A stretch of DNA of 64,000 nucleotides, taken from contig OZ059899.1 of assembly GCA_964057225.1 (NCBI GenBank), positions 310,001 through 374,000 of the forward strand, in the 5' to 3' direction. Position 1 is the stretch's first letter, and each line of letters opens with the position of its first letter. The notes beneath the pieces are model-generated. The model was not told the origin of the DNA. It did not search any database and saw only the letters and a program-made list of their open reading frames with translations. Positions 1-64,000 of the stretch are shown one piece after another. The translations under genes were made by a program, and so were the position numbers. Origin of the DNA: Auanema rhodensis (taxonomy: Eukaryota; Animalia; Nematoda).

Positions 1-1925
1 TATGTAACTCGCTTCACGTGAAAGATAAAGAGATGCGGTTTTCAAAATTAGATTCCCCATGTCCATATTAGTCTAAAAACAAATTTTTATTGATATTGGT
101 TCATGGTAACCATGACTTTGAAATTTACGTGAACTTTAATTTATGCTAATTAAATGTACACGTGATGTGCACTTGGTATGTAACTCGCTTCACGTGAAAG
201 ATAAAGAGATGCGGTTTTCAAAATTAGATTCCCCATGTCCATATTAGTCTAAAAACAAATTTTTATTGATATTGGTTCATGGTAACCATGACTTTGAAAT
301 TTACGTGAACTTTAATTTATGCTAATTAAATGTACACGTGATGTGCACTTGGATATAACTCGCTTCACGTGAAAGATAAAGAGATGCGGTTTTCAAAATT
401 AGATTCCCCATGTCCATATTAGTCTAAAAACAAATTTTTATTGATATTGGTTCATGGTAACCATGACTTTGAAATTTACGTGAACTTTAATTTATGCTAA
501 TTAAATGTACACGTGATGTGCACTTGGTATGTAACTCGCTTCACGTGAAATATAAAGAGATGCGGTTTTCAAAATTAGATTCCCCATGTCCATATTAGTC
601 TAAAAACAGATTTTTATTGATATTGGTGCATGGTAACCATGACTTTGAAATTTACGTGAACTTTAATTTATGCTAATTAAATGTACACGTGATGTGCACT
701 TGGTATGTAACTCGCTTCACGTGAAAGATAAAGAGATGCGGTTTTCAAAATTAGATTCCCCATGTCCATATTAGTCTAAAAACAAATTTTTATTGATATT
801 GGTTAATGGTAACCATGACTTTGAAATTTACGTGAACTTTAATTTATGCTAATTAAATGTACACGTGATGTGCACTTGATATGTAACTCGCTTCACGTGA
901 AAGATAAAGAGATGCGGTTTTCAAAATTAGATTCCCCATGTCCATATTAGTCTAAAAACAAATTTTTATTGATATTGGTGCATGGTAACCATGACTTTGA
1001 AATTTACGTGAACTTTAATTTATGCTAATTAAATGTACACGTGATGTGCACTTGGTATGTAACTCGCTTCACGTGAAAGATAAAGAGATGCGGTTTTCAA
1101 AATTAGATTCCCCATGTCCATATTAGTCTAAAAACAGATTTTTATTGATATTGGTGCATGGTAACCATGACTTTGAAATTTACGTGAACTTTAATTTATG
1201 CTAATTAAATGTACACGTGATGTGCACTTGGTATGTAACTCGCTTCACGTGAAAGATAAAGAGATGCGGTTTTCAAAATTAGATTCCCCATGTCCATATT
1301 AGTCTAAAAACAAATTTTTATTGATATTGGTGCATGGTAACCATGACTTTGAAATTTACGTGAACTTTAATTTATGCTAATTAAATGTACACGTGATGTG
1401 CACTTGGTATATAACTCGCTTCACGTGAAAGATAAAGAGATGCGGTTTTCAAAATTAGATTCCCCATGTCCATATTAGTCTAAAAACAAATTTTTATTGA
1501 TATTGGTGCATGGTAACCATGACTTTGAAATTTACGTGAACTTTAATTTATGCTAATTAAATGTACACGTGATGTGCACTTGGTATGTAACTCGCTTCAC
1601 GTGAAAGATAAAGAGATGCGGTTTTCAAAATTAGATTCCCCATGTCCATATTAGTCTAAAAACAAATTTTTATTGATATTGGTTAATGGTAACCATGACT
1701 TTGAAATTTACGTGAACTTTAATTTATGCTAATTAAATGTACACGTGATGTGCACTTGATATGTAACTCGCTTCACGTGAAAGATAAAGAGATGCGGTTT
1801 TCAAAATTAGATTCCCCATGTCCATATTAGTCTAAAAACAAATTTTTATTGATATTGGTGCATGGTAACCATGACTTTGAAATTTACGTGAACTTTAATT
1901 TATGCTAATTAAATGTACACGTGAT
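1..1925 (-). repeat. 176-bp tandem satellite, ~11 monomers, inverted relative to the main array
   Basis: TATGTAACTC recurs at 1 and 177, giving a period of 176. The sequence is the reverse complement of the monomer found from 1926 onward. One monomer has a 1-bp deletion at ~353. Confidence 0.98.
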
Positions 1926-4900
1926 CAAAGTCATGGTTACCATGCACCAATATCAATAAAAATCTGTTTTTAGACTAATATGGACATGGGGAATCTAATT
2001 TTGAAAACCGCATCTCTTTATCTTTCACGTGAAGCGAGTTACATACCAAGTGCACATCACGTGTACATTTAATTAGCATAAATTAAAGTTCACGTAAATT
2101 TCAAAGTCATGGTTACCATGCACCAATATCAATAAAAATTTGTTTTTAGACTAATATGGACATGGGGAATCTAACTTTGAAAACCGCATCTCTTTATCTT
2201 TCACGTGAAGCGAGTTACATACCAAGTGCACATCACGTGTACATTTAATTAGCATAAATTAAAGTTCACGTAAATTTCAAAGTCATGGTTACCATGCACC
2301 AATATCAATAAAAATTTGTTTTTAGACTAATATGTACATGAGGAATCTAATTTTGAAAACCGCATCTCTTTATCTTTCACGTGAAGCGAGTTACATACCA
2401 AGTGCACATCACGTGTACATTTAATTAGCATAAATTAAAGTTCACGTAAATTTCAAAGTCATGGTTACCATGCACCAATATCAATAAAAATTTGTTTTTA
2501 GACTAATATGGACATGGGGAATCTAATTTTGAAAACCGCATCTCTTTATCTTCCACGTGAAGCGAGTTACATACCAAGTGCACATCACGTGTACATTTAA
2601 TTAGCATAAATTAAAGTTCACGTAAATTTCAAAGTCATGGTTACCATGCACCAATATCAATAAAAATTTGTTTTTAGACTAATATGGACATGGGGAATCT
2701 AATTTTGAGAACCGCATCTCTTTATCTTTCACGTGAAGCGAGTTACATACCAAGTGCACATCACGTGTACATTTAATTAGCATAAATTAAAGTTCACGTA
2801 AATTTCAAAGTCATGGTTACCATGCACCAATATCAATAAAAATCTGTTTTTAGACTAATATGGACATGGGGAATCTAATTTTGAAAACCGCATCTCTTTA
2901 TCTTTCACGTGAAGCGAGTTACATACCAAGTGCACATCACGTGTACATTTAATTAGCATAAATTAAAGTTCACGTAAATTTCAAAGTCATGGTTACCATG
3001 CACCAATATCAATAAAAATTTGTTTTTAGACTAATATGGACATGGGGAATCTAATTTTGAAAACCGCATCTCTTTATCTTTCACGTGAAGCGAGTTACAT
3101 ACCAAGTGCACATCACGTGTACATTTAATTAGCATAAATTAAAGTTCACGTAAATTTCAAAGTCATGGTTACCATGCACCAATATCAATAAAAATTTGTT
3201 TTTAGACTAATATGGACATGGGGAATCTAATTTTGAAAACCGCATCTCTTTATCTTTCACGTGAAGCGAGTTACATATCAAGTGCACATCACGTGTACAT
3301 TTAATTAGCATAAATTAAAGTTCACGTAAATTTCAAAGTCATGGTTACCATTAACCAATATCAATAAAAATTTGTTTTTAGACTAATATGGACATGGGGA
3401 ATCTAATTTTGAAAACCGCATCTCTTTATCTTTCACGTGAAGCGAGTTACATACCAAGTGCACATCACGTGTACATTTAATTAGCATAAATTAAAGTTCA
3501 CGTAAATTTCAAAGTCATGGTTACCATGCACCAATATCAATAAAAATTTGTTTTTAGACTAATATGGACATGGGGAATCTAATTTTGAAAACCGCATCTC
3601 TTTATATTTCACGTGAAGCGAGTTACATACCAAGTGCACATCACGTGTACATTTAATTAGCATAAATTAAAGTTCACGTAAATTTCAAAGTCATGGTTAC
3701 CATGAACCAATATCAATAAAAATTTGTTTTTAGACTAATATGGACATGGGGAATCTAATTTTGAAAACCGCATCTCTTTATCTTTCACGTGAAGCGAGTT
3801 ACATACCAAGTGCACATCACGTGTACATTTAATTAGCATAAATTAAAGTTCACGTAAATTTCAAAGTCATGGTTACCATGAACCAATATCAATAAAAATT
3901 TGTTTTTAGACTAATATGGACATGGGGAATCTAATTTTGAAAACCGCATCTCTTTATCTTTCACGTGAAGCGAGTTATATACCAAGTGCACATCACGTGT
4001 ACATTTAATTAGCATAAATTAAAGTTCACGTAAATTTCAAAGTCATGGTTACCATGCACCAATATCAATAAAAATTTGTTTTTAGACTAATATGGACATG
4101 GGGAATCTAATTTTGAAAACCGCATCTCTTTATCTTTCACGTGAAGCGAGTTACATACCAAGTGCACATCACGTGTACATTTAATTAGCATAAATTAAAG
4201 TTCACGTAAATTTCAAAGTCATGGTTACCATGCACCAATATCAATAAAAATCTGTTTTTAGACTAATATGGACATGGGGAATCTAATTTTGAAAACCGCA
4301 TCTCTTTATCTTTCACGTGAAGCGAGTTACATACCAAGTGCACATCACGTGTACATTTAATTAGCATAAATTAAAGTTCACGTAAATTTCAAAGTCATGG
4401 TTACCATGCACCAATATCAATAAAAATTTGTTTTTAGACTAATATGGACATGGGGAATCTAATTTTGAAAACCGCATCTCTTTATCTTTCACGTGAAGCG
4501 AGTTACATATCAAGTGCACATCACGTGTACATTTAATTAGCATAAATTAAAGTTCACGTAAATTTCAAAGTCATGGTTACCATTAACCAATATCAATAAA
4601 AATTTGTTTTTAGACTAATATGGACATGGGGAATCTAATTTTGAAAACCGCATCTCTTTATCTTTCACGTGAAGCGAGTTACAGACCAAGTGCACATCAC
4701 GTGTACATTTAATTAGCATAAATTAAAGTTCACGTAAATTTCAAAGTCATGGTTACCATGCACCAATATCAATAAAAATTTGTTTTTAGACTAATATGGA
4801 CATGGGGAATCTAATTTTGAAAACCGCATCTCTTTATCTTTCACGTGAAGCGAGTTATATACCAAGTGCACATCACGTGTACATTTAATTAGCATAAATT

Positions 4901-7900
4901 AAAGTTCACGTAAATTTCAAAGTCATGGTTACCATGCACCAATATCAATAAAAATTTGTTTTTAGACTAATATGGACATGGGGAATCTAATTTTGAAAAC
5001 CGCATCTCTTTATCTTTCACGTGAAGCGAGTTACATACCAAGTGCACATCACGTGTACATTTAATTAGCATAAATTAAAGTTCACGTAAATTTCAAAGTC
5101 ATGGTTACCATGCACCAATATCAATAAAAATCTGTTTTTAGACTAATATGGACATGGGGAATCTAATTTTGAAAACCGCATCTCTTTATCTTTCACGTGA
5201 AGCGAGTTACATACCAAGTGCACATCACGTGTACATTTAATTAGCATAAATTAAAGTTCACGTAAATTTCAAAGTCATGGTTACCATGCACCAATATCAA
5301 TAAAAATTTGTTTTTAGACTAATATGGACATGGGGAATCTAATTTTGAAAACCGCATCTCTTTATCTTTCACGTGAAGCGAGTTACATATCAAGTGCACA
5401 TCACGTGTACATTTAATTAGCATAAATTAAAGTTCACGTAAATTTCAAAGTCATGGTTACCATTAACCAATATCAATAAAAATTTGTTTTTAGACTAATA
5501 TGGACATGGGGAATCTAATTTTGAAAACCGCATCTCTTTATCTTTCACGTGAAGCGAGTTACATACCAAGTGCACATCACGTGTACATTTAATTAGCATA
5601 AATTAAAGTTCACGTAAATTTCAAAGTCATGGTTACCATGCACCAATATCAATAAAAATTTGTTTTTAGACTAATATGGACATGGGGAATCTAATTTTGA
5701 AAACCGCATCTCTTTATATTTCACGTGAAGCGAGTTACATACCAAGTGCACATCACGTGTACATTTAATTAGCATAAATTAAAGTTCACGTAAATTTCAA
5801 AGTCATGGTTACCATGAACCAATATCAATAAAAATTTGTTTTTAGACTAATATGGACATGGGGAATCTAATTTTGAAAACCGCATCTCTTTATCTTTCAC
5901 GTGAAGCGAGTTACATACCAAGTGCACATCACGTGTACATTTAATTAGCATAAATTAAAGTTCACGTAAATTTCAAAGTCATGGTTACCATGAACCAATA
6001 TCAATAAAAATTTGTTTTTAGACTAATATGGACATGGGGAATCTAATTTTGAAAACCGCATCTCTTTATCTTTCACGTGAAGCGAGTTATATCCAAGTGC
6101 ACATCACGTGTACATTTAATTAGCATAAATTAAAGTTCACGTAAATTTCAAAGTCATGGTTACCATGCACCAATATCAATAAAAATTTGTTTTTAGACTA
6201 ATATGGACATGGGGAATCTAATTTTGAAAACCGCATCTCTTTATCTTCCACGTGAAGCGAGTTACATACCAAGTGCACATCACGTGTACATTTAATTAGC
6301 ATAAATTAAAGTTCACGTAAATTTCAAAGTCATGGTTACCATGAACCAATATCAATAAAAATTTGTTTTTAGACTAATATGTACATGGGGAATCTAATTT
6401 TGAAAACCGCATCTCTTTATCTTTCACGTGAAGCGAGTTACATACCAAGTGCACATCACGTGTACATTTAATTAGCATAAATTAAAGTTCACGTAAATTT
6501 CAAAGTCATGGTTACCATGCACCAATATCAATAAAAATCTGTTTTTAGACTAATATGGACATGGGGAATCTAATTTTGAAAACCGCATCTCTTTATCTTT
6601 CACGTGAAGCGAGTTACATACCAAGTGCACATCACGTGTACATTTAATTAGCATAAATTAAAGTTCACGTAAATTTCAAAGTCATGGTTACCATGCACCA
6701 ATATCAATAAAAATTTGTTTTTGGACTAATATGGACATGGGGAATCTAATTTTGAAAACCGCATCTCTTTATCTTTCACGTGAAGCGAGTTACATATCAA
6801 GTGCACATCACGTGTACATTTAATTAGCATAAATTAAAGTTCACGTAAATTTCAAAGTCATGGTTACCATGAACCAATATCAATAAAAATTTGTTTTTAG
6901 ACTAATATGTACATGGGGAATCTAATTTTGAAAACCGCATCTCTTTATCTTTCACGTGAAGCGAGTTACATACCAAGTGCACATCACGTGTACATTTAGT
7001 TAGCATAAATTAAAGTTCACGTAAATTTCAAAGTCATGGTTACCATGCACCAATATCAATAAAAATTTGTTTTTAGACTAATATGGACATGGGTAATCTA
7101 ATTTTGAAAACCGCATCTCTTTATCTTTCACGTGAAGCGAGTTACATACCAAGTGCACATCACGTGTACATTTAATTAGCATAAATTAAAGTTCACGTAA
7201 TTTTCAAAGTCATGGTTACCATGCACCAATATCAATAAAAATTTGTTTTTAGACTAATATGGACATGAGGAATCTAATTTTGAAAACCGCATCTCTTTAT
7301 CTTTCACGTGAAGCGAGTTACATACCAAGTGCACATCACGTGTACATTTAATTAGCATAAATTAAAGTTCACGTAAATTTCAAAGTCATGGTTACCATGC
7401 ACCAATATCAATAAAAATTTGTTTTTAGACTAATATGGACATGGGGAATCTAATTTTGAAAACCGCATCTCTTTATATTTCACGTGAAGCGAGTTTCATA
7501 CCAAGTGCACATCACGTGTACATTTAATTAGCACAAATTAAAGTTCACGTAAATTTCAAAGTCATGGTTACCATGAACCAATATCAATAAAAATTTGTTT
7601 TTAGACTAATATGGACATGGGGAATCTAATTTTGAAAACCGCATCTCTTTATCTTTCACGTGAAGCGAGTTACATACCAAGTGCACATCACGTGTACATT
7701 TAATTAGCATAAATTAAAGTTCACGTAAATTTCAAAGTCATGGTTACCATGCACCAATATCAATAAAAATTTGTTTTTAGACTAATATGGACATGGGGAA
7801 TCTAATTTTGAAAACCGCATCTCTTTATCTTCCACGTGAAGCGAGTTACATACCAAGTGTACATCACGTGTACATTTAATTAGCATAAATTAAAGTTCAC

Positions 7901-10900
7901 GTAAATTTCAAAGTCATGGTTACCATGAACCAATATCAATAAAAATTTGTTTTTAGACTAATATGTACATGGGGAATCTAATTTTGAAAACCGCATCTCT
8001 TTATCTTTCACGTGAAGCGAGTTACATACCAAGTGCACATCACGTGTACATTTAATTAGCATAACTTAAAGTTCACGTAAATTTCAAAGTCATGGTTACC
8101 ATGCACCAATATCAATAAAAATCTGTTTTTAGACTAATATGGACATGGGGAATCTAATTTTGAAAACCGCATCTCTTTATCTTTCACGTGAAGCGAGTTA
8201 CATACCAAGTGCACATCACGTGTACATTTAATTAGCATAAATTAAAGTTCACGTAAATTTCAAAGTCATGGATACCATGCACCAATATCAATAAAAATTT
8301 GTTTTTAGACTAATATGGACATGGGGAATCTAATTTTGAAAACCGCATCTCTTTATCTTTCACGTGAAGCGAGTTACATATCAAGTGCACATCACGTGTA
8401 CATTTAATTAGCATAAATTAAAGTTCACGTAAATTTCAAAGTCATGGTTACCATGCACCAATATCAATAAAAATTTGTTTTTAGACTAATATGGACATGG
8501 GGAATCTAATTTTGAAAACCGCATCTCTTTATCTTTCACGTGAAGCGAGTTACATACCAAGTGCACATCACGTGTACATTTAATTAGCATAAATTAAAGT
8601 TCACGTAAATTTCAAAGTCATGGTTACCATGCACCAATATCAATAAAAATTTGTTTTTAGACTAATATGGACATGGGGAATCTAATTTTGAAAACCGCAT
8701 CTCTTTATCTTCCACGTGAAGCGAGTTACATACCAAGTGCACATCACGTGTACATTTAATTAGCATAAATTAAAGTTCACGTAAATTTCAAAGTCATGGT
8801 TACCATGCACCAATATCAATAAAAATTTGTTTTTAGACTAATATGGATATGGGGAATCTAATTTTGAAAACCGCATCTCTTTATCTTCCACGTGAAGCGA
8901 GTTACATACCAAGTGCACATCACGTGTACATTTAATTAGCATAAATTAAAGTTCACGTAAATTTCAAAGTCATGGTTACCATGAACCAATATCAATAAAA
9001 ATTTGTTTTTAGACTAATATGTACATGGGGAATCTAATTTTGAAAACCGCATCTCTTTATCTTTCACGTGAAGCGAGTTACATACCAAGTGCACATCACG
9101 TGTACATTTAATTAGCATAAATTAAAGTTCACGTAAATTTCAAAGTCATGGTTACCATGCACCAATATCAATAAAAATCTGTTTTTAGACTAATATGGAC
9201 ATGGGGAATCTAATTTTGAAAACCGCATCACTTTATCTTTCACGTGAAGCGAGTTACATACCAAGTGCACATCACGTGTACATTTAATTAGCATAAATTA
9301 AAGTTCACGTAAATTTCAAAGTCATGGTTACCATGCATCAATATCAATAAAAATTTGTTTTTAGACTAATATGGACATGGGGAATCTAATTTTGAAAACC
9401 GCATCTCTTTATCTTTCACGTGAAGCGAGTTACATATCAAGTGCACATCACGTGTACATTTAATTAGCATAAATTAAAGTTCACGTAAATTTCAAAGTCA
9501 TGGTTACCATTAACCAATATCAATAAAAATTTGTTTTTAGACTAATATGGACATGGGGAATCTAATTTTGAAAACCGCATCTCTTTATCTTTCACGTGAA
9601 GCGAGTTACATACCAAGTGCACATCACGTGTACATTTAATTAGCATAAATTAAAGTTCACGTAAATTTCAAAGTCATGGTTACCATGCACCAATATCAAT
9701 AAAAATTTGTTTTTAGACTAATATGGACATGGGGAATCTAATTTTGAAAACCGCATCTCTTCATCTTTCACGTGAAGCGAGTTACATACCAAGTGCACAT
9801 CACGTGTACATTTAATTAGCATAAATTAAAGTTCACGTAAATTTCAAAGTCATGGTTACCATGCACCAATATCAATAAAAATTTGTTTTTAGACTAATAT
9901 GGACATGGGGAATCTAATTTTGAAAACCGCATCTCTTTATCTTCCACGTGAAGCGAGTTACATACCAAGTGTACATCACGTGTACATTTAATTAGCATAA
10001 ATTAAAGTTCACGTAAATTTCAAAGTCATGGTTACCATGAACCAATATCAATAAAAATTTGTTTTTAGACTAATATGTACATGGGGAATCTAATTTTGAA
10101 AACCGCATCTCTTTATCTTTCACGTGAAGCGAGTTACATACCAAGTGCACATCACGTGTACATTTAATTAGCATAACTTAAAGTTCACGTAAATTTCAAA
10201 GTCATGGTTACCATGCACCAATATCAATAAAAATCTGTTTTTAGACTAATATGGACATGGGGAATCTAATTTTGAAAACCGCATCTCTTTATCTTTCACG
10301 TGAAGCGAGTTACATACCAAGTGCACATCACGTGTACATTTAATTAGCATAAATTAAAGTTCACGTAAATTTCAAAGTCATGGATACCATGCACCAATAT
10401 CAATAAAAATTTGTTTTTAGACTAATATGGACATGGGGAATCTAATTTTGAAAACCGCATCTCTTTATCTTTCACGTGAAGCGAGTTACATATCAAGTGC
10501 ACATCACGTGTACATTTAATTAGCATAAATTAAAGTTCACGTAAATTTCAAAGTCATGGTTACCATGCACCAATATCAATAAAAATTTGTTTTTAGACTA
10601 ATATGGACATGGGGAATCTAATTTTGAAAACCGCATCTCTTTATCTTTCACGTGAAGCGAGTTACATACCAAGTGCACATCACGTGTACATTTAATTAGC
10701 ATAAATTAAAGTTCACGTAAATTTCAAAGTCATGGTTACCATGCACCAATATCAATAAAAATTTGTTTTTAGACTAATATGGACATGGGGAATCTAATTT
10801 TGAAAACCGCATCTCTTTATCTTCCACGTGAAGCGAGTTACATACCAAGTGCACATCACGTGTACATTTAATTAGCATTAATTAAAGTTCACGTAAATTT

Positions 10901-13900
10901 CAAAGTCATGGTTACCATGCACCAATATCAATAAAAATTTGTTTTTAGACTAATATGGACATGGGGAATCTAATTTTGAAAACCGCATCTCTTTATCTTC
11001 CACGTGAAGCGAGTTACATACCAAGTGCACATCACGTGTACATTTAATTAGCATAAATTAAAGTTCACGTAAATTTCAAAGTCATGGTTACCATGAACCA
11101 ATATCAATAAAAATTTGTTTTTAGACTAATATGTACATGGGGAATCTAATTTTGAAAACCGCATCTCTTTATCTTTCACGTGAAGCGAGTTACATACCAA
11201 GTGCACATCACGTGTACATTTAATTAGCATAAATTAAAGTTCACGTAAATTTCAAAGTCATGGTTACCATGCACCAATATCAATAAAAATCTGTTTTTAG
11301 ACTAATATGGACATGGGGAATCTAATTTTGAAAACCGCATCACTTTATCTTTCACGTGAAGCGAGTTACATACCAAGTGCACATCACGTGTACATTTAAT
11401 TAGCATAAATTAAAGTTCACGTAAATTTCAAAGTCATGGTTACCATGCATCAATATCAATAAAAATTTGTTTTTAGACTAATATGGACATGGGGAATCTA
11501 ATTTTGAAAACCGCATCTCTTTATCTTTCACGTGAAGCGAGTTACATATCAAGTGCACATCACGTGTACATTTAATTAGCATAAATTAAAGTTCACGTAA
11601 ATTTCAAAGTCATGGTTACCATTAACCAATATCAATAAAAATTTGTTTTTAGACTAATATGGACATGGGGAATCTAAATTTGAAAACCGCATCTCTTTAT
11701 CTTTCACGTGAAGCGAGTTACATACCAAGTGCACATCACGTGTACATTTAATTAGCATAAATTAAAGTTCACGTAAATTTCAAAGTCATGGTTACCATGC
11801 ACCAATATCAATAAAAATTTGTTTTTAGACTAATATGGACATGGGGAATCTAATTTTGAAAACCGCATCTCTTTATCTTTCACGTGAAGCGAGTTACATA
11901 CCAAGTGCACATCACGTGTACATTTAATTAGCATAAATTAAAGTTCACGTAAATTTCAAAGTCATGGTTACCATGAACCAATATCAATAAAAATTTGTTT
12001 TTAGACTAATATGGACATGGGGAATCTAATTTTGAAAACCGCATCTCTTTATCTTTCACGTGCAGCGAGTTACATACCAAGTGCACATCACGTGTACATT
12101 TAATTAGCATAAATTAAAGTTCACGTAAATTTCAAAGTCATGGTTACCATGCACCAATATCAATAAAAATTTGTTTTTAGACTAATATGGACATGGGGAA
12201 TCTAATTTTGAAAACCGCATCTCTTTATCTTCCACGTGAAGCGAGTTACATACCAAGTGCACATCACGTGTACATTTAATTAGCATAAATTAAAGTTCAC
12301 GTAAATTTCAAAGTCATGGTTACCATGAACCAATATCAATAAAAATTTGTTTTTAGACTAATATGGACATGGGGAATCTAATTTTAAAAACCGCATCTCT
12401 TTATCTTCCACGTGAAGCGAGTTACATACCAAGTGCACATCACGTGTACATTTAATTAGCATAAATTAAAGTTCACGTAAATTTCAAAGTCATGGTTACC
12501 ATGAACCAATATCAATAAAAATTTGTTTTTAGACTAATATGGACATGGGGAATCTAATTTTGAAAACCGCATCTCTTTATCTTTCACGTGAAGCGAGTTA
12601 CATACCAAGTGCACATCACGTGTACATTTAATTAGCATAAATTAAAGTTCACGTAAATTTCAAAGTCATGGTTACCATGAACCAATATCAATAAAAATTT
12701 GTTTTTAGACTAATATGGACATGGGGAATCAAATTTTGAAAACCGCATCTCTTTATCTTTCACGTGAAGCGAGTTACATATCAAGTGCACATCACGTGTA
12801 CATTTAATTAGCATAAATTAAAGTTCACGTAAATTTCAAAGTCATGGTTACCATGCACCAATATCAATAAAAATTTGTTTTTAGACTAATATGGACATGG
12901 GGAATCTAATTTTGAAAACCGCATCTCTTTATCTTTCACGTGAAGCGAGTTACATACCAAGTGCACATCACGTGTACATTTAATTAGCATAAATTAAAGT
13001 TCACGTAAATTTCAAAGTCATGGTTACCATGCACCAATATCAATAAAAATTTGTTTTTAGACTAATATGGACATGGGGAATCTAATTTTGAAAACCGCAT
13101 CTCTTTATCTTCCACGTGAAGCGAGTTACATACCAAGTGCACATCACGTGTACATTTAATTAGCATAAATTAAAGTTCACGTAAATTTCAAAGTCATGGT
13201 TACCATGCACCAATATCAATAAAAATTTGTTTTTAGACTAATATGGACATGGGGAATCTAATTTTGAAAACCGCATCTCTTTATCTTCCACGTGAAGCGA
13301 GTTACATACCAAGTGCACATCACGTGTACATTTAATTAGCATAAATTAAAGTTCACGTAAATTTCAAAGTCATGGTTACCATGAACCAATATCAATAAAA
13401 ATTTGTTTTTAGACTAATATGTACATGGGGAATCTAATTTTGAAAACCGCATCTCTTTATCTTTCACGTGAAGCGAGTTACATACCAAGTGCACATCACG
13501 TGTACATTTAATTAGCATAAATTAAAGTTCACGTAAATTTCAAAGTCATGGTTACCATGCACCAATATCAATAAAAATCTGTTTTTAGACTAATATGGAC
13601 ATGGGGAATCTAATTTTGAAAACCGCATCACTTTATCTTTCACGTGAAGCGAGTTACATACCAAGTGCACATCACGTGTACATTTAATTAGCATAAATTA
13701 AAGTTCACGTAAATTTCAAAGTCATGGTTACCATGCATCAATATCAATAAAAATTTGTTTTTAGACTAATATGGACATGGGGAATCTAATTTTGAAAACC
13801 GCATCTCTTTATCTTTCACGTGAAGCGAGTTACATATCAAGTGCACATCACGTGTACATTTAATTAGCATAAATTAAAGTTCACGTAAATTTCAAAGTCA

Positions 13901-16900
13901 TGGTTACCATTAACCAATATCAATAAAAATTTGTTTTTAGACTAATATGGACATGGGGAATCTAAATTTGAAAACCGCATCTCTTTATCTTTCACGTGAA
14001 GCGAGTTACATACCAAGTGCACATCACGTGTACATTTAATTAGCATAAATTAAAGTTCACGTAAATTTCAAAGTCATGGTTACCATGCACCAATATCAAT
14101 AAAAATTTGTTTTTAGACTAATATGGACATGGGGAATCTAATTTTGAAAACCGCATCTCTTTATCTTTCACGTGAAGCGAGTTACATACCAAGTGCACAT
14201 CACGTGTACATTTAATTAGCATAAATTAAAGTTCACGTAAATTTCAAAGTCATGGTTACCATGAACCAATATCAATAAAAATTTGTTTTTAGACTAATAT
14301 GGACATGGGGAATCTAATTTTGAAAACCGCATCTCTTTATCTTTCACGTGCAGCGAGTTACATACCAAGTGCACATCACGTGTACATTTAATTAGCATAA
14401 ATTAAAGTTCACGTAAATTTCAAAGTCATGGTTACCATGCACCAATATCAATAAAAATTTGTTTTTAGACTAATATGGACATGGGGAATCTAATTTTGAA
14501 AACCGCATCTCTTTATCTTCCACGTGAAGCGAGTTACATACCAAGTGCACATCACGTGTACATTTAATTAGCATGAATTAAAGTTCACGTAAATTTCAAA
14601 GTCATGGTTACCATGAACCAATATCAATAAAAATTTGTTTTTAGACTAATATGGACATGGGGAATCTAATTTTAAAAACCGCATCTCTTTATCTTCCACG
14701 TGAAGCGAGTTACATACCAAGTGCACATCACGTGTACATTTAATTAGCATAAATTAAAGTTCACGTAAATTTCAAAGTCATGGTTACCATGCACCAATAT
14801 CAATAAAAATTTGTTTTTAGACTAATATGGACATGGGGAATCTAATTTTGAAAACCGCATCTCTTTATCTTTCACGTGAAGCGAGTTACATACCAAGTGC
14901 ACATCACGTGTACATTTAATTAGCATAAATTAAAGTTCACGTAAATTTCAAAGTCATGGTTACCATTAACCAATATCAATAAAAATTTGTTTTTAGACTA
15001 ATATGGACATGGGGAATCTAATTTTGAAAACCGCATCTCTTTATCTTTCACGTGAAGCGAGTTACATACCAAGTGCACATCACGTGTACATTTAATTAGC
15101 ATAAATTAAAGTTCACGTAAATTTCAAAGTCATGGTTACCATGAACCAATATCAATAAAAATTTGTTTTTAGACTAATATGGACATGGGGAATCTAATTT
15201 TGAAAACCGCATCTCTTTATCTTTCACGTGAAGCGAGTTACATACCAAGTGCACATCACGTGTACATTTAATTAGCATAAATTAAAGTTCACGTAAATTT
15301 CAAAGTCATGGTTACCATGAACCAATATCAATAAAAATTTGTTTTTAGACTAATATGGACATGGGGAATCAAATTTTGAAAACCGCATCTCTTTATCTTT
15401 CACGTGAAGCGAGTTACATACCAAGTGCACATCACGTGTACATTTAATTAGCATAAATTAAAGTTCACGTAAATTTCAAAGTCATGGTTACCATGCACCA
15501 ATATCAATAAAAATCTGTTTTTAGACTAATATGGACATGGGGAATCTAATTTTGAAAACCGCATCACTTTATCTTTCACGTGAAGCGAGTTACATACCAA
15601 GTGCACATCACGTGTACATTTAATTAGCATAAATTAAAGTTCACGTAAATTTCAAAGTCATGGTTACCATGCATCAATATCAATAAAAATTTGTTTTTAG
15701 ACTAATATGGACATGGGGAATCTAATTTTGAAAACCGCATCTCTTTATCTTTCACGTGAAGCGAGTTACATATCAAGTGCACATCACGTGTACATTTAAT
15801 TAGCATAAATTAAAGTTCACGTAAATTTCAAAGTCATGGTTACCATTAACCAATATCAATAAAAATTTGTTTTTAGACTAATATGGACATGGGGAATCTA
15901 ATTTTGAAAACCGCATCTCTTTATCTTTCACGTGAAGCGAGTTACATACCAAGTGCACATCACGTGTACATTTAATTAGCATAAATTAAAGTTCACGTAA
16001 ATTTCAAAGTCATGGTTACCATGCACCAATATCAATAAAAATTTGTTTTTAGACTAATATGGACATGGGGAATCTAATTTTGAAAACCGCATCTCTTTAT
16101 CTTTCACGTGAAGCGAGTTACATACCAAGTGCACATCATGTGTACATTTAATTAGCATAAATTAAAGTTCACGTAAATTTCAAAGTCATGGTTACCATGA
16201 ACCAATATCAATAAAAATTTGTTTTTAGACTAATATGGACATGGGGAATCTAATTTTGAAAACCGCATCTCTTTATCTTTCACGTGCAGCGAGTTACATA
16301 CCAAGTGCACATCACGTGTACATTTAATTAGCATAAATTAAAGTTCACGTAAATTTCAAAGTCATGGTTACCATGCACCAATATCAATAAAAATTTGTTT
16401 TTAGACTAATATGGACATGGGGAATCTAATTTTGAAAACCGCATCTCTTTATCTTCCACGTGAAGCGAGTTACATACCAAGTGCACATCACGTGTACATT
16501 TAATTAGCATAAATTAAAGTTCACGTAAATTTCAAAGTCATGGTTACCATGAACCAATATCAATAGAAATTTGTTTTTAGACTAATATGGACATGGGGAA
16601 TCTAATTTTGAAAACCGCATCTCTTTATCTTCCACGTGAAGCGAGTTACATACCAAGTGCACATCACGTGTACATTTAATTAGCATAAATTAAAGTTCAC
16701 GTAAATTTCAAAGTCATGGTTACCATGCACCAATATCAATAAAAATTTGTTTTTAGACTAATATGGACATGGGGAATCTAATTTTGAAAACCGCATCTCT
16801 TTATCTTTCACGTGAAGCGAGTTACATACCAAGTGCACATCACGTGTACATTTAATTAGCATAAATTAAAGTTCACGTAAATTTCAAAGTCATGGTTACC

Positions 16901-19900
16901 ATTAACCAATATCAATAAAAATTTGTTTTTAGACTAATATGGACATGGGGAATCTAATTTTGAAAACCGCATCTCTTTATCTTTCACGTGAAGCGAGTTA
17001 CATACCAAGTGCACATCACGTGTACATTTAATTAGCATAAATTAAAGTTCACGTAAATTTCAAAGTCATGGTTACCATGAACCAATATCAATAAAAATTT
17101 GTTTTTAGACTAATATGGACATGGGGAATCTAATTTTGAAAACCGCATCTCTTTATCTTTCACGTGAAGCGAGTTACATACCAAGTGCACATCACGTGTA
17201 CATTTAATTAGCATAAATTAAAGTTCACGTAAATTTCAAAGTCATGGTTACCATGAACCAATATCAATAAAAATTTGTTTTTAGACTAATATGGACATGG
17301 GGAATCTAATTTTGAAAACCGCATCTCTTTATCTTTCACGTGAAGCGAGTTACATATCAAGTGCACATCACGTGTACATTTAATTAGCATAAATTAAAGT
17401 TCACGTAAATTTCAAAGTCATGGTTACCATGCACCAATATCAATAAAAATTTGTTTTTAGACTAATATGGACATGGGGAATCTAATTTTGAAAACCGCAT
17501 CTCTTTATCTTTCACGTGCAGCGAGTTACATACCAAGTGCACATCACGTGTACATTTAATTAGCATAAATTAAAGTTCACGTAAATTTCAAAGTCATGGT
17601 TACCATGCACCAATATCAATAAAAATTTGTTTTTAGACTAATATGGACATGGGGAATCTAATTTTGAAAACCGCATCTCTTTATCTTCCACGTGAAGCGA
17701 GTTACATACCAAGTGCACATCACGTGTACATTTAATTAGCATAAATTAAAGTTCACGTAAATTTCAAAGTCATGGTTACCATGCACCAATATCAATAAAA
17801 ATCTGTTTTTAGACTAATATGGACATGGGGAATCTAATTTTGAAAACCGCATCACTTTATCTTTCACGTGAAGCGAGTTACATACCAAGTGCACATCACG
17901 TGTACATTTAATTAGCATAAATTAAAGTTCACGTAAATTTCAAAGTCATGGTTACCATGCATCAATATCAATAAAAATTTGTTTTTAGACTAATATGGAC
18001 ATGGGGAATCTAATTTTGAAAACCGCATCTCTTTATCTTTCACGTGAAGCGAGTTACATATCAAGTGCACATCACGTGTACATTTAATTAGCATAAATTA
18101 AAGTTCACGTAAATTTCAAAGTCATGGTTACCATTAACCAATATCAATAAAAATTTGTTTTTAGACTAATATGGACATGGGGAATCTAAATTTGAAAACC
18201 GCATCTCTTTATCTTTCACGTGAAGCGAGTTACATACCAAGTGCACATCACGTGTACATTTAATTAGCATAAATTAAAGTTCACGTAAATTTCAAAGTCA
18301 TGGTTACCATGCACCAATATCAATAAAAATTTGTTTTTAGACTAATATGGACATGGGGAATCTAATTTTGAAAACCGCATCTCTTTATCTTTCACGTGAA
18401 GCGAGTTACATACCAAGTGCACATCACGTGTACATTTAATTAGCATAAATTAAAGTTCACGTAAATTTCAAAGTCATGGTTACCATGAACCAATATCAAT
18501 AAAAATTTGTTTTTAGACTAATATGGACATGGGGAATCTAATTTTGAAAACCGCATCTCTTTATCTTTCACGTGCAGCGAGTTACATACCAAGTGCACAT
18601 CACGTGTACATTTAATTAGCATAAATTAAAGTTCACGTAAATTTCAAAGTCATGGTTACCATGCACCAATATCAATAAAAATTTGTTTTTAGACTAATAT
18701 GGACATGGGGAATCTAATTTTGAAAACCGCATCTCTTTATCTTCCACGTGAAGCGAGTTACATACCAAGTGCACATCACGTGTACATTTAATTAGCATGA
18801 ATTAAAGTTCACGTAAATTTCAAAGTCATGGTTACCATGAACCAATATCAATAAAAATTTGTTTTTAGACTAATATGGACATGGGGAATCTAATTTTAAA
18901 AACCGCATCTCTTTATCTTCCACGTGAAGCGAGTTACATACCAAGTGCACATCACGTGTACATTTAATTAGCATAAATTAAAGTTCACGTAAATTTCAAA
19001 GTCATGGTTACCATGCACCAATATCAATAAAAATTTGTTTTTAGACTAATATGGACATGGGGAATCTAATTTTGAAAACCGCATCTCTTTATCTTTCACG
19101 TGAAGCGAGTTACATACCAAGTGCACATCACGTGTACATTTAATTAGCATAAATTAAAGTTCACGTAAATTTCAAAGTCATGGTTACCATTAACCAATAT
19201 CAATAAAAATTTGTTTTTAGACTAATATGGACATGGGGAATCTAATTTTGAAAACCGCATCTCTTTATCTTTCACGTGAAGCGAGTTACATACCAAGTGC
19301 ACATCACGTGTACATTTAATTAGCATAAATTAAAGTTCACGTAAATTTCAAAGTCATGGTTACCATGAACCAATATCAATAAAAATTTGTTTTTAGACTA
19401 ATATGGACATGGGGAATCTAATTTTGAAAACCGCATCTCTTTATCTTTCACGTGAAGCGAGTTACATACCAAGTGCACATCACGTGTACATTTAATTAGC
19501 ATAAATTAAAGTTCACGTAAATTTCAAAGTCATGGTTACCATGAACCAATATCAATAAAAATTTGTTTTTAGACTAATATGGACATGGGGAATCAAATTT
19601 TGAAAACCGCATCTCTTTATCTTTCACGTGAAGCGAGTTACATACCAAGTGCACATCACGTGTACATTTAATTAGCATAAATTAAAGTTCACGTAAATTT
19701 CAAAGTCATGGTTACCATGCACCAATATCAATAAAAATCTGTTTTTAGACTAATATGGACATGGGGAATCTAATTTTGAAAACCGCATCACTTTATCTTT
19801 CACGTGAAGCGAGTTACATACCAAGTGCACATCACGTGTACATTTAATTAGCATAAATTAAAGTTCACGTAAATTTCAAAGTCATGGTTACCATGCATCA

Positions 19901-22900
19901 ATATCAATAAAAATTTGTTTTTAGACTAATATGGACATGGGGAATCTAATTTTGAAAACCGCATCTCTTTATCTTTCACGTGAAGCGAGTTACATATCAA
20001 GTGCACATCACGTGTACATTTAATTAGCATAAATTAAAGTTCACGTAAATTTCAAAGTCATGGTTACCATTAACCAATATCAATAAAAATTTGTTTTTAG
20101 ACTAATATGGACATGGGGAATCTAATTTTGAAAACCGCATCTCTTTATCTTTCACGTGAAGCGAGTTACATACCAAGTGCACATCACGTGTACATTTAAT
20201 TAGCATAAATTAAAGTTCACGTAAATTTCAAAGTCATGGTTACCATGCACCAATATCAATAAAAATTTGTTTTTAGACTAATATGGACATGGGGAATCTA
20301 ATTTTGAAAACCGCATCTCTTTATCTTTCACGTGAAGCGAGTTACATACCAAGTGCACATCATGTGTACATTTAATTAGCATAAATTAAAGTTCACGTAA
20401 ATTTCAAAGTCATGGTTACCATGAACCAATATCAATAAAAATTTGTTTTTAGACTAATATGGACATGGGGAATCTAATTTTGAAAACCGCATCTCTTTAT
20501 CTTTCACGTGCAGCGAGTTACATACCAAGTGCACATCACGTGTACATTTAATTAGCATAAATTAAAGTTCACGTAAATTTCAAAGTCATGGTTACCATGC
20601 ACCAATATCAATAAAAATTTGTTTTTAGACTAATATGGACATGGGGAATCTAATTTTGAAAACCGCATCTCTTTATCTTCCACGTGAAGCGAGTTACATA
20701 CCAAGTGCACATCACGTGTACATTTAATTAGCATAAATTAAAGTTCACGTAAATTTCAAAGTCATGGTTACCATGAACCAATATCAATAGAAATTTGTTT
20801 TTAGACTAATATGGACATGGGGAATCTAATTTTGAAAACCGCATCTCTTTATCTTCCACGTGAAGCGAGTTACATACCAAGTGCACATCACGTGTACATT
20901 TAATTAGCATAAATTAAAGTTCACGTAAATTTCAAAGTCATGGTTACCATGCACCAATATCAATAAAAATTTGTTTTTAGACTAATATGGACATGGGGAA
21001 TCTAATTTTGAAAACCGCATCTCTTTATCTTTCACGTGAAGCGAGTTACATACCAAGTGCACATCACGTGTACATTTAATTAGCATAAATTAAAGTTCAC
21101 GTAAATTTCAAAGTCATGGTTACCATTAACCAATATCAATAAAAATTTGTTTTTAGACTAATATGGACATGGGGAATCTAATTTTGAAAACCGCATCTCT
21201 TTATCTTTCACGTGAAGCGAGTTACATACCAAGTGCACATCACGTGTACATTTAATTAGCATAAATTAAAGTTCACGTAAATTTCAAAGTCATGGTTACC
21301 ATGAACCAATATCAATAAAAATTTGTTTTTAGACTAATATGGACATGGGGAATCTAATTTTGAAAACCGCATCTCTTTATCTTTCACGTGAAGCGAGTTA
21401 CATACCAAGTGCACATCACGTGTACATTTAATTAGCATAAATTAAAGTTCACGTAAATTTCAAAGTCATGGTTACCATGAACCAATATCAATAAAAATTT
21501 GTTTTTAGACTAATATGGACATGGGGAATCTAATTTTGAAAACCGCATCTCTTTATCTTTCACGTGAAGCGAGTTACATATCAAGTGCACATCACGTGTA
21601 CATTTAATTAGCATAAATTAAAGTTCACGTAAATTTCAAAGTCATGGTTACCATGCACCAATATCAATAAAAATTTGTTTTTAGACTAATATGGACATGG
21701 GGAATCTAATTTTGAAAACCGCATCTCTTTATCTTTCACGTGCAGCGAGTTACATACCAAGTGCACATCACGTGTACATTTAATTAGCATAAATTAAAGT
21801 TCACGTAAATTTCAAAGTCATGGTTACCATGCACCAATATCAATAAAAATTTGTTTTTAGACTAATATGGACATGGGGAATCTAATTTTGAAAACCGCAT
21901 CTCTTTATCTTCCACGTGAAGCGAGTTACATACCAAGTGCACATCACGTGTACATTTAATTAGCATAAATTAAAGTTCACGTAAATTTCAAAGTCATGGT
22001 TACCATGAACCAATATCAATAAAAATTTGTTTTTAGACTAATATGGACATGGGGAATCTAATTTTGAAAACCGCATCTCTTTATCTTCCACGTGAAGCGA
22101 GTTACATACCAAGTGCACATCACGTGTACATTTAATTAGCATAAATTAAAGTTCACGTAAATTTCAAAGTCATGGTTACCATGCACCAATATCAATAAAA
22201 ATTTGTTTTTAGACTAATATGGACATGGGGAATCTAATTTTGAAAACCGCATCTCTTTATCTTTCACGTGAAGCGAGTTACATACCAAGTGCACATCACG
22301 TGTACATTTAATTAGCATAAATTAAAGTTCACGTAAATTTCAAAGTCATGGTTACCATTAACCAATATCAATAAAAATTTGTTTTTAGACTAATATGGAC
22401 ATGGGGAATCTAATTTTGAAAACCGCATCTCTTTATCTTTCACGTGAAGCGAGTTACATACCAAGTGCACATCACGTGTACATTTAATTAGCATAAATTA
22501 AAGTTCACGTAAATTTCAAAGTCATGGTTACCATGAACCAATATCAATAAAAATTTGTTTTTAGACTAATATGGACATGGGGAATCTAATTTTGAAAACC
22601 GCATCTCTTTATCTTTCACGTGAAGCGAGTTACATACCAAGTGCACATCACGTGTACATTTAATTAGCATAAATTAAAGTTCACGTAAATTTCAAAGTCA
22701 TGGTTACCATGAACCAATATCAATAAAAATTTGTTTTTAGACTAATATGGACATGGGGAATCTAATTTTGAAAACCGTATCTCTTTATCTTTCACGTGAA
22801 GCGAGTTACATATCAAGTGCACATCACGTGTACATTTAATTAGCATAAATTAAAGTTCACGTAAATTTCAAAGTCATGGTTACCATGCACCAATATCAAT

Positions 22901-25900
22901 AAAAATTTGTTTTTAGACTAATATGGACATGGGGAATCTAATTTTGAAAACCGCATCTCTTTATCTTTCACGTGAAGCGAGTTACATACCAAGTGCACAT
23001 CACGTGTACATTTAATTAGCATAAATTAAAGTTCACGTAAATTTCAAAGTCATGGTTACCATGCACCAATATCAATAAAAATCTGTTTTTAGACTAATAT
23101 GGACATGGGGAATCTAATTTTGAAAACCGCATCACTTTATCTTTCACGTGAAGCGAGTTACATACCAAGTGCACATCACGTGTACATTTAATTAGCATAA
23201 ATTAAAGTTCACGTAAATTTCAAAGTCATGGTTACCATGCATCAATATCAATAAAAATTTGTTTTTAGACTAATATGGACATGGGGAATCTAATTTTGAA
23301 AACCGCATCTCTTTATCTTTCACGTGAAGCGAGTTACATATCAAGTGCACATCACGTGTACATTTAATTAGCATAAATTAAAGTTCACGTAAATTTCAAA
23401 GTCATGGTTACCATTAACCAATATCAATAAAAATTTGTTTTTAGACTAATATGGACATGGGGAATCTAAATTTGAAAACCGCATCTCTTTATCTTTCACG
23501 TGAAGCGAGTTACATACCAAGTGCACATCACGTGTACATTTAATTAGCATAAATTAAAGTTCACGTAAATTTCAAAGTCATGGTTACCATGCACCAATAT
23601 CAATAAAAATTTGTTTTTAGACTAATATGGACATGGGGAATCTAATTTTGAAAACCGCATCTCTTTATCTTTCACGTGAAGCGAGTTACATACCAAGTGC
23701 ACATCACGTGTACATTTAATTAGCATAAATTAAAGTTCACGTAAATTTCAAAGTCATGGTTACCATGAACCAATATCAATAAAAATTTGTTTTTAGACTA
23801 ATATGGACATGGGGAATCTAATTTTGAAAACCGCATCTCTTTATCTTTCACGTGCAGCGAGTTACATACCAAGTGCACATCACGTGTACATTTAATTAGC
23901 ATAAATTAAAGTTCACGTAAATTTCAAAGTCATGGTTACCATGCACCAATATCAATAAAAATTTGTTTTTAGACTAATATGGACATGGGGAATCTAATTT
24001 TGAAAACCGCATCTCTTTATCTTCCACGTGAAGCGAGTTACATACCAAGTGCACATCACGTGTACATTTAATTAGCATAAATTAAAGTTCACGTAAATTT
24101 CAAAGTCATGGTTACCATGAACCAATATCAATAAAAATTTGTTTTTAGACTAATATGGACATGGGGAATCTAATTTTAAAAACCGCATCTCTTTATCTTC
24201 CACGTGAAGCGAGTTACATACCAAGTGCACATCACGTGTACATTTAATTAGCATAAATTAAAGTTCACGTAAATTTCAAAGTCATGGTTACCATGCACCA
24301 ATATCAATAAAAATTTGTTTTTAGACTAATATGGACATGGGGAATCTAATTTTGAAAACCGCATCTCTTTATCTTTCACGTGAAGCGAGTTACATACCAA
24401 GTGCACATCACGTGTACATTTAATTAGCATAAATTAAAGTTCACGTAAATTTCAAAGTCATGGTTACCATTAACCAATATCAATAAAAATTTGTTTTTAG
24501 ACTAATATGGACATGGGGAATCTAATTTTGAAAACCGCATCTCTTTATCTTTCACGTGAAGCGAGTTACATACCAAGTGCACATCACGTGTACATTTAAT
24601 TAGCATAAATTAAAGTTCACGTAAATTTCAAAGTCATGGTTACCATGAACCAATATCAATAAAAATTTGTTTTTAGACTAATATGGACATGGGGAATCAA
24701 ATTTTGAAAACCGCATCTCTTTATCTTTCACGTGAAGCGAGTTACATACCAAGTGCACATCACGTGTACATTTAATTAGCATAAATTAAAGTTCACGTAA
24801 ATTTCAAAGTCATGGTTACCATGCACCAATATCAATAAAAATCTGTTTTTAGACTAATATGGACATGGGGAATCTAATTTTGAAAACCGCATCACTTTAT
24901 CTTTCACGTGAAGCGAGTTACATACCAAGTGCACATCACGTGTACATTTAATTAGCATAAATTAAAGTTCACGTAAATTTCAAAGTCATGGTTACCATGC
25001 ATCAATATCAATAAAAATTTGTTTTTAGACTAATATGGACATGGGGAATCTAATTTTGAAAACCGCATCTCTTTATCTTTCACGTGAAGCGAGTTACATA
25101 TCAAGTGCACATCACGTGTACATTTAATTAGCATAAATTAAAGTTCACGTAAATTTCAAAGTCATGGTTACCATTAACCAATATCAATAAAAATTTGTTT
25201 TTAGACTAATATGGACATGGGGAATCTAATTTTGAAAACCGCATCTCTTTATCTTTCACGTGAAGCGAGTTACATACCAAGTGCACATCACGTGTACATT
25301 TAATTAGCATAAATTAAAGTTCACGTAAATTTCAAAGTCATGGTTACCATGCACCAATATCAATAAAAATTTGTTTTTAGACTAATATGGACATGGGGAA
25401 TCTAATTTTGAAAACCGCATCTCTTTATCTTTCACGTGAAGCGAGTTACATACCAAGTGCACATCACGTGTACATTTAATTAGCATAAATTAAAGTTCAC
25501 GTAAATTTCAAAGTCATGGTTACCATGAACCAATATCAATAAAAATTAGTTTTTAGACTAATATGGACATGTGGAATCTAATGTTGAAAACCGCATTTCT
25601 TTATCTTTCACGTGAAGCGAGTTACATACCAAGTGCACATCACGTGTACATTTAATTAGCATAAATTAAAGTTCACGTAAATTTCAAAGTCATGGTTACC
25701 ATGAACCAATATCAATAAAAATTTGTTTTTAGACTAATATGGACATGGGAAATCAAATTTTGAAAACCGCATCTCTTTATCTTTCACGTGAAGCGAGTTA
25801 CATACCAAGTGCACATCACGTGTACATTTAATTAGCATAAATTAAAGTTCACGTAAATTTCAAAGTCATGGTTACCATGAACCAATATCAATAAAAATTT

Positions 25901-28900
25901 GTTTTTAGACTAATATGGACATGGGGAATCTAATTTTGAAAACCGCATCACTTTATCTTTCACGTGAAGCGAGTTACATACCAAGTGCACATCACGTGTA
26001 CATTTAATTAGCATAAATTAAAGTTCACGTAAATTTCAAAGTCATGGTTACCATGAACCAATATCAATAAAAATTTGTTTTTAGACTAATATGGACATGG
26101 GGAATCAAATTTTGAAAACCGCATCTCTTTATCTTTCACGTGAAGCGAGTTACATACCAAGTGCACATCACGTGTACATTTAATTAGCATAAATTAAAGT
26201 TCACGTAAATTTCAAAGTCATGGTTACCATGAACCAATATCAATACAAAATTTGTTTTTAGACTAATATGGACATGGGGAATCTAATTTTGAAAACCGCA
26301 TCACTTTATCTTTCACGTGAAGCGAGTTACATACCAAGTGCACATCACGTGTACATTTAATTAGCATAAATTAAAGTTCACGTAAATTTCAAAGTCATGG
26401 TTACCATGCACCAATATCAATAAAAATTTGTTTTTAGACTAATATGGACATGGGGAATCTAATGTTGAAAACCGCATCTCTTTATCTTTCACGTGAAGCA
26501 AGTTACATACCAAGTGCACATCACGTGTACATTTAATTAGCATAAATTAAAGTTCACGTAAATTTCAAAGTCATGGTTACCATGCACCAATATCAATAAA
26601 AATTTGTTTTTAGACTAATATGGACATGAAGAATCTAATGTTGAAAACCGCATCTCTTTATCTTTCACGTGAAGCGAGTTACATACCAAGTGCACATCAC
26701 GTGTACATTTAATTAGCATAAATTAAAGTTCACGTAAATTTCAAAGTCATGGTTACCATGAACCAATATCAATAAAAATTTGTTTTTAGACTAATATGGA
26801 CATGGGGAATCAAATTTTGAAAACCGCATCTCTTTATCTTTCACGTGAAGCGAGTTACATACCAAGTGCACATCACGTGTACATTTAATTAGCATAAATT
26901 AAAGTTCACGTAAATTTCAAAGTCATGGTTACCATGCACCAATATCAATAAAAATCTGTTTTTAGACTAATATGGACATGGGGAATCTAATTTTGAAAAC
27001 CGCATCACTTTATCTTTCACGTGAAGCGAGTTACATACCAAGTGCACATCACGTGTACATTTAATTAGCATAAATTAAAGTTCACGTAAATTTCAAAGTC
27101 ATGGTTACCATGCATCAATATCAATAAAAATTTGTTTTTAGACTAATATGGACATGGGGAATCTAATTTTGAAAACCGCATCTCTTTATCTTTCACGTGA
27201 AGCGAGTTACATATCAAGTGCACATCACGTGTACATTTAATTAGCATAAATTAAAGTTCACGTAAATTTCAAAGTCATGGTTACCATTAACCAATATCAA
27301 TAAAAATTTGTTTTTAGACTAATATGGACATGGGGAATCTAATTTTGAAAACCGCATCTCTTTATCTTTCACGTGAAGCGAGTTACATACCAAGTGCACA
27401 TCACGTGTACATTTAATTAGCATAAATTAAAGTTCACGTAAATTTCAAAGTCATGGTTACCATGCACCAATATCAATAAAAATTTGTTTTTAGACTAATA
27501 TGGACATGGGGAATCTAATTTTGAAAACCGCATCTCTTTATCTTTCACGTGAAGCGAGTTACATACCAAGTGCACATCACGTGTACATTTAATTAGCATA
27601 AATTAAAGTTCACGTAAATTTCAAAGTCATGGTTACCATGAACCAATATCAATAAAAATTTGTTTTTAGACTAATATGGACATGGGGAATCTAATTTTGA
27701 AAACCGCATCTCTTTATCTTTCACGTGCAGCGAGTTACATACCAAGTGCACATCACGTGTACATTTAATTAGCATAAATTAAAGTTCACGTAAATTTCAA
27801 AGTCATGGTTACCATGCACCAATATCAATAAAAATTTGTTTTTAGACTAATATGGACATGGGGAATCTAATTTTGAAAACCGCATCTCTTTATCTTCCAC
27901 GTGAAGCGAGTTACATACCAAGTGCACATCACGTGTACATTTAATTAGCATAAATTAAAGTTCACGTAAATTTCAAAGTCATGGTTACCATGAACCAATA
28001 TCAATAAAAATTTGTTTTTAGACTAATATGGACATGGGGAATCTAATTTTGAAAACCGCATCTCTTTATCTTCCACGTGAAGCGAGTTACATACCAAGTG
28101 CACATCACGTGTACATTTAATTAGCATAAATTAAAGTTCACGTAAATTTCAAAGTCATGGTTACCATGCACCAATATCAATAAAAATTTGTTTTTAGACT
28201 AATATGGACATGGGGAATCTAATTTTGAAAACCGCATCTCTTTATCTTTCACGTGAAGCGAGTTACATACCAAGTGCACATCACGTGTACATTTAATTAG
28301 CATAAATTAAAGTTCACGTAAATTTCAAAGTCATGGTTACCATTAACCAATATCAATAAAAATTTGTTTTTAGACTAATATGGACATGGGGAATCTAATT
28401 TTGAAAACCGCATCTCTTTATCTTTCACGTGAAGCGAGTTACATACCAAGTGCACATCACGTGTACATTTAATTAGCATAAATTAAAGTTCACGTAAATT
28501 TCAAAGTCATGGTTACCATGAACCAATATCAATAAAAATTTGTTTTTAGACTAATATGGACATGGGGAATCTAATTTTGAAAACCGCATCTCTTTATCTT
28601 TCACGTGAAGCGAGTTACATACCAAGTGCACATCACGTGTACATTTAATTAGCATAAATTAAAGTTCACGTAAATTTCAAAGTCATGGTTACCATGAACC
28701 AATATCAATAAAAATTTGTTTTTAGACTAATATGGACATGGGGAATCTAATTTTGAAAACCGCATCTCTTTATCTTTCACGTGAAGCGAGTTACATATCA
28801 AGTGCACATCACGTGTACATTTAATTAGCATAAATTAAAGTTCACGTAAATTTCAAAGTCATGGTTACCATGCACCAATATCAATAAAAATTTGTTTTTA

Positions 28901-31900
28901 GACTAATATGGACATGGGGAATCTAATTTTGAAAACCGCATCTCTTTATCTTTCACGTGAAGCGAGTTACATACCAAGTGCACATCACGTGTACATTTAA
29001 TTAGCATAAATTAAAGTTCACGTAAATTTCAAAGTCATGGTTACCATTAACCAATATCAATAAAAATTTGTTTTTAGACTAATATGGACATGGGGAATCT
29101 AATTTTAAAAACCGCATCTCTTTATCTTTCACGTGAAGCGAGTTACATACCAAGTGCACATCACGTGTACATTTAATTAGCATAAATTAAAGTTCACGTA
29201 AATTTCAAAGTCATGGTTACCATGCACCAATATCAATAAAAATTTGTTTTTAGACTAATATGGACATGGGGAATCTAATTTTGAAAACCGCATCTCTTTA
29301 TCTTTCACGTGAAGCGAGTTATATACCAAGTGCACATCACGTGCACATTTAATTAGCATAAATTAAAGTTCACGTAAATTTCAAAGTCATGGTTACCATG
29401 CACCAATATCAATAAAAATTTGTTTTTAGACTAATATGGACATGGGGAATCTAATTTTGAAAACCGCATCTCTTTATCTTTCACGTGAAGCGAGTTACAT
29501 ACCAAGTGCACATCACGTCTACATTTAATTAGCATAAATTAAAGTTCACGTAAATTTCAAAGTCATGGTTACCATGCACCAATATCAATAAAAATTAGTT
29601 TTTAGACTAATATGGACATGTGGAATCTAATGTTGAAAACCGCATTTCTTTATCTTTCACGTGAAGCGAGTTACATACCAAGTGCACATCACGTGTACAT
29701 TTAATTAGCATAAATTAAAGTTCACGTAAATTTCAAAGTCATGGTTACCATGAACCAATATCAATAAAAATTTGTTTTTAGACTAATATGGACATGGGAA
29801 ATCAAATTTTGAAAACCGCATCTCTTTATCTTTCACGTGAAGCGAGTTACATACCAAGTGCACATCACGTGTACATTTAATTAGCATAAATTAAAGTTCA
29901 CGTAAATTTCAAAGTCATGGTTACCATGAACCAATATCAATAAAAATTTGTTTTTAGACTAATATGGACATGGGGAATCTAATTTTGAAAACCGCATCAC
30001 TTTATCTTTCACGTGAAGCGAGTTACATACCAAGTGCACATCACGTGTACATTTAATTAGCATAAATTAAAGTTCACGTAAATTTCAAAGTCATGGTTAC
30101 CATGAACCAATATCAATAAAAATTTGTTTTTAGACTAATATGGACATGGGGAATCAAATTTTGAAAACCGCATCTCTTTATCTTTCACGTGAAGCGAGTT
30201 ACATACCAAGTGCACATCACGTGTACATTTAATTAGCATAAATTAAAGTTCACGTAAATTTCAAAGTCATGGTTACCATGAACCAATATCAATACAAAAT
30301 TTGTTTTTAGACTAATATGGACATGGGGAATCTAATTTTGAAAACCGCATCACTTTATCTTTCACGTGAAGCGAGTTACATACCAAGTGCACATCACGTG
30401 TACATTTAATTAGCATAAATTAAAGTTCACGTAAATTTCAAAGTCATGGTTACCATGCACCAATATCAATAAAAATTTGTTTTTAGACTAATATGGACAT
30501 GGGGAATCTAATGTTGAAAACCGCATCTCTTTATCTTTCACGTGAAGCAAGTTACATACCAAGTGCACATCACGTGTACATTTAATTAGCATAAATTAAA
30601 GTTCACGTAAATTTCAAAGTCATGGTTACCATGCACCAATATCAATAAAAATTTGTTTTTAGACTAATATGGACATGAAGAATCTAATGTTGAAAACCGC
30701 ATCTCTTTATCTTTCACGTGAAGCGAGTTACATACCAAGTGCACATCACGTGTACATTTAATTAGCATAAATTAAAGTTCACGTAAATTTCAAAGTCATG
30801 GTTACCATGAACCAATATCAATAAAAATTTATTTTTAGACTAATATGGACATGGGGAATCTAATTTTGAAAACCGCATCTCTTTATCTTTCACGTGAAGC
30901 GAGTTACATACCAAGTGCACATCACGTGTACATTTAATTAGCATAAATTAAAGTTCACGTAAATTTCAAAGTCATTGTTACCATGCACCAATATCAATAA
31001 AAATTTGTTTTTAGACTAATATGGACATGGGGAATCTAATGTTGAAAACCGCATCTCTTTATCTTTCACGTGAAGCGAGTTACATACCAAGTGCACATCA
31101 CGTGTACATTTAATTAGCATAAATTAAAGTTCACGTAAATTTCAACGTCATGGTTACCATGAACCAATATCAATACAAATTTGTTTTTAGACTAATATGG
31201 ACATGGGGAATCTAATTTTGAAAACCGCATCACTTTATCTTTCACGTGAAGCGAGTTACATACCAAGTGCACATCACGTGTACATTTAATTAGCATAAAT
31301 TAAAGTTCACGTAAATTTCAAAGTCATGGTTACCATGCACCAATATCAATAAAAATTTGTTTTTAGACTAATATGGACATGGGGAATCTAATGTTGAAAA
31401 CCGCATCTCTTTATCTTTCACGTGAAGCGAGTTACATACCAAGTGCACATCACGTGTACATTTAATTAGCATAAATTAAAGTTCACGTAAATTTCAAAGT
31501 CATGGTTACCATGCACCAATATCAATAAAAATTTGTTTTTAGACTAATATGGACATGGGGAATCTAATGTTGAAAACCGCATCTCTTTATCTTTCACGTG
31601 AAGCGAGTTACATACCAAGTGCACATCACGTGTACATTTAATTAGCATAAATTAAAGTTCACGTAAATTTCAAAGTCATGGTTACCATGAACCAATATCA
31701 ATAAAAATTTGTTTTTAGACTAATATGGACATGGGGAATCTAATTTTGAAAACCGCATCACTTTATCTTTCACGTGAAGCGAGTTACATACCAAGTGCAC
31801 ATCACGTGTACATTTAATTAGCATAAATTAAAGTTCACGTAAATTTCAAAGTCATGGTTACCATGCACCAATATCAATAAAAATTTGTTTTTAGACTAAT

Positions 31901-34900
31901 ATGGACATGGGGAATCTAATGTTGAAAACCGCATCTCTTCATCTTTCACGTGAAGCAAGTTACATACCAAGTGCACATCACGTGTACATTTAATTAGCAT
32001 AAATTAAAGTTCACGTAAATTTCAAAGTCATTGTTACCATGCACCAATATCAATAAAAATTTGTTTTTAGACTAATATGGACATGGGGAATCAAATTTTG
32101 AAAACCGCATCTCTTTATCTTTCACGTGAAGCGAGTTACATACCAAGTGCACATCACGTGTACATTTAATTAGCATAAATTAAAGTTCACGTAAATTTCA
32201 AAGTCATGGTTACCATGCACCAATATCAATAAAAATTTGTTTTTAGACTAATATGGACATGGGGAATCTAATGTTGAAAACCGCATCTCTTCATCTTTCA
32301 CGTGAAGCAAGTTACATACCAAGTGCACATCACGTGTACATTTAATTAGCATAAATTAAAGTTCACGTAAATTTCAAAGTCATGGTTACCATGCACCAAT
32401 ATCAATAAAAATTTGTTTTTAGACTAATATGGACATGGGGAATCTAATGTTGAAAACCGCATCTCTTTATCTTTCACGTGAAGCGAGTTACATACCAAGT
32501 GCACATCACGTGTACATTTAATTAGCATAAATTAAAGTTCACGTAAATTTCAAAGTCATGGTTACCATGAACCAATATCAATAAAAATTTGTTTTTAGAC
32601 TAATATGGACATGGGGAATCTAATTTTGAAAACCGCATCTCTTTATCTTTCACGTGAAGCGAGTTACATACCAAGTGCACATCACGTGTACATTTAATTA
32701 GCATAAATTAAAGTTCACGTAAATTTCAAAGTCATTGTTACCATGCACCAATATCAATAAAAATTTGTTTTTAGACTAATATGGACATGGGGAATCTAAT
32801 GTTGAAAACCGCATCTCTTTATCTTTCACGTGAAGCGAGTTACATACCAAGTGCACATCACGTGTACATTTAATTAGCATAAATTAAAGTTCACGTAAAT
32901 TTCAACGTCATGGTTACCATGAACCAATATCAATACAAATTTGTTTTTAGACTAATATGGACATGGGGAATCTAATTTTGAAAACCGCATCACTTTATCT
33001 TTCACGTGAAGCGAGTTACATACCAAGTGCACATCACGTGTACATTTAATTAGCATAAATTAAAGTTCACGTAAATTTCAAAGTCATGGTTACCATGCAC
33101 CAATATCAATAAAAATTTGTTTTTAGACTAATATGGACATGGGGAATCTAATGTTGAAAACCGCATCTCTTTATCTTTCACGTGAAGCGAGTTACATACC
33201 AAGTGCACATCACGTGTACATTTAATTAGCATAAATTAAAGTTCACGTAAATTTCAAAGTCATGGTTACCATGCACCAATATCAATAAAAATTTGTTTTT
33301 AGACTAATATGGACATGGGGAATCTAATGTTGAAAACCGCATCTCTTTATCTTTCACGTGAAGCGAGTTACATACCAAGTGCACATCACGTGTACATTTA
33401 ATTAGCATAAATTAAAGTTCACTTAAAATTCAAAGTCATGGTTACCATGCACCAATATCAATAAAAATTTGTTTTTAGACTAATATGGACATGGGGAATC
33501 TAATGTTGAAAACCGCATCTCTTTATCTTTCACGTGGAGCGAGTTACATACCAAGTGCACATCACGTGTACATTTAATTAGCATAAATTAAAGTTCACGT
33601 AAATTTCAAAGTCATTGTTACCATGCACCAATATCAATAAAAATTTGTTTTTAGACTAATATGGACATGGGGAATCAAATTTTGAAAACCGCATCTCTTT
33701 ATCTTTCACGTGAAGCGAGTTACATACCAAGTGCACATCACGTGTACATTTAATTAGCATAAATTAAAGTTCACGTAAATTTCAAAGTCATGGTTACCAT
33801 GCACCAATATCAATAAAAATTTGTTTTTAGACTAATATGGACATGGGGAATCTAATGTTGAAAACCGCATCTCTTCATCTTTCACGTGAAGCAAGTTACA
33901 TACCAAGTGCACATCACGTGTACATTTAATTAGCATAAATTAAAGTTCACGTAAATTTCAAAGTCATGGTTACCATGCACCAATATCAATAAAAATTTGT
34001 TTTTAGACTAATATGGACATGGGGAATCTAATGTTGAAAACCGCATCTCTTTATCTTTCACGTGAAGCGAGTTACATACCAAGTGCACATCACGTGTACA
34101 TTTAATTAGCATAAATTAAAGTTCACGTAAATTTCAAAGTCATGGTTACCATGAACCAATATCAATAAAAATTTGTTTTTAGACTAATATGGACATGGGG
34201 AATCTAATTTTGAAAACCGCATCTCTTTATCTTTCACGTGAAGCGAGTTACATACCAAGTGCACATCACGTGTACATTTAATTAGCATAAATTAAAGTTC
34301 ACGTAAATTTCAAAGTCATTGTTACCATGCACCAATATCAATAAAAATTTGTTTTTAGACTAATATGGACATGGGGAATCTAATGTTGAAAACCGCATCT
34401 CTTTATCTTTCACGTGAAGCGAGTTACATACCAAGTGCACATCACGTGTACATTTAATTAGCATAAATTAAAGTTCACGTAAATTTCAACGTCATGGTTA
34501 CCATGAACCAATATCAATACAAATTTGTTTTTAGACTAATATGGACATGGGGAATCTAATTTTGAAAACCGCATCACTTTATCTTTCACGTGAAGCGAGT
34601 TACATACCAAGTGCACATCACGTGTACATTTAATTAGCATAAATTAAAGTTCACGTAAATTTCAAAGTCATGGTTACCATGCACCAATATCAATAAAAAT
34701 TTGTTTTTAGACTAATATGGACATGGGGAATCTAATGTTGAAAACCGCATCTCTTTATCTTTCACGTGAAGCGAGTTACATACCAAGTGCACATCACGTG
34801 TACATTTAATTAGCATAAATTAAAGTTCACGTAAATTTCAAAGTCATGGTTACCATGCACCAATATCAATAAAAATTTGTTTTTAGACTAATATGGACAT

Positions 34901-37900
34901 GGGGAATCTAATGTTGAAAACCGCATCTCTTTATCTTTCACGTGAAGCGAGTTACATACCAAGTGCACATCACGTGTACATTTAATTAGCATAAATTAAA
35001 GTTCACGTAAATTTCAAAGTCATGGTTACCATGAACCAATATCAATAAAAATTTGTTTTTAGACTAATATGGACATGGGGAATCTAATTTTGAAAACCGC
35101 ATCACTTTATCTTTCACGTGAAGCGAGTTACATACCAAGTGCACATCACGTGTACATTTAATTAGCATAAATTAAAGTTCACGTAAAATTCAAAGTCATG
35201 GTTACCATGCACCAATATCAATAAAAATTTGTTTTTAGACTAATATGGACATGGGGAATCTAATGTTGAAAACCGCATCTCTTTATCTTTCACATGAAGC
35301 GAGTTACATACCAAGTGCACATCACGTGTACATTTAATTAGCATAAATTAAAGTTCACGTAAATTTCAAAGTCATGGTTACCATGCACCAATATCAATAA
35401 AAATTTGTTTTTAGACTAATATGGACATGGGGAATCTAATTTTGAAAACCGCATCACTTTATCTTTCACGTGAAGCGAGTTACATACCAAGTGCACATCA
35501 CGTGTACATTTCATTAGCATAAATTAAAGTTCACTTAAAATTCAAAGTCATGGTTACCATGCACCAATATCAATAAAAATTTGTTTTTAGACTAATATGG
35601 ACATGGGGAATCTAATGTTGAAAACCGCATCTCTTTATCTTTCACGTGAAGCGAGTTACATACCAAGTGCACATCACGTGTACATTTAATTAGCATAAAT
35701 TAAAGTTCACGTAAATTTCAAAGTCATGGTTACCATGAACCAATATCAATAAAAATTTGTTTTTAGACTAATATGGACATGGGGAATCTAATTTTGAAAA
35801 CCGCATCTCTTTATCTTTCACGTGAAGCGAGTTACATACCAAGTGCACATCACGTGTACATTTAATTAGCATAAATTAAAGTTCACGTAAATTTCAAAGT
35901 CATTGTTACCATGCACCAATATCAATAAAAATTTGTTTTTAGACTAATATGGACATGGGGAATCTAATGTTGAAAACCGCATCTCTTTATCTTTCACGTG
36001 AAGCGAGTTACATACCAAGTGCACATCACGTGTACATTTAATTAGCATAAATTAAAGTTCACGTAAATTTCAACGTCATGGTTACCATGAACCAATATCA
36101 ATACAAATTTGTTTTTAGACTAATATGGACATGGGGAATCTAATTTTGAAAACCGCATCACTTTATCTTTCACGTGAAGCGAGTTACATACCAAGTGCAC
36201 ATCACGTGTACATTTAATTAGCATAAATTAAAGTTCACGTAAATTTCAAAGTCATGGTTACCATGCACCAATATCAATAAAAATTTGTTTTTAGACTAAT
36301 ATGGACATGGGGAATCTAATTTTGAAAACCGCATCACTTTATCTTTCACGTGAAGCGAGTTACATACCAAGTGCACATCACGTGTACATTTCATTAGCAT
36401 AAATTAAAGTTCACTTAAAATTCAAAGTCATGGTTACCATGCACCAATATCAATAAAAATTTGTTTTTAGACTAATATGGACATGGGGAATCTAATGTTG
36501 AAAACCGCATCTCTTTATCTTTCACGTGAAGCGAGTTACATACCAAGTGCACATCACGTGTACATTTCATTAGCATAAATTAAAGTTCACTTAAAATTCA
36601 AAGTCATGGTTACCATGCACCAATATCAATAAAAATTTGTTTTTAGACTAATATGGACATGGGGAATCTAATGTTGAAAACCGCATCTCTTTATCTTTCA
36701 CGTGAAGCGAGTTACATACCAAGTGCACATCACGTGTACATTTAATTAGCATAAATTAAAGTTCACGTAAATTTCAAAGTCATGGTTACCATGAACCAAT
36801 ATCAATAAAAATTTGTTTTTAGACTAATATGGACATGGGGAATCTAATTTTGAAAACCGCATCACTTTATCTTTCACGTGAAGCGAGTTACATACCAAGT
36901 GCACATCACGTGTACATTTCATTAGCATAAATTAAAGTTCACTTAAAATTCAAAGTCATGGTTACCATGCACCAATATCAATAAAAATTTGTTTTTAGAC
37001 TAATATGGACATGGGGAATCTAATGTTGAAAACCGCATCTCTTTATCTTTCACGTGAAGCGAGTTACATACCAAGTGCACATCACGTGTACATTTCATTA
37101 GCATAAATTAAAGTTCACTTAAAATTCAAAGTCATGGTTACCATGCACCAATATCAATAAAAATTTGTTTTTAGACTAATATGGACATGGGGAATCTAAT
37201 GTTGAAAACCGCATCTCTTTATCTTTCACGTGAAGCGAGTTACATACCAAGTGCACATCACGTGTACATTTAATTAGCATAAATTAAAGTTCACGTAAAT
37301 TTCAAAGTCATGGTTACCATGAACCAATATCAATAAAAATTTGTTTTTAGACTAATATGGACATGGGGAATCTAATGTTGAAAACCGCATCTCTTTATCT
37401 TTCACGTGAAGCGAGTTACATACCAAGTGCACATCACGTGTACATTTAATTAGCATAAATTAAAGTTCACGTAAATTTCAAAGTCATGGTTACCATGCAC
37501 CAATATCAATAAAAATTTGTTTTTAGACTAATATGGACATGGGGAATCTAATGTTGAAAACCGCATCTCTTTATCTTTCACGTGAAGCGAGTTACATACC
37601 AAGTGCACATCACGTGTACATTTAATTAGCATAAATTAAAGTTCACGTAAATTTCAAAGTCATGGTTACCATGAACCAATATCAATAAAAATTTGTTTTT
37701 AGACTAATATGGACATGGGGAATCTAATTTTGAAAACCGCATCACTTTATCTTTCACGTGAAGCGAGTTACATACCAAGTGCACATCACGTGTACATTTA
37801 ATTAGCATAAATTAAAGTTCACGTAAAATTCAAAGTCATGGTTACCATGCACCAATATCAATAAAAATTTGTTTTTAGACTAATATGGACATGGGGAATC

Positions 37901-40900
37901 TAATGTTGAAAACCGCATCTCTTTATCTTTCACGTGAAGCGAGTTACATACCAAGTGCACATCACGTGTACATTTCATTAGCATAAATTAAAGTTCACTT
38001 AAAATTCAAAGTCATGGTTACCATGCACCAATATCAATAAAAATTTGTTTTTAGACTAATATGGACATGGGGAATCTAATGTTGAAAACCGCATCTCTTT
38101 ATCTTTCACGTGAAGCGAGTTACATACCAAGTGCACATCACGTGTACATTTCATTAGCATAAATTAAAGTTCACTTAAAATTCAAAGTCATGGTTACCAT
38201 GCACCAATATCAATAAAAATTTGTTTTTAGACTAATATGGACATGGGGAATCTAATGTTGAAAACCGCATCTCTTTATCTTTCACGTGAAGCGAGTTACA
38301 TACCAAGTGCACATCACGTGTACATTTAATTAGCATAAATTAAAGTTCACGTAAATTTCAAAGTCATGGTTACCATGCACCAATATCAATAAAAATTTGT
38401 TTTTAGACTAATATGGACATGGGGAATCTAATGTTGAAAACCGCATCTCTTTATCTTTCACGTGAAGCGAGTTACATACCAAGTGCACATCACGTGTACA
38501 TTTAATTAGCATAAATTAAAGTTCACGTAAATTTCAAAGTCATGGTTACCATGAACCAATATCAATAAAAATTTGTTTTTAGACTAATATGGACATGGGG
38601 AATCTAATTTTGAAAACCGCATCTCTTTATCTTTCACGTGAAGCGAGTTACATACCAAGTGCACATCACGTGTACATTTAATTAGCATAAATTAAAGTTC
38701 ACGTAAATTTCAAAGTCATGGTTACCATGCACCAATATCAATAAAAATTTGTTTTTAGACTAATATGGACATGGGGAATCTAATTTTGAAAACCGCATCT
38801 CTTTATCTTTCACGTGAAGCGAGTTACATACCAAGTGCACATCACGTGTACATTTAATTAGCATAAATTGAAGTTCACGTAAATTTCAAAGTCATGGTTA
38901 CCATGAACCAATATCAATAGAAATTTGTTTTTAGACTAATATGGACATGTGGAATCTAATTTTGAAAACCGCATCTCTTTATCTTTCACGTGAAGCGAGT
39001 TACATACCAAGTGCACATCACGTGTACATTTAATTAGCATAAATTAAAGTTCACGTAAATTTCAAAGTCATGGTTACCATGAACCAATATCAATAAAAAT
39101 TTGTTTTTAGACTAATATGGACATAGGGAATCTAATTATGAAAACCGCATTTCTTCATCTTTCACGTGAAGCGAGTTACATACCAAGTGCACATCACGTG
39201 TACATTTAATTAGCATAAATTGAAGTTCACGTAAATTTCAAAGTCATGGTTACCATGAACCAATATCAATAAAAATTTGTTTTTAGACTAATATGGACAT
39301 AGGGAATCTAATTATGAAAACCGCATTTCTTCATCTTTCACGTGAAGCGAGTTACATACCAAGTGCACATCACGTGTACATTTAATTAGCATAAATTAAA
39401 GTTCACGTAAATTTCAAAGTCATGGTTACCATGAACCAATATCAATAAAAATTTGTTTTTAGACTAATATGGACATGGGGAATCTAATTTTGAAAACCGC
39501 ATCTCTTTATCTTTCACGTGAAGCGAGTTACATACCAAGTGCACATCACGTGTACATTTAATTAGCATAAATTAAAGTTCACGTAAATTTCAAAGTCATG
39601 GTTACCATGAACCAATATCAATAAAAATTTGTTTTTAGACTAATATGGACATAGGGAATCTAATTATGAAAACCGCATCTCTTCATCTTTCACGTGAAGC
39701 GAGTTACATACCAAGTGCACATCACGTGTACATTTAATTAGCATAAATTAAAGTTCACGTAAATTTCAAAGTCATGGTTACCATGAACCAATATCAATAA
39801 AAATTTGTTTTTAGACTAATATGGACATAGGGAATCTAATTTTGAAAACCGCATCTCTTCATCTTTCACGTGAAGCGAGTTACATACCAAGTGCACATCA
39901 CGTGTACATTTAATTAGCATAAATTGAAGTTCACGTAAATTTCAAAGTCATGGTTACCATGAACCAATATCAATAAAAATTTGTTTTTAGACTAATATGG
40001 ACATGGGGAATCTAATTTTGAAAACCGCATCAATTTATCTTTCACGTGAAGCGAGTTACATACCAAGTGCACATCACGTGTACATTTAATTAGCATAAAT
40101 TAAAGTTCACGTAAATTTCAAAGTCATGGTTACCATGCACCAATATCAATAAAAATTTGTTTTTAGACTAATATGGACATGGGGAATCTAATTTTGAAAA
40201 CCGCATCTCTTTATCTTTCACGTGAAGTGAGTTACATACCAAGTGCACATCACGTGTACATTTAATTAGCATAAATTAAAGTTCACGTAAATTTCAAAGT
40301 CATGGTTACCATGCACCAATATAAATAAAAATTTGTTTTTAGACTAATATGGACATGGGGAATCTAATTTTGGAAACCGCATCTCTTTATCTTTCACGTG
40401 AAGCGAGTTACATACCAAGTGCACATCACGTGTACATTTAATTAGCATAAATTAAAGATCACGTAAATTTCAAAGTCATGGTTACCATGAACCAATATCA
40501 ATAAAAATTTGTTTTTAGACTAATATGGACATGGGGAATCTAATTTTGAAAACCGCATCTCTTTATCTTTCACGTGAAGCGAGTTACATACCAAGTGCAC
40601 ATCACGTGTACATTTAATTAGCATAAATTAAAGTTCACGTAAATTTCAAAGTCATGGTTACCATGCACCAATATCAATAAAAATTTGTTTTTAGACTAAT
40701 ATGGACATGGGGAATCTAATTTTGAAAACCGCATCTCTTTATCTTTCACGTGAAGCGAGTTACATACCAAGTGCACATCACGTGTACATTTAATTAGCAT
40801 AAATTAAAGTTCACGTAAATTTCAAAGTCATGGTTACCATGCACCAATATCAATAAAAATTTGTTTTTAGACTAATATGGACATGGGGAATCTAATTTTG

Positions 40901-43900
40901 AAAACCGCATCTCTTTATCTTTCACGTGAAGCGAGTTACATACCAAGTGCACATCACGTGTACATTTAATTAGCATAAATTAAAGTTCACGTAAATTTCA
41001 AAGTCATGGTTACCATGAACCAATATCAATAAAAATTTGTTTTTAGACTAATATGGACATGGGGAATCTAATTTTGAAAACCTCATCTCTTTATCTTTCA
41101 CGTGAAGCGAGTTACATACCAAGTGCACATCACGTGTACATTTAATTAGCATAAATTAAAGTTCACGTAAATTTCAAAGTCATGGTTACCATGCACCAAT
41201 ATCAATAAAAATTTGTTTTTAGACTAATATGGACATGGGGAATCTAATTTTGAAAACCGCATCTCTTTATCTTTCACGTGAAGCGAGTTACATACCAAGG
41301 GCACATCACGTGTACATTTAATTAGCATAAATTAAAGTTCACGTAAATTTCAAAGTCATGGTTACCATGCACCAATATCAATAAAAATTTGTTTTTAGAC
41401 TAATATGGACATGGGAAATCTAATTTTGAAAACCGCATCTCTTTATCTTTCACGTGAAGCGAGTTACATACCAAGAGCACATCACGTGTACATTTAATTA
41501 GCATAAATTAAAGTTCACGTAAATTTCAAAGTCATGGTTACCATGCACCAATATCAATAAAAATCTGTTTTTAGACTAATATGGACATGGGGAATCTAAT
41601 TTTGGAAACCGCATCTCTTTATCTTTCACGTGAAGCGAGTTACATACCAAGTGCACATCACGTGTACATTTAATTAGCATAAATTAAAGTTCACGTAAAT
41701 TTCAAAGTCATGGTTACCATGCACCAATATCAATAAAAATTTGTTTTTAGACTAATATGGACATGGGGAATCTAATTTTGAAAACCGCATCTCTTTATCT
41801 TTCACGTGAAGTGAGTTACATACCAAGTGCACATCACGTGTACATTTAATTAGCATAAATTAAAGTTCACGTAAATTACAAAGTCATGGTTACCATGCAC
41901 CAATATCAATAAAAATTTGTTTTTAGACTAATATGGACATGAGGAATCTAATTTTGGAAACCGCATCTCTTTATCTTTCACGTGAAGCGAGTTACATACC
42001 AAGTGCACATCACGTGTACATTTAATTAGCATAAATTGAAGTTCACGTAAATTTCAAAGTCATGGTTACCATGAACCAATATCAATAAAAATTTGTTTTT
42101 AGACTAATATGGACATGGGGAATCTAATTTTGAAAACCGCATCTCTTTATCTTTCACGTGAAGCGAGTTACATACCAAGTGCACATCACGTGTACATTTA
42201 ATTAGCATAAATTAAAGTTCACGTAAATTTCAAAGTCATGGTTACCATGCACCAATATCAATAAAAATTTGTTTTTAGACTAATATGGACATGGGGAATC
42301 TAATTTTGAAAACCGCATCTCTTTATCTTTCACGTGAAGCGAGTTACATACCAAGTGCACATCACGTGTACATTTAATTAGCATAAATTAAAGTTCACGT
42401 AAATTTCAAAGTCATGGTTACCATGAACCAATATCAATAAAAATTTGTTTTTAGACTAATATGGACATGGGGAATCTAATTTTGAAAACCGCATCTCTTT
42501 ATCTTTCACGTGAAGCGAGTTACATACCAAGTGCACATTTAATTAGCATAAATTAAAGTTCACATAAATTTCAAAGTCATGGTTACCATGCACCAATATC
42601 AATAAAAATTTGTTTTTAGACTAATATGGACATGGCGAATCTAATTTTGAAAACCGCATCTCTTTATCTTTCACGTGAAGCGAGTTACATACCAAGTGCA
42701 CATCACGTGTACATTTAATTAGCATAAATTAAAGTTCACGTAAATTTCAAAGTCATGGTTACCATGCACCAATATCAATAAAAATTTGTTTTTAGACTAA
42801 TATGGACATGGGGAATCTAATGTTGAAAACCGCATCTCTTCATCTTTCACGTGAAGCAAGTTACATACCAAGTGCACATCACGTGTACATTTAATTAGCA
42901 TAAATTAAAGTTCACGTAAATTACAAAGTCATGGTTACCATGCACCAATATCAATAAAAATTTGTTTTTAGACTAATATGGACATGGGGAATCTAATTTT
43001 GAAAACCGCATCTCTTTATCTTTCACGTGAAGCGAGTTACATACCAAGTGCACATCACGTGTACATTTAATTAGCATAAATTAAAGTTCACGTAAATTTC
43101 AAAGTCATGGTTACCATGAACCAATATCAATAAAAATTTGTTTTTAGACTAATATGGACATGGGGAATCTAATTTTGAAAACCGCATCTCTTTATCTTTC
43201 ACGTGAAGCGAGTTACATACCAAGTGCACATTTAATTAGCATAAATTAAAGTTCACGTAAATTTCAAAGTCATGGTTACCATGCACCAATATCAATAAAA
43301 ATTTGTTTTTAGACTAATATGGACATGGCGAATCTAATTTTGAAAACCGCATCTCTTTATCTTTCACGTGAAGCGAGTTACATACCAAGTGCACATCACG
43401 TGTACATTTAATTAGCATAAATTAAAGTTCACGTAAATTTCAAAGTCATGGTTACCATGCACCAATATCAATAAAAATTTGTTTTTAGACTAATATGGAC
43501 ATGGGGAATCTAATTTTGAAAACCGCATCTCTTTATCTTTCACGTGAAGTGAGTTACATACCAAGTGCACATCACGTGTACATTTAATTAGCATAAATTA
43601 AAGTTCACGTAAATTACAAAGTCATGGTTACCATGCACCAATATCAATAAAAATTTGTTTTTAGACTAATATGGACATGAGGAATCTAATTTTGGAAACC
43701 GCATCTCTTTATCTTTCACGTGAAGCGAGTTACATACCAAGTGCACATCACGTGTACATTTAATTAGCATAAATTGAAGTTCACGTAAATTTCAAAGTCA
43801 TGGTTACCATGAACCAATATCAATAAAAATTTGTTTTTAGACTAATATGGACATGGGGAATCTAATTTTGAAAACCGCATCTCTTTATCTTTCACGTGAA

Positions 43901-46206
43901 GCGAGTTACATACCAAGTGCACATCACGTGTACATTTAATTAGCATAAATTAAAGTTCACGTAAATTTCAAAGTCATGGTTACCATGCACCAATATCAAT
44001 AAAAATTTGTTTTTAGACTAATATGGACATGGGGAATCTAATTTTGAAAACCGCATCTCTTTGTCTTTCACGTGAAGCGAGTTACATACCAAGTGCACAT
44101 CACGTGTACATTTAATTAGCATAAATTAAAGTTCACGTAAATTTCAAAGTCATGGTTACCATGAACCAATATCAATAAAAATTTGTTTTTAGACTAATAT
44201 GGACATGGGGAATCTAATTTTGAAAACCGCATCTCTTTATCTTTCACGTGAAGCGAGTTACATACCAAGTGCACATTTAATTAGCATAAATTAAAGTTCA
44301 CGTAAATTTCAAAGTCATGGTTACCATGCACCAATATCAATAAAAATTTGTTTTTAGACTAATATGGACATGGCGAATCTAATTTTGAAAACCGCATCTC
44401 TTTATCTTTCACGTGAAGCGAGTTACATACCAAGTGCACATCACGTGTACATTTAATTAGCATAAATTAAAGTTCACGTAAATTTCAAAGTCATGGTTAC
44501 CATGCACCAATATCAATAAAAATTTGTTTTTAGACTAATATGGACATGGGGAATCTAATTTTGAAAACCGCATCTCTTTATCTTTCACGTGAAGTGAGTT
44601 ACATACCAAGTGCACATCACGTGTACATTTAATTAGCATAAATTAAAGTTCACGTAAATTACAAAGTCATGGTTACCATGCACCAATATCAATAAAAATT
44701 TGTTTTTAGACTAATATGGACATGAGGAATCTAATTTTGGAAACCGCATCTCTTTATCTTTCACGTGAAGCGAGTTACATACCAAGTGCACATCACGTGT
44801 ACATTTAATTAGCATGAATTGAAGTTCACGTAAATTTCAAAGTCATGGTTACCATGAACCAATATCAATAAAAATTTGTTTTTAGACTAATATGGACATG
44901 GGGAATCTAATTTTGAAAACCGCATCTCTTTATCTTTCACGTGAAGCGAGTTACATACCAAGTGCACATCACGTGTACATTTAATTAGCATAAATTAAAG
45001 TTCACGTAAATTTCAAAGTCATGGTTACCATGCACCAATATCAATAAAAATTTTTTTTAGACTAATATGGACATGGGAAATCTAATTTTGAAAACCGCAT
45101 CTCTTTATCTTTCACGTGAAGCGAGTTACATACCAAGTGCACATCACGTGTACATTTAATTAGCATAAATTAAAGTTCACGTAAATTTCAAAGTCATGGT
45201 TACCATGAACCAATATCAATAAAAATTTGTTTTTAGACTAATATGGACATGGGAAATCTAATTTTGAAAACCGCATCTCTTTATCTTTCACGTGAAGCGA
45301 GTTACATACCAAGTGCACATCACGTGTACATTTAATTAGCATAAATTAAAGTTCACGTAAATTTCAAAGTCATGGTTACCATGCACCAATATCAATAAAA
45401 ATTTGTTTTTAGACTAATATGGACATGGGGAATCTAATTTTGAAAACCGCATCTCTTTATCTTTCACGTGAAGCGAGTTACATACCAAGTGCACATCACG
45501 TGTACATTTAATTAGCATAAATTAAAGTTCACGTAAATTTCAAAGTCATGGTTACCATGCACCAATATCAATAAAAATTTGTTTTTAGACTAATATGGAC
45601 ATGGGGAATCTAATTTTGGAAACCGCATCTCTTTATCTTTCACGTGAAGCGAGTTACATACCAAGTGCACATCACGTGTACATTTAATTAGCATAAATTG
45701 AAGTTCACGTAAATTTCAAAGTCATGGTTACCATGAACCAATATCAATAAAAGTTTGTTTTTAGACCAATATGGACATGATGAATCTAATTTTGAAAACC
45801 GCATCTCTTTATCTTTCACGTGAAGCGAGTTACATACCAAGTGCACATCACGTGTACATTTAATTAGCATAAATTAAAGTTCACGTAAATTTCAAAGTCA
45901 TGGTTACCATGCACCAATATCAATAAAAATTTGTTTTTAGACTAATATGGACATGGGGAATCTAATTTTCAAAACCGCATCTCTTTATCTTTCACGTGAA
46001 GCGAGTTACATACCAAGTGCACATCACGTGTACATTTAATTAGCATAAATTAAAGTTCACGTAAATTTCAAAGTCATGGTTACCATTAACCAATATCAAT
46101 AAAAATTTGTTTTTAGACTAATATGGACATGGGGAATCTAATTTTGAAAACCGCATCTCTTTATCTTTCACGTGAAGCGAGTTACATACCAAGTGCACAT
46201 CACGTG
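1926..46206 (+). repeat. 176-bp tandem satellite array, ~252 monomers (centromeric/heterochromatic-type satellite)
   Basis: Consensus CAAAGTCATGGTTACCATGCACCAATATCAATAAAAATTTGTTTTTAGACTAATATGGACATGGGGAATCTAATTTTGAAAACCGCATCTCTTTATCTTTCACGTGAAGCGAGTTACATACCAAGTGCACATCACGTGTACATTTAATTAGCATAAATTAAAGTTCACGTAAATTT (176 bp, 57 G+C). Most monomers differ from it by 0-3 substitutions. Centromeric function is inferred from monomer size and homogeneity only. Confidence 0.98.
46202..46206 (+). repeat. Left target-site duplication (ACGTG)
   Basis: Satellite ...CACATC-ACGTG|element. The same ACGTG appears at 50907-50911, followed by TACATTT. Confidence 0.75.
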
Positions 46207-46297
46207 CATTTCCGCGCCGTGACCTCATTCCGCGCCGTGACCTCATTCCGCGCCGTGACCTCATTCCGCGCCGTGACCTCATTCCGCGCCGTGACCT
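46207..46297 (+). repeat. Five tandem copies of the 18-bp GC-rich unit CATTCCGCGCCGTGACCT at the LINE 5' end (possible internal promoter monomers)
   Basis: Copies at 46207-46225 (one extra T), 46226-46243, 46244-46261, 46262-46279 and 46280-46297. The last four are identical. Confidence 0.95.
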
Positions 46298-46548
46298 CAA
46301 CGTGAGCGGTCGTTTGCTGTCAATCAATAGCTGCTGTTCAAGTTTACGCCGGACTGGTTTTTTCAAGGTACGCTACTTTTTTTCTGTTTTTATACATTTA
46401 TTCTAATTTACTTTCATTTTTTTCTTTCTTGTTCATTACTCACTTTTTTACTTATCTTTCTCATTTTTATCACCTATCTTTTCTCCATTTTCACTTGTTT
46501 TTATCTCTCTATTTTTCCTACTTTTATTCACTTTTCTTCAATATTACC

Positions 46549-47604
46549 ATGTCAGTTGTAACAAAAGATTTTTTTACTGAAACACTTGATGTTCTTTCCA
46601 AATCTCTTCGTGATTCTTTTTCACAACTTTCTGCTGAAATTAAAAGCGAGCTGAACAACATTAAAACCAATGTTGCGGCTAATGAAATGCGTATTAAAAA
46701 TCTCGAAGACGATTTTAAGTTACGTATTGAGGGTTTAGAAAAGAAATTTCTCAATGTATCAAAATCTATTGTTACTTCTACCTCTCAATCATCCTCTTCT
46801 ACTGTTCTGTGTCAGGTTCAAAAAGTTAGATCTGAGGAGTCAAAGTTTTCCTATCGTTTGAATAGAGCGGTGTGGTTTCGTGTTCCCCACGACTCATCCG
46901 AACTACCCTCGGACCCCACTTCTCTCCTAAAACTTGTCGTTGAAAAATCTAACGACTCTACTTTGACTTCTCTCATTAACAGCAACCAAATTACTATAAC
47001 CCGTTCAACTCTAAAATCTAAATCTCTTGGTCCTCTTGTAATTTCATGTTCAACAGTTGATATACGTGACAAAATTATTGATATCATTAAGTCCAACAAA
47101 GCGAAATGCTTTGCTTGTTTGTCAAAAACTTTTATTCGCCGCGACTATCTTCCTTTCGAGGTAGAAATAGAAAAAAAACTACGTGAGGAAGCTAAAAATA
47201 AAAATCTGGACAATGATGAATCAATTTACCTTGTACGCGACCTTAAACTTATCAAAGTTCTTCGTAAACCAACTTCACCCTCTATTCATGTGTTCTCAAA
47301 CATTAATGTTTCTCAAAATGTCTCCAGTCTCTGTCCTGTGGTCCAAAACGACCCTATCGTCTCTTGTCCGTCTGTGTCCGACACTGTTGTAATATCTAGT
47401 CCGCCTTGTAAATCTGGTAGGAATAGCCGCTCAGCGGGTAGATCCAAACCTCTTTCTACGGTTGAGAGATTTTCAATCAGCCCCAGAAAGAGGAAAAATC
47501 CCCCACGCTGTACTAAAACCAATTCCGAGTACCATACCAGATCTAAAAGCGGTTCTAATATAACATCTCAACCTGAGTCTGATACGAACAGGTTATTTCG
47601 TTAA
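46549..47604 (+). CDS. LINE ORF1 protein (351 aa): N-terminal coiled coil, putative RRM/CTD-like region, basic Ser/Arg-rich C-terminal tail
   Basis: The first ATG is at 46549 (ACCATG context); the track start at 46429 is a TTG inside a pyrimidine tract. Heptad-like segment LSAEIKSELNNIKTNVAANEMRIKNLEDDFKLRIEGLEKKF. Segments AVWFRVP, GPLVIS and FIRRDY..E.EIEKKLREEAK..N...YLVRDLKLIKV resemble invertebrate CR1/L1-type ORF1 proteins. No CCHC knuckle. Confidence 0.85.
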   Translation: MSVVTKDFFTETLDVLSKSLRDSFSQLSAEIKSELNNIKTNVAANEMRIKNLEDDFKLRIEGLEKKFLNVSKSIVTSTSQSSSSTVLCQVQKVRSEESKFSYRLNRAVWFRVPHDSSELPSDPTSLLKLVVEKSNDSTLTSLINSNQITITRSTLKSKSLGPLVISCSTVDIRDKIIDIIKSNKAKCFACLSKTFIRRDYLPFEVEIEKKLREEAKNKNLDNDESIYLVRDLKLIKVLRKPTSPSIHVFSNINVSQNVSSLCPVVQNDPIVSCPSVSDTVVISSPPCKSGRNSRSAGRSKPLSTVERFSISPRKRKNPPRCTKTNSEYHTRSKSGSNITSQPESDTNRLFR

Positions 47605-50437
47605 GGCTTCACAACCTTCTACTACGTCCAGTTCCTGTGTCCCTGTTAATTTTTCTGTTCATTGTTATAATGCACGCTCTATTCTCAACAAATTTCATTT
47701 TCTTACTACTATCCATAATATTTCATCTCCTGATATCATTGCTATATCAGAATCCTGGCTTTTTCCCAATTTCCACTCTGATCATATTCCGCTCGGTAAC
47801 TATTACAATTTATTCAGAGCCGACAGGTGTACAGCCCGTGGCGGCGGCACTCTTATCTTTATCAAAAAATCAATTAACTCTACCTTACTTTCTTGTTCTT
47901 CTCAACTTTCTTCTGTTCAATACATCAACATACTCATCACTTCAATCAACACAGTCTTTTCTGTCTGCTACCGTTCTCCTTCTTCTCTTCATTCCGACTT
48001 TTCCTTCTATCTTTCTGATCTTTCTAGTCATATAAAAGCCCGTTCATTTCTCATCACGGGTGATCTCAACTTTCCTTACATCAACTGGGACCTCTGCGAA
48101 TCTTCACGCCCCTCTCCCTCCAGTATGTCTATCTTTCAATTTTTAAAAGATAACTATTCGGATCAACTGGTTAACTTTCCTACTCGGGGTAAACATATTC
48201 TAGACTACATCATCACAAATAACCCTGCTATGGTTAAAAACATACTCCGTTCTTCCCCTTTAGGTAACTCGGATCACTACTCTGTCATCTTCTCCATATT
48301 CAACAATTCTTGCGTACCTGGATCTGGCTCACTTCCTTCTTCCGTTGTCTTCCACAACAGTTCTTCTCTGTCAAATTTTTCTCAGCTTAATTTTCACCGT
48401 GCTGATTACAATATTATTAATCATTACTTGGCCAGTATCGATTTTGCTACTGAACTTTCTGATCTAACTCCTCTGGACTCCTATACTAAGTTTATTGAAA
48501 TTATTCACTCAGTTATCAAAAGGTTTGTTCCCTATAAACAGTCCAAACAAAAAAGCAAAGTCGATAAAGAAATTGCTAGTCTCTCAAATTTCATCAACAG
48601 ACTCAGCTCATCTATTTCTCCTCGAGATGAACTCTATCGCAAAAAATTGACTGTCAAGCTTGACAGGCTTCTTAAGCTTAAATCAGCGTCCGAAGAAGAG
48701 AAAACCGCCGCTCTCAACAACCCTACAATTTTTTATCGATTCTGTAGAGCCCGTCTTGGAGCATCTACTTCAGATATCCCTACCATCAAATGTGAAGACA
48801 ACATCTACTCATCCGACAGAGATAAAGCATCTGTATTCGCAAATACTTTCTTTGTCGAACCAGGTTCTTCATTCAACAAAATTAAATACCTCTCTGCAAC
48901 TCCCTCCATTATTGATTTTATAGATATTTCTCCGGATAAGGTCTACAAAGTTCTTTCACATCTTCCGCTCAGAGTCTCAACTTCTCCGGATGGAATTCCT
49001 TACTACTTCCTCAAACAATGCGCTACTTCTCTCACTCTTCCTCTTGCTTTTATTTTTCACAATCTTCTTGTTTCTTCAACTTGTCCTCTTGCCTGGAAAA
49101 AAGCCTGGATTCGTCCAATTTTTAAATCCGGCAACCGCTCTACCCCTTCAAATTACCGTCCCATTTCTCTAACCCCTAGTCTCTCCAAAGTTTTTGAGCG
49201 TCTCATTAGCGCTCCCCTTCTTCACTTCGGCATTTCCACGGGCTCAATATCTTCAAACCAACACGCTTTCCTTCCCGGGCGTAATACTGTTTCAGCTATA
49301 ACCAGCAGTCACATTGCTTGGAGATCTTCGATTGACAAAAACATCCCAGTTTTTGTTGCATTTATCGATTTTTCTAAAGCATTTGACCTAATTAACCACT
49401 CTATTCTTATCCACAAACTTCATTCCACTGGTGTTCGGGGCCCTCTCTTATCCTTCCTCAAAAACTTTATTACAAACAGGTCATTTTCGGTTTTGGTTAA
49501 TAACTCTCTCTCCAACTCCACTAACTTATTATGTGGTGTTCCTCAAGGGACTGTCTTGGGTCCTCTTCTTTTTCTTTTTTACATCAACGACATCAGTTCT
49601 ACACTTCCCGATGATGTCCACTCCACTTTATTCGCTGACGACCTTAAACTGTACAGCACCAATCCGGTAAGTCTGCAAACTGCTCTAAACTCTCTCAATG
49701 AGTGGTGCAACAACAACGGAATGATAGTCAATATCAATAAAACTAAAATAATGGTCATCTCTGACGACCACTCATTCCGAAACAACGAGGAAAGGTTTAC
49801 TTTTGGTGAGTTTTCCCTGTCTTTGGCTTCCAGCTATAAAGACCTTGGGGTTTTCACTGATCACAACCTTACTTTTGGTAGTCATATTAACACTATCAGC
49901 AACTTGGCAGCTCAAAAATGCCGCACCATTCTGCGCTGTTTCCATTCCAGATCCCCTACTCTAATGTTTAGACTTTTTTGTTGTTATGTCCGCCCCATTC
50001 TCGAATACGCATCAGTAGTATGGTCACCTCAAGATGAAAAAAACAAGAGCCGTATCGAGAACGTTCAGAAAAAGTTTTTACGAGCTGTTTTCTGTAGAGC
50101 AGGTACCTTTTGCAGTTATTCCGATCAGCTCGGCATACTGCAGGCTCAAGAATTATCAACCAGACGCTTGGTAACCGATCTGATATTTTACTTCAACCAT
50201 ATAAAAGACTCAAATACCGAGTTACATTCTAGAATTTTTACTATCAAAAAGTTTTCTCACTCCCTTCGTAGGCACCAATGGAATATCGACTTTCCTAATC
50301 TTCGAAAAAACGCATCAAGAAATGGAATCGAATACAGAGCGATCAAGACATGGAATTCCTTACCCGACAACTTGATTAACCTTGAGAAAACCAAAAGCTT
50401 CAGAAAACACCTCTACAATACTCTACAAACTCCATAA
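47564..50437 (+). CDS. LINE ORF2: apurinic-like endonuclease + reverse transcriptase (957-codon open frame; first ATG only at 48125)
   Basis: Manual translation of the 48125 frame upstream to the TAA at 47561-47563 gives the APE motifs YNARSILNK, PDIIAISESWL, FRADR..RGGGTLIFIK, VCYRSP and ITGDLNFPYINW. These continue into PTRGKHILDYIITN and LGNSDH. RT motifs: QHAF, FIDFSKAFD, GVPQG, FADD, YKDLGV. There are no internal stops or frameshifts. Confidence 0.95.
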   Translation, partial: HLNLSLIRTGYFVKASQPSTTSSSCVPVNFSVHCYNARSILNKFHFLTTIHNISSPDIIAISESWLFPNFHSDHIPLGNYYNLFRADRCTARGGGTLIFIKKSINSTLLSCSSQLSSVQYINILITSINTVFSVCYRSPSSLHSDFSFYLSDLSSHIKARSFLITGDLNFPYINWDLCESSRPSPSSMSIFQFLKDNYSDQLVNFPTRGKHILDYIITNNPAMVKNILRSSPLGNSDHYSVIFSIFNNSCVPGSGSLPSSVVFHNSSSLSNFSQLNFHRADYNIINHYLASIDFATELSDLTPLDSYTKFIEIIHSVIKRFVPYKQSKQKSKVDKEIASLSNFINRLSSSISPRDELYRKKLTVKLDRLLKLKSASEEEKTAALNNPTIFYRFCRARLGASTSDIPTIKCEDNIYSSDRDKASVFANTFFVEPGSSFNKIKYLSATPSIIDFIDISPDKVYKVLSHLPLRVSTSPDGIPYYFLKQCATSLTLPLAFIFHNLLVSSTCPLAWKKAWIRPIFKSGNRSTPSNYRPISLTPSLSKVFERLISAPLLHFGISTGSISSNQHAFLPGRNTVSAITSSHIAWRSSIDKNIPVFVAFIDFSKAFDLINHSILIHKLHSTGVRGPLLSFLKNFITNRSFSVLVNNSLSNSTNLLCGVPQGTVLGPLLFLFYINDISSTLPDDVHSTLFADDLKLYSTNPVSLQTALNSLNEWCNNNGMIVNINKTKIMVISDDHSFRNNEERFTFGEFSLSLASSYKDLGVFTDHNLTFGSHINTISNLAAQKCRTILRCFHSRSPTLMFRLFCCYVRPILEYASVVWSPQDEKNKSRIENVQKKFLRAVFCRAGTFCSYSDQLGILQAQELSTRRLVTDLIFYFNHIKDSNTELHSRIFTIKKFSHSLRRHQWNIDFPNLRKNASRNGIEYRAIKTWNSLPDNLINLEKTKSFRKHLYNTLQTP
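47596..47604 (+). promoter_or_regulatory. Candidate +1 programmed ribosomal frameshift site UUU_CGU_UAA at the ORF1/ORF2 overlap
   Basis: ORF1 frame reads TTA TTT CGT TAA; the +1 (ORF2) frame reads TAT TTC GTT AAG. This matches the UUU_CGN motif. Confidence 0.5.
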
Positions 50438-50632
50438 TGTGATCTAAATAATTAATACGAGTGTCAATTTGTTCACTTTTCATTTTGTTAATTATTTCTT
50501 ATTCCATAGTCATAACCTTGTTCTGTTTTTCTGTTCGTGACAATTGGCAACAGTTTCCTATTTTCATCCCTTCTCTACTCCTTTGTTACTTCGTTTCATA
50601 TCTTATAGACATGAGTCATACGGATTGAACGC

Positions 50633-50715
50633 AAGTTATCTCCTATTGTTAGAACGGGCTCGGCTCAACTTATGAGTACCTCCGTACCTAACAACTACCA
50701 ACAGGAGATCAGCTT
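50633..50715 (+). other. Predicted long RNA stem-loop in LINE 3' UTR
   Basis: Nested complementary pairs: ATCTCCT(50638-44)/AGGAGAT(50703-09), TTGTTAG(50646-52)/CTAACAA(50688-94), ACGG(50654-57)/CCGT(50682-85), GCTCA(50663-67)/TGAGT(50673-77). Confidence 0.6.
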
Positions 50716-50892
50716 TTATGCTGAACAAACCCCCTGTTTTCTGAAAAAAAAAGGAACTGCTTACAAATATTCACTCTCAGATTAACTTATTATTTTTATC
50801 CACCCTTCATTTTTTTCCAATGTTCTTATTGTATGGCTCTTACTCATGTAACTTCTCATTTGTACTAATACCGTTTAGCCTGTAATACTGAA

Positions 50893-50908
50893 CAATAAAC
50901 CAATAAAC
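50893..50908 (+). repeat. LINE 3' terminal tandem tail (CAATAAAC)x2
   Basis: CAATAAAC at 50893-50900 and 50901-50908. Short tandem tails in place of poly(A) are typical of CR1-clade elements. Each unit contains AATAAA. Confidence 0.85.
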
Positions 50909-50911
50909 GTG
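50907..50911 (+). repeat. Right target-site duplication (ACGTG); AC overlaps the tail
   Basis: ...CAATAA-ACGTG-TACATTTAATTAGC. The TSD is 5 bp, or 3 bp (GTG) if AC is assigned to the tail. Confidence 0.75.
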
Positions 50912-53900
50912 TACATTTAATTAGCATAAATTAAAGTTCACGTAAATTTCAAAGTCATGGTTACCATGCACCAATATCAATAAAAATTTGTTTTTAGACT
51001 AATATGGACATGGGAAATTTAATTTTGAAAACCGCATCTCTTTATCTTTCACGTGAAGCGAGTTACATACCAAGTGCACATCACGTGTACATTTAATTAG
51101 CATAAATTAAAGTTCACGTAAATTTCAAAGTCATGGTTACCATGCACCAATATCAATAAAAATTTGTTTTTAGACTAATATGGACATGGGGAATCTAATA
51201 TTGAAAACCGCATCTCTTTATCTTTCACGTGAAGCGAGTTACATACCAAGTGCACATCACGTGTACATTTAATTAGCATAAATTAAAGTTCACGTAAATT
51301 TCAAAGTCATGGTTACCATGCACCAATATCAATAAAAATTTGTTTTTAGACTAATATGGACATGGGGAATCTAATTTTGAAAACCGCATCTCTTTATCTT
51401 TCACGTGAAGCGAGTTACATACCAAGTGCACATCACGTGTACATTTAATTAGCATAAATTAAAGTTCACGTAAATTTCAAAGTCATGGTTACCATGCACC
51501 AATATCAATAAAAATTTGTTTTTAGACTAATATGGACATGGGGAATCTAATTTTGAAAACCGCATCTCTTTATCTTTCACGTGAAGCGAGTTACATACCA
51601 AGTGCACATCACGTGTACATTTAATTAGCATAAATTAAAGTTCACGTAAATTTCAAAGTCATGGTTACCATGAACCAATATCAATAAAAATTTGTTTTTA
51701 GACTAATATGGACATGGGGAATCTAATTTTGAAAACCGCATCTCTTTATCTTTCACGTGAAGCGAGTTACATACCAAGTGCACATCACGTGTACATTTAA
51801 TTAGCATAAATTAAAGTTCACGTAAATTTCAAAGTCATGGTTACCATGCACCAATATCAATAAAAATTTGTTTTTAGACTAATATGGACATGGGAAATTT
51901 AATTTTGAAAACCGCATCTCTTTATCTTTCACGTGAAGCGAGTTACATACCAAGTGCACATCACGTGTACATTTAATTAGCATAAATTAAAGTTCACGTA
52001 AATTTCAAAGTCATGGTTACCATGCACCAATATCAATAAAAATTTGTTTTTAGACTAATATTGACATGGGGAATCTAATTTTGGAAACCGCATCTCTTTA
52101 TCTTTCACGTGAAGCGAGTTACATACCAAGTGCACATCATGTGTACATTTAATTAGCATAAATTAAAGTTCACGTAAATTTCAAAGTCATGGTTACCATG
52201 CACCAATATCAATAAAAATTTGTTTTTAGACTAATATGGACATGGGGAATCTAATTTTGAAAACCGCATCTCTTTATCTTTCACGTGAAGCGAGTTACAT
52301 ACCAAGTGCACATCACGTGTACATTTAATTAGCATAAATTAAAGTTCACGTAAATTTCAAAGTCATGGTTACCATGCACCAATATCAATAAAAATTTGTT
52401 TTTAGACTAATATGGACATGGGGAATCTAATTTTGAAAACCGCATCTCTTTATCTTTCACGTGAAGCGAGTTACATACCAAGTGCACATCACGTGTACAT
52501 TTAATTAGCATAAATTAAAGTTCACGTAAATTTCAAAGTCATGGTTACCATTAACCAATATCAATAAAAATTTGTTTTTAGACTAATATGGACATGGGGA
52601 ATCTAATTTTGAAAACCGCATCTCTTTATCTTTCACGTGAAGCGAGTTACATACCAAGTGCACATCACGTGTACATTTAATTAGCATAAATTAAAGTTCA
52701 CGTAAATTTCAAAGTCATGGTTACCATGCACCAATATCAATAAAAATTTGTTTTTAGACTAATATGGACATGGGAAATTTAATTTTGAAAACCGCATCTC
52801 TTTATCTTTCACGTGAAGCGAGTTACATACCAAGTGCACATCACGTGTACATTTAATTAGCATAAATTAAAGTTCACGTAAATTTCAAAGTCATGGTTAC
52901 CATGCACCAATATCAATAAAAATTTGTTTTTAGACTAATATGGACATGGGGAATCTAATATTGAAAACCGCATCTCTTTATCTTTCACGTGAAGCGAGTT
53001 ACATACCAAGTGCACATCACGTGTACATTTAATTAGCATAAATTAAAGTTCACGTAAATTTCAAAGTCATGGTTACCATGCACCAATATCAATAAAAATT
53101 TGTTTTTAGACTAATATGGACATGGGGAATCTAATTTTGAAAACCGCATCTCTTTATCTTTCACGTGAAGCGAGTTACATACCAAGTGCACATCACGTGT
53201 ACATTTAATTAGCATAAATTAAAGTTCACGTAAATTTCAAAGTCATGGTTACCATGCACCAATATCAATAAAAATTTGTTTTTAGACTAATATGGACATG
53301 GGGAATCTAATTTTGAAAACCGCATCTCTTTATCTTTCACGTGAAGCGAGTTACATACCAAGTGCACATCACGTGTACATTTAATTAGCATAAATTAAAG
53401 TTCACGTAAATTTGAAAGTCATGGTTACCATGCACCAATATCAATAAAAATTTGTTTTTAGACTAATATGGACATGGGGAATCTAATTTTGAAAACCGCA
53501 TCTCTTTATCTTTCACGTGAAGCGAGTTACATACCAAGTGCACATCACGTGTACATTTAATTAGCATAAATTAAAGTTCACGTAAATTTCAAAGTCATGG
53601 TTACCATGCACCAATATCAATAAAAATTTGTTTTTAGACTAATATGGACATGGGAAATTTAATTTTGAAAACCGCATCTCTTTATCTTTCACGTGAAGCG
53701 AGTTACATACCAAGTGCACATCACGTGTACATTTAATTAGCATAAATTAAAGTTCACGTAAATTTCAAAGTCATGGTTACCATGCACCAATATCAATAAA
53801 AATTTGTTTTTAGACTAATATGGACATGGGGAATCTAATTTTGAAAACCGCATCTCTTTATCTTTCACGTGAAGCGAGTTACATACCAAGTGCACATCAC

Positions 53901-56900
53901 GTGTACATTTAATTAGCATAAATTAAAGTTCACGTAAATTTGAAAGTCATGGTTACCATGCACCAATATCAATAAAAATTTGTTTTTAGACTAATATGGA
54001 CATGGGGAATCTAATTTTGAAAACCGCATCTCTTTATCTTTCACGTGAAGCGAGTTACATACCAAGTGCACATCACGTGTACATTTAATTAGCATAAATT
54101 AAAGTTCACGTAAATTTGAAAGTCATGGTTACCATGCACCAATATCAATAAAAATTTGTTTTTAGACTAATATGGACATGGGGAATCTAATTTTGAAAAC
54201 CGCATCTCTTTATCTTTCACGTGAAGCGAGTTACATACCAAGTGCACATCACGTGTACATTTAATTAGCATAAATTAAAGTTCACGTAAATTTCAAAGTC
54301 ATGGTTACCATGAACCAATATCAATAAAAATTTGTTTTTAGACTAATATGGACATGGGGAATCTAATTTTGAAAACCGCATCTCTTTATCTTTCACGTGA
54401 AGCGAGTTACATACCAAGTGCACATCACGTGTACATTTAATTAGCATAAATTAAAGTTCACGTAAATTTCAAAGTCATGGTTACCATGCACCAATATCAA
54501 TAAAAATTTGTTTTTAGACTAATATGGACATGGGAAATTTAATTTTGAAAACCGCATCTCTTTATCTTTCACGTGAAGCGAGTTACATACCAAGTGCACA
54601 TCACGTGTACATTTAATTAGCATAAATTAAAGTTCACGTAAATTTCAAAGTCATGGTTACCATGCACCAATATCAATAAAAATTTGTTTTTAGACTAATA
54701 TGGACATGGGGAATCTAATTTTGAAAACCGCATCTCTTTATCTTTCACGTGAAGCGAGTTACATACCAAGTGCACATCACGTGTACATTTAATTAGCATA
54801 AATTAAAGTTCACGTAAATTTGAAAGTCATGGTTACCATGCACCAATATCAATAAAAATTTGTTTTTAGACTAATATGGACATGGGGAATCTAATTTTGA
54901 AAACCGCATCTCTTTATCTTTCACGTGAAGCGAGTTACATACCAAGTGCACATCACGTGTACATTTAATTAGCATAAATTAAAGTTCACGTAAATTTCAA
55001 AGTCATGGTTACCATGAACCAATATCAATAAAAATTTGTTTTTAGACTAATATGGACATGGGGAATCTAATTTTGAAAACCGCATCTCTTTATCTTTCAC
55101 GTGAAGCGAGTTACATACCAAGTGCACATCACGTGTACATTTAATTAGCATAAATTAAAGTTCACGTAAATTTCAAAGTCATGGTTACCATGCACCAATA
55201 TCAATAAAAATTTGTTTTTAGACTAATATGGACATGGGAAATTTAATTTTGAAAACCGCATCTCTTTATCTTTCACGTGAAGCGAGTTACATACCAAGTG
55301 CACATCACGTGTACATTTAATTAGCATAAATTAAAGTTCACGTAAATTTCAAAGTCATGGTTACCATGCACCAATATCAATAAAAATTTGTTTTTAGACT
55401 AATATGGACATGGGGAATCTAATTTTGAAAACCGCATCTCTTTATCTTTCACGTGAAGCGAGTTACATACCAAGTGCACATCACGTGTACATTTAATTAG
55501 CATAAATTAAAGTTCACGTAAATTTCAAAGTCATGGTTACCATGCACCAATATCAATAAAAATTTGTTTTTAGACTAATATGGACATGGGGAATCTAATT
55601 TTGAAAACCGCATCTCTTTATCTTTCACGTGAAGCGAGTTACATACCAAGTGCACATCACGTGTACATTTAATTAGCATAAATTAAAGTTCACGTAAATT
55701 TCAAAGTCATGGTTACCATGCACCAATATCAATAAAAATTTGTTTTTAGACTAATATTGACATGGGGAATCTAATTTTGGAAACCGCATCTCTTTATCTT
55801 TCACGTGAAGCGAGTTACATACCAAGTGCACATCACGTGTACATTTAATTAGCATAAATTGAAGTTCACGTAAATTTCAAAGTCATGGTTACCATGAACC
55901 AATATCAATAAAAATTTGTTTTTAGACTAATATGGACATGGGGAATCTAATTTTGAAAACCGCATCTCTTTATCTTTCACGTGAAGCGAGTTACATACCA
56001 AGTGCACATCATGTGTACATTTAATTAGCATAAATTAAAGTTCACGTAAATTTCAAAGTCATGGTTACCATGCACCAATATCAATAAAAATTTGTTTTTA
56101 GACTAATATGGACATGGGGAATCTAATTTTGAAAACCGCATCTCTTTATCTTTCACGTGAAGCGAGTTACATACCAAGTGCACATCACGTGTACATTTAA
56201 TTAGCATAAATTAAAGTTCACGTAAATTTCAAAGTCATGGTTACCATGAACCAATATCAATAAAAATTTGTTTTTAGACTAATATGGACATGAGGAATCT
56301 AATTTTGAAAACCGCATCTCTTCATCTTTCACGTGAAGCGAGTTACATACCAAGTGCACATCACGTGTACATTTAATTAGCATAAATTAAAGTTCACGTA
56401 AATTTCAAAGTCATGGTTACCATGAACCAATATCAATAAAAATTTATTTTTAGACTAATATGGACATGGGGAATCTAATTTTGAAAACCGCATCTCTTTA
56501 TCTTTCACGTGAAGCGAGTTACATACCAAGTGCACATCACGTGTACATTTAATTAGCATAAATTAAAGTTCACGTAAATTTCAAAGTCATGGTTACCATG
56601 CACAAATATCAATAAAATTTTGTTTTTAGACTAATATGGACATGGGGAATCTAATTTTGAAAACCGCATCTCTTTATCTTTCACGTGAAGCGAGTTACAT
56701 ACCAAGTGCACATCACGTGTACATTTAATTAGCATAAATTAAAGTTCACGTAAATTTCAAAGTCATGGTTACCATGCACCAATATCAATAAAAATTTGTT
56801 TTTTGACTAATATGGACATGGGGAATCTAATTTTGAAAACCGCATCTCTTTATCTTTCACGTGAAGCGAGTTACATACCAAGTGCACATCACGTGTACAT

Positions 56901-59900
56901 TTAATTAGCATAAATTAAAGTTCACGTAAATTTCAAAGTCATGGTTACCATGAACCAATATCAATAAAAATTTGTTTTTAGACTAATATGGACATGGGGA
57001 ATCTAATTTTGAAAACCGCATCTCTTTATCTTTCACGTGAAGCGAGTTACATACCAAGTGCACATCACGTGTACATTTAATTAGCATAAATTAAAGTTCA
57101 CGTAAATTTCAAAGTCATGGTTACCATGCACCAATATCAATAAAAATTTGTTTTTAGACTAATATGGACATGGGGAATCTAATTTTGGAAACCGCATCTC
57201 TTTATCTTTCACGTGAAGCGAGTTACATACCAAGTGCACATCACGTGTACATTTAATTAGCATAAATTGAAGTTCACGTAAATTTCAAAGTCATGGTTAC
57301 CATGAACCAATATCAATAAAAATTTGTTTTTAGACTAATATGGACATGGGGTATCTAATTTTGAAAACCGCATCTCTTTATCTTTCACGTGAAGCGAGTT
57401 ACATACCAAGTGCACATCACGTGTACATTTAATTAGCATAAATTAAAGTTCACGTAAATTTCAAAGTCATGGTTACCATGAACCAATATCAATAAAAATT
57501 TGTTTTTAGACTAATATGGACATGGGGAATCTAATTTTGAAAACCGCATCTCTTTATCTTTTACGTGAAGCGAGTTACATACCAAGGGCACATCACGTGT
57601 ACATTTAATTAGCATAAATTAAAGTTCACGTAAATTTCAAAGTCATGGTTACCATGCACCAATATCAATAAAAATTTGTTTTTAGACTAATATGGACATG
57701 GGGAATCTAATTTTGAGAACCGCATCTTTTTATCTTTCACGTGAAGCGAGTTACATACCAAGTGCACATCACGTGTACATTTAATTAGCATAAATTAAAG
57801 TTCACGTAAATTTCAAAGTCATGGTTACCATGCACCAATATCAATAAAAATTTGTTTTTAGACTAATATGGACATGGGGAATCTAATTTTGAAAACCGCA
57901 TCTCTTTATCTTTCACGTGAAGCGAGTTACATACCAAGGGCACATCACGTGTACATTTAATTAGCATAAATTAAAGTTCACGTAAATTTCAAAGTCATGG
58001 TTACCATGCACCAATATCAATAAAAATTTGTTTTTAGACTAATATGGACATGGGGAATCTAATTTTGAAAACCGCATCTCTTTATCTTTCACGTGAAGCG
58101 AGTTACATACCAAGTGCACATCACGTGTACATTTAATTAGCATAAATTGAAGTTCACGTAAATTTCAAAGTCATGGTTACCATGAACCAATATCAATAAA
58201 AATTTGTTTTTAGACTAATATGGACATGGGGTATCTAATTTTGAAAACCGCATCTCTTTATCTTTCACGTGAAGCGAGTTACATACCAAGTGCACATCAC
58301 GTGTACATTTAATTAGCATAAATTAAAGTTCACGTAAATTTCAAAGTCATGGTTACCATGAACCAATATCAATAAAAATTTTTTTTTAGACTAATATGGA
58401 CATGGGGAATCTAATTTTGAAAACCGCATCTCTTTATCTTTCACGTGAAGCGAGTTACATACCAAGTGCACATCACGTGTACATTTAATTAGCATAAATT
58501 AAAGTTCACGTAAATTTCAAAGTCATGGTTACCATGCACAAATATCAATAAAAATTTGTTTTTAGACTAATATGGACATGGGGAATCTAATTTTGAAAAC
58601 CGCATCTCTTTATCTTTCACGTGAAGCGAGTTACATACCAAGTGCACATCACGTGTACATTTAATTAGCATAAATTGAAGTTCACGTAAATTTCAAAGTC
58701 ATGGTTACCATGAACCAATATCAATAAAAATTTGTTTTTAGACTAATATGGACATGGGGAATCTAATTTTGAAAACCGCATCTCTTTATCTTTCACGTGA
58801 AGCGAGTTACATACCAAGGGCACATCACGTGTACATTTAATTAGCATAAATTAAAGTTCACGTAAATTTCAAAGTCATGGTTACCATGCACCAATATCAA
58901 TAAAAATTTGTTTTTAGACTAATATGGACATGGGGAATCTAATTTTGAAAACCGCATCTCTTTATCTTTCACGTGAAGCGAGTTACATACCAAGGGCACA
59001 TCACGTGTACATTTAATTAGCATAAATTAAAGTTCACGTAAATTTCAAAGTCATGGTTACCATGCACCAATATCAATAAAAATTTGTTTTTAGACTAATA
59101 TGGACATGGGGAATCTAATTTTGAAAACCGCATCTCTTTATCTTTCACGTGAAGCGAGTTACATACCAAGGGCACATCACGTGTACATTTAATTAGCATA
59201 AATTAAAGTTCACGTAAATTTCAAAGTCATGGTTACCATGCACCAATATCAATAAAAATTTGTTTTTAGACTAATATGGACATGGGGAATCTAATTTTGG
59301 AAACCGAATCTCTTTATCTTTCACGTGAAGCGAGTTACATACCAAGTGCACATCACGTGTACATTTAATTAGCATAAATTAAAGTTCACGTAAATTTCAA
59401 AGTCATGGTTACCATGCACCAATATCAATAAAAATTTGTTTTTAGACTAATATGGACATGGGGAATCTAATTTTGAAAACCGCATCTCTTTATCTTTCAC
59501 GTGAAGCGAGTTACATACCAAGGGCACATCACGTGTACATTTAATTAGCATAAATTAAAGTTCACGTAAATTTCAAAGTCATGGTTACCATGCACCAATA
59601 TCAATAAAAATTTGTTTTTAGACTAATATGGACATGGGGAATCTAATTTTGAAAACCGCATCTCTTTATCTTTCACGTGAAGCGAGTTACATACCAAGTG
59701 CACATCACGTGTACATTTAATTAGCATAAATTAAAGTTCACGTAAATTTCAAAGTCATGGTTACCATGAACCAATATCAATAAAAATTTGTTTTTAGACT
59801 AATATGGACATGGGGAATCTAATTTTGAAAACCGCATCTCTTTATCTTTCATGTGAAGCGAGTTACATACCAAGTGCACATCACGTGTACATTTAATTAG

Positions 59901-62900
59901 CATAAATTAAAGTTCACGTAAATTTCAAAGTCATGGTTACCATGCACAAATATCAATAAAAATTTGTTTTTAGACTAATATGGACATGGGGAATCTAATT
60001 TTGAAAACCGCATCTCTTTATCTTTCACGTGAAGCGAGTTACATACCAAGTGCACATCACGTGTACATTTAATTAGCATAAATTAAAGTTCACGTAAATT
60101 TCAAAGTCATGGTTACCATGCACCAATATCAATAAAAATTTGTTTTTAGACTAATATTGACATGGGGAATCTAATTTTGGAAACCGCATCTCTTTATCTT
60201 TCACGTGAAGCGAGTTACATACCAAGTGCACATCACGTGTACATTTAATTAGCATAAATTGAAGTTCACGTAAATTTCAAAGTCATGGTTACCATGAACC
60301 AATATCAATAAAAATTTGTTTTTAGACTAATATGGACATGGGGAATCTAATTTTGAAAACCGCATCTCTTTATCTTTCACGTGAAGCGAGTTACATACCA
60401 AGTGCACATCATGTGTACATTTAATTAGCATAAATTAAAGTTCACGTAAATTTCAAAGTCATGGTTACCATGCACCAATATCAATAAAAATTTGTTTTTA
60501 GACTAATATGGACATGGGGAATCTAATTTTGAAAACCGCATCTCTTTATCTTTCACGTGAAGCGAGTTACATACCAAGTGCACATCACGTGTACATTTAA
60601 TTAGCATAAATTAAAGTTCACGTAAATTTCAAAGTCATGGTTACCATGAACCAATATCAATAAAAATTTGTTTTTAGACTAATATGGACATGAGGAATCT
60701 AATTTTGAAAACCGCATCTCTTCATCTTTCACGTGAAGCGAGTTACATACCAAGTGCACATCACGTGTACATTTAATTAGCATAAATTAAAGTTCACGTA
60801 AATTTCAAAGTCATGGTTACCATGAACCAATATCAATAAAAATTTATTTTTAGACTAATATGGACATGGGGAATCTAATTTTGAAAACCGCATCTCTTTA
60901 TCTTTCACGTGAAGCGAGTTACATACCAAGTGCACATCACGTGTACATTTAATTAGCATAAATTAAAGTTCACGTAAATTTCAAAGTCATGGTTACCATG
61001 CACAAATATCAATAAAATTTTGTTTTTAGACTAATATGGACATGGGGAATCTAATTTTGAAAACCGCATCTCTTTATCTTTCACGTGAAGCGAGTTACAT
61101 ACCAAGTGCACATCACGTGTACATTTAATTAGCATAAATTAAAGTTCACGTAAATTTCAAAGTCATGGTTACCATGCACCAATATCAATAAAAATTTGTT
61201 TTTTGACTAATATGGACATGGGGAATCTAATTTTGAAAACCGCATCTCTTTATCTTTCACGTGAAGCGAGTTACATACCAAGTGCACATCACGTGTACAT
61301 TTAATTAGCATAAATTAAAGTTCACGTAAATTTCAAAGTCATGGTTACCATGAACCAATATCAATAAAAATTTGTTTTTAGACTAATATGGACATGGGGA
61401 ATCTAATTTTGAAAACCGCATCTCTTTATCTTTCACGTGAAGCGAGTTACATACCAAGTGCACATCACGTGTACATTTAATTAGCATAAATTAAAGTTCA
61501 CGTAAATTTCAAAGTCATGGTTACCATGCACCAATATCAATAAAAATTTGTTTTTAGACTAATATGGACATGGGGAATCTAATTTTGGAAACCGCATCTC
61601 TTTATCTTTCACGTGAAGCGAGTTACATACCAAGTGCACATCACGTGTACATTTAATTAGCATAAATTGAAGTTCACGTAAATTTCAAAGTCATGGTTAC
61701 CATGAACCAATATCAATAAAAATTTGTTTTTAGACTAATATGGACATGGGGTATCTAATTTTGAAAACCGCATCTCTTTATCTTTCACGTGAAGCGAGTT
61801 ACATACCAAGTGCACATCACGTGTACATTTAATTAGCATAAATTAAAGTTCACGTAAATTTCAAAGTCATGGTTACCATGAACCAATATCAATAAAAATT
61901 TGTTTTTAGACTAATATGGACATGGGGAATCTAATTTTGAAAACCGCATCTCTTTATCTTTTACGTGAAGCGAGTTACATACCAAGGGCACATCACGTGT
62001 ACATTTAATTAGCATAAATTAAAGTTCACGTAAATTTCAAAGTCATGGTTACCATGCACCAATATCAATAAAAATTTGTTTTTAGACTAATATGGACATG
62101 GGGAATCTAATTTTGAGAACCGCATCTTTTTATCTTTCACGTGAAGCGAGTTACATACCAAGTGCACATCACGTGTACATTTAATTAGCATAAATTAAAG
62201 TTCACGTAAATTTCAAAGTCATGGTTACCATGCACCAATATCAATAAAAATTTGTTTTTAGACTAATATGGACATGGGGAATCTAATTTTGAAAACCGCA
62301 TCTCTTTATCTTTCACGTGAAGCGAGTTACATACCAAGGGCACATCACGTGTACATTTAATTAGCATAAATTAAAGTTCACGTAAATTTCAAAGTCATGG
62401 TTACCATGCACCAATATCAATAAAAATTTGTTTTTAGACTAATATGGACATGGGGAATCTAATTTTGAAAACCGCATCTCTTTATCTTTCACGTGAAGCG
62501 AGTTACATACCAAGTGCACATCACGTGTACATTTAATTAGCATAAATTGAAGTTCACGTAAATTTCAAAGTCATGGTTACCATGAACCAATATCAATAAA
62601 AATTTGTTTTTAGACTAATATGGACATGGGGTATCTAATTTTGAAAACCGCATCTCTTTATCTTTCACGTGAAGCGAGTTACATACCAAGTGCACATCAC
62701 GTGTACATTTAATTAGCATAAATTAAAGTTCACGTAAATTTCAAAGTCATGGTTACCATGAACCAATATCAATAAAAATTTTTTTTTAGACTAATATGGA
62801 CATGGGGAATCTAATTTTGAAAACCGCATCTCTTTATCTTTCACGTGAAGCGAGTTACATACCAAGTGCACATCACGTGTACATTTAATTAGCATAAATT

Positions 62901-64000
62901 AAAGTTCACGTAAATTTCAAAGTCATGGTTACCATGCACAAATATCAATAAAAATTTGTTTTTAGACTAATATGGACATGGGGAATCTAATTTTGAAAAC
63001 CGCATCTCTTTATCTTTCACGTGAAGCGAGTTACATACCAAGTGCACATCACGTGTACATTTAATTAGCATAAATTGAAGTTCACGTAAATTTCAAAGTC
63101 ATGGTTACCATGAACCAATATCAATAAAAATTTGTTTTTAGACTAATATGGACATGGGGAATCTAATTTTGAAAACCGCATCTCTTTATCTTTCACGTGA
63201 AGCGAGTTACATACCAAGGGCACATCACGTGTACATTTAATTAGCATAAATTAAAGTTCACGTAAATTTCAAAGTCATGGTTACCATGCACCAATATCAA
63301 TAAAAATTTGTTTTTAGACTAATATGGACATGGGGAATCTAATTTTGAAAACCGCATCTCTTTATCTTTCACGTGAAGCGAGTTACATACCAAGGGCACA
63401 TCACGTGTACATTTAATTAGCATAAATTAAAGTTCACGTAAATTTCAAAGTCATGGTTACCATGCACCAATATCAATAAAAATTTGTTTTTAGACTAATA
63501 TGGACATGGGGAATCTAATTTTGAAAACCGCATCTCTTTATCTTTCACGTGAAGCGAGTTACATACCAAGTGCACATCACGTGTACATTTAATTAGCATA
63601 AATTAAAGTTCACGTAAATTTCAAAGTCATGGTTACCATGCACCAATATCAATAAAAATTTGTTTTTAGACTAATATGGACATGGGGAATCTAATTTTGA
63701 AAACCGCATCTCTTTATCTTTCACGTGAAGCGAGTTACATACCAAGGGCACATCACGTGTACATTTAATTAGCATAAATTAAAGTTCACGTAAATTTCAA
63801 AGTCATGGTTACCATGCACCAATATCAATAAAAATTTGTTTTTAGACTAATATGGACATGGGGAATCTAATTTTGAAAACCGCATCTCTTTATCTTTCAC
63901 GTGAAGCGAGTTACATACCAAGGGCACATCACGTGTACATTTAATTAGCATAAATTAAAGTTCACGTAAATTTCAAAGTCATGGTTACCATGCACCAATA
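50907..64000 (+). repeat. 176-bp tandem satellite array continues, ~74 monomers
   Basis: Same consensus and orientation as 1926-46206; runs to the window end. Confidence 0.98.

Follow-up and report, generated by a model that had tools for sequence, protein, structure and literature searches.

The 64,000-nt window analyzed here (contig OZ059899.1 of Auanema rhodensis, positions 310,001 to 374,000) contains a satellite with a 176-bp unit harbouring a complete CR1-group LINE, whose ORF2, as we conclude with modest confidence, is made as an ORF1-ORF2 fusion via +1 slippage at a UUU_CGU site. According to this model, a small share of ribosomes would slip +1 at UUU_CGU just 5' of the ORF1 stop, with peptidyl-tRNA-Phe presumably re-pairing from UUU to UUC (47596-47599) during the decoding of CGU, which is followed by the stop. 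The predicted product is a 1295-aa fusion (350 + 945 aa) carrying both the endonuclease and the reverse transcriptase. The slip frequency might be roughly 1%, as described for PA-X in PMC3498833, so that ORF1p would far outnumber ORF2p, similar to the gag/gag-pol situation.

Organization of the element and its two ORFs

The full-length non-LTR retrotransposon occupies positions 46207-50907 (+), between the two copies of a target-site duplication of 4-5 bp; the empty-site joints 46201-50907 were present in the sequencing runs. Five perfect 18-bp tandem repeats form its 5' end (46210-46299, +), and the 3' UTR (50438-50907, +) terminates in a short AATAAA-type repeat with no poly(A). In CR1 elements, a short tandem repeat takes the place of poly(A) at the 3' end, and the target-site duplication is short or absent; the AATAAA-type tail and the 4-5 bp duplication matched these features. 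In the RT tree, the element grouped with nematode RTs (SH-aLRT 99 with an Ancylostoma protein, quick tree); this tree included no named Repbase CR1 reference, and the CR1 label was assigned from general features of the group. Both ORFs are uninterrupted across 3.9 kb and open under table 1; an alternative genetic code was therefore unnecessary and was dropped.

ORF1 (46549 (ATG)-47604 (TAA), +) encodes 351 aa, arranged as a long helix (predicted coiled coil), an RRM, a CTD, and a Ser/Pro/Arg-rich tail of ~110 aa. The structure model of residues 1-244 (pLDDT 87) matched human L1 ORF1p (2ykq/2yko) with a Foldseek E of 1.7e-4, and, as modelled, ORF1 is of the known L1-ORF1p-like coiled coil-RRM-CTD type included in the list of PMC4120745. 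Sequence-only searches with ORF1 returned no relevant match, a homologue search found none among 3081 candidates, and the ESM Atlas gave unnamed matches only, all <0.9.

The ORF2 frame (47564-50437, +) is open for 957 codons in the +1 register relative to ORF1, is closed upstream by TAA at 47561-47563, and overlaps ORF1 by 41 nt (47564-47604, +). A Ser/Thr-rich linker of 22 codons (47600-47665, +, ORF2 frame) leads into the APE endonuclease domain (47666-48286, +; Pfam PF03372 and PF14529) with the motifs YNARS (47666), SESW (47747), GDLN (48059), and SDHY (48269). The reverse transcriptase domain (49145-49765, +; Pfam RVT_1 (PF00078), E 1.2e-33) has FADD at 49631, and no RNase H family was detected in ORF2 by Pfam at E up to 0.1. 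Thus, ORF2 comprises APE and RT without RNase H, as expected of a CR1-group LINE.

The first in-frame ATG of ORF2 (48125-48127, +) is codon 188 and lies 3' of GDLN, and the first AUG 3' of the ORF1 stop (47670) is out of the ORF2 frame; consequently, the whole APE is obtainable from no AUG. The first-pass annotation had reported the frame open from 47564, the 41-nt +1 overlap, the lack of an ATG until 48125 past GDLN, the ORF1 end TTT CGT TAA (TTT at 47596), and the 1295-aa product of a slip at TTT_C, and all of these were reproduced. CTG at 47573 and 47579 and ATA at 47582, which it had listed as possible non-AUG starts, are present in the ORF2 frame; AAG at 47603 and ACG at 47624, likewise candidates, and the out-of-frame ATG at 47670 had been overlooked.

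Such near-cognate codons flanking the ORF1 stop are compatible with a rather unlikely alternative, in which ribosomes would terminate at the ORF1 TAA and restart in the +1 frame at one of these five codons, or at any other nearby, to release free ORF2p, the motif being present by chance. Precedents come from L1, in which the first ATG of ORF2 is replaceable by any sense codon with retrotransposition remaining high (PMC1965478), and for which an AUG-independent initiation of unknown nature is favoured in the available text of PMC5009743. Against restart, no structure of the SART1 type described in PMC5972666 was found 3' of the stop.

The candidate slip site and the linker

The candidate +1 shift site TTT CGT TAA (47596-47604, +), at which UUU in the P site would re-pair to UUC, abuts the ORF1 stop; the 3' end of ORF1 reads TTA TTT CGT TAA and is followed by G. 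UUU_CGN is present in the zero frame at 47596-47601 with the +1 frame open, and a scan of 14 codons in the overlap gave TTT_C as the sole site with fully cognate +1 re-pairing. Reinitiation leaves unexplained why this sole site is the last codon pair. Based on ORF1 codon use, TTT-CGN is expected by chance at a given codon pair in 0.13% and across the 12 overlap codon pairs in ~1.6% of cases; for a cognate +1 re-pairing site of whatever sequence, the chance over 12 codons is 63%. CGT is the commonest Arg codon of ORF1 (10/24) and is not rare in the element, and a further in-frame TTT CGT within ORF1 at 46876 indicates that the motif can also occur without function. RNA folding 3' of the slip site revealed no stable structure (z from +0.8 to +1.4).

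In the linker, T occupies the third position of 14/20 codons in the ORF2 frame (permutation p 0.0105). Codon periodicity shifts to the ORF2 frame near the slip site, with the best change point at 47590 and 0.65 of the posterior within 47565-47609. The two linker variants observed in run X9 were both synonymous and both upstream of ACG 47624. These observations support the view that, starting at the ORF1 stop, the linker behaves as coding sequence of the ORF2 frame.

A minor spliced RNA lacking the ORF1 stop and joining ORF1 to ORF2 in frame, or slippage at a non-cognate site of the overlap, is judged very improbable. In-phase GT donors exist for the AGs at 47577, 47591, 47605, and 47631, but these AGs lack the TTTCAG-type context that constitutes the nematode splice acceptor consensus, and the three TTTCAG-type hexamers of the element are all located at 49290 or later. 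Moreover, a spliced template would tend to enter DNA, and no joint was listed over 47480-47800 in four DNA runs.

The junction in sequencing runs

The ORF1-ORF2 junction was bridged without gaps by contigs in 7/7 distinct runs (4/4 + 4/4 in two comparisons), out of nine runs containing the element; three studies are represented, and one run may be the source of the window itself. No variant letters were listed over 47480-47616 in 4/4 runs, nor were indel variants at the junction at a 1% share threshold (4/4 runs). Given the gapless contigs and the missing indel variants, an assembly error was ruled out.

The same data bear on whether the junction is a lesion, i.e., whether the active family is in frame across a leaky stop-G and this lineage gained one base and lost ORF2. 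The G after the stop suits this reading, as does the linker, which lies one base off the in-frame layout of loci L001, L002, and L019; the distance from the ORF1 stop to the Asn is 65 nt here versus 64-136 nt in L001, L002, L019, and L047, and a single inherited locus may be what all of the runs sampled. We regard a lesion as improbable, considering the lack of gaps and indel variants, the two ORFs unbroken over 3.9 kb, and the copies described below.

TTT CGT TAA is kept in near-identical copies. Two ORF2 variants differing by 16% each had a lower depth than the junction in 4/4 runs, contig depth not being equivalent to copy number; in run X1, the expected depth was 44.63 and the observed one 44.6, which cannot accommodate another upstream branch. 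The junction thus likely feeds both diverged ORF2 variants and is probably present in multiple copies. Of the listed differences in the divergent variant, 20/25 fall at third codon positions, and both variants are likely under purifying selection. Sister families of the host, one of them represented by a 4160-nt contig in run X1, aligned over 33-37 nt only, at 47726-47766.

Relatives and known recoding systems

The four closest APE-bearing database proteins (P0160/P0279, P0161, and P0163) formed a clade with the element (SH-aLRT 99), and all start inside APE; a first APE tree was uninformative and was dropped. In nine relatives, a single stop separates ORF1 from an ORF2 in the same frame, and eight of these junctions have no Met ahead of the APE start. 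The stop context was TAG-G in 7/9 versus a 3.9% background (counted by clade, ~2/3 clades, p 0.004) and TGA-CAA-TTG in 1/9; these junctions fit the viral type III and, nearly, type I readthrough contexts as given in PMC3542737. Folding 3' of six relatives' in-frame stops revealed no stimulator. The TAG-G enrichment argues for readthrough, and thus for fusion, in this LINE group, and reinitiation does not explain it. The nematode-clade junctions (L001, L002, and L019) are 3/3 TAG-G and in frame with an AUG-less ORF2, which favours fusion by recoding in the group; the +1 site may have replaced an older in-frame leaky stop like the one that these relatives keep.

Other registers were also observed. 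The -1 relative L072 has the ORF1 end A_AAT_TTA_TAG; canonical slippery heptamers were found in 4/6 of the -1 overlaps scanned, and since such a heptamer adjoins the stop in L072 alone, this evidence is weak. Four -1 relatives (L020, L067, L085, and L089) contain an AUG inside the overlap, and therefore not every CR1 junction relies on fusion. Sister lineages change register (L049 is -1, L060 in frame), as frame-blind restart would permit. Conservation of TTTCGN before the ORF1 stop, set in advance as a check by the first-pass annotation, failed among distant relatives, none of the 18 surveyed having TTT CGN within the last 16 codons of ORF1, which also suits reinitiation; a clean +1 overlap was likewise absent from these 18. 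The +1 calls in L104 and L106 were set aside as not comparable, Met preceding APE. Fusion by recoding, as originally proposed, is therefore backed indirectly by AUG-less relatives with other recoding signals, the coding linker, and the sole cognate site, and not by motif conservation.

A nematode-specific RT pattern recovered two loci in metagenome contigs and none in genome contigs. An alignment scan of genome contigs yielded 79 loci, of which L019 alone belongs to the nematode clade. No additional nematode junction came from 238 genomes of a single family, and three scans of viral contigs found nothing.

The element resembles nematode CR1-group LINEs (Ancylostoma P0003; Caenorhabditis P0158/P0187/P0191; Meloidogyne P0172/P0190/P0193/P0204; loci L001, L002, and L019) in RT tree placement, the STSPD motif, an AUG-less APE-RT ORF2, and ORF1, which is homologous to that of the three loci. 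Unlike these loci, which are in frame with TAG-G, it has a +1 register, the 41-nt overlap, and a long ORF1 tail.

With PA-X and amalgaviruses (PMC3498833, PMC5052127), as far as their available passages describe, the element shares an in-frame UUU_CGU that allows cognate re-pairing to UUC, a second ORF in +1, and no downstream structure at the site; PA-X is described as having no evident stimulator (PMC5009743). It differs in that the motif abuts the ORF1 stop, the host is a retrotransposon, and the overlap is 41 nt versus 287-968 nt in amalgaviruses (PMC5052127). Motif conservation was shown for the viral systems; here, the motif was seen in near-identical copies. Of the PA-X-like signal proposed in the first pass, the in-frame UUU_CGU stands, but the E-site codon is UUA (TTA) instead of the stimulatory UCC of influenza, the loss of which lowers PA-X shifting by 40-70% (PMC3498833); UCC is an influenza feature outside the amalgavirus consensus as given in these sources.

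Among LINEs, Paramecium Groups 1-2 likewise have APE-RT and ORF2 in +1 with a short overlap, and +1 frameshift or reinitiation was left open for them, while readthrough was reported for Group 3 (PMC5405496). They represent a separate ciliate clade, the motif is not named in the available passages, and the two "+1 frameshift" ORF1 ends given there, of 12, are GSN and NYE versus Phe-Arg here. Dictyostelium TRE5-A/TRE3-A are APE-type LINEs for which a frameshift is said to be necessary for ORF2, but the shift is -1 (PMC5911963) rather than +1. Mammalian L1 and silkworm SART1 share a bicistronic LINE RNA and a low yield of ORF2 product (PMC5972666, PMC1965478, PMC5009743), and the modelled ORF1 fold resembles L1 ORF1p; unlike in the element, ORF2 of both starts with an AUG, and its translation is described as reinitiation.

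More broadly, we tentatively suggest that CR1-group LINEs make a gag-pol-like fusion with the recoding signal swapped among lineages, from UAG-G readthrough in one nematode clade to -1 shifting in others and UUU_CGU +1 shifting in this element. In the literature searched, which mostly excluded subscription papers, no report was found of UUU_CGN in LINE or retrotransposon frameshifting or of nematode CR1 junctions. If reinitiation were true, the element would have an ordinary AUG-less ORF2. If slippage is true, this would be the first PA-X-type use of UUU_CGU found in a transposon or a nematode cell; the available text of PMC3498833 left open a function of PA-X-like motifs outside viruses, and LINE ORF2 translation is described as unsettled even for human L1 (PMC5009743). 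With one stop, one cognate slip site, and no AUG, the element represents a compact testable cassette, and the differing UAG-G junction of its nematode relatives could help to separate fusion from reinitiation across the LINE group.

Genomic context and structure of the element

The window is made up of a 176-bp satellite throughout, except for a single 4.7-kb insert. The satellite copies are near-identical, number at least 350, and change orientation at about 1925 (blocks 1-1925 and 1925-64000). The insert is a complete non-LTR retrotransposon (46207-50907, forward strand) with a 4-5 bp target-site duplication, five 18-bp repeats at the 5' end, ORF1 (46549-47604), an ORF2 frame open over 47564-50437 that codes for an endonuclease (APE) domain and one of reverse transcriptase (RT), and an AATAAA-type tail at the end. 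The predicted model of ORF1 residues 1-244 (pLDDT 87) matched human L1 ORF1p (E 1.7e-4); thus, ORF1 is a genuine LINE ORF1, to which some 110 low-complexity residues are appended as a tail. The top named matches of the RT were nematode proteins, and a quick ML tree grouped the element with an Ancylostoma protein and four others (SH-aLRT 99), which makes a nematode the probable host. The tree included no named CR1 reference, and the element is assumed to belong to the CR1 group from its features. The 5' UTR (46340-46548) contains a donor-like AG/GTACGC near 46369, separated from the ORF1 ATG by a T/C-rich stretch of about 170 nt; these may represent an intron or trans-splicing signal. The ORF1 frame is already open from 46306.

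The ORF1-ORF2 junction and its candidate slip site

The first-pass annotation described an AUG-less ORF2 in the +1 register relative to ORF1, which it overlaps by 41 nt. Both the register and the overlap were confirmed, as were TTT CGT TAA closing ORF1 (47596-47604) and a first in-frame ATG (48125) beyond the catalytic GDLN motif (48059); the fusion proposed to arise by a slip was computed to be 1295 aa, as claimed. On balance, +1 slippage at UUU_CGU is the best explanation: tRNA-Phe would slip from UUU to UUC, giving a low-level ORF1-APE-RT fusion. Among the 14 codons scanned, TTT_C was the sole fully cognate +1 re-pairing site. Splicing, or slippage at another site, is considered improbable. 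UUU_CGN is expected by chance in 1.6% of cases within the overlap and in 0.13% at the last codon pair, figures that cover this motif alone and leave other acceptable +1 motifs uncounted. A second in-frame TTT CGT occurs within ORF1 at 46876. No RNA structure was found 3' of the candidate site.

Past the ORF1 stop, the first AUG occurs at 47670, outside the ORF2 frame; therefore, ordinary AUG scanning reinitiation could not yield the enzyme. AUG-independent reinitiation, by analogy with that proposed for L1, is a less likely alternative. In the first 20 ORF2-frame codons past the stop, T occupied the third position 14 times, versus 4 and 8 elsewhere (permutation p 0.0105). A frame-switch model had its peak at 47590, 0.65 of its posterior falling within 47565-47609, and both linker variants in sequencing run X9 were synonymous in the ORF2 frame. 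Together, these data indicate entry into the ORF2 frame at or near the ORF1 stop, which fits slippage at 47596-47599 and also reinitiation there.

In influenza A PA-X, the shift on UCC_UUU_CGU reaches 0.74-1.3%, is abolished by UUC_AGA, and falls by 40-70% when UCC is lost (excerpts of PMC3498833). The E-site codon there is UCC, whereas the element has UUA. Recoding at a LINE junction is already known as an idea, since a +1 ORF2 reached by frameshift or reinitiation, as well as in-frame readthrough, has been proposed for Paramecium LINEs (excerpts of PMC5405496), as has -1 frameshifting in Dictyostelium TRE5-A/TRE3-A (excerpts of PMC5911963). No report of UUU_CGN in a LINE was found in the literature searched, most subscription papers lying outside it.

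Junctions in related LINEs

The first survey covered 81 loci and the window, with the APE N-terminus present in 22 loci; the second added 28 loci, with the APE N-terminus in 10, four of them repeats. The tallies exclude L015, L028, L052, L078, L080, and L081 (no recognisable ORF1, Met-led or single ORF), as well as L104 and L106, scored as +1 with a Met preceding APE. The L106 junction (reverse strand, 575-605) ends in T TTA AAC TAA, after which comes a G6 run, and its apparent +1 register possibly results from an altered G-run. Many animal LINE contigs were found in prokaryote genome bins G002, G003, G004 (68 matches), and G005, and in the assembly of L006-L014; these are eukaryotic contamination.

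In nine loci (L001, L002, L019, L027, L047, L050, L051, L055, and L060), ORF1 and ORF2 are in frame over one stop, with no Met ahead of the APE start in eight. The stops were TAG-G (7/9), TAA-G (1/9), and TGA-CAA-TTG (1/9); the background frequency of TAG-G, taken over every stop triplet of these loci, is 3.9%. Since the nine junctions belong to about three clades, the fair test is two of three clades (p 0.004). In viruses, UAG-G constitutes the type III context for readthrough (excerpts of PMC3542737). All three junctions of the nematode, Meloidogyne-like clade (SH-aLRT 100) carry TAG-G before an AUG-less ORF2 (L001:1406-1412; L002:817-823; L019:500-506), GCA TAG G being common to L001 and L002. 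They are candidates for type III readthrough; no stem-loop was found within 80 nt. The G after the ORF1 stop of the element, and a linker one base off the relatives' in-frame layout, make a one-base lesion of a formerly in-frame readthrough junction possible, a reading regarded as unlikely.

Another 11 junctions have -1 overlaps; in four of them, an AUG lies six or seven codons from the point where the frame opens. In L020, L067/L088, L085, and L089, the -1-frame ORF2 AUG lies within the ORF1 tail, about 75-95 nt 5' of the stop, in a common purine-rich context over ORF1 codons G-E-W/Y; L108 has the L020-type layout with the AUG absent. ORF1 of L072 ends in A_AAT_TTA_TAG, a canonical slippery heptamer adjoining the stop. 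One CR1-like clade mixes in-frame stop-GA(T/C) junctions (L027, L050, L051, L055, and L060) and -1 ones (L049 and L072). TTT CGN was found in the last 16 codons of none of 18 relatives' ORF1 ends (L067 and L101 not among them).

The closest database proteins (P0160/P0279, P0161, and P0163) begin within APE, consistent with an AUG-less ORF2 in their clade. In protein P0056, an ORF1-like C-terminus continues into APE without a stop (weak match, E 0.06), and single-ORF CR1s with an N-terminal PHD have been described (excerpts of PMC4120745); from these, an N-terminal extension of APE appears to be tolerated in this LINE group.

The junction in public sequencing runs

The element is present in nine public runs, seven of which were compared with the window. 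Contigs spanned the junction gap-free in all seven, and no variants were detected in 47480-47616 in the four runs examined at a 1% share. Runs X2, X4, and X7 had a few differing letters, positions not given. At least three more distant families align only to 47726-47766. Two ORF2 contigs, about 16% apart, both cover exactly 47876-49591. The junction contig was deeper than either in 4/4 runs (1.3-1.7 times the larger), and in bin 47760-47920 of run X1 the depth expected without a second upstream branch was 44.63 and that seen 44.6; from this we infer that both variants share the junction, depth not being copy number. In the divergent variant, 20 of the 25 differences listed over 49596-49708 fall at third codon positions, indicating selection on ORF2 as a protein. 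The two variants, with a seemingly common ORF1 and junction, seem to form a recombinant LINE lineage. The element thus has a real, intact AUG-less +1 junction with a credible candidate PA-X-type slip site, likely present in multiple copies.
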